Below, in pieces: positions 1-64,000 of a stretch of DNA of 64,000 nucleotides. The first letter of the stretch is position 1. Each line of letters begins with the position of its first letter. Below the pieces are notes generated by a model, which was given only the letters and a program-made list of their open reading frames with translations, did no database searches and was not told the origin of the DNA. Origin of the DNA: Malacoraja senta (Eukaryota). The position numbers and the translations under genes are program-made. The stretch covers positions 5,518,001 through 5,582,000 of the forward strand of contig CM075989.1 of NCBI GenBank assembly GCA_038087875.1, given 5' to 3'.

Positions 1-293
1 TACAGTGCGGAAACCGGCCCTATGGCCCACCGAGGCCACGCCGACCAGCGATCCCTGCACACTAACGCTATCCTACACGCACTAGGGACAATTTACCATT
101 TTACTGCAGCCAATTAACCTACAAAACGTTGTGTCTTTGCAGTGTGGGAGGAAACCGGGGCACCCGGAGAAAACCCACGCAGGTTACGGGGAGAATGTAC
201 AAACTCTGTACAGACAGCACCCATGGTCAGGATCGAACCGGGGTCTCAGGCACTGTAAGGCAACAACTCTACTACTGCGCCACCATGCCGCCC
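1..293 (-). mobile_element. V-SINE (HE1-type tRNA-derived SINE)
   Basis: Minus strand reads GGGCGGCATGGTGGCGCAGTAGTAG (A box) ... GGTTCGATCC (B box), then the V-domain GAGTTTGTACATTCTCCCCGT..GCGTGGGTTTTCTCCGGGTG..GGTTTCCTCCCACA and a CR1-like tail. Confidence 0.9.
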
Positions 294-925
294 CACATTT
301 AGTACATTGGACTTCATTGCAGGAAGCTTTGAGCACTTGAATAAAGATATCTTGTTGCAATATCCTAGGACCACACCTGATGAACAGTGTACACCTCGGT
401 TTTAAGTTTACATTTGCTATTGCCAATGTATCGAGATACAGTGAAAATCTTTTGTTCTATCTAATCAAAGCAGATAATACCATACATGAGTCCAATCAAG
501 CCATACGTAAGTACAACAGGTAGGGTGAAGAGAAAGATACCAGAGTGCAGAATATAGTTTATCAGCATTGCAACATATCAGTTCCAGAGATAAAAGACCA
601 ATGTCCCCAGTGAGGTAGGGTGCAGAATCGTGACTGTACCCTAGCTTATGGAAGGACCATTCAGAAGTCTGATAACTGTGGGGAAGGAACTATTCCTGTG
701 TCTGGTGGTGGGCACTTTCAAGCTTTTGCATCTTCTGCCTGATGGGAGCGAGGAGAAGAAGGAATGACTAGGGTGGGTCATTAACTATGTAGTTGGTACC
801 TACGTGGTAGAGGGAGTGAAACAAAGGTTCACCACGTTAAACGATTCACCAGATTCATCCCCTGTGGGTCAGTAAGTAGACTGGGTTTAGAAGGGGGAGA
901 AGTGATCGCATTGAAATGCAAAATG

Positions 926-1260
926 TTTAAGAAGGAACTGCAGATGCTGGAACAATCGAAGGTAGACAAAAGTGCTGGTGAAACTCAGCGGGTGAAGCAG
1001 CATCTATGTAGCAAAGGAATGGGTGACGTTTTGGGTCGATACCCTTCTTCAGACTGATGATGGGAAGGGGGGGGGGGCGAAAGGAAGAGGCGGAGGTAGT
1101 GGGAGAGCTGGGAAGGGAGGGGAAGGAGGGGAGAAAGCATGGACTGCCTGAAATTGGAGAAGTAGTCGAATTGAAATATAATGTTCTTATCGGGTGTGGT
1201 GCAGAGATGATATTTTGTCTGGTCATAATGCCCAGAACCAGGATTATACCTCAATATAAA
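926..1260 (-). mobile_element. Penelope-like element 3' end / pseudo-LTR
   Basis: Same terminal repeat as 11500-11720 (gctgg..aactcagcggg..gcagcatct..gacgtt..gggtcg..acccttcttcag); minus-strand translation contains the degenerate C-terminus FSNFR. Confidence 0.8.
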
Positions 1261-1314
1261 AAAATAAGATGAGAGATTGCTCAACCCAAAAGGTGATGAA
1301 TAGATTTATAGAGT

Positions 1315-1830
1315 CATTGAGACATACAGCACAGAAAGAGGCCCTTCGGCCCAACTTGTCCATGCTGAACAAGATGCCCATCTAAGGTTCCTTTTGGTCC
1401 ATATCCCTCCTTTCTAATCCATGTACCTGTCCATGTGATTTTTTTTAAATTGTGTAATAGCACCTACCTCAACTACCTCCTCGGGCAGCTCGTTCCATGT
1501 ACCCACCACCCTGTGTGAACCTCCACGTTCCCATAAATCTTGCCCCTCTCACCTTAAACTTGTGCCCTCTGATTTTTGATTACCCTACTCTAAGTGAAAG
1601 ACTGTCCGTGCATCCTATCTATTCCCCTCATGATTTTATACACCTCCATAAGATCACCCCTCAGCCTCTTGTGCTTCAAGGATTAAAGTCCTAGCCTGCC
1701 CAACCCCTCCTCAAACACAGCTTCTCAAGGCCTGGAAACATCCTCGCAAATCTTCCCTGCACTCGTTGCAATTTAATGACTTAAATCTTTTGGAATTTTC
1801 TACACAGGAGGAGTGTGGAGGCCCATCCCG
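1315..1830 (-). mobile_element. Old CR1 LINE 3' fragment
   Basis: Similar to the ORF2 C-terminus and 3' tail of the CR1 copies at 36430-36840 and 50870-51425. Confidence 0.75.
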
Positions 1831-1919
1831 ATGATCATTCTCTTAACCCCAATCTTCTTGGCAACTACTTTTTATCTCCTTCCCAGTTCTGATAAAGTGT
1901 CTTCGATGTGAAACTTTAA

Positions 1920-2344
1920 AGGGGCTGTCGCACTGCGGTGACCTAATCCGCGAGTTCAGAAGAGATTAGGAGAGTTTGAAAAAATGTCATGTCGAAGACC
2001 TCCTTCGACCATGTGGAAGACCTCCTTCGACCTCCTTCAACTATGTTGAAGACTATCTACGACTACCTTCGACTACCCTCGATTACCTACGACTAACGTG
2101 CCGACCTACTACGACCTACTTCGACTAAAGCTACGAGTAAAAAAAATATAGATTTTTTTCCATGGCGACCTTTTTTTACTCGCGGTCATTTTTCAACACG
2201 TTGAAAAATACGCCGCGACCTAGCTGTGGCCTCGTGTACACGGGAACTACTCTCGAGCATGAAGGAGAGTTACAAAGACCTCCTAGGACCTCGTGTCGAC
2301 CATGCTACGAGTATGAGTTGAGGGAAAACTCTCCTTCAGGCCCT
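1920..2344. mobile_element. PIF/Harbinger-type MITE (CTACGA-rich subfamily)
   Basis: TAA|AGGGGCTGTCGCACT ... CAGGCCCT|TAA; 3-bp TAA target duplication; right TIR partly deleted. Confidence 0.75.
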
Positions 2345-2507
2345 TAACTCTGTTTCTCTAACTGCAGATGCTGTCTGAGCTGCTGAGTAGTTCCAGGATT
2401 TTCTGTTTTTATTTTAGTTTTATGTTATTTCTTTAGTTTAAGTTTAGCAGAAGACTCTTTTTTTGCCATAGTCGGTCTCCTGTGATTGGCTGGTCTCCGC
2501 TGATAGA

Positions 2508-2832
2508 GGCCTTGATCGAGTGGGTGTGGAGAGAATGTTGCCGCTAGTGCGAGAGTCTAGGACCAGAGGGCACAGCCTCAGAGTAAAAGGACGCACCGCT
2601 GAAATGGAGATTAGGAGGAATTTCTTTTGCCAGTGGGTGGTGAATCTGTAGAATTCATTGACACAAACATTGTGGTCAAGTCATTGGGTGTTCTTAAAGT
2701 GGAGATTGATGGGTTCTTGATTAGTAAGGTTGTCAAAGGTTACGGGGAGAAGGCAGGAGAATGGGGTTGAAGAGGGAAAATAGATCAGCCATGGTGGAGC
2801 AAACTCGATGGGTCAAATGGCCTAATTCTGCT
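2508..2832 (+). mobile_element. CR1 LINE 3' fragment
   Basis: Encodes degenerate MLPLVRESRTRGHSLRVKG-type C-terminus followed by the CR1 3' UTR. Confidence 0.8.
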
Positions 2833-2950
2833 TTTCAGTTTAGTTCAGTTTAGTTTAGAGATACAGAGCTGTAGATTGGCTGTAGATTGGCTACTTCAAA
2901 TTAGCCAATTATAGTGCTTGTTAGTAGTGACTCCGCCTCAACTCATTACA

Positions 2951-2995
2951 TGGTGTCAGAAGTGGGATACGAACTCACGCCTCCAGTTGGAGACC
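2951..2995 (+). promoter_or_regulatory. Primer-binding site complementary to the tRNA-Leu 3' end (extended)
   Basis: TGGTGTCAGAAGTGGGAT is the reverse complement of ATCCCACTTCTGACACCA of vertebrate tRNA-Leu(CAG/CAA), directly after the LTR CA end. Confidence 0.9.
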
Positions 2996-4028
2996 GCACC
3001 CAGTCCCTCCTCTCCCGTGGTCCACGTTAGCCACCAACATATTCGAATGGCATGGGAAACACTACCTGGTTCTTGTTGACTCTTACTCTTAATCATACTG
3101 GTTCGAAATTGATTTACTTCAAACCATTACTTCTGAAGCGGTTATCGCGAAGTTGCAGCGTCACCTCTCCGTGCACGGCTCCCCTGCACCTATTCTGTCC
3201 GACAAAGGCAGACAATTCACCAGCCAATCTTTCAAAAACTTTGCGAAACAATGGGACTTTCGACATATTCCCAGCAGCCCTGAGTTCCCACAGTCCAACG
3301 GACTCGCCGAATGCGCTGTCCGAAGCACAAAACAACTTACGGGGAGGTCCTACCTTGCAAAATCAGACGTATACCTGGACCTGCTTAACCTAAGGAACAT
3401 TGCACGGGATCCCATACTGGGTTCCCCAGCCCAACGACTGATGTCTCGCCAAACCTGTGCTCCCCTGCCTATGTCCAAGCAGCTTTTACAGCCGCAAGTT
3501 CGTTCCCCGCCTGCAGTCCAGAAACAATTACAATTCAAACGTGACACACAGACATGCTTCTTTGACAAATCCAGCAAGCCACTTAAATCTCTTGCACGTG
3601 GACAAGTGGTCCGTCTCCAGACCAACAAGGGCCATGCACGTCTGGGACACGTCCTCGGCCCTGCCAAAGAACCGCGCTCTTATCTGGTTGAAGTGGCCGG
3701 AGCCATCTACAGACGCAACCGTCAACATATCCTTCCGGTGAAGGAACCGCGTCATGCGACTCCATATCCAGATGTCTCGCGTTTCGTATACCCTCACCCG
3801 GTCGGTCCCGTGACCCCGCTGCCAACTAGCGTTTCCACCGCATCCTCCCCGCCGCGTTTGGCGACCAGCTCGCCTATCTCATCATCCTCCCTGCCTGTCG
3901 GGTCGCCGGTCGTTTCTCCAATTCCCTCCCCGGTATTTCCTCCGGTGAAAGGAGGTGAGGCGGATTCGTACCGCCCACGCGCCGGACGGGTTTGCAGGCC
4001 ACCCATTAGATACGGTGATTTTGTGTAA
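2994..4028 (+). pseudogene. Gypsy integrase core and C-terminal region (truncated pol, one in-frame stop at 3090)
   Basis: Frame reads PHPVPPLPWSTLATNIFEWHGKHYLVLVDSYS*..WFEI..HGSP..ILSDKGRQFTS..SSPEFPQSNGLAECAV..PRSYLVE..YRRNRQH..RPPIRYGD, typical DDE integrase motifs. Confidence 0.88.
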
Positions 4029-4318
4029 TTTTACAAACTTTCCCAATTGTGTTATTAACATTCCACCTATATTGCTTAGCCACCGATGATTCTTTTGTTT
4101 CTACAAGGATAGATGTAGATTGGCTACTTCATACTAGCCAATTATAGTGCTTGTTAGTAGTGACTCCACCAATTATGTGCTTTATATTATCAAGAGCTTG
4201 CCTACGCTAGTTAGTATGAGTAGCTGCTGGGAAATGTAATGTCCTATCGATCCTTGCTGTAAGTAGATTTAATAAACATGTGTTGTATCTTGATATGTGT
4301 TCGACTCAACTCATTACA

Positions 4319-4597
4319 CTGGCCCTTCGACCCACCGAATCCGCGCCGACCAGTGATCCCCACACACTAACACTATCCTACACACTAGGGACAATTTACA
4401 CTCATATCAAGCCAATAAACCTACAAACCTGTACGTCTTTGGAGTGTGGGAGGAAACCGAAGATCTCGGAGCAAACCCACACGGTCACAGGGAGAACATG
4501 CAAACTCCGTACCGACAGCACTCGTAGTCGGGATCGAAGCGGGGACTCCGGCGCTGCAAGTGCTGTAGGGCAGCAACTCTACCGCTGCGCCACCGTG
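4319..4597 (-). mobile_element. V-SINE (tail tip at 2837-2869, split by the Gypsy element)
   Basis: A/B boxes, V-domain, (CTAAA)n tail continuing on the far side of the LTR element. Confidence 0.88.
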
Positions 4598-5116
4598 CTC
4601 CTTTGTCTGGTGATCTGCTCATCCAGTCACTTGCTCTGACAGAACTGCAGGACTCTGAGCTGCAGCTTGATGCTGTTGTAACTCCTTCTGGCGGTCTGGA
4701 GTCCGGGTGCAGAGTGTCAGAGGGCAAGATGTGATCATTCAGAGCTCTTGACATCCGAACCTCCCAAGCGTGCAATTTGTAACCACTCCGGGTAAGGATA
4801 AGCAGGCAAAAAACAGCCGTGGGGACTTCATATTTGTTGACGTGTTCACCAGTCACTCAGCACTTTAATTGCTGTCATGTTCTCTTCCCGTTTTCATTGG
4901 CAACCTGCAGGAAGCATGGGAATTTCACAAAGCCAGCGATATACCCCAAAGCACATGTTTTTGTTGGAAAGACACAAAGTGCAGGAGCAACTCAGCGGGT
5001 CAGGTAGCATCCCCGGAGAGCATGGATAGGTGACGTTTCAGGTCGGGACCCTTCCTCAGACTGTATATCTTGCTGCAATGGAGGGATTAACAGAGTTAAA
5101 TTGACAACCAAAGGTT

Positions 5117-5298
5117 GACAAAAGTGCTGGAGAAACTCAGCGGGTGCGGCAGCATCTATGGAGCGAAGGAAATAGGCAACGTTTCGGCCCGAAACGTTGC
5201 CTATTTCCTTCGCTCCATAGATGCTGCTGCACCCGCTGAGTTTCTCCAGCACTTTTGCCTACCTTCGATTTTCCAGCATCTGCAGTTCCTTCTTAAAT
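5117..5298. repeat. Penelope pseudo-LTR fold-back (about 140-bp near-perfect palindrome)
   Basis: caaaagtgctggagaaactcagcgggtg..ggcaacgtttcg|gcc|cgaaacgttgcc..cacccgctgagtttctccagcacttttg. Confidence 0.85.
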
Positions 5299-5479
5299 AA
5301 ATTGACAACCATCTCGCTTGAGAAGATTACTGCCATTTAAATGTGTTAGAATGGGTTTCCTGACTAACTTGAATTATTCAGAAACTTCACCTCACTAAAC
5401 CAGAGCCCATATTAAAACCCCTTCCCTGGTAAGAAAACACTATTAGAGAAATTAATGGTAAAGGCAACATCATCCTTAG

Positions 5480-6240
5480 TTCGACAACCAGAGGTGGCGG
5501 AGGAGATAATGGATGCATTTGTTGTCATCTTCCAATACTTGAGGCGTTCCAATATATCTCCTGCAATTTGAAAGATAGTAAAAGCAATGCCTCTGTTTAA
5601 GAAAGGAGAAGAAGAAAGAAAGAAGAACTGTAGACCAACCAGCCGAACATCAATAGTAGGAAACATGTTAGAATCTATTATTAAGGAAGTGGTAGCAAGG
5701 CACCTGGAAAAATAAATTGGCTGGAGTAGACATGGATTAATAAGAGGAAAATTGTGGTTGCCAATCCATTGGAATACTTTGAAAGTTAAAACTTGTGGAG
5801 TTGATGATTGTGAACCTCTAACTGTGGTATATTTGGACTTTAAGGAGGTCTTTGATCAGGTGCCACAAAAGAGGTTATTGAACGGGATTGGAGTTCATGG
5901 GATGGTGGGGGAAACACTGGCATGGAATGAGGATTTGTTAACAGACACAAAACCGAGACAGGAGTGAATGGGACTTTTCCGAGTTGATGCACTGTTACTG
6001 CTGAGCACCATAGCTGTTCAAACCCTACAGTAATGGTTTGGACGATGGAGTCAAATGTAATATATTCAAGTTTGAAGTCATCCACTTTCATCGAACACAA
6101 TAGAAAGGCAGAGTATTTTTTAAATGGTGAAAGATTGAAAGGTGTCAGTGATGTTCAAAGGGACAGGGTATCCTTGTATACCTTATCACTGAATGGCAAT
6201 ATGCAGGTTTGGCAGGCAATTAGTGAGGCTAACAGTATGT
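5480..6240 (+). mobile_element. Old degraded CR1 ORF2 (RT) fragment
   Basis: Remnant motifs PLFKKG, NCRPTS, VVYLDFKEVFDQVP, QAISEANSM; continues at about 6696-6840. Confidence 0.75.
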
Positions 6241-6242
6241 GT

Positions 6243-6695
6243 AAGAAGGAACTGCAGGTACACAAAAATGCTGGAGAAACTCAGCGGGTGCAGCAGCATC
6301 TATGGAGCGAAGGAAATATTTTGTGCCTATTTTTGTGCCTATTTCCTTCGCTCCATAGATGCTGCTGCACCCGCTGAGTTTCTCCAGCATTTTTGTGGCC
6401 TATTTCCTTCGCTCCATAGATGCTGCTGCACCCGCTGAGTTTCTCCAGCATTTTTGTGGCCTATTTCCTTCTTTCCTTCGCTCCATAGATGCTGCTGCAC
6501 CCGCTGAGTTTCTCCAGCATTTTTGAATACCTTCGATTTTCCAGCATCTGCAGTTCCTTCTTTAACACAAGGAACTGCAGGTGCTGGTTTAAACCGATGA
6601 TAGACACAAAAAGGTGGAGTAACTCAGCGAGACAGGCAGCATCTATGGAGAGAAGGAATGGGTGACGTTTCGGGTCGAGACCCTTCTTCAGACTA
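6243..6695. repeat. Penelope pseudo-LTR cluster: one inverted arm, three tandem ~62-bp units, and a further minus-strand pLTR
   Basis: Unit gcctatttccttcgctccatagatgctgctgcacccgctgagtttctccagcattttt repeated three times; hammerhead motif at 6664-6691 (-). Confidence 0.85.
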
Positions 6696-6849
6696 ACAGT
6701 ATGTTGGTCTTTTGCCAAAGTGGAATTGAGAATTAGACTAAAGTCATCTTACTGTAATAATATAGCAGCAAAGTATGGTCACACATGAAACACAGTGTCC
6801 AGATAGACCTCCCTCTGTCTAATGGAAGTGCATGCTTCCATAGATTGAA

Positions 6850-7125
6850 CTGCATTCAAAGATACAGCATAGAAACAGGCCCTTTGGCCCATTAGTTCTG
6901 TGTTGTCCCACTTTTGCATCTACTCCCTACATACTAGAGGCAATTTACAGAGGCCAATTAACCTACAAATGCACAAGTCTTTGAGATGTGGGAGGAAACT
7001 AGAGCACCCGGAGGAAACCTATGCAGTCATAGGGAGAACGTGCAAACTCCACACAAACAGTACCCGAGGTCAGGATTGAACCTGGGTTTGTGAGGCAGCA
7101 GCTCTACCCGCTGCGCCATTATGCC
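6850..7125 (-). mobile_element. V-SINE (older subfamily)
   Basis: V-domain and tRNA-like head on the minus strand. Confidence 0.8.
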
Positions 7126-7687
7126 ATCCTTGATAGATAGAGCGGACTGGAACTGTACACTGTGTTCCAGATGTGGCCACACGGGACTCTGTATTATTAC
7201 TGGAAGGCGTACAACAAAGGTTCACTATATTAATTTTTGATTCACCAGATTTGTCCTGTGTGGGAAAATAAACAGACCAGGCCTGCAATCTCCTGGGTTT
7301 AAACTAGTGAGATGTGATCTTATATTTGTTCTGGGTTTGAATGGTTGGACGTGGGAGTGGCATTTCCCTTGTACCTCAAATTAGGAGGTCAGTCAATCAG
7401 AAATAAGACTTAAAGAAACCTCTCCACCAACGATAGACACTAGTGGTGGAGTAACTCAGCGGGTCAGGCAACATCTCTGGAGAAATAGGATGTCCGAAGA
7501 AGGGCACCAACCTGAAATGTCACCCATCCCTTTTCTCCAGAGATGCTGCTCGACTGGCTGAGTTACTCCAGTACTTTGTGTCTACTCTTGCTCTCAATGT
7601 CAGCGAAGCCAAGGAGCTGGTTGTTGACTGCTGGAGTGAAAAGCTGGCTATCCGTGAACCCGTCTTCATGGATGGGACGGCATTGAG

Positions 7688-8360
7688 GAGAGTATCCCGG
7701 GGGAGCCGCGCGGCCCATAGACTGGGGACCGAGCACTCGCCCGCCCGGTGGGCCCGACCTGCCCGCCGCGGATGGTGGAACCGCGATCCGTGTCGGAGAC
7801 CGGAACGTGCCCGGAAGGCCCGGCTCGCCCGCCGTGGATCGAGGGCTGATGGTAACCCACCTGGAGGGCCGGTGAGCAGACCGGCTGCGGGAGGGAGTGC
7901 ACGGCCTCGATGGGGGAGTGGGCCACTGGAGGCCCTGCAGCAGCCTGGAGTGTGGCTGGACCAGGTACTGCTCCAAGAAGCCAAGAACACGGACTGGACA
8001 CGGCCTACAGCGGTGGAGCAGCAGCAGAGGACACCACGGCTATGCTTGGCCAGGCCGACCCTGCAACGTCGCCAGGACAACGGGCCTTCATGGTCAGGTC
8101 AAGATCCCTGCATTTACAACAACTGGGACTTGAAAATGGCCCCAAACTGGCGACTCTGTATACTGTCTCAGTGTACTAATGCTGTACACGTACTGTATCT
8201 GAGATGTTTATCTAAGATGTATCTAAGTATATATAGTGATACTTGTACTGAACTGTATACAAAAATGAATTTCACTTTACCTCGGTACATGAGACAAATA
8301 AAGTACCGTACCATACCATACTATACCATACCATACTACCATACCAAACCATACCATACC
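7688..8360 (+). mobile_element. GC-rich non-autonomous retroposon (family B) with LINE-type tail
   Basis: Head gagagtatcccggggg..cgcggccca shared with 9414-9530; tail aatttcactttacctcggtacatgagacaaataaa followed by (ATACC)n; body similar to 50510-50670. Confidence 0.65.
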
Positions 8361-9413
8361 AGACATGAATGTTATTTGGCAAACTGGTGAATCTTTTCAA
8401 ATTCTCGCATGGCTTCAAACATCAGTCAGGCAATTCAAACTAGTAATCCAGATGAAACTCCAGTGAGGTTCTGAAGAAATGCAATTCTTTGAATTTAATG
8501 AGGGGTCAACGCCAGACTTGGCCTGTCCGTTGGGTAGATGTGAAGATTGCTTGGGATTTCTGAACGTTAGCAGCTTCACTGTATGCAACCAAAACCAAAG
8601 AGAAATAACTGAAGATAGACACAAAGTGCTGGAGTAACTCAGCAGGTCAGGCAGCATCTGTGGAGAAAAAGTATCAGTGATGTTTTGGGTCGGGACCCTT
8701 CTTCAGTCTGAACCTATCCACATTCTCCAGGGATGTTGTCTGACCCGCTGAGTTACTTCAGCATTTTGTGACTTTTTAAAAATAATTAAATAGAAACACA
8801 GTTTACCATTGGTGAAGCCTCCAACATGCAAATTGCTGCTACATTACGAATTAATAGATTCCAAGAGATAAGATGCTTTGATGCAGCTGGAAGTCATGAA
8901 ATAAATAAATAAAATCTTCCTCTCATAATTTGACAATAATGTTCTTTTTCATTGAGCTCGGGACGATGTGGGCAAGTAGCAGATTCTACAGACTGCAGAA
9001 CGGTTCCAACCCGAAACATCACCTATCCCCTTTCTCCAGAGATGCTGCCTGACCCACTGGGTTACTACAGCACTTTGTATAAAGCAGCATCTGCAATTCC
9101 TTGTTCCTAGTAATAACCTGATGGTTTTGTTGCTATTTGTAAATTGGCTGTTCTATAAATGATTAGGGTGGCACGGTGGCGCAGCGGTAGAGTTGCTGCT
9201 TTAGAGCTCTAGCAGCGCCAGAGACCCAGGTTCGATCCCAACTACGGGTGCTGTCTGTGCAGAGTTTGTACGTTCTCCCCATGAACGCGTGGGTTTTCTA
9301 TGAGATCTTCGGTTTCCTCCCACACTCCAAAATCGTACAGGTTTGTAGGTAAATTGGCTTGGGTTTGTATACTTGGTATAAGTGTAAATTGTCCCTAGTG
9401 TGAGTAGGATTGG

Positions 9414-10251
9414 GAGCCGCTCGTGCGACGAGAGTGTCCCGGGGAGTCACGCGGGCCCAATCCACCCACCGAACAACCGCGGCGCTGACGACCAGAGCGA
9501 CGACCGGTTACCGGAACGCGCCCCAGTAAGCCTAAAGGGTCTGTCCCACTTGGGCGTTTGTGTGTCATAAACACGACATCATTTACGCATCACGTGCGCG
9601 TCGTGACGCGTGCATGGCGTGCATTATGCGCGCATGGCGCGTGGTGAGACGTGGTGGCGTAGGCAGTGATGCGCGGTCGCGCACGGCGCCCCAGGATTTT
9701 GGGATTCACAAAATCTTCACGCGCCACCTGCACGACACGCAAATGACGCCCAAGTGGGACAGGCCCTTGACTTACCTCACGGGTGTCCCAGGGAACTGCG
9801 GAGAAGATGGACGGCGAGGCCTGTCTGGGCAGAAGGAGCCTCGGCGCCAGCGGCGATGGGAGCCTCGGCGGCGGCAGAGGGAACGTTGGGGAGGGGGGAG
9901 ACCGTGGGGAGCCTTGGCGGCAGCTTGAGCCTCACCAGCAGTGGGAACCTCGGTGGTGGTGGAGCGTGGGGGGGGGGGGGAAGACAATGGGGACCCGGCA
10001 TGGGGGGACCCCCATGAGGGACAGTGGCAGAACAAAGGGGGAGGGGGGGGTGAGCACTCTAGTTTTAGAATCCTCTGCATTAGTTTGTTTGTTCCGGTGA
10101 AGGCACTGTACACACGGCAGCTGACAACAGTCGCCTGTACTTTTTCTTTTTTTTCACTTTTAATTTCAAGTTTTTCGTGCACCTTGTTGTGTCGTGACTG
10201 TTGGCAGACCAGTTTCCCTCCGGGGATGAATAAAGTTTATCGTATCATATC
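9414..10251 (+). mobile_element. GC-rich non-autonomous retroposon (family B)
   Basis: Head shared with 7688; G-rich body (acaatgg..gacccggc) shared with 15700-16130; tail tttccctccggggatgaataaagtt followed by (TATCG)n. Confidence 0.65.
9536..9767. mobile_element. PIF/Harbinger-type MITE (ACGCG-rich subfamily)
   Basis: TAA|AGGGTCTGTCCCACTTGGGCG ... CGCCCAAGTGGGACAGGCCCT|TGA; an inverted sibling lies at 38077-38321. Confidence 0.85.
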
Positions 10252-10891
10252 GTTAATGTGCGGGGATCGCTGGTTGGTGCGGACTCGGTGGGCTGAAGGG
10301 CCTGTTTCCGCGCTGTATCTAAACTAAACAAAATTACATTTTGGGTTTAATTTATTACATTTCATGGTTAATATAAAGTGGTGATAGTGGCTGAGACATG
10401 TGAGACAGCTTTTTGTTTTCTCAATAAACCTAGAGTCCCATTTATATTTTGCAGCCATTTTGGTCCAACTGGAGTTGTTAGTAAGCTGGACACCAGCCAT
10501 TCATATTGTGGGACCGTTGTCCAAACAGTAGCCCAACAAGGAAACATCTATACAGGGAGAAAATGGTGCCAGTTGAAAAGTTAACAACTCGGTTTACTTT
10601 ACTTGGCCAGAGCTTTTATACAATGATAACCACAACCACAATGAAGGAGACTTACCTGACCTCCATCCATCTCAACTCTCCTTTTCCTTTTCAAAGACCG
10701 ATGGCCTGATATACATTACAAATATTTTGTTCTCACTTCAACTTTCCTGCAGTTACAATTTTAACCCTGACTGGCCCAGCTGTATTTTTGGAGGAAGAGG
10801 CCAATTATGCTTTCATGGGAACTGCTCTTCAGCTGGGAGTATGACAATGAGACTAGTGCATGAGAAGAAGGTATTGGTCTGTATGAGTATA

Positions 10892-11180
10892 GGGCAGCCC
10901 AGTGGCAAAGCGGTAGAGTTGCTGCCTTACAGTGCCAGAGACCCAGGTTCAATGCTGTCTGTATGGAGTTTGTACGTTCTCCTTGTGGGTTCTCTGCGTG
11001 GGTTTTCTCCGGGTGCTCCGGGTTCCTCCCACACTCCAAAGAGGTACAGGTTAATTGGCCAGTAAAATTGAAAATTGTCCCTAGTGTGCAGAATAGTATT
11101 GGTGTATTGCTGGTCTGCCTGGACTCGGTGGGCCGAATAGCCTGTTTCTGCGCTGTATCTTTCAAGTCAAAAGTAAATTT
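10892..11180 (+). mobile_element. V-SINE
   Basis: Head, V-domain and tail. Confidence 0.85.
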
Positions 11181-11596
11181 TAAAGAGTGTGAAAACTGTG
11201 ACCTTCAGGTTCAAGAACACCTTTTTTCCCAACAACCATCAGGATCAGGAACTCTACAAACACCAACTACGTTATGAACGACAAACTGCCTTAGTTGCAC
11301 TGAGGAATTTGGGCTTTTTTTGCACTAATATTGTTTTTTTTAATTTATTGAACATTATTTTGTTTATTATGTTATCTATGAGTACTGTGTTTACAGACCA
11401 GTTAGGGCTGCTGCAGGCAATAATTTTATTGTGCCATTTTCAATACGTATTAAATACTCTTGACTGTTTCACATGGAAACAGACCCTTTTCCTACTTCTG
11501 TTTAAGAAAGAACTGCAGACGCTGGAAAAATCGAAGGTAGACAAAAATGCTGGAGAAACCCAACGGGTGAAGCAGCATCTGTGGAGAGAAGGAATA

Positions 11597-11630
11597 GGCG
11601 ACGTTTCGGGTCGAGACCCTTCTTCAGACC
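11597..11630 (-). ncRNA. Minimal type I hammerhead ribozyme motif
   Basis: GGT-CTGAAGA-A-GGGTC-TC-GACCC-GAAA-CG-TC-GCC: conserved core, helix II, palindromic ACGT in place of helix III, and a 3-bp helix I. Confidence 0.75.
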
Positions 11631-11721
11631 GATGTCGGGGGGGACAGAGAAAAGGAAAGGAAGAGGCAGAGACAGTAGGATTGTGGGAGAGCTGGGAAGG
11701 GGAGGAGAGAGAAAGCAAGGA

Positions 11722-11945
11722 CTATCTAAAATTGGAGAAGTCAATGTTCATACCACTGGGGTGTAAACTACCCAAGCGAAACATAAGGTGCTGTTCCTCC
11801 AATTTACGGTGGTCCTCACTCTGGCCATGGAGGAGGCCCAGGACAGAAAGGTCGCATTCGGAATGGGAGGGGGAGTTGAAGTGCTGAGCCACCGGGAGAT
11901 CAGGTTGGTTATTGCGAACTGAGCGGAGGTGTTGGGCGAAGTGCG
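11722..11945 (-). pseudogene. Penelope GIY-YIG endonuclease C-terminal fragment
   Basis: HFN...HS, R..EE..L..RL....P.G.N motifs. Confidence 0.85.
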
Positions 11946-12344
11946 AACTGAGCGGACTTTTCATACCTCTAGTTTCCCTCTCCCTGTCCCTCAGTCTGAA
12001 GCAGGGTCTCGACCCGAAACGTCATCCATTCCTTCTCTCCAGAGATGCCACCTGACCCGCTGAATTACTCCAGCATTTTGTGTCTATCTAGACGTTGAAG
12101 AGATTGATTGGACTGAATTTTGTAGATGCAAGATATTCAACGTTAACTGAAGTTACGGGAAAAGAGCATGGAGGAGGTTTACAAGTTATCATCCAAAGTA
12201 ATCTCAGTTGTACAAGTTTATCTTGAGCTGAGGAATGGAAGCTTCTGTAACTTCATGGCTGCCACTTTAGTCAACAGTTTCAACAACTAGGACTTTACTC
12301 ATTTGCAAAAATGTATCAAAATGTTGATTGCAAGACTCCACCAA

Positions 12345-12570
12345 TTAGTAGATACAAGGAACTGCAGATGCTGGTTTACCAAAAAAGACAGAGTGCTGGA
12401 GTAACTTAACGTGTCAGGCATCATCTCTAGAGAACATGGGTAGGCAAGATTTTTGGGTCGGGATCTTTCTTCAGAAAAGGACATCTTCAGTCTGAAGAAG
12501 AAACCTGACTGAAAGCGTTGCCAATTCATGTTCTCCAGAGATGCTGCTTGACCTACTGGGCTACTCTATA
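12345..12570. repeat. Diverged Penelope pLTR inverted pair
   Basis: Minus arm 12345-12475 and plus arm 12488-12570. Confidence 0.7.
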
Positions 12571-12860
12571 GAGGGTCATAGCCTCAGAATTAAAGGACAT
12601 TCTTTTAGGAAGGAAATGAGTAGAAATTTCTTTAGTCAGATGATGTGGTATTCTTTGCCACAGAAGGCTGTGGAGGCCAAGTCAGTGAAGGGAGAGATAG
12701 ACAAATTCTTGATTCGTACAGGTGTCAGAGGTTATGGGGAGAAGGCAGGAGAATGGGGTTAGGAGGGAGAGATAGATCAGCCATGATTGAAGGGTGGAGT
12801 AGATGATGGGCCGAATGGCCTAATTCTGCTCCTATCACTTCTGACCTTATGATCTTATGA
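12570..12860 (+). mobile_element. CR1 LINE 3' fragment
   Basis: GHSLRIKG..FRKEMSRNFFSQ..LPQKAVEA..RGYGEKAGEWG followed by the 3' UTR. Confidence 0.85.
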
Positions 12861-13364
12861 CTCCCGCACTTTGTGCATTTTTTCCACCATTTGCAAATAA
12901 CTAGGCACATAGGCCAAGTTTGCTCTGCAGTTGTGGAAACGCTGGAGGAAAATGAGGCTCGTTTACTTCTTCCTCAGTTTTATTTCTTCCACCATCCTGT
13001 GGGCACTGAACATTTGATGGGTCCTGGTCTCCTTTTGTACTTGAGCTCTAACAATGAAAGCTATCAAATTATTTTCTCAAGGAAATTCATTGAAACCCCT
13101 AATATTAACTTGAACACAAAGCACTGGGGTGAATGAGCAGGTCAGGCAGCATCTCTGCAGGACATGGATGGACAACCCGTTGGGTTGGGATCTTTCTTCA
13201 TCTCCTGGCCTCACGAGCCAGACATGGCATGTTCTCTATTGGATCCTTGCCTGTACCGTATTATATGACTAATTAAAATTGAGGGAAATTTGGAACATAA
13301 GATAAATGAACATTTATACGTGGAATTCAAAGGGCCAGTGGTTTTGCCGGGTTTTTCTGTTACG

Positions 13365-13470
13365 GCAATATAGCCAGGACACTGGGAAACTCCCTGCTCT
13401 TCTATGAATAATGTCCTTGATCTTAGTCACCCATTTAAGGTCATGAAACAGACCAACTCTGATTGATAGG
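13365..13470 (-). mobile_element. DeuSINE (SacSINE1-like) relic
   Basis: gccaggacactgggaaactccctgctcttct..aataatgtcc resembles the reverse complement of the Deu domain as I recall it. Confidence 0.5.
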
Positions 13471-13474
13471 ATAA

Positions 13475-13782
13475 AGGGCCCGTCCCACTGTACGAGGTAA
13501 TTCAAGAGCTCTCCTGAGTAAAAAAAAAAAATCTAACTCGTGGTAAGCACGTATAATGTACGTAGCGGGTACGTCGGAGCTCGGGACGTCTCTTAGCGGC
13601 TCGTAACGCTAACGGCAGCTACTCGCGAAACGCGGTAAGCTCGTGAAGATTTTTCAGCACGTTGAAAAATGTCCACGAGAGCCCCATGTTCCTACGAGCG
13701 GCCATTACCGTAATTCTCCGAGTTCGAATCAGGGGAAACTCGGGAGAACTCTTGAATTAGCTCGTACAGTGGGACAGGCACT
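13475..13782. mobile_element. PIF/Harbinger-type MITE (CTCG/TACG-rich subfamily)
   Basis: About 45-bp TIR AGGGCCCGTCCCACTGTACGAGGTAATTCAAGAG / CTCTTGAATTAGCTCGTACAGTGGGACAGGCACT with TAA on both sides. Confidence 0.9.
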
Positions 13783-15699
13783 TAACACATTTGACAATGG
13801 AGAACACTCTTGGGTGCTGAAGCTGTCAGACTAAACGACGTGTCCAAAATCTGGAACATTGGTTCAGTAAACGAGCGTTTCACAACCTGAATTGAACAGC
13901 TTCCAAATGAGCCAACATAAAGAAATACAAGTGCTAAATAATATAGGTCAAAAGCTCCTTGAGGATAAAATCTAAACTCACAATTCAGAGCTGTTCAAAG
14001 AAAGAATGGAATGATTGCCTAAAATAATATCAATTAACAAGCATTCATGAGTTTGTACTAGGAAGCTCAAGGACTCTGTAACGACTCTGTTAAAGGAAAG
14101 TCAGGAGGGTTATTAATGCATAGAAACACTGCAGTCTATTCATAATAACCCAATGCTCCCTTTACTTGTATTCTTTGGGAGGTCATTGCGGCTTATTGTG
14201 CAATAAATAATGCATGATTGAGTGAGCACTTCTTCAGAATGAAAGGCTTGGAACGGATTAAACGGGGGCTTTGTGTTTGCATCAAGCAAGGTCGTCACCA
14301 TTGCAGCTCGGAGCCTTGACTATTACACCAAATAGGCTGAGTTCTCTGCCGAGCCATCACACAGCATTTACACAGTCGAGCATCTCGAATTAATTCATGG
14401 ATAGACTTCTTAGGAGGTTTCTGGACTCCACCAATTCCCGATATAATGTTGCAGTGTTCTTTATGTATTAATTCATGGGACACTGCAAGACCAGCATAAA
14501 AGTTCAGTTTAGTTTAGACACAAATTGCTGGAGTAACTCAGCGGGACATGCAGCATCTCCGGAGAGAAGGAATGGGTGATGTTTTGGGTCGAGATCCTTC
14601 TTCAACCTTTAGCTTAGTTTAGTTTAGCGAGACAGCATGGAAACAGGCCCTTCGGCTCACCAAGTCCATGTCGACCATCGATCACATGTTCACACTAGTT
14701 CTATGTTCATAAGATCATGTGATAGGAGTAGAATTCGGCCCATCGGCCTGAATTCGGCCCATCAAGTCTACTCTTCCATTCAATCGTGGCTGATCTAACT
14801 CTCCCTCCTAACCCCAATTCTCCTGCCTTCTCCCCATAACCTCTGGCGCCCTTACTAATCAAGAAATACTAATCAAGAAATACTAATCAAGATGGCATCC
14901 CACTGCCTCATCTATTCCCTAAACACAAGGGGCAATTAACCTACAAATCTGCACATCTTTGGGATGTGGGAGGAAACCGGAGCATCCAGAAGAAACCCAT
15001 GTGGTCACAGGGAGAATGTGCAAACTCCACCCAGATAGCACCTGAGGTCAGGATCGAACCCGGGTCTCTGGTGCTGTGTGGCAGTGGCTCCACCAGTTGC
15101 TGCCACATTTCAGGTCAACTGAAGAAGGGTCCCGATCCGGAAATGTTCTCCCTAGATGCTGCCTGATCCGTTGAGTTACTCGAGCACTTTGTGTCTTTTT
15201 TTTGTAAACTAGCATCTGCAGTTCCTTGGTCCTACATAAAAGTACGAACAGCACCGTGGCACAGTTAGTGCAGCCAGCACCTCACAGTGCCAGAGAGCAG
15301 TCTGTGTGGAGTTTGCATGTTCTTCCTGTGACCATATTTGTCCCCACTGGGTTCTCTGGTTTCCTCCCACTTCACAACGACTCACAGGTTGGTAGGCTGA
15401 TGGGTCACTGTTGTGTAGACGATAGTATCTAGGCGGAAGTAGGTGGGAGTACAGGGTGAATAAAATGGGATTAGTGTAGTATTAATGCAGACAGGAACTG
15501 CAGATGCTGTTTTATACCGATGATTGACACAAAGTGCTGGAGTAACTCAGCGGGACAGGCAGCATCTCCGGAGAAAAAGGATGGGTGACATTTCAGAAGA
15601 AGGTCATGTCTGAAGAAGGGTCCTGATATGAAATGTCATCCATCCATTTTCTTCTGAGATGCTGCCTGACCCATTAAGTTACTATCATAGCATTTAGGA

Positions 15700-16130
15700 G
15701 TATAGGAATAATGTATTGCCCTCTGTGACTGGGCACAGTACGATTATTTGCCTGCATACCCAACGTATACAAATAGCAGCCACCTACGACGCTGACAAAG
15801 TTACAAACCACACAGCTCCTCCTTTTGTGTCCCCCCCCCTCCCCCACGCCGGGTCCTCCATTGTTCTCCCCCCCCCCCTCATGGTGGTCCTCCGCACTCT
15901 CATCGCCGTCGCTGCGAGGTTTCACCGCCTCCGAGGCCCCGTTGCCGCGAGGCTTCACCGCTGCCGCCGCCGAGGCCTCACCGTTGCCGCCGCCCCACTT
16001 CACGCCTCCGTGGTGCCGACCCGGGCCCCAGCCGCGGGCTCCGTCCACCTGGGCTTCTACGCGGCGATCAGGGAGGCATCGAGACTCGATAGAGGCCTCC
16101 GCCCACTGTTCCCAGTCCACAGCCGTGGGC
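15700..16130 (-). mobile_element. GC-rich non-autonomous retroposon fragment (family B)
   Basis: Minus strand shares gggggggag/aacaatggaggacccggc..acaaaagg with 9965-10040; its 3' tail differs. Confidence 0.55.
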
Positions 16131-16908
16131 AATCAGGAAGCCTTGTGCAAATGGCTGCTTGATGGTTTGCATGGATTTGGTGGGCTGAAGAGCCTGTTTC
16201 CAAGCTGCTTCTCTCTGTGATAATGGGATAGAAGCCAGTGGGCAACCTTCAATATGATGCAACATCTTAAGACTTTGGTTCGGATGCATTTGGAGCATTG
16301 CATGCAGTTCTGGTTGCCCCATTACTGCAAGGATGTGGAGATCTTGGAGAGGGTGCCATGGTGATTTACCAGAATGCTGTCTGGATTAGAGGGTTTCAAC
16401 GACAACGAGAGGTCCGCGTGGACTCAATGGGTCGAAGGGCCTATTTCCGGACTGGCACAGCGCCCTCCCAGTCTGTGCTGGATAGACAGTCTGGGTCAAC
16501 TTGTGACAGGACACGGCAGGAGGACCAGAGCTGATGGCTCAGAGCTATGGAGTCTCTGGATTTGAGCAGCAATTTGTGAAAGTTATCAGGGTTTTGAGGG
16601 ACTTCAGAGATCTCCTTGCCTCTAACTTGAAGCCAAACCAAGTCAAGTCAGTCAAGTCACTTTTATTTATATAGCACATTTAAAAAACAACTCTCGTTGG
16701 CCAAAGTGCTTTACATTGGTGGAGGTACTAACGTTATACAATGTTGTGTATAACGTTATACAAACCAGGTATGGACTGCAGGTGACAAAGTGCTGGGGTA
16801 ACTCCGCAGGTCAGGCAGCATCGATGGAGAACATGGATGGGCGATGTTTCGGCTGGGACTCTTCTTCAGACTGAGTCTGAGGAGGGGTCCTGACCCAAAA
16901 CCTCGCCA

Positions 16909-17225
16909 GGGGCAGCACAGTGACACAGTGGTAGACTTGCTGCCTTACAGCGCCAGAGACCCGGGTTCAATCCTGAACACGGGTGCTGCCTGTGTGAATT
17001 TGCACCTTCTTCCTGTGACCACGTGGGTTTTCTCCGGGTGCTCCGGTTTCCTTCCACACTCCAAAGAAGTGAGGGTTCGTAGGCTAATTTGTCTTCAATA
17101 AAAATTTGTAAACTGTCCCTAGTGTGTAGGATAGTGCTAATGTACGGGGTGATCACTGGTCTGCGTGGTCTAGGTGGGCTGAATGGCCTGTTTCCGTGCT
17201 GTATCTCCAAAGTCCAGAGTCTAAA
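16909..17225 (+). mobile_element. V-SINE
   Basis: Full head, V-domain and tail. Confidence 0.88.
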
Positions 17226-18214
17226 AAGTTGAAGAAATCCCTTTCAAAACAACACCTAGGCCACGACCTCAGGAGACGCTGCCTGCCCCACTGAGTTACC
17301 TCAGCACTTAATGTTCTGCACAAGATTGCAGCATCTGCAGCTCCCAGTCTCCACCATAGACAGCAGATGCTGGGGCAGGGACCGTGCAGCGTGGAACCTT
17401 ACAGGGGGAGGTAAAGTCCCGGGTATGCTCACATTACCAAGTGAACCATGCCTAACAAGACACTAGATTTAGACCTGGAGACGTTCCCAGGAAATTCCCC
17501 TGACATCAAATTCTCCTTGGAGACGTTCAACAGCCAAACTGTTTTTGCTTTTCCCTGTGGCTTCACGTATAGATAATGTCACCCCCTCTCGTGTTGGGCA
17601 GCCATGTTTTCCGTGGAATCGTTCCAAGAACAAAGCTCAAATCAAACAGGAACCAAGAGCAATACCTTCCAACTTGACGTGGTCCATAAAATGGAACTGC
17701 AATGGAATAAAAACCCTGGTGGCAGTAACATCACAAAACCGAACGGAGGGACTAGAGGAGGAGATAGACACAAAATGCCGGAGTAGGGCAGGCAGGCAGC
17801 ATCTCTGGAGAGAAGGAACGGGTGACGTTTCGGGTGGAGACCCTTCTTCAGACTAGAGCTGAAGGTGACTCTGGACTGCTGCCAGGGTCAGTCTTTAACT
17901 GAGTTGCAGCTTGGCCACGTACATGTGGCAAGGTTTAGCCGTATGTGGGTGGTTTGTTTAATTTGCTGTGCTTGATTTAGCCCTGGAATGACGCATTTCC
18001 CTCTTCGAAAAATGATTTTCCTTTTCGCAGCTGATCTGTTTAACGGCAAAGGTCCAAGCTGACCAAGAGCGGCTGGCTGGTTAAAAGCCTGGAGATTCTG
18101 TAACCATGGGTCCAGTTCTGATAAAATGCACCTTCTATTTCATTATCATGTTTCGGAGAGATACGGGTAGAAGGGTTTCAAGCTTTGAAAGGATGAGACC
18201 AGTTGGATACAACA

Positions 18215-18679
18215 GAGGGACTAGAGCAGGAGATAGACACAAAATGCCGTAGCTCAGCGAGCAGGCAGGCAGCATCTCTGGAGAGAAGGAACGTGTGACG
18301 TTTCGGGTGGAGACCGGTGGGTCTCCGTGGGTCAGGCAGCATCTCCTGATGACGTGGCTAGGTGTTGTTTTGAAAGGGATTTCTTCACCTTTTTAGGCTC
18401 TGGACTTTAGAGATACAGCACGGAAACATGCCATTCAGCCCACCTAGACCACGCAGCCCACCTAGACCACGCAGACACTAGATTTAGACCTGGAGACGTT
18501 CCCAGGAGATTCCCCGACATCAAATTCTCCTTGGAGACGTTCAACGGCCAAACTGTTTTTTGCTTTTCCCTGTGGCTTCACGTATAGATAATGTCACCCC
18601 CTCTCGTGTTGGGCAGCCATGTTTTCCGTGGAATTGTTCCAATAACAAAGCTCAAATCAAACAGGAACCAAGAGCAATA
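18215..18679. repeat. Local mosaic duplication of segments from 17159-17842
   Basis: 18215-18314 matches 17746-17842 (direct); 18325-18477 matches 17159-17292 (inverted); 18474-18679 matches 17458-17664 (direct). Confidence 0.9.
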
Positions 18680-19036
18680 TCAGAGGCTACAGAGGCTAAG
18701 TTTGTTATATTCCTGAAATGGGTTTGGGGGCTTTGATGCCTCATTTACACCCACCATGGAAGGTGTCTCTATTCTCTATTACACCATGGGAACAGGCCCT
18801 TCGGCTCACTGTTTCCGCACTGGCCAGCGATTCCCGTACACGAGCACTAACCTGCACTATCGGGACAATTTACAATTATTACCAAAGGACAATTAACCTG
18901 ACAACCTGTTCGTCTTTGGAGTGTGGGAGGAAACCGGAGCACCCGTAGAAAACCCACGAGGTCACGGGGAGAACGTACAAACTCTGTATAGACAGCATTC
19001 ATAGTCAGGATCGAACCTGGGTCACTGGTGATGTAA

Positions 19037-19813
19037 AGGGCCTGTCCCACTTGGTTGACCTAATCCACGAGTTGATTAGACCCTAGATGAGTTGAAGAAA
19101 ATGTCACGGTCGTGTTGACTCGCCGAAGTAAAAGACCTCCTACGACTATGTCTACGACTTCCTACGACTAGGGTAGACAAAAGTGCTGGAGAAACTCAGC
19201 GGGTGCAGCAGTGTCTATGGAGCGAAGGAAATAGGCAACGTTTCTGGCCATTTCTTCTTCTGAAGAAGGGTTTCGGCCCGAAACGTTGCCTATTTCCTTC
19301 GCTCCATAGATGCTGCTGCACCCGCTGAGTTTCTCCAGCACTTTTGTCTACCTTTGATATTCCAGCATCTGCAGTTCCTTCTTAAACACTTCATACGACT
19401 ATGTCTATGACCTCCTACGACTATGTCTACGACCTCCTACAACCCCCCTCGACCTCAGTCTTCCACACCTAAGACCAACTACGACTAGCTACAAGTGGAA
19501 ATGGTCACATGGTAAAATGATGTCTTGGGCCAGTTACCGACCTATGACTACCTACGTCTACCATCACGACCTACCTACGAGTAAAAAGTATCCATTTTTT
19601 CCATGCCAACCTTTTTTTACTCGTGGACATTTTTATCAGGCTGGAAAAAAACGCCGCGACCTACTTGAGGCCACGAGTACGCAGAGACCACTCACGAGCA
19701 TGAGGAAGAGTTACGAAGACCTCCTACGACCTCGTGACGACCATGCTGCGAGTATGAGTCAAGGGCAAACGTGGCAGTGGTCGCCAATTAGGTCATGAAG
19801 TGGGACAGGGGCT
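19037..19813. mobile_element. PIF/Harbinger-type MITE (CTACGA-rich) containing a Penelope fold-back at 19171-19387
   Basis: TAA|AGGGCCTGTCCCACTT ... AAGTGGGACAGGGGCT|TAA; inverted sibling at 60518-61043; the Penelope insert is flanked by acttc(c/a)tacgacta. Confidence 0.9.
19260..19290 (+). ncRNA. Minimal hammerhead ribozyme motif (UUCG-loop variant)
   Basis: CTGAAGA-A-GGGT-TTCG-GCCC-GAAA-CG-TT. Confidence 0.6.
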
Positions 19814-19954
19814 TAAGACAGCAACTCTCTTGATGCGCCGCCATGCCGCCCATGCAAGGTTAGACACATGGATATATAGAGAATGGAGGGATATCGATCA
19901 TGTGCATCACGTTCGGCACAGACCTGTTCCTGCGTTGTATTGTTCTGTGTTCCA

Positions 19955-21715
19955 TGAAATGCCTGGGAGCTGCAGATCAGTGAGCCTAACATCAGTTATT
20001 GGCAGGTTATTGGAGAGGCAATTTATATTTGTATTTGCAAAGGCAGTGGTTGATTAGAGATAGACAGCATGGCTTTGTGCGAGGAAACGGCATCTCACAA
20101 ATTTGATTGAGTATTTTGGGCGGCACGGTGGCGTAGTGGTCGAGCCACTGCCTCACAGCGCCAAGGACCAGGGTTCGACCCTGACTACGGGTGCTGTTTG
20201 TATGGAGTTTGTATGTTCTCCCCGTGACCTGCGTGGGTTTTCTCCGAGATCTTCGGTTTCCGTCCGCGCTCCAAAGACGTACAGGTTGTTAGGTCAATTG
20301 GCGTAAAAGTAAAAAATGGTCCGAGAGTGTGTCGGATTGTGTTCATCGGCGGGGATCGCTGGTCGGAGCGGACGCGATGTATCTCTAAACTAAACTTTTA
20401 AGAGATGACCAAGAAGGTGGATGAGGACAGTGCAGTAGATGTTCTCTACATGAACTTTAGCAAGGCCCTTTACAAGGTCGGCTGGTCTGGAAGTTCAGAA
20501 GTTCAAAACACATGGGACCCTGGGTGAGCTAGGCAATTGGAAACAAAATTGGTAGGAAGGTAGGAGACAGTGAGGGACAGTGAAAGAAGGGTGCTCTTCA
20601 AACTAGAGGCATAGAACGAGCCTTGTTCTGTAGGGATCAATGATGGTCCACTTTTGTTATTTATGTTAACTGTTTGGATCTGAATGTAGGTGGCATAGTT
20701 AGAAAGTTTACAGATGACACTAAAATCGGTGGTGGAATGGACCTTGAAGTAGATTACCTAAGATTGCAATGGGTTTGTAGGAAGGAACAGATATTGGTTT
20801 ATACCAAAGATAGACACAAAGTGCTGGAGTAACACAGCGGGTCGGGCAGCTTCGACACAAAGTGCTGGAGTAAGTCTGAACAAGGGTTCCGACCTGAAAC
20901 ATCACCCATCCTATTTCCCCAGAGATGCTGCCTGACCCGTTGAGCTACTCCAGCACTTTGCGTCTATCTAAGATTTCAATGGGATCTTGATCAATTTGGG
21001 CCAATGGACTGAGGAATGGCAGATGAAGTCTAATTCACATAAATGCAATGTATTTCATTTTTGGTAAGTCAAACCAGGGTAGGACCTACGCAGTTAATGG
21101 TAAGGTCATGGGGAATCTTGTAGAACAGAGAGAGATCTAGGGCTGCTGTTATGGAGTTCCATGAAAGTGACCACACAGGTGGGCAGGGTGGTGAAGACTT
21201 GCCTTCATCAGTCATGTTATTGATGACTGGAGTTGGGACATCATGTTACAACTGTGCAAACATTGGTAAAGCTGCACCTGGAGTACTGTGCGTAATTCAG
21301 GTCATTTCGCTGGACAATCTGGGACTTTGTTCCCTGGAGCGTAGGAGGCTGAGGGGTGAATTTATAGAGGTATTTAAAATCATGAGGAGCATAGACAAGT
21401 TGAATAGCCATTGTCATTTCTGGGCTCTCAAGAAGGGTCCCGACCCAAATCGTCACCCATCCTTTTCCTCCAGAGATGTCGCCTGTCCCGCTGAGTTATT
21501 CCAGCACTTTGTGTCTATCTTCGATTTAAACCAGCATCTGCAGTTCCTTTCTACACGTCTTTTTCTGGGATGCGATGGCTAAAACAAGAGGCCATCGGTT
21601 TAAGGTTAGATGGGAAAGATTTAAAAGAGACCTGAGGGGCAACCTTTGCGCACATAGGTGGGTGTATACATGGAACAAGCTGCCAGAGGAAGTGATAGAG
21701 AAGGGTTCAATATTT
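19955..21715 (+). mobile_element. Old fragmented CR1 ORF2 with nested V-SINE (20118-20395) and Penelope pLTR pairs
   Basis: Remnants SVSLTSVIGRLLE, QHGFV, YMNFSKA, KFTDDTKIGG, SLERRRLRGEFIEVFKIM. Confidence 0.75.
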
Positions 21716-22300
21716 AGTATACTTTAGTTGAGAGATACAGCGCAGAAACAGGCCCTTCAGCCCACGGAGGTTGCGCCAACCAGCGATCCCTGCTCACTAA
21801 CGCCATCCTACACACTAGGGACAATTAACATTTATACCAAGCCAATTAACCTACAAATCTGCACAATAGACAATAGACAATAGGTGCAGGAGTAGGCCAT
21901 TCAAGCCCTTCGAGTTAGCACCGCCATTCACTGTGATCATGGCTGATTCATCCACAATCAACCCCCGTTCCTGCCTTCTCCCCATATCCCTTGTCTCCGC
22001 TATCTTTAAGAGCTCTATCTAACGCTCTCTTGAAAGCATCCAGAGAATTGGCCTCCACTGCCTTCTGAGGCAGGGAATTCCACAGATTCACAACTCTCTG
22101 GGTGAAAAAGTTTTTCCTCATCTCCGTTCCAAATGGCCTACATCTTTGGAGTGTGGGAGGAAACCGAAGATCTCGGAGAAAACCCACACAGGTCACGGGG
22201 AGAACGTACAAATTCCGTACGTACCAGCACCCTTAGTCAGGATTGAACCCAGGTCTCTGGCGCTGTGAGGCAGTATATCTTCTGCTGCCCACCGTGCCAT
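21715..22300 (-). mobile_element. V-SINE with a nested CR1 3' end (21863-22138, (CTATTGT)n tail)
   Basis: SINE halves flank a CR1 tail encoding EMRKNFFTQRVVNLWNSLPQKAVEA. Confidence 0.85.
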
Positions 22301-22644
22301 CTGCCGACACTTGAAAGGACATGAGCATGTACATAGATTGGCTGTGTTTAGAAGGATATGGGCAAGAGCAGGCAAGTGGATTAGCTCAGTTAGGCAACGG
22401 TGAACATTGATGGTTTGGGCCGAAGGGCATGTCTCCATGTTGTAGTGCTCTGCGACTCTAATCACACCCCAGGGCCACTCTCCATATTAAACCCATATGC
22501 CTTGATAACCTTAATGTCTGAAAATCTATTCATCTGTGTCTCGAACATACCCAACAACTGAGCCTCTCCATCTGGTTAGTGTCGTGAATTTGAAAATTTC
22601 ATCATTTGTTTAATCTCTGAGTGTTTAGTTGAATTTAACTTAGT

Positions 22645-22950
22645 TTTCATTAGTTTAGTATAGAGATACAATACGAAACAGTCCCTTTGATCTCCCGACT
22701 CCACGCCGACCATTGATCACCCGTTCACACCAGCTCTATGTTATCCCACTTTCTCATCCACTCCGTACACACTCAGGGCAAGTTACAGGACTGGTTAAGC
22801 ACATACCTCTGGGATGTGGAAGGAAGCCAGGGCACCAGGAGAAAACCCACAAGGTCACAGGGTGAACGTGGAAACTCACGCAGACATTACCCAGGGTCAG
22901 GATCGAACGCGGAATCTCTGGCGCTGTGTGGCAGCAACTCTACCACCCGC
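22645..22950 (-). mobile_element. V-SINE
   Basis: V-domain and head on the minus strand. Confidence 0.8.
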
Positions 22951-22971
22951 CGGGTAAAGAAATGTATTCTT

Positions 22972-23370
22972 TTTTTTCTTTTTTTCTTCTTTTAAAAAAA
23001 TATTTTAATTTTGTTAGAAGTACAATTGTATACAATCATATTTTCATAATACCTTTTATGTGCAGCTTCTTATTTTTTAAATTTTTTGTAATAAAGAAGA
23101 AACGAAAAAAGTTAGATAATGAAAAATAGAAAAATGTGAGATATATAGTGTGTGAAAAAGAAAAATAAAGAATGAAAAAGAAGTTGAGACATAGAAAATA
23201 GAAGAAAGAGAATAAAAGAAGAGAAGAGAAGAAAAGAAAATAGAAATAAGGAGGTCATTTATAATCTTGACCATCCACAGTCACGGATTAGCTTTTACAC
23301 CTGTTTTGCACCATATGTTTCCAAAAAGACGACCAAATGGAGACCAACTCGTTATGAATTGGTCAAATTT
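22972..23370 (-). mobile_element. 5'-truncated L1/Tx1-type insertion with A-rich tail
   Basis: 15-bp target duplication AAGAAATGTATTCTT at 22957-22971 and 23371-23385; minus strand begins KFDQFITSWSPF, then a T-rich UTR and an A-rich tail. Confidence 0.7.
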
Positions 23371-24019
23371 AAGAAATGTATTCTTGAAGGCCGGCCCCTC
23401 ATCTTGACTGTGACTCCCCCCCCCCTCCTCCCTTAGTTCTCGACTCCTCAGGCAGGACAAGCGTTAACAGCAGCCAGGCGTAAAGAATTTCAGTGAGATC
23501 ACCGCTTTAAAAAAACACACAAAGTGCTGGAGTATCTCAGTGGGTCATGGCTAGGTAGTATCTCTGAGAACGTGCATGGGTGATGTTTTGGGTTGGAACC
23601 CTTCTTCAAACTGATGGTAGTCGGGATGGAGAGGGGGAGGGGGGGTGAACAATCTGCTGGAAAGGGACGAGGGGGGGGGGTGGGGGGGATCACCACACAG
23701 CACTGTTTAAAGCCTGACATTAGCCTCTAAACCGAGAAATATGTCACCATCAACTCATATATTGCTAAATGCACCACATCCCTGCTAATTGCCCAGCACC
23801 AATCCCCATCAATCAGGGCTTATACTTCATCTTCTTTGGAAAAAGAAAGTCAAAAATCCTACGTCAATCAGAGACATTAACTGTTTCTCTTTCCGCAGAT
23901 GCTGCCTGACCAGCTGAGTAGTTCCAATGCTTTTCTGTTTGGATTTCAGATTTGCAGTACCTGCAATTTTGATTAGTTTACAATTAACCTTCCACTGTAT
24001 CCCCACGGGGTAGTCCAAG

Positions 24020-24275
24020 TGAGAGATTGAAAGGAATTTCTTTAGCCTGGGGGTGGGGAACCTGTGGAACCTATTGCCACAGACAGCTGTGCAGACCAAG
24101 TCATGGGTATTTTAAAGGGAAAGATTTACCGATTCCTGATTAGTACGGGTGTCAAAAGTTATGGGGAGAAGGCAGGAGAATTGGGTGAGAGGGAACAATA
24201 GGCCAGTCATGATTGAATTGCAGAGTGGACTAGATGGGCCGGATGGCCTCATTCTGCTCCTATGACTCATGAACT
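24020..24275 (+). mobile_element. CR1 3' fragment
   Basis: CR1 C-terminus and 3' UTR. Confidence 0.75.
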
Positions 24276-24308
24276 ACTTCCAATCAGATATCCAACTGCA
24301 TAAGAAGT

Positions 24309-24550
24309 CGGCACGGTGGCACAGCGGTAGAGTTGCTGCCTTGCAGTGCCTGAGACCCTGTTCTCCCTGTGACTGCGTGGGTTTCCTCTGAGTGCTCCAG
24401 TTTGCTCCCACACTCAAAGACGTCCAGGTTTGTAGGTTAATTTGCTTCTGTAAAATTGTAAATTGTCCCTCGTGTGTAGGATAGTGTTCGCTGGTCGGTG
24501 TGGACTCGGTGGGCCTATTTCTGCGCTGTATCTCTAAAGTCTAAAGTAAA
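24309..24550 (+). mobile_element. V-SINE (internally deleted)
   Basis: A box, V-domain and tail. Confidence 0.8.
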
Positions 24551-24922
24551 GTGGATGAAGACTGCAAGTCACACACATGCAACGACATTGTGTAGAATAC
24601 TTGGGCCATAACAGGCACACCCTCTACATTGCACAAGCACTCATTGACATCGTTTCAACTCGCTTGCATGACAATCTCGTGTAAAACTGGAAGTGGAGGA
24701 TCTGAATGGATGGTGGATGTCAAGCCACCATATCCTGGTACTTCTGGGGGAGAGAATGTTGGCCAATATCAGGACTCTTGTTCCTGACACTGTGCCATGT
24801 TCGGGCTGAACACACCTCCAGATTCAGGGACAGTTTCTTCCCAGCTGTTATCAGGCAACTGAATCATCCTACCACAACCAGAGAGCAGTGCTGAACTACT
24901 ATCTACCTCATTAGTGACCATC

Positions 24923-25052
24923 ACTCTGAAGAAGGGTCTCGACCCGAAACGTCATCTATTCCTTCACTCCATAGATGCTGCCTCACCCGCAGAGTTTCTC
25001 CAGTATTTTTGTCTACCTTCAATTTTTCCAGCATCTGCACATCTTTCTTAAA
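24923..25052 (+). mobile_element. Solo Penelope pLTR with intact hammerhead motif (24926-24953), inside a LINE 3' tail (24810-25245)
   Basis: CTGAAGAAGGGTCTCGACCCGAAACGTC...ttcttaaac. Confidence 0.8.
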
Positions 25053-25455
25053 CACTCAGACTATCCTTGATCAGACTTTACTGGCTTTACCTTGCACTAA
25101 ATGTTATTCCCTTATCATGTATCTGTACACTGTGAATGGCTCGATTGTAATCATTCATTGTCTTTCCACTGACTGGATAGCACACAACAAAAGCTTTTCA
25201 CTGTACCTCGGTACACGTGACAATAAACTAAACTGAAACTGTAACTGTACTGATGTTATTGATTGCTAGTTACCTAATCACTCTTGTAGGAGAGAATTTT
25301 GTGCTATGCCTGTGGTTTGTGTATGGGGTTACTCAGAAAGGTGCAGGCATAAAATAAAACAGCTCATAGATCAGTGGTGAGTCTATTGAACAAGTCAGTT
25401 TGTTGGATGCCTTAACAGTGCGCACCAGTGATAACACTTTACTGAGCCCAATGTC

Positions 25456-26211
25456 AGATTCAGAATCAGAATCAGAATCACACTTTATTCGCCAAGTATG
25501 TTTTGCAACATACGAGGAATTTCATTTGCCAGGTCAGTCATACAATTAAAAGCAACAGATCACTCAAAAACACATTTTAACGTGAACATCCACCACAGTG
25601 ACTCCTCCACATTCCTCACTGTGATGGAAGGCAATATAAAATTCGTCTTTCCCTTAGTTCTTCTTCGGTCGTGGGCCTCGAGCCCCCGTTGACTGGTCGA
25701 TCTTGTCTCCCGTAGCCGGTGGCGTTCGGGCCCTCAGCCGTCGAGGCGATCTGTTCCCGCATCGGGGGATGTCAGCTCCCCTGCGCCGGGTGATCGAACC
25801 TCGTGTCGGGCTGGTCGAACCTTCCGCGATGTTGGAGCTTCCCGACTAGCCTCTCCAGACTGTGAGCTTGATGGTAAAGTCCGCAGGCCGTGGTGGAACG
25901 ATCCCAGGCAAGGGATCAGCTCCGGTGTTAAGTCCGCGCCCCGCGATAGGGCTCAAAGTCAGTCCGAGGAGGCCTCCAGCTCCATCGATGGAAGGCCGCA
26001 GAGCGCTCGGAGAATGTGATCCAAAAATTAATCACATCTCCGGCAAGTTAAGAACTTGAAAAAAAAGTTTCCCCCGATCCCCTCCCCCCACATAGAACAA
26101 ACCGAAGAACATTAAAACAAACTTCTAACACACTAAAAAATAACAATAAGAATGAAAAAACGAACAGACTGCCGGCAGGGCAGCCATCGCCCTGGCGCCC
26201 CCTGGTGGTCA
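25456..26211 (-). mobile_element. GC-rich non-autonomous retroposon (family A, CTCF head, Rex1-type tail)
   Basis: Closely similar inverted copy at 41327-42080; (TGATTC)n tail; tail stem resembles the Rex1 3' end at 27792-27856. Confidence 0.85.
26195..26208 (-). promoter_or_regulatory. Consensus CTCF-binding motif
   Basis: Minus strand TGA-CCACCAGGGGGCGC-CA. Confidence 0.65.
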
Positions 26212-26282
26212 GGGCTGCACACACTGCTGCTACTGATAGCCCATTACCTAATCAGCCTTCTCCCGTGTCCTTCCCCTTCAAC

Positions 26283-26637
26283 CTAGATGCAGGAAGATTG
26301 CTCCGATGTTGGGGAAGTCCAGGACAAGGGGTCACAGCTTAAGGATAAGGGGGAAATCTTTAAACCCGAGATGAGAAGAACTTTTTTCACACAGAGAGTG
26401 GTGAATCTCTGGAACTCTCTGCCACAGAGGGTAGTCGAGGCCAGTTCATTGGCTATATTTAAGAGGGAGCTAGATGTGGCCCTTGTGGCTAAAGGGATCA
26501 GAGGGTATGGAGAGAAGGCAGGTACGGGATACTGAGTTGGATGATCAGCCATGATCATATTGAATGGCGGTGCAGGCTCGAAGGGCCGAATGGCCTACTC
26601 CTGCACCTAATTTCTATGTTTCTATGTTTCTATGTTT
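26283..26637 (+). mobile_element. Young CR1 3' fragment
   Basis: Near-identical to 28272-28625; (TTCTATGT)n tail. Confidence 0.9.
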
Positions 26638-26655
26638 CACTGTGTATTTGTCAAG

Positions 26656-26950
26656 CGGTCGCGGTGGCTCAGCGGTAGAGTTGTTGCCTTACAGCTAATG
26701 CAACGCCGGAGACCCGGGTTCGATTCCGACTACGGGAGTTTGTACGTTCTCCCCGTGACCTGCGTGGGTTTTCTCGGAGATCTTCAGTTTCCTCCCACAC
26801 TCCAACGACGCACAGGTTTGTAAGGTTAATTGGCTTGGTAAATGTGAAAATTGTCCCAAGTGGGTACAGGATAGTGTTAATGTGCGGGGATCGCTGGTCA
26901 GCGTGGACCCGGTGGGCCGAAGGGACCGTTTCCGCACTGTATCTAAACTA
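26656..26950 (+). mobile_element. V-SINE
   Basis: Head, V-domain and tail. Confidence 0.85.
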
Positions 26951-27389
26951 CAAAAAATTCATCTAATTTAGCGCCAGAACGATAGACGGCCCCGATCATC
27001 TCCCTGTCCTTCAACACTTCCCAGGGCACCAATTGTTTACTCTGAAAGTCCTCCCGTAGTTTGTCTTCCCAAAAAGTGTCCAACTAACATTTTTTACAGA
27101 TGTTTTTCCGCGAGGTATGACCTTACACAGCATTGACTGTTGTGGGGATGATGGGGGCCAAAGTACGCCAAGAACCTTAGAGACAGGTGTACTGACAGAA
27201 CAAAAATCCTTCAGCTCCACTTCTTTCTTGGTTGGTGCAACCTAATTCTAACTGAGTGTGCAACCAACCAATGCCATTTTCAATAGATGATTCTGAAACA
27301 TTTCCCAGGCAGTTAAAAGGAAAACCAAAATATAAAGCTCCTCAATGGCCATTCTGAATAAAACTGTTACTGCTACTGTTTGCCATGCA

Positions 27390-27790
27390 CATCAATAATT
27401 AATAATTTGGATGAGAACATACAGGGCAAGATTAGCAAGTTTACTGATGATACAAAAGTGGGTGGTTTTGCAGATAGTGAAGATGGTTGTGAAAGATTGC
27501 AGCAGGATCTGGTTCGATTGGCCAGGTGGGCGGAGGAATGGTTGATGGAAGTTAATACAGAAAAATGTGAGGTGTTGCATTTTGGGAAGTCTAACATGGG
27601 CAGGACCTACACAGTGAATGGTAGGGCTCTGGGGAGTGTTGTAGAGCAGAGGGATCTAGGAGTGCAGGTGAAAGGTTCCTTGAAGGTGGAGTCGTAGGTA
27701 GATAGGGTGGTCAAAAAGGCTTTTGGCACAATGGCCTTCATCAGTGAGAGTATTGAATATAGAAGTTGGGTGGTCATGTTGCAGTTATAT
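27390..27790 (+). mobile_element. CR1 RT fragment (continues at about 34605-35530)
   Basis: INNLDENIQGKISKFTDDTKVGG..LQQDL..KCEVLHFG; reading resumes beyond the nested stack. Confidence 0.85.
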
Positions 27791-28370
27791 AATGAATGAA
27801 TAAGTTTATTGGCCAAGTACGTATGTACACATACAAGGAATTTGCCTTGGTGCTCCGCTCACAAGTAACAACACGACATACAGTAAACAATTAAGAATAA
27901 AACATAAAATATTAAAACATTAAGAAAAAAACATTATAGCTTAAACATTTGAATGAAGCAAAATACCAGAGCAAAAGGAGGCTACAGATTTTTGGTTATT
28001 GAGTAGAGCTACTACTCGTAGAAAAAAAAGCTGTTTTCATGTCTGGCTGTGGCAGCTTTGACAGTCCGGAGTCGCCTTCCAGAGGGAAGTGATTCAAAGA
28101 GTTTGTGGCCAGGGTGAGAGGGGTCAGAGATGATCTTACCCGCTCACTTCCTGGCCCTTGCAGTGTACAGTTCGTCAATGGGGGGAAGGTTGCAGCCAAC
28201 AACCTTCTCAGCTGATCGAACGATTCACTGCAGCCTCCGGATGTCGTGCTTGGTGGCTGAGCCAAACCAGACATAGATACATAGATACATAGAAAATAGT
28301 TGCAGGAGTAGGCCATTCGGCACTTCGAGCCTGCACCGCCATTCAATATGATCATGGCTGATCATCCAAC

Positions 28371-31200
28371 TCAGTATCCCGTACCTGCCTTCTCTCCATA
28401 CCCCTTGATCCCTTTAGCCACAAGGGCCACATCTAACTCCCTCTTAAATATAGCCAATGAACTGGCCTCAACTACCGTCTGTGGCAGAGAGTTCCAGAGA
28501 TTCACCACTCTCTGTGTGAAAACTTTTTTTCTCATCTCGGTCTTAAAGGATTTCCACCTTATCCTTAAGCTGTGACCCCTTGTCCTGGACTTCCCCAACA
28601 TCGGGAACAATCTTCCTGCATCTAGCCTGTCCAACCCCATAAGAATTTTGTACGTTTCTATAAGATCCCCTCTCAATCTCCTAAATTCTAGCGAGTATAA
28701 GCCAAGTCTATCCAGTCTTTCTTCATATGAAAGTCCTGACATCCCATGAATCAGTCTGGTGAACCTTCTCTGCACTCCCTCTATGGCTATAATGTCCTTC
28801 CTCAGATTTGGAGACCAAAACTGTACGCAATACTCCAGGTGTGGTCTCACCAAGACCCTGTACAACTGCAGTAGAACCTCCCTGCTCCTATACTCAAATC
28901 CTTTTGCTATGAAAGCTAACATACCATTCGCTTTCTTCACTGCCTGCTGCACCTGCATGCCTACTTTCAATGACTGGTGTACCATGACACCCAGGTCTCG
29001 CTGCATCTCCCCTTTTCCTAATCGGCCACCATTTACATAATAGTCTACTTTCCTGTTTTTGCCACCAAAGTGGATAACCTCACATTTATCCACATTATAC
29101 TGCATCTGCGAAACATTTGCCCACTCACCCAGCCTATCCAAGTCACCTTGCAGTCTCCTAGCATCCTCCTCACAGCTAACACTGCCCCCCAGCTTAGTGT
29201 CATCCGCAAACTTGGAGATGTTGCCTTCAATTCCCTCATCCAGCTCATTAATATAAATTGTAAATAGCTGGGGTCCCAGCACTGAGCCTTGCGGTACCCC
29301 ACTAGTCACTGCCTGCCATTGTGAAAAGGACCCGTTTACTCCTACTCTTTGCTTCCTGTTTGCCAGCCAGGTCTCTATCCACATCAATACTGAACCCCCA
29401 ATACCGTGTGCTTTAAGTTTGGATACTAATCTCTTATGTGGGACCTTGTCAAAAGCCTTCTGAAAGTTCAGATACAACACATCCACTGGTTCTCCCCTAT
29501 CCACTCTACTAGCTACATCCTCGAAAAATTCTATAAGATTCGTCAGACATGATTTACCTTTCGTAAATCCATGCTGACTGTCCAATGATTTCACCACTTT
29601 CCAAAAGTGCTGCTTTCGCATCTTTAATAACTAACTCTAGCAGTTTCCCCACTACCGATGTTAGACTAACTGGTCTGTAATTCCCCATTTTCTCTCTCCC
29701 TCCCTCCTTAAAAAGTGGGGTTACGTTTGCTACCCTCCTATCCTCAGGAACTATTCCAGAATCTAAAGAGTTTTGAAAAATTATCACTAATGCATCCACT
29801 ATTTCTGGAGCTACTTCCTTAAGTACTCTGGGATGCAGCCTATCTGGCCCTGGTGATTTATCGGCCTTTAATCCATTCAATTTACCCAACACCACTTCCC
29901 GATTAACCTGGATTTCACTCAGTTCCTCTATCTCCTTTGACCCGTGGTCCCCTGCTATTTCCGGCAGATTATTTATGTCTTCCTTAGTGAAGACGGAACC
30001 AAAGTAGTTATTCAATTGGTCCGCCATATCCTTGTTCCCCATGATCAATTCACCTGTTTCTGACTGCAAGGGACCTACATTTGTTTTAACTAATCTCTTT
30101 CTCTTCACATATCTATAAAAACTTTTGCAGTCAGTTTTAATGTTCCCTGCCAGTTTTCTTTCATAATCTATTTTCCCTTTCCTAATTAAGCCCTTTGTCC
30201 TCCTCTGCTGGTCTCTGAATTTCTCCCAGTCCTCTGGTATGCTGCTTTTTCTGGCTAATTTGTACGCATCATCTATTGCTTTGATACCATCCCTGATTTC
30301 CCTTGTTATCCACGGATGCACTACCTTCCCTGATTTATTCTTTTGCCAAACTGGGATGAACAATTTTTGTAGTTCATCCATGCAGTCTTTAAATGCCTTC
30401 CATTGCATATCCACCGTCAACCCTTTTAGAACTAATTGCCAGTCAATCTTGGCCAATTCACGTCTCATACCCTCAAAGTTACCTTTCTTTAAGTTCAGAA
30501 CCGTTGTTTCTGAATTAACAATGTCACTCTCCATCCTAATGAAGAACTCAACCATATTATGGTCACTCTTGCCCAAGGGTGACCATAATATTGCCCAAGG
30601 GTGCACAACAAGGCTGCTAACTAACCCTTCCTCATTACTCAATACCCAGTCTAGAATAGCCTGCTCTCTCGTTGGTTCCTCTACATGTTGGTTTAGATAA
30701 CTATCCCGCATACATTCCAAGAAATCCTCTTCCTCAGCACCCCTGCCAATTTGATTCACCCAATCTATATGTAGATTGAAGTCACCCATTATAACTGTTT
30801 TGCCTTTGTTGCACGCATTTCTAATTTCCTGTTTGATGCCATCCCCAACTTCACTACTACTGCTAGGTGGCCTGTACACAACACCCACCAGCGTTTTCTG
30901 CCCCTTAGTGTTTCGCAGCTCTACCCATACCGATTACACATCCTTCAAGCTAATGTCCTTCCTTTCCACTGCGTTAATCTCCTCTCTAACCAGCAACGCT
31001 ACTCCACCACCTTTTCCTTTCTCTCTATCCCTCCTGAATATTGAATATACCTGGATGTTCAGCTCCCAGCCTTGGTCATCCTGGTGCCATGTCTCCGTGA
31101 TCCCGACTATATCATAATCATTAATAGCTATCTGCACGTTCAACTCATCCACCTTATTACGAATGCTCCTTGCATTGAGACACAAAGCCTTCAGGCTTGT
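28371..31200 (-). pseudogene. CR1 ORF2: AP endonuclease plus reverse transcriptase (three ORF pieces)
   Basis: LNARSIRNK, ITETW, GGGVAL, MGDFN, SDHN; KSPGPD, NYRPVSLTS, QHGF, FQKAFDKV, GVPQGSVLGP, FADD; disruptions near 30934 and 29600. Confidence 0.93.
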
Positions 31201-31502
31201 TTTTACAACGCTCTTACCCCTTATACAATTATGTTGAAAAGTGGCCCTTTTTGATTTTTGCCCTGGATTTGTCTGCCTGCCACTTTTACTTTTCACCTTG
31301 CTACCTATTGCTTCCGCCCGCATTTTATACCCCTCTGTTTCTCTGCTCACCCATTTAAGAACCCCACCACCTCTTATTCTCTGTTTATTATTGTTTTCTT
31401 CTTCCCCCCCTACATGTTGGGTCTGAGTGCTTTCCTTCTCTGCCTCCTGCCTCACACACTGTCTAATAGATTTCTCTATTTGAGTCCGTCCCCCCAACCA
31501 TT

Positions 31503-32418
31503 CTAGTTTAAAGTCTCCCCAGTAGCCTTTGCAGATTTCCCCGCCAGGATATCGGTCCCCCTCAGGTTCAAGTGCAACCCATCCTTTTTGTACAGGTCGC
31601 ACCTTCCACAAAAGAGGTCCCAATGATCCAGAAATTTGAATCCCTGCCCTCTGCACCAGTCCTTCAGCCACGCATTTATCCTCCACCTTGCTCCATTCCT
31701 ACTCTCACTGTCGCGTGGCACAGGCAGTAATCCCGAGATTGTTACCTTTGCTGTCCTACTCTTTAACTCCCCTCCTAACTCCCTAATTCTCCTTTCAGGA
31801 CCTCGTCTCTTTTTTTACCTATGTCATTGGTACCTATATGTACCATGACCTCGGGCTCCTCTCCCTCCCCTTTCAGGATATCTTGGACACATTGAGACAC
31901 ATCACAGACCCTGGCACCAGGGAGGCAAACTACCATCCGGGTCTCCCGACTGCGTCCACAGAATCGCCTGTCTGACCCCCTAACTATAGAGTCCCCTATT
32001 AGTATTGCCCTCCTCTTCTTTTCCTTACCCTTCTGAGCAACAGGACCGGTCTCTGTACCGGAGGCCCGGCCGCTGTCGCTACCCCCAGGTAGGCTGTCCT
32101 CCCCAACAGTGCTCAAACAGGAGTACTTATTGTCAAGGTGTACAGCCACCGGGGTACTCACTAGTCCCTGCCTGTGCCCCTTGCCTCTTCCAACCGTGAC
32201 CCACTTGCCTGCCTCCTGTGGTCTTGGAGTGACCACCTCCCTGTAACTCCTCTCAATGACTTCCTCGCTCTCCCTGACCAGACGGAGGTCATCGAGCTGC
32301 TGCTCCAGGTTCCTAATACGGTCCCTTAGGAGCCCCATCTCGATGCACCTGGCGCAGATGTGGACGTCTGGAGGGCTATCAGACTCCATGACTTCCCACA
32401 TCTGACATCCAGAACAGT
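31503..32418 (-). pseudogene. CR1 ORF1: CxxC-CxxC zinc finger, coiled coil and SGNH esterase (frameshifted)
   Basis: CSGCQMW..CARC, LEQQLDDL, GDSIVRG, PGA, HIGTND, DGLHLN. Confidence 0.9.
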
Positions 32419-32495
32419 ATGTGGGTGTGGGAAGTCATGGAGTCCATGACAGACCATGATGGAGAAGGTGAGGATAGACTCAATGATGGTCGTAT

Positions 32496-33384
32496 CGGTG
32501 GGCGGCGCGACTATCGTTTGCAGCGGCCTCTGCAGTCCGTCTGTCTTTTTATTATTTTTGTCTCGTTTTTATGTAGTTTTTTTATTTTTTGTCGGGGTAT
32601 ATGTGTGGGGGGGGGGGGGGGGGGGTGGGGGTGGGGGTGGGGGGGGGAAACTTTAAAATCTTTCCCCTGCACGGGAGACCCGACCTTTTCTTTGTCGGGT
32701 CTCCGTTGTCGTTGGGGCTGGGCAACGTGGAGCGGCCTCCAGCAGGAACGACCTGGGGCTCCAGTTGCGGAGCTGCGGACTACTCACCGTCACGGGGCTG
32801 GCCGAGTCCGGAGCGGGTGGAGCTGTGGTGGAGACAATCGCTGCTGCTACCCGACCCCCGGAGATTCGGAGGCTACAACCGCGGGTCTGGCGGACGGCAA
32901 CACCGGAAGCCCGCGGGTCCCCTGGTGGGAGACCGCTTTTCGGGGCTTCCGCAGCGGAGATTTCTCCCGCCCGAGTTGCGGGGTTGAAGAGCACCTGGAG
33001 CGGGGCTTTACATCGTCGCCCCGCGCGGCTTGGAATGGCCGCCGGACTTTGCGAGCGCGCGCCGGGGCTCTAACACCAAGACCCGGTGCGCGACCTTGTA
33101 TTAACCGGCGTGGCTTTAATGGCCGCGGGATAATCACCATCGCCCGCCGGGGGCTTTGTGACTTTGACTCTGACATCGGGGGGGGGGGGGGAGTGCAGTG
33201 GAGAGATACGTTTTTTTTTGCCTTCCATCACAGCGCTGTGATGGATGTATGTGTAAATTATGTTGTGTCTCGGGTCTTCTTCGTTTTGTAATGTATGGCT
33301 GCAGAAACGACATTTCGTTTGGACCTCAAGGGGTCCAAATGACAAATTTGTCCAAAAAAAAAGACAAATAAATTGTATTGTATT
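32496..33384 (+). mobile_element. GC-rich non-autonomous retroposon (family A relative) inserted in the Rex1 element
   Basis: GTAT on both sides; T-rich tract, G-run, CpG-rich body, family hairpin at 33224-33245, tail atgacaaat..aataaa followed by (TTGTA)n. Confidence 0.75.
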
Positions 33385-34732
33385 GTATAGAATTGGACCA
33401 TTATTGCCTGTGGCAGATTGTGCTTCCTTAGCTGCCACAGGAAGTACATCCTCTGTTGTGCCTTTATGACTGTGGAGTCGATGGTAGCCCCCCATTTAAG
33501 GTCCTTGGAGATAATGGTTCCAAGGAACTTAAAAGACTTCACAGATGTGACTGTTGTGTTGTTGATGGTGAGTGGGGGGAGGGGAGGGGGAGCTCTCCTA
33601 AAGTCTACAATCAATTCCACTGTCTTAAGAGCATTGAGCTCCAGGTTGTTGCTACAGCACCAGGACACCAGCTGTGTCACTTCCTGTCTGTAGGCAGATT
33701 CCTCCCCATCCTGGATCAGTCCAATCAGGGTTGTGTCGTCCGCAAACTTGAGAAGCTTGACAGAGGTGTCTTTGGAGGTGCAGTCATTGGTGTAGAGAGA
33801 GTAGAGGAGAGGTTAGAGTATGCAGCCTTGCGGTGCTCCTATGCTGAGGGTCTGCGGGTCCGAGATGTCTTGTCCCACCCTCACATGCTGCTTCCTGTCT
33901 GTCAGGAAGATGGTGATCCACTGACAGAGGGGTTCAGGCACAGTCAGCTTGGAAAGTTTGGAGTGTAGTAGCTCTGGCACAATGGTGTTGAATGCAGAGC
34001 TAAAATCCACAAACAAAATACTTGCATAAGTCCCCTGGCGGTCTAGGTGCTGTAGGATGAAGAGCAGGCCCAGGTTGACTGTGTCATCCACTGATTGGCC
34101 CGATATGCAAACTGCAGAGGGTCCAGCAGGGGGTTTGTGATATTTTTCAGCTTGGCCAGCACAAGCCTTTCAAGGGTCTTCATGACCACAGAGGTCAGTG
34201 CGACAGGCCTGTAGTCATTAAGACCAGTAATCCTTGACTTTTTGGGTACAGGGACAATAGTGGAGACTTTGAAGCAGGCAGGGACAGTACAGGTTTTCAG
34301 GAACTGGTTGAAAATGTCTGTGTAGACTGGTGCCAGTTGTTCGGCACAGAGCTTGAGGGTAGAGGGGGAAACATTGTCCGGTTCCTGGAGATTTTCGGCG
34401 TTTCTGTCTTCTCAAAAGCCTCTCCACCTCCTCTATTTCTACTGTTGGTGATGGAGAAGTGGCCAGACTGATGTTGGGCAGCAAGGAGGGGGTGGGTAGT
34501 GGACGAGGGCCCAGTCTTTGCAGACTGGAGTCAGCCTGTGAGTAGGTGTGAAGTGCTGATTGGGGAGTGGGTACCAGGATTATGTTTCTGTTTATCGAAC
34601 CTGCAGTAGGACGTCGTGAGGCTGCATTTAGAGTAGAGTGTTCTGTACTGGACACCATGTTATAGGAAATATGTTGCCAAGCTAGAAAGGGTACAGAGAA
34701 GATTTACGAGAATGTTGTCAGGACTAGAGGGT

Positions 34733-35272
34733 AGAAACATAGAAACATAGAAAATAGGTGCAGGAGTAGGCCATTCGGCCCTTCGAGCCTGCACCGCCAT
34801 TCAATATGATCATGGCTGATCATCCAACTCAGTATCCCGTACCTGCCTTCTCTCCATATCCCCTGATCCCCTTAGCCACAAGGGCCACATCTAACTCCCT
34901 CTTAAATATAGCCAATGAACTGGCCTCAACTACCCTCTGTGGCAGAGAGTTCCAGAGATTCACCACTCTCTGTGTGAAAAAGTTTTTTCCTCATCTCGGT
35001 CTTAAAGGATTTCCCCCTTATCGTTAAGCTGTGACCCCTTGTCCTGGACTTCCCCAACATCGGGAACAATCTTCCTGCATCTAGCCTGTCCAACCCCATA
35101 AGAATTTTGTACGTTTCTATAAGATCCCCTCTCAATCTCCTAAATTCTAGCGAGTATAAGCCAAGTCTATCCAGTCTTTCTTCATATGAAAGTCCTGACA
35201 TCCCAGGAATCAGTCTGGTGAACCTTCTCTGCACTCCCTCTATGGCTATAATGTCCTTCCTCAGATTTGGAG
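34733..35272 (-). mobile_element. Young CR1 3' fragment nested in an older CR1
   Basis: Near-identical to 28272-28813; flanked by GAGGGT repeats. Confidence 0.9.
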
Positions 35273-36253
35273 ATATGGAGGGTGTGAGCTTTAGAGAGAG
35301 GTTGAGTAGGCTGGGACACTATTCCTTGGAGCGCAGGAGGATGAGAAGTGATCTTATAGAGGTGTATAAAATCACGAGAGGAACAGATCAGGTAGATACA
35401 CAGTCTCTTGCCCAGAGTATGGGGAATCGAGGACCAGAGGATGTAGGTTTAAGATGAAGGGGAAAAGATTTAATAGGAATCTGAGGGACTATCCCAAAGT
35501 TTAAGAAGCAGTTAGACAGGTACATGGATAGTGTGTAAGAAGGAACATCAAATGCTAGTTTAAACTGAAGAGAGACACAAAAAGCTGGAGTAACTCAGCA
35601 GGGCAGGCAGCATCTCTGGAGAGAAGGAATGGGTGACGTTTCAGGTCGAGACCCTTCTTCAGACTGGATAGGACAGGTTTAGATGGATATAGGCAAAACA
35701 CACGTAGGTGGGACTAGTGTAGCCCCAAAGCCCATATGTTACGCCCCTCTATGCATCAAATGACCGCCCCCAAGTGTCCAAAATAATACTGCTGGGAATA
35801 TCTAGACAAAATAATATAATATGCCAACAGGAGCTTACCTAAACAAGAATGGTTCCTACACCTGTCAACCCTCAGATCTTTGGTGCGTGGGAGGAAAACA
35901 GACCATGTGGTCACGGGGAGAACGTGCAAACTCCACGCCGATAGATAGCAAACGAGGTCAGGATTGATCACAGAGGGTCCTCGACCGGAAACGTCACCCA
36001 TTCCTTCTCTCCAGAGATGCTGCCTGTCCCGCTGAGTTACTCCAGCACTTTGTGTCTACCTCCGAGGTCAGGATTGAACTTGGTCACTGGAGGTATGAGG
36101 CAGCAGCCCAACCAGCTGCCCCGTTGTGAAGTTGCTCGGATTATTTCATTAATATATTCCCTTTTCTGTAGAACAAAAAATGTTCCTTCTAACGTAGTTA
36201 TCTCTGAGGATGTTGCCACCACTCGAGCAGGACTCGAGGGCGTGAGCTATCGG

Positions 36254-36845
36254 GACAATAGACAATAGGTGCAGGAGTAGGCCATTCGGCCCTCCGAGCC
36301 AGCACCGCCATTCAATGTGATCATGGCTGATCATCCACAATCAGTACCCTGTTCCTGCCTTCTCCCCATATCCCTTGACTCCGCTATCTTTAAGAGCCCT
36401 ATCTGACTCTCTCTTGAAAGCATCCAGAGAGGTTGAGCTATTCCGTGAAGTACAGGAGGATGAGGGGTGATCTTATAGAGGTGTATAAAATCATGAGAGG
36501 AATAGATTGGGTAGACGCACAGAGTCTCTTGCACAGAGTGGGGGAATCGAGAACCAGAGGACTTAGGTTTAAGGTGAAGGGGGATAGATTTAACACAAAC
36601 CTGAGGGGTAACTTTTTCGCACAGTGGGTGGTGGGTGTATGGTATGAGCTGCCAGAGGAGGTAGCTGAGACAGGGAAGATCAGAATTTTTAAGAAACAAT
36701 TAGACAGGTATATGGATAGGACACATTTAGAGGTGTATGGGCCAAATGCCGGGAGGTGGGACACGTGTAGATGGGACATGTTGGTCGGCGTGGGCAAGTT
36801 AGGCCGAAGGGCCCGTTTCCATGCTGTGCGACTCTATGTCTCTAA
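36254..36845. mobile_element. CR1 3' fragment (+, 36430-36845) with a nested CR1 tail (-, 36254-36430)
   Basis: RRMRGDLIEVYKIMRGID..TRG..FF.QWVV..W.ELP. Confidence 0.85.
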
Positions 36846-38076
36846 TAGATCTACAAGGATAATGGTTTTGGTTTAAAAAAAATCAACAGTAACACATTCT
36901 CCACATCTTTCACTGCCTGACCCCGGCTTACATGGTTGGTTAGTCTGGACACCTCCAAACCCAGCCTTGAACAAACAGATCCCACAATCAACCTCCATCG
37001 GTAATTTGCTGCTGCCAGTGAATTTTACACCACAGATGAATATTTGTGGCGCCCAAGTCAGGGTGGACTCAGAATTAAATTGATTCTGAATTAGCATTCA
37101 ATTCCAAAATAAATAAATAGAGACTTCTAAAATTCATGTATGGGACGTGGGCATCAGTTGCAAGGTCAGCATTTAATGCTCATCTCCATTGGTCTCTACT
37201 CAAGCCATATGTTGATTCAGTGCTGAGTAAGGTGATACTGACACACACACAAGCCACGGGGAACGAGATGGGGACCGCAAGCTGGTTTCAGCATCGGGAA
37301 ACCATGCAGTGGTGTCAGTGATGGAGATTTCTGTTGAAGATGTATCTATATCTTTGAGAAAGGCCTGGATAGAGTGGATGTGGAGAGGATGCTTCCACCA
37401 GTGGGAGAGTCTAGGACCAGAGGGCACAGCCTCAGAATAAAAAGGACCACTTACCATCTGATGATTAAATGTTGTTCAGCTTTTGCAGCAAGGAGACAAG
37501 GATTCCTTCATTTTGTGGGACTGGGTGAAATAAAATGGAATAATGTGCAATCAACAGAGAATATCCTCACTTCCACTTGTGATATCAAATCAAATGGATT
37601 TATTGCTAAATTGAGAAGGGTCTCGACCTGAAACGTCACCCATTCCTTCTCTCCAGAGATGCTGCCTGTCCCTCTGAGTTACTCCAGCTTTTTGTGTCTA
37701 TCTTCACAAGAGAGGTACAGGTATAATGGCAATCTGCCTTGCGGCAGCATAGGTGTTGGTTTATTATGGTCACATGTACTGAGATGCAGTGAAAGCTTTG
37801 TGTTGTGTGCGATCCAAGCAAAACAGACCACAGGAGCACAATCAAACTCTGCATTGATTAGTAAGAGTGTCAGAGGTTATGGGGCGAGGACAGGAGAATG
37901 GGGTTGAGAGGGAAAGGTAGATCAGCCATGATTGAATGGCGGAGCAGACCTGATGGGCTGAAAGGCCTAATACGGCTCCCAGAACATATGTACGTATTAG
38001 TCCAACAGATAGTGTAAAAAGAGAAAGGAAGCAGAGTGTAGAATGGGGTGTTACAACTACAGAAAAAGTGCAGATA

Positions 38077-38321
38077 ATGGCCTGTCCCACTTGGGCGCCA
38101 TTTGCGCGTCACGCAGGTGGCGCGCGAGGATTTTGAACGTCCCAAAATCCTGGGGCACCGCGCGTCACTGCCTACGTCACCACGTTTCACCACGCGCATG
38201 CGCGCGAAACGCACGCAATGCGCGTGGTACGCGCACGTCACAATGCGCTCGTCTTGCGTCGTGACGTGTAAATGATGTCACGAAAATGACACACAAATAA
38301 CGCCCAAGTGGGACAGGCCCT
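38077..38321. mobile_element. PIF/Harbinger-type MITE (ACGCG-rich)
   Basis: GGCCTGTCCCACTTGGGCG ... CGCCCAAGTGGGACAGGCCCT|TAA. Confidence 0.88.
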
Positions 38322-39141
38322 TAAGGCCACACGACAACAGTGAAAAGATAAAAACCCATGCAAAATAAACCGTCAGGAATGCAATACACATTAAGAAAAG
38401 CAAGTCCATGTCAATGCAAGAGAGGGTCCTTAGTGTTTGGTACCTCGGTAGGATTAGGGTTCTGCAGATCGTTTCAAGAGCTTGATGGTCGTTTAGTTTA
38501 GTTTTAGTTTAGAGATTCAGCGTGGAAACAGGCCCTTCGGCCCACTGAGTCCATACAAGCCAGCGATCCCTGCACGCTACCGCTATCCTGCACACACTAG
38601 GGACAATTTACAATTATACCAAGCCAAACTTGTTTCTGAACCTGGTGGTGTGGGACTTGAGGCTGCTGTACCTCCTGCCCGCAGGTGACAGTGTGAAGAG
38701 GGCATGACCCAGAAGGTGGAGATCCTTAATGATAGATCCCACTTTCTTTGAGTTAAACTTTGCTTCATGCAGATCCTTTATAAAAGTTTATAGAGGGAAA
38801 ATGAATGGAAGGTGTTGCAACTGATTAGCCAATAAGTAACTAGGGAGTGCAGATTAGGATATATTAAGTCCTTACTGTAATAGCAATTGAAGGAAAACAT
38901 GTATCATTGTCTAAAATTGAACAATGCAATGATTTATTGAGGATGAATACAAAGGGACATGGGGACAAAGGGACATGGGGGAGAACTGATGAATGGCTTT
39001 GGTGCCGACACCTCCCGTTGAGGAACCGGCACATTCTCCTTTGGTCTATAATCATTAACAACTAACAACATCAGATTTCCCGTGTGGGAAGGAACCGCAG
39101 ATGCTGGTTTGTACTATAGATAAGAGAAAATCGTGGAGTAA

Positions 39142-39460
39142 AGGGCCTGTCCCACTTACGCGACTTTTTCGCCGACTGCCGGCACCCGTCATAGGTCGCC
39201 GAAAGTTTTCAACATGTTGAAAATTCAGCGGCGACCAGAAAGACACTACGACTCTTTTGGGCGACTGAGGAGACTACTCACGACCATACAGGCGACACCC
39301 TGACGACATGTCGCGGGCTGAAGCCTGTATGGTCGTGAGTAGTCGCCCAAAGAGTCGTACCTTGTTCTGGTCCCCGCTGGATTTTCAACATGTTGAAAAT
39401 TTTCAGTGACCGGTAACGACCTATGACGGGTGCCGGCAGTCTCCGAAAAAGTCGTGTAAG
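39142..39460. mobile_element. PIF/Harbinger-type MITE (GGCGAC-rich), right tip deleted, inserted in a Penelope pLTR
   Basis: TAA|AGGGCCTGTCCCACTTACGCGACTTTTTCG..; long imperfect inverted arms. Confidence 0.8.
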
Positions 39461-39880
39461 GGGTCAGGCAGCATCTCTGGAGAAAAGGAGTAGGTGACGT
39501 TTTGGGGTCGGATTGAGAGTAGAGATGTGTGTGGGTGGTGGTGGTGGTGGGGGGGTGGTGGTGGAATTAAACTGTAGGCAAGAAGAGGACAGAACAAATC
39601 AGGGCCGGCCACACATGACCTCTGGAAGGGTGGAGCCCACAATGGTCCATTGTTGGCTGGGGAAGGTGTGCTAACAAAAGGGATACAAGGATGAGAAGAA
39701 CAGTGCAACAGGTAGGACGACTAGGATGGGAGGAGAGAGGGGGCGGAAGGAATGCGGGAGTTAATTGAAATTACAGAAATCAATATTCATATTGTAAGAT
39801 TATAAGCTGCTCTAGCGAAATATGACGTTCCAGATTCCCCGCTCTCTTTTTAAAATGTTACCCAACAACTCAACAGGTTC

Positions 39881-40435
39881 GGGGCAGCATGTTGGCGAAG
39901 CGGTAGAGTCGTTGTCTTACACCATGAGAAGCCTGGGTTCGATCCTGACTACGGGTGCTGTCTGTATGGAGTTTGTACGCTCGCCCTTTTTACCGCACGG
40001 GTTTTCTCCGGGTGCTCCGGTTTCCTCCCACACTCCAAAGACTAACAGGTTTGTAGGTTGTGCAGGAAGGAACTGCAATTACTGGTTTAAACTGGAGATA
40101 CACACAACATTCTGGAGTAACTCAGCAGGGCAGGCCGCATCTCTGGAGAGAAGGAATGGGTGACGTTTCAGGTCGAGACCCTTTTGCAGACTGATGTTTA
40201 AAGAAGAAAGGTCTCGACCTGAAACGTCACCCATTCCGTCTCTCCAGAGATGGTGCGTGGCCTGCTGAGTTACTCCAGCATTTTGTGTCAACCCAGGTTT
40301 GTTGGTTAATTGACTTCAATAAAGATTGTAAAGTGTCTGTAGTGTGTGTGGGATAGTGCGAGTGCGGGGTTTGCTGGTTGGTGCAGGCTCGGTGGGCCGA
40401 AGGACCTGTTTTCGTGCTGTATCTCTAAACAAAAC
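39881..40435 (+). mobile_element. V-SINE interrupted by a Penelope pLTR inverted pair (40065-40292)
   Basis: SINE halves joined around caggtttgt; the pLTR arms are inverted. Confidence 0.8.
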
Positions 40436-40757
40436 TTTGGTGAAGATAACAAAATACAAGTGGTGTTGGCGCTTGGCAGTGGAGTGACAGAGGCACCCAT
40501 GCATGAGGCACCCATGCAGCACATACCCTGCATCATGCCACTGTTGTCAAAAGTGGCACAGCTGGTAGAGCTGCTGCTTCAGAACTCCAGGGACCCGGGT
40601 TCGATCCTGACCACGGGTGCCATCTGTGTGGATTGCGTGTCCTCCCTTTGACCACGGGAGCTCCGGTTTCCTCCCATATTCCCAGAATGTAACGGTTTGT
40701 AGGTTGATTGTCCCTTGTAAAAAAAATGCCCCTGGTGTGTATGGAGTGGATGAGTAA

Positions 40758-40994
40758 AGGGCCTGTCCCACTTTCACGACCTAATTCACGACCTCTGCCG
40801 AGTTTGCCCTTGATTCATACTCGCAGCATGGTCGTCACGAGGTCGTAGGAGGTTGTAAGTAGGTCGTAGGTAGGTCGTGATGCTAGTCGTAGGTACTCGT
40901 GGCATCAAGTAGGTCGGGGAGTTTTTCTAGCCTGATGAAAAATGTCCACGAGTAAAAAGGTTGTGAATTAGGTCGTGAAAGTGGGACAGGCCCT
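40758..40994. mobile_element. PIF/Harbinger-type MITE (GTCGTAG-rich) inside a V-SINE (40550-41090)
   Basis: TAA|AGGGCCTGTCCCACTTTCACGACCTAATTCAC ... GTGAATTAGGTCGTGAAAGTGGGACAGGCCCT|TAA. Confidence 0.92.
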
Positions 40995-41326
40995 TAAGTG
41001 AGATAACATAAAACTAGTGTGGATGGTGATCGATGGTTGGCATGGACTCTGTGGGCCGAAGGGCCTGCTTGCATACTGTATCGTTCATTCAATCAAGAGG
41101 GTCAAGATTTAATTGTTAAATGTACCAGCAAAGGAACAATAAAATGCTTATTTGCTTCCATCAAACTGCCTGGGGTATCTGAGCACTGATCTGATGCAGT
41201 TTAATTAATACAACTGCACATAGGTTGATCATCAATGATATAGGGCATCCGAGTGCCAGCACCATTAAAACTCACTGAAATAATAATTGCAGAGAATCGC
41301 GTAATAGCATAATTTGAGGTATTAAA

Positions 41327-42080
41327 GACCACCAGGGGGCGCCGGGGCGATGGCTGCCCTGCCGGCAGTCTGTTAGTTTTCTCTTTCTTTTTGTTATTTT
41401 TTAGTGCGTTAAAAGTTTGTTTTAATGTTCTTCGGTTTGTTTTATGTGGGGGGAGGGGGGAGGGGATTGGGGGAAACTTTTTTTCAAGCTCTTACCTTCC
41501 CGGAGATGTGATCAATTTTTGGATCACATTCTCCGGGCTCTGCGGCCTACCATCGCTGGAGCTGGAGGCCTCCTCGGACTGTCGTGAGCCCCACCGCGGG
41601 GCCTGGACTTAACATCGGAGCTAATCCCTTGCCTGGGATCGCTCCCACCGCGACCACAGCGGAATCACCATCGCAGTCTCGGGAGAGGCTGGTCGGGGGC
41701 TCCAACGTCGCGGAAGGTTCGACCAGCCCCGACATGAGGTTCGATCGCCCGGCGCGGGGGAGCTGACATCCCCTGATGCGGGAGCGGATCGCCTTGACAC
41801 AGAAGGCCCGAACGCCGCCGGCTACAGGAGTCAAGATCATCCCGTCAACGGGAGCTCGAGGCCCACGACCGAGGAAGAATAAAAGGAAGAGACTTGAACT
41901 TTATTTCGCCTTCCATCACAGTGAGGAATGTGGAGGAGTCACTGTGGTGGATGTTCATGTTTAAATGTGTTTTTGAGTGATCTGTTGCTTTTAATTGTAT
42001 GACTGACCTGGCCAATGAAATTCCTCGTATGTTGCAAAACAAACTTGGCGAATAAAATGTGATTCTGATTCTGATTCTGA
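41327..42080 (+). mobile_element. GC-rich non-autonomous retroposon (family A, CTCF head)
   Basis: Begins GACCACCAGGGGGCGCC; hairpin at 41912-41951; tail aaattcctcgtatgttgc..acttggcgaataaa followed by (TGATTC)n. Confidence 0.85.
41329..41342 (+). promoter_or_regulatory. Consensus CTCF-binding motif
   Basis: CCACCAGGGGGCGC. Confidence 0.65.
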
Positions 42081-42589
42081 TAAGTCCGTAAAACATTCGA
42101 TAGTGGGAATATTCCTTTGAAAATTATGTTGACTTATAGTGCTCGAGCCTTCTTGTAAATGAGGCAAGTCGTTATTGCAGCAACGTCTTGCAATTTCAAC
42201 CTGTGGACATGGTTACTTCTGTGGGGCACCTCCTCGCAACAAGTCCACTGAGCCTCAGCCCCCTTTACTCCTGATGGCCCACTGCCGGGTCCCCCTACCC
42301 TCTCGACAGTCCACCTCGCTCTTGACGATTGCCCTCGCTGTTGACTGTCCCCTCGGTCTCAATGTGATGTGAAAGATAGCGGAGCAGTGTAATTAAAGTA
42401 ATGTGAAAATAGCGGAGCACAGGAGTATTATTACTTAGGAGTGTGACTTATGTTTAGTTTCTACCTTGAGTTTTGCTTTGGTTGACAAAACATCAACTGC
42501 ACTAATAGAACTGACAGATATCTTACTCCCTTGAGAAGTTACAGCAATTTTTTAATAATCTAAGCAAGTCAAAAGTACTTCACTGAAAA

Positions 42590-42900
42590 TGTATTGCCTT
42601 AAAATACTGTCAATTAGCATGGGCAAAGATAGCAGCCAATTTGTACACATCATCTCACACAAACAAATTCATGTTTTGAATGAACAGACAGCTTGCTGAG
42701 TGGTATTTGTTGGAGGAAGAATGTTGGCCAGAACTCTACCCTTGCCCATGGCTTTAACACCTCACCTGAAAGATTGCACCTTTAATCAAACATTTTGCCT
42801 GTGCCTGGCACCAAAACATCAGCAGAGTGCTGTAGTGTAACCTCTCAACCAAGTTTACAGATTGGCAAGTGCCTGAAAATTTCCAGACGTGTGCCTGGAG
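42590..42900 (-). mobile_element. DeuSINE (SacSINE1-like) relic
   Basis: gcagccaatttgtacac..aatgttggccag..tttaacacctcacctgaaagattgcacc resembles the Deu domain as I recall it. Confidence 0.5.
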
Positions 42901-44226
42901 ATTCATCCATAGTCAGCGACATTAAAGTTGCCATCTGTGTCTTGTACTTTGCCTCCATTCATCTCAATAGAACAATCATTGTAAATCATTCGCCCATCGA
43001 GTCTGCTCTGCCATTCAATCACGGTCGTCTATTTTTCCCACTCAACCCCATCTCCTGACGTCTCCCCGTACCCGTACTAACCAAGAACCTATCAATTTCT
43101 GCTTTAAAAATTCCCAATGACTTGGTGTCCACAGCTGTCTGTGGCAATACAATCTACCAATTCACCACCCTCTAGCTAAAGAGATTCCTCCTCATTTTCA
43201 GGTCAGGGGTAATACAACACATTAGCATTGCAATATAATATGATTCATGCTATGAATCAGAGAGGAATTTTCGACAATTAAGTTATGTTCTTTTTTTTCA
43301 AATTGGGCCCATAAAAAATATCACTTCAACAGAATAAATGTATCTGTAGACTTATCACAGACACACTGTCCTGTACACAAATTCAGGCATTCCCAACATT
43401 ACCATTTAATTGCCATTAAATTGCCATTTAAACACCATTCACTGCCCAGCCCAATACAAAGGTTTTCTGAATAATCGCACACACTCAACGTTCTAGACAC
43501 AGATTTAAGTTTGGGGTAAAGGGCAGCATCTGTGGAGGGAATGGACAGACAATGTTTCAGGTTGAGACCTTTCACCTTGAGACCTTTCTTTAGACTCAGG
43601 ACAGGCTTGAACCTGTGTCACTTGATCATCTGAATCTTCCATTTATAATAAATCGCATTAAATCACATCAGTGAAATAAAATGGCAGCTATAGTGTACAC
43701 GAGGAAGGGAAGACAGTAATTTTGGAGTCCACATTAATATCTTTGTTGAAAGATGACAATTCACATACTCTGAGATTGATTAAAATCCTGCGTATATTTA
43801 GAGTTACATTTCAGTCTATTGCAACCATTCCATTGGTAAACTGTAATTTTTTTGGTGGAATCCTTAGTTTGGGTGTGAACCTCCCTTTCACAAGTTATAG
43901 GAGCAGAATTAGGCCCTTGGGCCCATCAAGTCTACACTGCCATTCAGTCATAACTGATCTCATTTGTTGGAGTGGCTGAAGCTCACAAGTGGCCGGACAT
44001 GGTAAACAGGATGAAGAGGAAGAAGATGGTTCCTTTTCCATAAGTTGCAGAAATATGGGAGACACATTTAATTTTATGGTTAAAGGTACGGCAGCATCGG
44101 TGAAGGGAATGGTCAAGCGACATTTCAGGTTGGGTCCTTCTTTGGACTCAGAGAACCTGGGCCACGAGCTGTGAGGCAGAGGTTCTACCTACTGAGGAAA
44201 ACACTTTTAATCACTCAGAGGATTAC

Positions 44227-44945
44227 AAGTTCATAAGTTATAGGAGCAGAAGTAGGCCATTCGGCCCATCGAGTTTACTCCGCCATTCAGTCATGGCTGA
44301 TCTATTTTTCCTTCTCAACCCCATTCTCCTGCCTTCTCCCCATAACCCCAGACCCCCTTATTAATCAAGAATCTGTCAATCTTCGCCTTAAAAATACCTA
44401 ATGACGGCCACCACAGCCGCCTGTGGCAAGGAATTCCACAGATTCACCACCCTCAGGCCAAAGATATTTCTCCACATCTCCTTTCTTAAGGTGCTTCCTT
44501 TTATTCTGAGGCTATGGCGTCTGGTCCGAGACTCTCCCACAAGTGGAAACACCCTCTCCACATCCACTCGACCCAGGCCTTTCACTATTCGGTAAGATTT
44601 AATGAGGTTCCCTCTCATCTTTCTAAACTCCAACGAGTACAGGCCCAGGGCCCCTCCCCAGGGTCATTCTCGTAAACCTGCATGGACCCTCTTTAGTGCC
44701 AGCGCATTCTTCCTCAGATATGGGCCATAAACTGCTTACGATACTCCAAATGCAATCTAACCAGTGCCTTATAAAGCCTTAGAATTACATCCCTGTTTTT
44801 ATACTCTAGTCGTCTCGAAATAAATGCTAACATTGCATTTACCTTCCTTACTACCGATTCAACTTGCAAATTAACCTTTTAGGAATCCTGCACCAGCACT
44901 CCCAAGTCCCTTTGCACCTCTGATTTCTGAATCCTCTCTCCCTCA
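44227..44945 (-). mobile_element. CR1 3' fragment
   Basis: LEFRKMRGNLIKSY..FPLVGESRTRRHSLRIKG..RVVNLWNSLPQ followed by the tail. Confidence 0.88.
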
Positions 44946-45369
44946 GAAAATAATCTTCGCAGATTATTAAACGTGGTCTCCCCTGCAAGGATTGTGTACA
45001 TCGGGTACGGAGTGCGTGTGGTGCATGTATCTGCACTGCTGCACGTACTGCATCGCTCACCACCTCCGCTGTTACAGTGGGCCTCAGTTACTGCAAGGAC
45101 CCAAGAGATGACGAACTACACTCAGATAATTAAGAGCTTAGAGAAGTGGGTGCAAGACAACAGCGGCACTGATCTCCAGCCTGCCGACCAGAAGCAGCCT
45201 AAACAAGCTCCTTGTCCCTGTCTCTGGGTGATTTATGGTTGGCAACCACAAGCTTGTTGTAAGGAGTCTCTGTGCACATCGCTGCAGGAGAGAGGAGAGG
45301 GGAGACGGTACAACGGACGCCGTTTCCCTTGCAATGGATGGATGGAAGGCAAGGGCAAAGTTTACACCT

Positions 45370-45657
45370 TAGATTAGTTTAGTTCAGAGATACAGGCCCT
45401 TGAGCCCACCAAGTCCCCACCGACCATCGATCCCCGCACATTAACACAACTCTACACACACTAGGGACAATTTACATTTGCACCAAGCCAATTAACTTAC
45501 AAACCTGTACGTCTTTGGCATGTGGAGAGAAAACCAAAGATCTCACGGTCATGGGGAAAACGTACAAACTCCGTACAGATAGCGCCCGTAGTCGGGATCG
45601 AACCCGGGTCTCTGGCGCTGTAAGGCAGCAACTCTACCGCTGCCCCACCTTGCCGCC
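45370..45657 (-). mobile_element. V-SINE
   Basis: Head, V-domain and tail. Confidence 0.88.
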
Positions 45658-46512
45658 ACCTCATAACCTCATAAGCAAAATCTGCTAAGACTTTGATGAT
45701 TCGTTTGTGGAGGGATGTTCAAGTAAAGATCATCATGTTAGTGGATGGGGCAAGGGTCAAGGGGCAAGGGGCAAGTTTGGAGCCAAAGATACAGGACACA
45801 GGTACATGTGGAGTGGACACAGGATTGAACTGCATCATGTGTTGGCTGCACTCATGGTCTTACAGAGACCCTCCCTGGTAACATTCAGCTCAGTTCAGTT
45901 CAGTTTATTGTCACGTGTACCGAGGTACAATGAAAAACTTTTGTGGCGTGCTATCCAATCAGCAGAAAGACAATACATGATTACAATCGAGTCATTAACA
46001 GTGTACAGATATATGATAAGGGAATGTCATTGTTAAAGTTAGAAATGTTGCTGTCGGAGTAGAGGTTTAAAGGTGTGGAGCGATTGTAATAGGTGACTGT
46101 AGATCTGCTCCTGTGGCCTGGGTTGGGGGCCATCTTGGAAACAAGCTGGAGGGAGCGCCTGTCTTAGGTTGAGGCCTGTCTTAGTTTTATTATTAGATAG
46201 ACACAAAAAGCTGGAGTAACTCAGCTGGTCCGGCAGCATCTCTGGAGAGAAATAATAGGTGACGTTTCGGGTGGAGACTCTTCTTCAGACTGAGAGTGTA
46301 GGGGGAGGGAAACTAGAGGTATGAAAAGGTACAGAACTAATCACAGTCGACACCGATGACTCAAGGAAGATGATTTAAGGACCAGGAGTAGAATTAGTCT
46401 ATTGGGCCCATCAAGTCTACTCCACCATTCAATCATGGCTGATCTATCTCTCCCTCCTAACTCCATTCTCCTGCCTTTTCCCCACAACCTCTGACACCCA
46501 TACTAATCAAGA

Positions 46513-46549
46513 ATCTGTCTCTCTCTATCTATCTGTCTGTCTGTCTGAC

Positions 46550-46625
<76 letters not shown>

Positions 46626-46645
46626 AATCTATCTATCTATCTATC

Positions 46646-46676
<31 letters not shown>

Positions 46677-46693
46677 CTAGCTATCTATCTATC
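46513..46693. repeat. Compound microsatellite (TCTG)n(TCTA)n within a CR1 tail (46380-46860, -)
   Basis: Directly visible. Confidence 0.95.
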
Positions 46694-48530
46694 TCTGCCT
46701 TCAAAACATCCATTGACTTGGCCTCCACAGCCTCTGTGGCAATGAATTCCACAGATTCACCACCCTCTGACTAAAGAAATTCCTCCTCATCTCCTGCCTA
46801 AGAGAATGTCTAATTCTGAGGCTATGACATCTGATCCTAGACTCTCCCACTAGTGGAAATGTTACCCTATTTCATTTATGTTGAAAATGTTACCAACAAA
46901 CTTTGGGCATTACTGGGGAAACCTAGCTTCCAAAAAACCGCTGCACCACCATGCCACAGCTGTATCCACCTATCACTTGCTGGGTTTTGTCCCGCCCCAC
47001 ATCTTTTCCAGCTTTCTTCCCCGAACTACAATCAGTCTGGAGAAGGGTCCCGACACCAAACGTCAACTATCCATCCACGTTCTCCAGAGATGCTGTGTTA
47101 CTCCAGCACTTTGTGTTTTGCTCAAAATTCCAGCATCTGCAGTTCCTTGTGTCTCTATTTGAGACATGGTGCCTTCCTGCTTCAGAGGTTGAGGACAGAA
47201 TGGGATTGAGATAAGCAATGGAAATTTCCACCTGGTAGCCAGCACTATTGAGGCGAACATCTGCAGTGACGCTACCAGAACCCCTATGACACACATCAGG
47301 GTCCACAGAGAGGAAGTTCATAAGAAGTGATAGGAATAGAATTAGGCCATTCGGCCCTCCAAGCCTACTCTGCCATTCAATCATGGCTGATCTATCTCTC
47401 CCTCCTAACCCCATTCTCCTGCCTTTTCCCCATAACTGCAATAAAGGCTGCAATAAAAAGCATCGTGAAGGTCCCCTTATCATTAGAGAGAAGCACCTTG
47501 GTCTTCTCGACTTCAAGCCTTTTGAACAATAATGAAAAGCCTAAGGTTATACAAGGGCATTTAAAGCTTCTTCTGTGCAGAATGCTCATGTTGTTCTGGG
47601 AGCCAAAATAGTTCTGGCAAAATAACCACTTTCCAGGAGTACAAGCAACTTTTCCGTACCTTTTTAAATGCAATGAGTTTGAGTAAACTTTTGGGAGAAA
47701 ATTGAAACCATCTTCCAAAAGTCTCTCATGGTGTGAGCTCCTGATCAATTGCTGCTAATGTTTTCTTTTCACCGAGTCTGGGTCGCGTGGAGACAGTTGA
47801 AGCAGAGGTGGGCAAGAACTGGGTCTGCAAACGGTTACTGAGCAGCAAGAAAGAGTTAACAAGAGTTGTCCTGTCTTGAGACGCTCATGGAATTAGAGCA
47901 CAGTGCTTCGTTTTTTAACAAGCTGCAACATTATGAATCTGGGCATTCTCCGTCAGTGTTTGTATTGGAAGTGATTCAGGACTTTCCTCCCTCAACCTCA
48001 GAGCCCATGGAAGTAGGAGACAAGCGGCTGCCTGTGTCTGACCACATCCATATAACATGGCTGGTTTATTTTTCAGTACAGCAATTTATTCCCAGATTTG
48101 TGCTCAGGAAATCAGTGCGATCAGGGCCGTCTTCGTTTCACCCTGGCGAGTCCAGTTAGCAATTGCCACTTTCAATTTCAGTGCAAAAAATAGGACTTTG
48201 TTCCTGATAACAGCTTCCTGATAGATTCTCCGCAGAACAGTGGCCTTCAGTTCAAACTGGTCAACAAAATATTACTTGTTAATTACTGCTAATTATTACT
48301 GTTAATTTTAGTGGCGAGGAGGAAATAATCAGAAAATCAGCATTTGCAACTTAAAATCACTTATTCGCGCAAAAGGGAGTTGAAATCTGAATCTGTCCCC
48401 AGAAGCTTGTTGAAGATGGAGGCTGGCATGGGGGTGCGATTGGAAGTATCGACACTGAGATTCAGGCTTCTGTTTCGCTGGCTTTACCTTGCACTAAACG
48501 TTATTCCCTTATCATGTATCTATACTATTC

Positions 48531-48662
48531 ACTCTGAAGAAGGGTCTCGACCCGAAACGTCGCATATTTCCTTCGCTCCGTAGATGCTGCCTCACCCGCT
48601 GAGTTTCTCCAGCATTTTTGTCTACCTTCGATTTTTCCAGCATCTGCAGTTCTTTCTTAAAC
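48531..48662 (+). mobile_element. Solo Penelope pLTR with intact hammerhead motif (48534-48561)
   Basis: CTGAAGAAGGGTCTCGACCCGAAACGTC; flanked by CATGTATCTATAC duplication inside a LINE tail. Confidence 0.82.
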
Positions 48663-49599
48663 ATGTATCTATACCTTGTAAATGGCTAGATTGCAATCAT
48701 GTCTTGTCTTTCTGCTGACTGGATAGCACGCATAAAATGTTTTGCACTGTACCTCGGTACACGTGACAATAAATTAAACTAAACTAAACTTATTTGGTCA
48801 AGTATTAGTGGTCGTGGAACCTGGATGAATAGATCTAGTTAAGACAAGTCCTGACCCAGAACACCAACTGTCCGTTTTCTCCTGAGATACTCTCTGAGCC
48901 GTTGCGTTATTCCAATAGTTTGCCTCTATCTTTGGTATGAACCAGCATCTGTGGTTCCTTTTTATTAAGTTAAGACACTGATCCATTTTAATCTGATAGA
49001 CTTGAGAAGATAAAGTATCTGTGTCTCTTCCCATGACAGATGGTGCCTGTTCATAATTTTCTTCCCTTCCTGCTCCTGTTCTGGAGCAGTGATCTTTGGA
49101 CACTGGCAGCCTTTCAGTAATTCACCCAACAAGCCCACTGTTCATGGAAAACTTGCCCATAAGAGCAAGGCTGGGTTGGCCGAGCAAACTAAACCAGCCG
49201 CAGCATTGGGCTTGGCAGTGAAACCTCCCACGCCAACACTGGCTTCCCAATGCCCTACTTCCCCGCGCTCTTCCCAGCTGGGAGGCGAATTCTGGCTCAA
49301 CATCCGCTGTATGTAGCCCACACGGACTCAGCCCCCGTCATGCTCTCACTTTCTTCATCACATGGTCAGCCCATTAAGGTGCCCATCCGCCGAGCTGGAT
49401 ATGTAGTCAAGGTTACTTTACAATCACATGTACCTCGTGCAGTAAAGCATGCCTTACACCAGCATGTTCACCCATCAGGGGTGGCACAGTGGCGCAGCGG
49501 TAGAGTTGCTGCCTTACCTTGCCTTGCAGCATTGGTGACCCAGGTTTGAACCCGACTATGGGTGCTGTCTGTATGGAGTTTCTACTTTACCCCCGTGAC

Positions 49600-50110
49600 C
49601 GCTATAATATCACCCCCTCATCCTCCTGCTCCCCAAGGAATAAACACCTAGTCTGCCCAACCTCTCTCTATAGCTCAGGCCCCTCGAGTCCTGGCAACAT
49701 CCTCGTAAATCTTCTCTGCACCCTTTCCAGTTTAACAACATCTTTTCTATAATAGGGTGACCAAAACTGAACACAATATTGCAAAAGTGGCCTCATCAAT
49801 GTCTTGTGCAACTGTAACGTGACCTCCCAGATTCACCCCTCGCCCTCCTTGCTCCAGGGAATAAAGTCCCTGCATGCCCGACCTCTCCCTGTAGCTCAGG
49901 CCCATCGAGTCCTGGCAACATCCTCGGAACTCTTCTCTGCACCCTTTCCAGTTTAACAGCGACCAAAACTGAACACAGTACTCCAAGTGCAGCCTCACCA
50001 ACGTCTTGTACAACTATAACATGATCTCCTATATTCTATACCAAATACTCTGACAGAGGAAGGCCAATGTTGCGAACGTCCTTTTGACCGCCCTGTTCAC
50101 TTGCGACACC
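49600..50110 (-). mobile_element. Two tandem diverged CR1 fragments
   Basis: 49608-49828 and 49833-50030 cover the same CR1 interval. Confidence 0.75.
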
Positions 50111-50149
50111 TTAACCATTGTTTGCTCAAAGTACCCAGGGTGCTTCTAC

Positions 50150-50461
50150 ATGGTGGCACCGTGGCTCAGCGGTAGAGTTGATGCCTTGCAGCGCTTGCGG
50201 AACCAGATACACGGGTTTGATCCTGATTACGGGTGCTGTCTGTACGGAGCTTTTACGTTCTCCCCGTGACCACGGGGGGTTTTCTCCGAGATCTTTGGTT
50301 TCCTCCCACACTCCAAAGACATGCAGGTTAATTGGCCTGGTATAAATGTAAATTGTCCCGAGTGTGTGTCGGATAGTGTTAATGTGCAGGGATGGCTGGT
50401 TGGCTCGGAGTTGGTGGGCCGAAGGGCCTGTTTCTGTGCTGTATCTCTAAACTAAACTAAA
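50150..50461 (+). mobile_element. V-SINE
   Basis: Full head, V-domain and (CTAAA)n tail. Confidence 0.88.
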
Positions 50462-50869
50462 TCAGTAAATGAGGGCAATGATAGCGTAGATTTCTTCTGA
50501 AGAGGTACAGGCCCCAAGTGGCCAAGTGCAAGGATTGGACACAGCCTGCAGCGGTACTGAGTGATGGAGCAATGACAGAGGACACCATCTCATCGGCAGG
50601 CCAGGCCGACCGCTGCAACTCCGGCCCAGTGCCACCGCCAGGACAATGGGCCTTTGTGGCCAAGTCCAACGAGCATTTAGGTGAGTTCCCGGTCCCGTCG
50701 ATCGGCGAGCCATCAGGCGAGGTCCCACCCACCAACTGGGATCTTCCAGGAACCTTGCACCCACTGGGGTCCTGGTTCACCTCACTCTTCGAACACACCA
50801 GACCCCAATTCCTGCACTTTCTGTTTGCTCGCCCTGGACCTGCTTCCTGTCATAGATAGGTGGAGTCAT

Positions 50870-51425
50870 AGATAGAGTGAGACAGCGCGGAAACAGGCCC
50901 TTCGCCCCAACTTGCCTACACCGGCCAACATAGTCCCACCTGCCCGCGCTTGGTCCATATCCCTCCAAACCTGTCCTATCCATGTACCTGTCTATTTCTT
51001 AAATGTTGGGATAATCCCAGCCTCAACTACCTCCTCTGGCAGCTTGTTCAATACACCCACCACCCATTGTGTGAAAAGGTTACCCCATAGATTCCTAATA
51101 AATCTTTTCCCCTTCATCTTAATCTTATGTCCTCTGATCCACGATTCCCCTACGCTAGGCAAGAGACTCTGTGCATCTACCCGATCTATTCCTCTCATGA
51201 TTTAATACACCTCTATAAGATCACCCCTCATCCTCCTGCGCTCCTGGGAATAGAGTCCCAGCCTACTCAACCTCTCCCTATAGCCCAGACCTCTAGTCTT
51301 GGCATTTATAGTCACATAAATCTTTTCTGTATCCTTTCCAGCTTGATAACATCTTTCCTATAACATGGTGCCCAGAACTGAAAACGTTACTCTAAATGAG
51401 GCCTCACCAAAGTCTTATACAACTG
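50870..51425 (-). mobile_element. CR1 3' fragment
   Basis: MRGIDRVDAQSL..RGHK..FTQWVVGVLNKLPEEVVEA. Confidence 0.85.
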
Positions 51426-51584
51426 TGTTCCTTCTTACTCACTATGGTCTCTGTTCCCACTAACCTTCCCCATTCAGCGAGGCGTGTTTCCTGCATTTCC
51501 CTGTCAACTTCAGATTCAGATTCAGAATAGTTCATCGTGTACTCCACTGTTCATTTCCCCGGTTCAACAGAACATGTTTTATAA

Positions 51585-52755
51585 TCTATCTATCTATCTA
51601 TCTATCTATCTTCTATCTATCTATCTATCTATATCTATCTATCTATCTATCTTCTATATACTTTTAAAACTCTGTGGCTGTCGTCCGTCTGTACGTCCGA
51701 CGGCCTGCTTGACTTTGCCGCGCGGCCTTTGATACGGCCCCTGGCCCACGCGGCGCGCGGAAAGGCCCACGTTTTTTGCCATTTCCAAAGAGATGACATT
51801 TATCTTTACGAATAGCCACTCCTGATTAAATTCGGTCCTGTTTATGTACACGTTTTTTAATAAAATCCATTCCCCCCCCAACCCCAATGTGATTTTCTCC
51901 GATTGTCTCCGATTTTCTCCGAAAACGACGCCATCTTTTTTCCCCCGATTTTTTCCAAAAACGACGCCATCTTTTTTTCGCCGATTTTCACCCAGGGGTC
52001 TGAAGCACGTTCGGGGACAACACCCCGGGGTGTCATCCATCCCCCCACCAACCCCAATTTGATTTTCTCCCATTTTCTCAAAAAACGACGCCATCTTTTT
52101 TTCGCCGATTTTCTCCGAAAACGACGCCATCTTTTTTTCGCCGATTCTCTCCGATTTTTCCCGAAAACGACGCCATCTTTTTTTCAGCACATTTTCACCC
52201 CGGGGTCTGAGGCACGTTCGGGGACAACACCCCGGGGTGTCAAGCACTTTCGGGGACCAGACCCAACGGGTCTGCACTTGGTCTAGTATACTTTTAAAAC
52301 TCTCTGGCTGTCGTCCGTCTGTACGTCCGACGGCCTGCTTGACTTTGCCGCGCGGCCTTTGATACGGCCCCTGGCCCACGCGGCGCGCGGAAAGGCCCAC
52401 GTTTTTCGCCATTTCCAAAGAGATGACATTTATCTTTACGAATAGCCACTCCTGATTAAATTCGGTCCTGTTTATGTACACGTTTTTTAATAAAATCCAT
52501 CCCCCCCCAACCCCAATGTGATTTTCTCCGATTGTCTCCGATTTTCTCCGAAAACGACGCCATCTTTTTTTCCCCAATTTTCTCCGAAAACGACGCCATC
52601 TTTTTTTCGCCGATTTTCTCCGATTTTTTCCGAAAACGACGCCATCTTTTTTTCAGCACATTTTCACCCCGGGGTCTGAAGCACGTTCGGGAACAACACC
52701 CCGGGGTGTCAAGCACTTTCGGGGACCAGACCCAACGGGTCTGCACTTGGTCTAG
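51585..52755 (+). mobile_element. Non-autonomous Helitron, two head-to-tail copies (51585-52286 and 52287-52755)
   Basis: A|TC start with (TCTA)n and TATACTTTTAAAAC; each unit ends CAGACCC-AAC-GGGTCTG hairpin, CACTTGGT, CTAG|T; no TSD. Confidence 0.85.
51919..52652. repeat. Internal minisatellite (about 35-45 bp unit with core AAAACGACGCCATCTTTTTT, 8 copies)
   Basis: Five copies in unit 1 and three in unit 2. Confidence 0.9.
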
Positions 52756-53147
52756 TACCATATATAATTGAAATAAAATGGAATTAAAAGAGTACAGTGG
52801 GAATAAATGCCTAACAAGCTGGAAAAGCTTTACCATATTTTGAATATACCTAATCTTTAGTTCATTCCAAAAACCTACTTCCTGAGTGAAGAAGATCTTC
52901 TCGTCTGTCCTAAATGGTTGACCAGTAATTTTGAGATTACGATCCTTGATTCCAACAAACACATCATTTCTTCACCCATCATGTCAAGGCCTACCAGTTT
53001 CAATGAGACTATCCCTCATACTTCTAAACTCAAGCATAAGGATCCATTCTATTTAATCCCCCCTCACTGGTCAGTACCGCCTTATTGGGAACCACTCTGG
53101 TGAGATTTGGCTTCATTCCTGCTATTGCTAACCTATTCTTCCTTAGG

Positions 53148-53585
53148 CAATAGAGCAATAGACAATAGGTGCCAGAAGTAGGGCCGTTCGGCCCTTTGAG
53201 CCAGCACCGCCATATGTGATCATGGCTGATCATCCCCAATCAGTACCCCGTTCCTGCCTTTTCCTCATATCCCCTGACTCCACTATTTTTAAGAGCCCTA
53301 TCTATCTCTCTCTTGAAAGCATCCAGGGAACCTGATTCCACTGCCCTCTGAGGCAGAGAATTCCACACTCACCACTCTCTGTGAGAAAAAGTATTTCCTC
53401 GTCTCCGTTCTAAATGGCTTACTCCTTATTCTTAAACTGTGGCCCCTGGTTCTGGACTCCCCCAACATCGGGAACATGTTTCCTGCCTCTAGCGTGTCCA
53501 AGCCCTTAACAATCTTATATGGTTCAATGAGATTCCCTCTCATCCTTCTAAACTCCAGAGTGTACAAGCCCAGCTGCTTCATTCT
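53148..53585 (-). mobile_element. CR1 3' fragment, (CTATTGT)n tail
   Basis: LGLYTLEFRRMRGNLIE..FPMLGESRTRGHSLRI. Confidence 0.88.
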
Positions 53586-53730
53586 CTGAGTTATGGAGAC
53601 TAGACCTGGACACAAAATACCATGTGTGCTGTTTAAACGGAGGCTCTAAATAACTTTAATGAGACACCTTTGGTCTTCTACACAAATCTTCTTGCAATAA
53701 AGTTCAAATTTCATCTATTTTCCTAATTGC

Positions 53731-54019
53731 TTTAGATTTTAGACTTTCGAGATACAGCACGGTAACAGGTCCTTCAGCCCACCGAGTCCGTGCCGACCAG
53801 TGTTCACCCCGTACACTAGCACACTAGAGACAATTTACAATTTTACTGAAGCCAGTTAACATACAAACCTGTACGTCTTTTGAGTGTGGGAGGAAACAGG
53901 AGCACCCGGAGAAAACCCATGCAGTCTCAGGGACAACGTACAAACTCCATACAGACAGCACCCATAGTCAGGATCGAACCTGTGTAAGGCAGCAACTCTA
54001 CCGCTGCGCCACCGTGCCA
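53731..54019 (-). mobile_element. V-SINE immediately downstream of tRNA-Gly
   Basis: TGGCACGGTGGCGCAGCGGTAG head with a short deletion before the B box; V-domain; tail. Confidence 0.88.
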
Positions 54020-54029
54020 TTCGGAATGA

Positions 54030-54100
54030 TGCATCGACCGGGAATCGAACCCGGGCCTCCCACGTGGCAGGCGAGAATTCTACCACTGAACCACCGATGC
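54030..54100 (-). tRNA. tRNA-Gly-GCC: tRNA-Gly(GCC)
   Basis: GCATCGGTGGTTCAGTGGTAGAATTCTCGCCTGCCACGTGGGAGGCCCGGGTTCGATTCCCGGTCGATGCA: 71 nt, full cloverleaf, GCC anticodon, no encoded CCA, two extra G-T pairs. Confidence 0.92.
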
Positions 54101-54206
54101 TTCTACCTGTTTGCTGCTTGCGGTATCTGTATATCAGCATGCAGTGATTCATGTATAAACTCAGACTAATCTCTTTGAACACCAACCAAGACCTCCTGCC
54201 TTACTG

Positions 54207-54468
54207 ATAATAATATTAATAATAATACATTTTATTTAATGGCGCCTTGCAAGACACTCAAGGTCACCTTACATCACATAATATCAGTAATAAACATACA
54301 ATAAGCAACAAAGCCTAGCACAATGAGTTACGATTGATATACAATAAGATGCAGTTGTTGCAGTCAAAATGAGTAAGCTAGTTTAAAAAGATGGGTTTTA
54401 AGAGCGGTTTTGAATTCTGTCATGCAGTCCAGTATGCGGATGTGAGGGGGGTAGTGAATTCCAAAGTT
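54207..54468 (-). mobile_element. L2 LINE 3' end
   Basis: FKTALKTHLFKLAY C-terminus; tail tgtaaggtgaccttgagtgt..ggcgcc..taaataaa followed by (TTA)n. Confidence 0.8.
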
Positions 54469-54469
54469 T

Positions 54470-54870
54470 AGGTGCAGCTCCAAAGACCCGGGTTCAATCC
54501 CGACTGTGGATGCTGTCTGTACGGAGTTTGTACGTATCTCCCCGTGACCGCATGGGTTTTCTCTGAGATCATCGGTTTCCTCCCACACTCCAAAGACGTA
54601 CAGGTTTGTAGGTTAATTGGCTTGGTATAATTGTAAACTGTCCCCAGTGTGTAAGGTAGTGTTAATGCGCAGCGATTGCTGGACAATAGACAATAGACAA
54701 TAGCTGCAGAAGTAGGCCATTCGGCCCTTCGAGCCAGCGCCACCATTCACTATGATCATGGCTGATCCTGCCTTCTCCCCATATCCCTTGACTCTGCTGT
54801 CTTTAAGAGCTCGGTCGGTGAGGACTCAATGGGCCGAAGGGCCTGTTTCTCTAAACGAAACTAAACTAAT
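54470..54870 (+). mobile_element. V-SINE with a nested CR1 tail (54682-54810)
   Basis: B box, V-domain; tail resumes at 54812. Confidence 0.8.
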
Positions 54871-55369
54871 CCAACACCGTTCATTCTCGTACTGTTGCTT
54901 GAGAAAAAACTTCCGGTTTCCTACCAGGATGGATGACCTCACATTTTTCCGTCTAAGATTCTATTTTCCATGTTCTCGCTCATTCCTTCTATATTTTCTT
55001 GAAGCCGGTCTATATTCTGCTTGTGACTCACACTGTTACTATGGTTCCACCAACAACCGTGTCGTCTACGGCTGATATCAGGCTAACAGTCTATGATTCT
55101 TCATTGGAGGCACCAATGCTGGAATATTGAGTAAAACACAAAGTGCTGGGGGAACTGAGTGGGTCAGGCAGCATCTGTGGAGGTAATAATAGATCCACAT
55201 CCCACCGTTCTGAATGAAAAGGCAGCAAGATAGTCAGTGCACCACAGGTTGTGGAAGGTAGCAGACAGTTAAGGAAGGAGAGAGAGAGAAATGGAGAAAA
55301 CATGTAAAGCACAAAGTGTTGAAGTAGCTTCAAGTAACCAAGTGTACTGTACTGGTGCTGAAAGGTGTG

Positions 55370-55655
55370 GAGTTGTTGCCTTACAGCACCAGAGACCAGA
55401 GCTCGATCCTGACTACAGCTGCTGTCTGCACGGAGCTTGCATGTTCTTCCTTGAACCGCACGGGTTTTCCCTGGATGCTCCTGTTTACGCCCACACTCCA
55501 AAGACGTACAGGTTTGTGCGATAATTGGCTTTGGTGAAGATTGTAAATTGTCCCCAGTGTGTAGGATGGTGCTAGTGTACGGGGATCGCTGGTTGGCGTG
55601 GACTAGGTGCGCCGAAGGGCTTGTTTCTGCACTGTATCTTTAAATGAAACTCTAA
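55370..55655 (+). mobile_element. V-SINE
   Basis: V-domain and tail. Confidence 0.8.
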
Positions 55656-55853
55656 ACTCAGCAGGTCAGGTAGCTTCTGTGGAGGAAATGGAAAGGGTTT
55701 GAAGAAGGGTCCCGACTTGAACTGTTGCCAGTCTGAAGAAGGCCCCAACTCGAAACATTGCCTATTCATTCTCTCCTGCTGGGTTACTTCAGCACTGTGT
55801 ATTACATGATTTCCCCATTACTCTCTCCCTCCTTCCTTAACTATCCATTCTCT

Positions 55854-56514
55854 CCACCGGGTGGCGCCAGCAATGGCTGCCTCGTCAACAGTCTGTCACT
55901 CCCTTTCTTCTTTGTTGTTGTTATGTGTTAGTATGTGTTAAATGTATGTTTTTAGTGTTCTTTAGTTGTTTTATGTGTGGGGGGGGGGGGGAGGTTGGGG
56001 GAAACTTTTTCTAATCTCTTACCTCGACAGAGATGTGATTTTTTTCCGTATCGTTTCTCCTTCCGCACCGCGGCCTAACATCGAGGAGTTGGCGGCCTTT
56101 GCTGGAGACCGTCTTCGAGAGCTCTACCGCGGGTGCCTGCGGACAATATCACGGAGCTCACGTTCCCTTTGACAGGGATCGACCTCTGGGCTCCACCGCG
56201 GGAGCCTGCGGACTTTAACATCACGGACCTCGCGGTCTATGGTCAGAGCCCGACATCGGGAACTCCAAGCCACAGGAGCCTCGATCGCCCCAACGTGGGG
56301 GGTTCGATCGCCCCGACGGATGAGGGAAGATTAGACTTTATTGCCTTCCATCACAGTGAGGAATGTGGGGAATCTGCTGTGGTGGAAGTTTATGTTAACT
56401 TTTATGTAGTTGTGTGTCTTATTGCTTTTTTTAGTATGGCCGTATGGTAATTCGCATATCACTGTACCTTAATTGGTACATGTGACAATAAAAGTCCTTT
56501 GAAACCTTTGAAAC
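55854..56514 (+). mobile_element. GC-rich non-autonomous retroposon (family A, alternative tail)
   Basis: Head CCACCGGGTGGCGCCAGCAATGGCTGCC; hairpin at 56345-56388; tail tcactgtaccttaattggtacatgtgacaataaa followed by (CCTTTGAAA)2. Confidence 0.78.
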
Positions 56515-56564
56515 TACGTTTGCTACTTTCACGATCTGTGGGTTTGTTCAAGAATTCACATGGT

Positions 56565-56880
56565 TCAGTTTAGTTTAGAGATACAGTGCGGAAACAGGCC
56601 CTTCGGCCCATCCGAGTCCTCGCCGACCAGCGATCTGCTCACACTAACACCATCCTACACACACCAGGGACAATTTTTTACATTTATACCAAGCCAATTA
56701 ACAAACAAACCTGCATGTCTTTTGGAGTGTGGGTGGAAACCGAAGATCTCGGAGAAAATCCGCACAGGTCATGGGGAGAACGTCCAAACTCCATGCAGAC
56801 AAGCACCCGTGGTCAGGATCGAATCCGGGTCCCTGGAGCTGTAAGGCTGCAGCTCTACCGCTGTGCCACCGTGCTGCCCT
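56565..56880 (-). mobile_element. V-SINE
   Basis: Full-length head, V-domain and tail. Confidence 0.88.
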
Positions 56881-57081
56881 GGATGTCATTTTGGATAATG
56901 GTGACTGATGCACTATCTCGCTGCCTCTTCATTCAGAGCCATGGGAAGTGAACCAACATGTCCTGGGAATTCATTGAGTTAGTGTTATTAATTTCTCCGA
57001 ACAAATGGCAATTTCCTTTAAGTCCTTCACTCTAGATTTATACTTTTCCACAATATTCAGAAGGCTTTTTGTGTCTTCTTT

Positions 57082-58468
57082 TGTGTCATTCAAACAACAC
57101 CTGGAAGGTGCCAAGGCAAAGACAAGCGCCCGTGCCGCACTGATTCGCCGCCTAGCCGGCACCACATGGGGAGCCACGACAAAGTCACTGCGCATGTCCA
57201 CAGTGGCCCTGGTGTTCTCAGCCACCGAGTACTGCGCCCCGGTCTGGTGCCGTAGCCCTCACGCCAAGAAGCTGGATGCTGCCCTCAACAGCACCCTGCG
57301 GACTGTCTCCGGATGCCTACGAGCCACCCCAGTAAACCAACTACCCGTCCTCGCTGCCATCGCCCCAGCCAACATCAGACGAGAAGCAGCCACGCTGGCC
57401 CTCTCTCGAAAGGCACAGACCAGTGAATCCCACCTCCTCCATCAGATCGTCACAGAGACACCACGACGAGTGCGCCTCAAGTCATGGCACCCCTTTGCCA
57501 CACAAGCCCAAGAGCTGCTCTGCACAACACCGGCTGACGCTTCTAAGGCTGCCTGGGTCAAGACGAGATGGAGAGACCAGTGGAAGTCAGCGGAACCATC
57601 TAGGCTGCACCATTACATCGATGAACCCATGGACGTCCCTGGCCAGGGCCTGCCCCGAAAGCAGTGGACAACCCTCAACCGCTTGAGGACAGGCATCGGA
57701 CGCTATGGAGTAGCGATGAAGAGGTGGGGCCTCGTGGACAGCGAGTGCCTCCTGCGAGTGTGGGGACCCAACACAGACAGTGGAGCACATAGTCATTATA
57801 GAAGGACATTATAGCCATAGAGGGAGTGCAGAGAAGGTTCACCAGACTGATTCCTGGGATGTCAGGACTTTCATATGAAGAAAGACTGGATAGACTCGGC
57901 TTATACTCACTAGAATTTAGGAGATTGAGAGGGGATCTTATAGAAACTTACAAAATGCTTATGGGGTTGGACAGGCTAGATGCAGGAAGATTGTTCCCGA
58001 TGTTGGGGAAGTCCAGGACAAGGGGTCACAGCTTAACGATAAGGGGGAAATCCTTTCAGACCGAGATGAGAAAAAACATTTTCACACAGAGAGTGGTGAA
58101 TCTCTGGAACTCTCTGCCACAGAAGGTAGTTGAGGCCAGTTCATTGGCTATATTTAAGAGGGAGTTAGATGTGGCCCTTGTGGCTAAAGGGATCAGGGGG
58201 TATGGAGAGAAGGCAGGTACGGGATACTGAGTTGGATGATCAGCCATGATCATATTGAATGGCAGTGCAGGCTCGAAGGGCCGAATGGCCTACTCCTGCA
58301 CCTATTGTCTATGTATCTATGTATCTATAGTCACCAGTTGCCCCAAACACCGGCCACCGAATGGTGAACGAGGTCTTATTGACCTGGACGATGACACGTT
58401 GGCCTGGCTCGCCTCAACGGAGCTGCAGGTCTAAAAGACACACGACAGAAGAAGAAGAAGAAGAAGAA
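57082..58468 (+). mobile_element. Vingi/Ingi-type (I-group) LINE, 5'-truncated, with a nested CR1
   Basis: LAGTTWGA..ALVFSATEYCAPVW..LNRLRTG..CECG..H..CP; (GAA)n tail; 11-bp TSD GTGTCTTCTTT at 57071-57081 and 58469-58479. Confidence 0.8.
57797..58326 (+). mobile_element. Young CR1 3' fragment nested in the Vingi-type LINE
   Basis: Near-identical to 28272-28797; TSD ATAGTCA. Confidence 0.92.
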
Positions 58469-59075
58469 GTGTCTTCTTTCATGAAGACAGATGCAAAATA
58501 TTTCTTTAATTTCTCTGCCATTTCCTTTTTACCCGACGTGGCCTGTCCTGTTTCAGTCTGACGGGGACCTGCATTAAATTTTGCTAATCTTTTCATTTCT
58601 ACAAATCTGTCTAAGCTTTTACAGTTTGTTTTTAATATTCCTCGCCTTCTAATTCCATAATTCAACTGTCCCTTCTTAATCGTGGTCCTCCGTTGCTGCA
58701 TTCAATACCTTCCCCTGTCCCCACATCACTGTTCTTTATGGTCACATTGACTGGAGACAATATCCCCAGAAACACAGAGGGTTTCCTCTGGGTGAAAGTT
58801 TGGAGGTGGATTGGCTTCTGTGAATTGCCCCTAGTGTGTAGGATGCCAAAGTGGGATAACATAGAAGTACTGAACAGGATATCGTTTGTCGGCGCGGACT
58901 CGGTGAGCCGAAGGGCCTGTTTCCACCTTGTTCCTCTAAACTAAACTAATATTTCTTCTCGTTAGCTAAGGGTGAACCTGTGGTGTGAGATGATCCAGAC
59001 CACCGTGGGATATCGGCTGATTGATTAGATCGACATCATTATGTATGTACGTTCTACGTGTTTGAAATTATAAGT

Positions 59076-59365
59076 GTGGCACAGTGACACAGTGGTAGTT
59101 TTGCTACCTTACAGCACCAGAGACCCAGGTAAAATCCTGACTACGGGTGCTGTCTTTATGGAGTTTGTATGTTCTCCCTGTGACTGCATGGGTTTTCTCT
59201 GGTCTCCTCCCACGCCCCAAAGACAATCAGGTTTGTAGGTTATTTGGCTTTGGTAAAATTGTAAATTGTCCCGAATGTGTTGGATACTGCTAGTGCATGG
59301 ACTGATCGCTATTCGGCACGCACTCTCCACACTGTATCTCTAAAGTCTAAAGTCTAAAGTCTAAA
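59076..59365 (+). mobile_element. V-SINE, (TCTAAAG)n tail
   Basis: Head and V-domain. Confidence 0.82.
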
Positions 59366-59504
59366 GCAATTAGGAAAATAGATGATACTTTGAGATATAT
59401 TGCAAGAAGATTTAAAGTCTAAAGTAAAGTCTATAACCCTTCTGCAAGGAATATTTAAGGCGGTAATATCGCAAGTAGACAGAAACGAATCAGCTGCACA
59501 AGCC

Positions 59505-59781
59505 CTACAGCGCTTACAGTGCCGAATACCCGGGTTCGATCCCGCGTACGGGTGGTGTCTGTACGGAGTTTGTACGTTCTCCCCGTGACCCTGTGGGTTT
59601 TCTCCGAGATCTCCGGTTTCCTCCCACGCTCCAAAGACGTACAGGTTTGCAGGTTAATTGGCTTGGTATAAGTGTAAAACAAAAAGGATAGTGTTAGTGT
59701 GCGGGGATCGCTGGTCGGTGCGGTCTCGGTGGGCCGAAGGGCCCGTTTCCGCGCTGTATCTCTAAACTAAACTAAACTAAA
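59505..59781 (+). mobile_element. V-SINE (young, 5' tip missing)
   Basis: B box, V-domain, (CTAAA)n; CpGs largely intact. Confidence 0.88.
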
Positions 59782-59849
59782 CATTGAACATCATGTTTAA
59801 TTCAGGTCTCCTGTCAAAGTTTTGCAGGGTTTGTACGATGTTCAACACC

Positions 59850-60460
59850 AGTGATGAGTCAGCGAACAGGAAAGCGATCCAGAACCTTGTGTCATGGTGT
59901 CACAACAACCCAGCCCTTAACGTCAACAAGACGAAAGAGTTGGTTGTTGACTGAAGGAAGCAGGGAGGTGAACACAGCCCTGTCCTCATCAATGGAGCTG
60001 CTGTAGAGATGGTCGACAGCTTCACATTCCTCAGTATCCATGTCACCAGCAAACTAGCCTGGTCCCTTCACACTGATGCGGAGATCAAGAAAGCTCAGCA
60101 GCACATTTACTTTCTTACGCACCTCAGGAGATTCGGCATGTTCAAGGGGATTCTCTCAAACCTCGACACATGCACTCTAGAACACATTGTGACTGCATGC
60201 ATCTCAGCCTGGTCTGGTGTCTACTCTGTTATTGACCACCTCAGCCTGCAGAGAGTGGTGAACACAGCCCAGTCCATCACAGGCTCATCGCTTCTTCCAC
60301 TCAGCCCATCTCCACTGCGTGTTGCATTATGGAGGCTGGAACTGTCATGACCCTCTCCAGCCCCATTGCTACCTTCTGGGAGAGGATACAGGAGCTTGAA
60401 AGCTCGGACATCCAGACTTAAACAGAGCTTGTTTTCCCACCGCTATCAAACTCCTCAAGC
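59850..60460 (+). mobile_element. Old Rex1/Babar-type LINE 3' fragment
   Basis: LNVNKTKELVVD, KKAQQHIYFL, LQRVVNTAQSITG, LPSGRGYRS. Confidence 0.8.
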
Positions 60461-60517
60461 GATCCCTTCTTTCACATCCACCTTCCTGGAGGTATTGCCA
60501 CGTACTCTTACGCTTAA

Positions 60518-61043
60518 AGCCCCTGTCCCACTTTCACGACCTAATTGGCGACCTCTGCCGAGTTTGCCCTTGACTCATACTCGCAGCATGGTCGCCACGA
60601 GGTCGTAGGAGGTCGTAGGAGGTAATTGTAACTCTTCCTCATGCTCGTGAGTGGTCTCCGCGTACTCGTGGCCTCAAGTAGGTCGCGGCGTTTTTTTCCA
60701 GCCTGATAAAAAAAGTAAAAAACGAGTAAAAAAAAGGTTGGCATGGAAAAAATTGATACTTTTTACTCGTAGGTAGATCGTAGGTAGGTCATAGTAGGTC
60801 GTGATGGTAGTCGTAGGTAGTCGTAGGTCGGTAACTGGCCCGAGAAAAAAAATGCAAACGTGACATAATTTTACCATGTGACCATTTTCCACTCGTAGCT
60901 AGTCGTAGTTGGTCTTAGGTGTGGAAGACTGAGGTCAAGGTGGGTCGTAGGAGGTCGTAGGATGTCTTTTACTTCGGCCAGTCAACATGACCTTGACAGT
61001 TTTTTCAACTCGTGGATTAGGTCGTCCAAGTGGGACAGGCCCT
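60518..61043. mobile_element. PIF/Harbinger-type MITE (GTCGTAG-rich)
   Basis: TAA|AGCCCCTGTCCCACTT ... AAGTGGGACAGGCCCT; reverse copy of 19037-19813. Confidence 0.88.
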
Positions 61044-61177
61044 CTCTCTCTCTCATTTGGTTTCCACTTATTTATTTTTTTTGCACCACTTGCAACATTT
61101 CGCAGCATCTATCATTACCACGTTTAATGTTTACTCTATGAGCTTCATGCAAAAAGGGAACTTCATTGCACACACGT

Positions 61178-61930
61178 GAAACTCCAGATGCTGGAGCGCT
61201 CAGTAGGTCAGGAAGCATCTCTGGAGAACATGGATAGGTGACATTTCTGGTCGAGGCCCTTCTTCAGATTGATGATATACTTCAAGTAGCCATTGCTTTC
61301 CCTCTCTCTCCATCCCCTCCCCCTTCCCAGTTCTCCCACCAGTTTTACTGTCTCCGACTACATTCTATCTCTGTCCCGCCCCCTCCCCTGACATCAGTCT
61401 GAAGAAGGGTCTCGACCTGAAACGTCACCCATTCCTTCCCTCCAGAGATGCTGCCTATCCCGCTGAGTTACACCAGCATTTTGTGTCTATCTTCGATGGT
61501 AAACACCTTGGTATACATGACAATAAAAATAATCTGAATCTGGAAGGTTGGAGTTTGCACATTACTGGTCCAACAAGGTCCAGGGTTACCCTGGCAGATG
61601 TTGGAAACAGATCAAAGATAGACCAATTTTGAGTCGGGAGCCTTCTTCAGATTCTGAATCTTCAGATTCTTCACGGTCTGAAGAAGGGTCCCGATCCGAA
61701 ACGTCACCCATCCTTTTTCTCCAGAGATGCTGCCTAGCCCGCTGAGTTACTCCAGCACTTTGCGTCTATCTTTGGTATAAATCAGCATCTGCAGTTCCTT
61801 GTTTCTATACTTGGAGTTACTCCAACATTTTGTATCTATCACTGGTCACAATTCACGTCAGTGAATTGTGGCCAGAGATAGATACAAAATGTTGGAGTAA
61901 CTCAGCGGGTCAGGCAGCATCTCTGGATAT
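61178..61930. repeat. Penelope pLTR cluster in alternating orientation with hammerhead motifs (61399-61426, 61678-61705)
   Basis: CTGAAGAAGGGTCYCGAYCYGAAACGTCACC. Confidence 0.8.
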
Positions 61931-62473
61931 AATGTCTGGTCAAATGATCCTTCAGTTCTTCTACTCTGGGGCTGTAGAAAGCATCTTGTCCAGCAACATC
62001 TCAATCTGGTTTGGGAACAGCTCTGCCCAGGACAGGAAGGCTCTGCAGAGAGTGGTGCGTTCGGCCGAACGCACTATGGGAACAACACTCACCCCCCTGC
62101 AGGACCTATACACCAGGAGGTGCAGATCCAGAGCCAGCAACATTATGGGGGACCCCTACCACCCCAGCAACGGACTGGTCCAGCTGCTACTGTCAGGCAA
62201 ATGCCTCCGCTGTCACGTTGTGAAAACAGAGAGGATGAGACGGAGTTTCTTCCCACAGGCCGTCAGGATTGTAAAACTCTTATCTCACGAGGGACTAATT
62301 TACTAATTTCCTGTTGTGTTGTGTCTTTCTTTCTTTATTTTTTCTAAAATGTAAATACTGGTTTTGTTCTCTTCGGTTCTGTAGTTTTTGCACAATTCGC
62401 AGACATTGCCACTTTCATTTCACTGCACATCTTGTATGTGTATGTGACAAATAAAGTTGACTTGACTTGACTT
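61930..62473 (+). mobile_element. Rex1/Babar-type LINE 3' fragment
   Basis: ESILSSNISIWFGN..KALQRVVRSAER..HPSNGL..SFFPQAVR; tail gtgacaaataaa followed by (CTTGA)n. Confidence 0.85.
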
Positions 62474-62783
62474 CAGGGAATGAACGTCACTGGAAACAGC
62501 CAGTGCTGAGATAAAACCTGTCGATGGGCTTTTGTACACAATCTGCACGATGCACCGTGAATTCTAGCCAGAAATACACTCAGCACTGAGGTAGATGTTC
62601 TTTTGGATGATAGGCGGGGTCAAAGGTTTTGGGGGAAAATGCATAAAAGTGAGACTGAAGTGAATGACCAGGTCACCATTATCCTAATGAATGCAGGAGG
62701 AAGTTCAAGGGGTTTATTCTTAAGCTATTAAATTCAAACGGAAATAAAAATATGAAATAATTCATGTCTGGTTTGAAGCTTTA

Positions 62784-63355
62784 TGGGCCTGTCCCACTTA
62801 GGCGATTTTTTCGGCGACTGTCATAGTCGTAGCAGGTCGCCGAAGAACCGGCGACTGGAACCCCCCCGATGACAATGTCTACAACAACCTACCACCTAGT
62901 CGACGTCAAGCTAGGGCAAGCTACCGACAACCGGCGACGTATTAGGACGTCCACCTACGACCACTACTACGACAACCTACGACAACCGAAGTTAACTTAT
63001 GTCCACCCGCGACAAGCTACGACCCTGTCGGCGACAACAGCAGACAACTGAAGACAATTCAGTCGCTGGTACCTTACACCGGGTGACGTAGGTTGCCGTA
63101 GGTAGTCGCCAATGGAATTCACAGAAGCCAGCACCGGCAGCAACCTACATCATCCTGGCGACAACCTACGACAAGCCATCTGTCGCCGAAAAGTTTTGAA
63201 CATTTCAAAATCCAGCGACGACCAGAAAAACGCTACGACTCTTTGGGCGACCGAGGAGACTACTCACGACCATACAGGCGACACCCCGGAGACCGTGTGG
63301 CGACAGCCTAGTTGCCTGTAGTAGCCTAAAAAATCGCCAAAGTGGGACAGGGGCA
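62784..63355. mobile_element. PIF/Harbinger-type MITE (CGAC-rich)
   Basis: TTA|TGGGCCTGTCCCACTTAGGCGATTTTTT ... AAAAAATCGCCAAAGTGGGACAGGGGCA|TAA. Confidence 0.88.
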
Positions 63356-63366
63356 TAAGAAACAGA

Positions 63367-63670
63367 GCGGCAAAGTGGAGCAACGGTAGAGATGCTGCTT
63401 TACATCCCCAGAGACCCTGGTTTGATCCTGACTATGCTGTTGTCCGTATGGAGTTTGTACGTTCTCACTGTGACCTACGTGGGTTTTCTCACAGTACTCC
63501 GGTTTCCTCCCACACTCCAAAGACGTACAGGTTTGTAGGTTATTTGGCATCTATAAATTGTAAATTATCCCTAATGTGTAGGATGGTGCTAATGTACGAG
63601 GTGATCACTGGTTGGCACGGACTCGGAGGGCCGAAGGGCCTGTTTCCACGTTGTATCTCTGAAGTCTAAA
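63367..63670 (+). mobile_element. V-SINE
   Basis: Head, V-domain and tail. Confidence 0.85.
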
Positions 63671-64000
63671 TTTCTGACCTGTCGCACATTTCCTCCACTT
63701 CCCTTAAACTGATCTCCCAATTTCTAGAAGGTAGACACAAAATGCTGGAGTAACTCAGCGGGACAGGCAGCAACTCTGGAGAGAAGGAATGGGTGACGTT
63801 TCGGGTCGAGACCCTTCCCAATTTCAAGTGTCGTACAGCATGGAAACAGACCCCTTGTCCCAACTTGCCACGCCAACCAACATGTCCCATCTATTGTAGT
63901 CCCACCTATAAGGTCATAAGTGATAGGAGTAGAATTAGGCCATTTGGCCCATCATGTCCATTCAATCATGGCTGATCTATCTCTCCCTCCTAACCCCATT

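Follow-up and report, generated by a model that had tools for sequence, protein, structure and literature searches.

Read-through copies of a modified tRNA-Leu primer as the probable origin of tRNA pieces in Gypsy elements of Malacoraja senta

The element and its tRNA-Leu piece

Why does a Gypsy element match its primer tRNA well beyond the primer binding site (PBS), and why is the first mismatch placed exactly opposite A58 of the tRNA? The question was raised by a preliminary description of the window, that is, the whole 64,000-nt stretch of Malacoraja senta DNA analysed here (contig CM075989.1, positions 5,518,001 to 5,582,000). According to this description, complementarity to tRNA-Leu runs on to about 45 nt, with A instead of T at base 19. 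Both statements are borne out. The PBS at 2951-2968 is followed by tRNA-complementary sequence at 2969-2995, where the match stops; the A at 2969 is seen directly, and all the intact Leu-CAA genes found have A58.

The piece belongs to a broken Gypsy LTR element with an internal deletion (2881-4318, forward strand, as are all its features). Alignment and blast showed that the 5' LTR (2881-2950, 70 nt, TG...CA) has lost about 135 nt internally relative to the 3' LTR (4114-4318, 205 nt, TG...CA), and the two are 95% identical over 57 nt. The 18-nt PBS, the complement of the tRNA-Leu 3' end with CCA, lies flush with the LTR end at 2950. By complementarity, the next 27 nt (2969-2995) are a copy of the T arm and the variable arm of tRNA-Leu(CAA), starting with the A opposite A58, a likely misincorporation at m1A58. 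At 2994-2995, two nucleotides are common to the tRNA and the integrase sequence. This junction corresponds to nt ~3137 after the PBS (~3.1 kb 3' of it) on a long family copy, L288; thus gag, protease, RT, RNase H, and the start of integrase are missing. Translation identified the rest of pol (2994-4028) as the integrase core and C-terminal part, broken, with an in-frame stop near 3090; the Pfam rve match to this remnant (E 4.5e-06) is under the curated cut-off. The left target-site copy (2876-2880) shares 4/5 bases with the right one (4319-4323, within a SINE copy) and forms the last part of an 11-nt segment duplicated from the LTR start (2870-2880), so that the target duplication is weak taken alone. 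At the integrase side, 29/29 other copies have a different sequence upstream of the junction, mostly the expected pol, with just 2 bases in common with the end of the tRNA piece.

The long copies of the family, L288 and L285, contain RVT_1, RT_RNaseH, Integrase_H2C2, and rve domains in Gypsy order. Family copies have 205-nt LTRs (TG...CA), the 18-nt Leu PBS, and 5-bp target duplications. There is no room for an env gene between the integrase end (4028) and the 3' LTR start (4114), and the long copies measure 4.2-4.4 kb internally. A homology search with the RT found relatives in fish, amphibians, corals, and molluscs (35-73% identity), some named K02A2.6-like or 17.6-like. Judged by domain order and RT homology, the element is classified as a Ty3/Gypsy LTR retrotransposon; a literature search on its clade, for which Mag was a lead, gave nothing.

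Elsewhere in the window, ARAGORN and Rfam identified a tRNA-Gly(GCC) gene (54030-54100, reverse strand), and domain matches identified a broken LINE ORF2 (28371-31698, reverse strand) with endonuclease and RT domains over three frames. A stretch of ~530 nt at the end of this ORF2 has an inverted repeat copy at 57801-58328 (97% identity). Sixty or more direct-repeat families, dense and SINE-like, are spread across the window, and the element lies inside one SINE-like copy. The SINEs look like those of a cartilaginous fish.

The genome was found to contain three intact Leu-CAA genes (L122, L125, and L126), all with an intron, and six Leu-CAG genes; all nine carry A58. A genomic tRNA-Leu with T58, which would have made the A at 2969 a faithful copy, is thus absent among the genes found. 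L125 and L126 form a duplicated pair with A57 in place of G57, and L123 is a Leu-CAA fragment with the 5' part only. The 45-nt piece was compared with each of two gene types (L122 and L125, spliced by script) and matched both at 42/45 positions. In addition to 2969, there are two mismatches that had been missed earlier. The T for C at 2975, opposite G52, differs from every gene; the third is gene-dependent, at 2988 against L122 and at 2970 against L125. The same C-to-T change at extension position 25 is also seen in L096 and L041, making three copies of the window family with differing junctions. The window piece stops before the intron site. Rfam gave no match to it, as expected for half a tRNA.

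Recurrence of the extension among Leu-primed copies

The preliminary description left two alternatives, that the extension is family-wide or private to this copy. Neither describes it. The extension recurs independently, with varied junctions, in about one third of the sampled Leu-primed copies. The exact LTR-end plus PBS sequence occurs at 1,269 sites genome-wide, all families included; among the first 100 of these sites (all on contig C1, unselected for extension), 36 carry an extension. This is a share of surviving copies and not a per-replication rate; scaled up, it suggests roughly 450 extended sites in the genome. For the window family, the exact sequence occurs 53 times, with an extension in 27/47 loci read (26/46 with a fold-back counted once), whereas the leader of the long copies is an ordinary one. 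With a stricter pattern that included the extension, 287 matches were obtained. The first 30 inspected, from many LTR families, all lay directly against an LTR end and included the CCA complement, and one of the 100 listed was a tRNA gene. Reversed-pattern controls gave 0 matches, as against 287 and 1,269; therefore, the extensions are not due to chance.

The pooled loci comprised 228 unique sites, of which 148 are extended; collapsing shared junctions left 144 events, with nearly all junctions distinct. Twelve tRNA-gene loci, L283 (no anchor found), exact duplicates, and four shared-junction copies were left out before this count. Extension lengths range from 27 to 87 nt, with differing junctions. 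ARAGORN, run with introns on the read-through loci, returned spurious long-intron calls only.

Some copies are arranged differently. L071 (G000:C18) has a 48-nt unit (LTR end, PBS, and 11 nt of tRNA) six times in tandem, with position 19 differing in the last. In the fold-back L044, two LTR-end plus PBS copies stand head to head with a short tRNA extension between them. The extension is joined back to the LTR end, and not to internal sequence, in L110, L114, L180, L346, and L357. At 12 of the 100 unselected sites (L129, L130, L133, L148, L149, L158, L159, L163, L179, L191, L194, and L195; at least four LTR families), the PBS end is joined to what reads by eye as one antisense stretch of the RT region. 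This would be a recurrent inversion hot spot, and might reflect pairing of strong-stop DNA with the sense strand. Many of the 64/100 sites that lack an extension run directly from nt 18 into internal pol; second-strand transfer thus seems to fail commonly even where no read-through took place.

A metagenome scan identified 34 contigs with the same LTR end, PBS, and extension, representing about 20 events; L313 and L315 are too short to score, and L312 and L318 are probably one event. At position 19, a base which the scan did not fix, the rows have T in 17 and A in 3. A tRNA-Gly primer pattern gave 0 matches, and the other Leu-CAG acceptor type gave 2, both without extension. The phenomenon is shown here for Leu primers only.

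Errors along the copied tRNA

Mismatches were scored with one rule for all positions, and positions fixed by a search pattern were left out of the per-position table. The mismatches are not random across copies. Position 19, opposite A58, is mismatched in 56/144 events (A30, C21, G5; in tRNA sense T30, G21, C5) and in 22/56 of the subset unselected for extension, against a background of 24/942 at other non-CpG positions and 14/215 at CpG positions. Position 36 faces the variable-loop C that immediately precedes the second strand of the stem; it is mismatched in 69/91 (A51, C11, T7). Position 50, opposite G37, is mismatched in 6/10, in copies mostly picked by a search pattern. At G26 and C34 no hot spot is visible (1/5 and 1/9, few copies). 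Within a copy, an error at position 19 does not significantly predict one at position 36 (odds ratio 2.4, p 0.14). L145 skips nt 19-20, the two bases at A58. The A58 mismatch is enriched, but the correct T is still commonest at position 19 (88/144), and two further hot spots exist that are unseen in the window copy, which has the correct base at its variable-loop site (2986).

The intron is absent from 10/10 scored copies that cross G37, although it is present in all three intact genes. Together with the CCA, this indicates that mature tRNA was the template. In L127 (G000:C4936), a complete spliced tRNA-Leu(CAA) with its CCA directly follows the LTR end, and A58, the loop C, and G37 were all copied correctly; this is likely a hypomodified primer copied end to end. 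Extensions tend to end at 47-51, either at G37 or immediately short of it (10/13 at risk; 26/31 in the larger set). A stop at the loop site was also considered but is not clearly supported. Ends at 35 account for 14/56, but the scoring pulls near ends there; in the larger set the hazard at 35-37 equals that at 38-46, so that the support does not exceed a scoring effect.

If the pieces arose by read-through, the position-19 hot spot almost certainly represents m1A58. Its low G fits the overall low C signal described for m1A followed by A in the accessible part of PMC4787781. The position-50 hot spot is probably m1G37, and m3C on the variable-loop C of Leu-CAA is a reasonably likely source of the position-36 hot spot. 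These names are likely ones, taken from the position and spectrum of the errors and not from chemistry. For the window copy, A in 30/144 events at position 19, against about 1%, would make about 96% of such A's copying errors, and the A at 2969 is on this reckoning very likely to be one.

The position-36 signal might have a genetic source even if read-through is true, namely Leu-CAA genes that encode T at the loop site but were not captured in the assembly. The gene set is incomplete: most copies imply a Leu-CAA with loop AAC and G57 which is absent among the genes found, and some imply a Leu-CAG type that is also missing, and some of the surplus of A might thus stem from a gene with T that escaped detection. 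The AAC-type loop is present in 46/62 copies, far above CpG decay, and most have G57, a combination carried by 0/3 intact genes; a single base, A, makes up 51/91 at position 36. The loop site itself is C in all genes found. A search with the 3' exon gave 20 matches and no further gene; 8/8 of the T-bearing matches were CCA-bearing, LTR-adjacent copies, whereas 3/3 genes had C. Moreover, each of the four bases is found with either loop background (A24 G16 C4 T2; A11 C3 T1 G1), and one CAG type likewise has the wrong base at position 36 in 3/3 scored copies; many unseen genes would be needed. In other animals' contigs from the metagenome scan, position 36 is uniform (T in 11/11 scorable rows); we infer that the tRNA of these hosts has A there, in which case they would serve as a negative control. 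Missing T genes are therefore considered an unlikely source of the signal, and m3C is retained as the candidate.

Junctions, origin, and comparison with known systems

The preliminary description had interpreted the locus as a genomic fossil of RT reading through a modified tRNA primer. This reading is strengthened by A58 in the genes and by the non-random mismatches, and a read-through origin of the tRNA pieces is highly probable. It has to be enlarged: a large deletion accompanies the read-through and belongs to the mechanism. Plus-strand synthesis is described as halting one base before m1A58, and over-long products as unable to pair at the PBS (PMC8599865, PMC13191261, in their accessible parts). 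RT may pass m1A58 on a hypomodified tRNA, leaving the correct T, or by misincorporation, and would stop further on, with G37 as a second stop suggested by the error patterns. The over-long strong-stop DNA, unable to anneal at the PBS, might then re-prime downstream on short or no homology. The double-LTR product could be integrated by integrase supplied in trans or by the parent particle. Where the jump lands in register, the leader would be rewritten and not deleted. Very probably, the window copy arose in this manner, by plus-strand read-through past m1A58 with misreading, followed by an aberrant second-strand transfer into its own template.

The junctions bear on how the join was made. On L288, 38 junctions were mapped; they are scattered from the LTR end to nt 4108, and 8/38 are antisense. 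A donor was found for 92/145 events, and wherever it was found the junction partner is the element's own sequence. Junction overlap averages 1.5 nt, while chance predicts 0.34 nt one-sided or ~0.7 nt counting both sides; yet 35/92 junctions are blunt, which complicates a template switch by RT as the maker of the join. The tRNA piece might instead have been copied by RT and the dead-end cDNA joined by host end-joining, as the blunt junctions, the inverted ones, and those rejoining the LTR end would allow. The overlap above chance and the restriction of donors to the element argue against this, and so does the in-register rejoining at the leader in L079, L100, L212, and L031. Fifteen read-through copies were fetched at length. 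In seven, the two LTRs are present (92-96% identical) together with a perfect 5-bp target duplication, and their LTR divergence fits the 2.5% background mismatch; of the other eight, in the stretch fetched, three have a damaged or partial LTR and five lack a second LTR. Intact LTRs and duplications in 7/15 also count against it. Host end-joining is judged unlikely as the maker of the joins, with template switching as a candidate.

It is very doubtful that the extension is an inherited long PBS of a master element, with 2969 changed by a later point mutation. In favour of this, one tRNA-derived leader is common to four copies of one other family (L080, L088, L134, and L263), and the window copy has its further mismatch at 2975. 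The upstream flanks of these four differ from L080 in three pairs checked, and L088 differs from L134; a common leader at different sites suggests that an extension can be inherited in a family other than the window's. Other leaders have weaker tRNA likeness (4/8 with shuffle p <= 0.04). Thus, read-through may at times be inherited and not fresh. For the window family, inheritance is opposed by the long copies without extension, by the upstream differences in the integrase-side copies, and by the variable lengths and scattered junctions; A at position 19 is also far more frequent than the roughly 1% expected for a given later substitution. Insertion or recombination, at the DNA level, of a tRNA gene or LINE-made tRNA pseudogene fragment can be practically dismissed: LINEs and tRNA-derived SINEs do abound in the window, but 30/30 inspected matches are flush on the LTR end with the CCA complement, anticodon-crossing copies are intronless, the hot spots fall at fixed tRNA positions, and the orientation relative to the LTR is constant.

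The read-through reading leads to a wider proposal. A fossil record of tRNA methylation is likely preserved in this genome. A fuller version has about an even chance of being right: in a Leu-primed animal Gypsy lineage, the m1A58 stop would be so leaky that read-through is a main route to dead copies and, where jumps are in register, rewrites the leader time and again, and several hundred copies would form a datable germline tRNA-seq record of m1A58, m1G37, and an unreported variable-loop m3C of Leu-CAA, readable from assemblies across species and time. If this is true, ordinary assemblies contain an in-vivo record of germline tRNA base methylation; as the copies can be dated by their own LTRs, the record would also tell when the bases were methylated. 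One prediction is m3C in the Leu-CAA variable loop in this animal. There is also an annotation hazard, because such pieces resemble tRNA pseudogenes and long PBSs.

Similar products and signals are known from other systems. In misincorporation mapping of tRNA (PMC4787781, PMC11417395, and PMC12140624, as far as their accessible parts go), errors also occur at m1A58, m3C, and m1G37, with mixed wrong bases. Here, in contrast, the copying enzyme belongs to the element, its errors are preserved in genomic DNA, and the loop signal is on Leu-CAA; the accessible part of PMC11417395 lists zebrafish variable-loop m3C for Leu-CAG and Ser, not Leu-CAA. For HIV-1 and MLV, the accessible parts of PMC8599865 and PMC13191261 describe a plus-strand strong stop set by m1A58, with lesser stops at 55, 54, and 37; as proposed for the skate copies, the normal stop is one base before A58 and a later one is at the modified base 37. 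The same sources describe lentiviral leaders with complementarity a few bases beyond the PBS. Over-long products are said in the accessible part of PMC8599865 to be unable to complete synthesis and integrate, and are rare in HIV-1 reservoirs, whereas here hundreds were apparently integrated. Integration in such bulk suggests that the modification state of the primer may limit the number of intact copies made.

Our literature search, which was partial and left most subscription journals and Repbase outside it, found no report of such tRNA pieces in retrotransposon copies, germline Gypsy elements included, nor of so high a frequency or of their use to record modification at several tRNA sites. 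In spleen necrosis virus vectors, Pulsinelli and Temin reportedly observed in 1991 large deletions from the PBS after faulty strong-stop termination. This was reportedly a single-round cell-culture vector, without a population of fixed germline copies.

The closest counterpart is HIV-1, in which deferred (aberrant) second-strand transfer yields defective proviruses (Hardy et al. 2025, PMC12657518, in its accessible part). That source describes 44 proviruses (1 of the authors' own and 43 from GenBank) whose deletion junctions contain 7-54 nt of tRNA-Lys3; position 58 is changed in 5/44. The LTR, the PBS, the primer tRNA at the deletion junction, and the read-through of m1A58 are alike in both systems. 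The window copy also compares with a deferred second-strand-transfer product in that the tRNA sequence follows directly after the PBS (42/45) and marks the join to downstream element sequence. The HIV-1 cases concern a somatic retrovirus, are rare, and involve tRNA-Lys3; the authors, in the accessible part of PMC12657518, regard the altered base 58 as a mutation and mention no further hot spots. In the skate genome, by contrast, the host of the products is a germline Gypsy element, they are present in 36/100 sampled copies from many LTR families, and there are three hot spots. Therefore, the class of product is already published for HIV-1; what is new, as far as the search went, is its occurrence in germline Gypsy elements, its frequency, and the probable three-site modification record.
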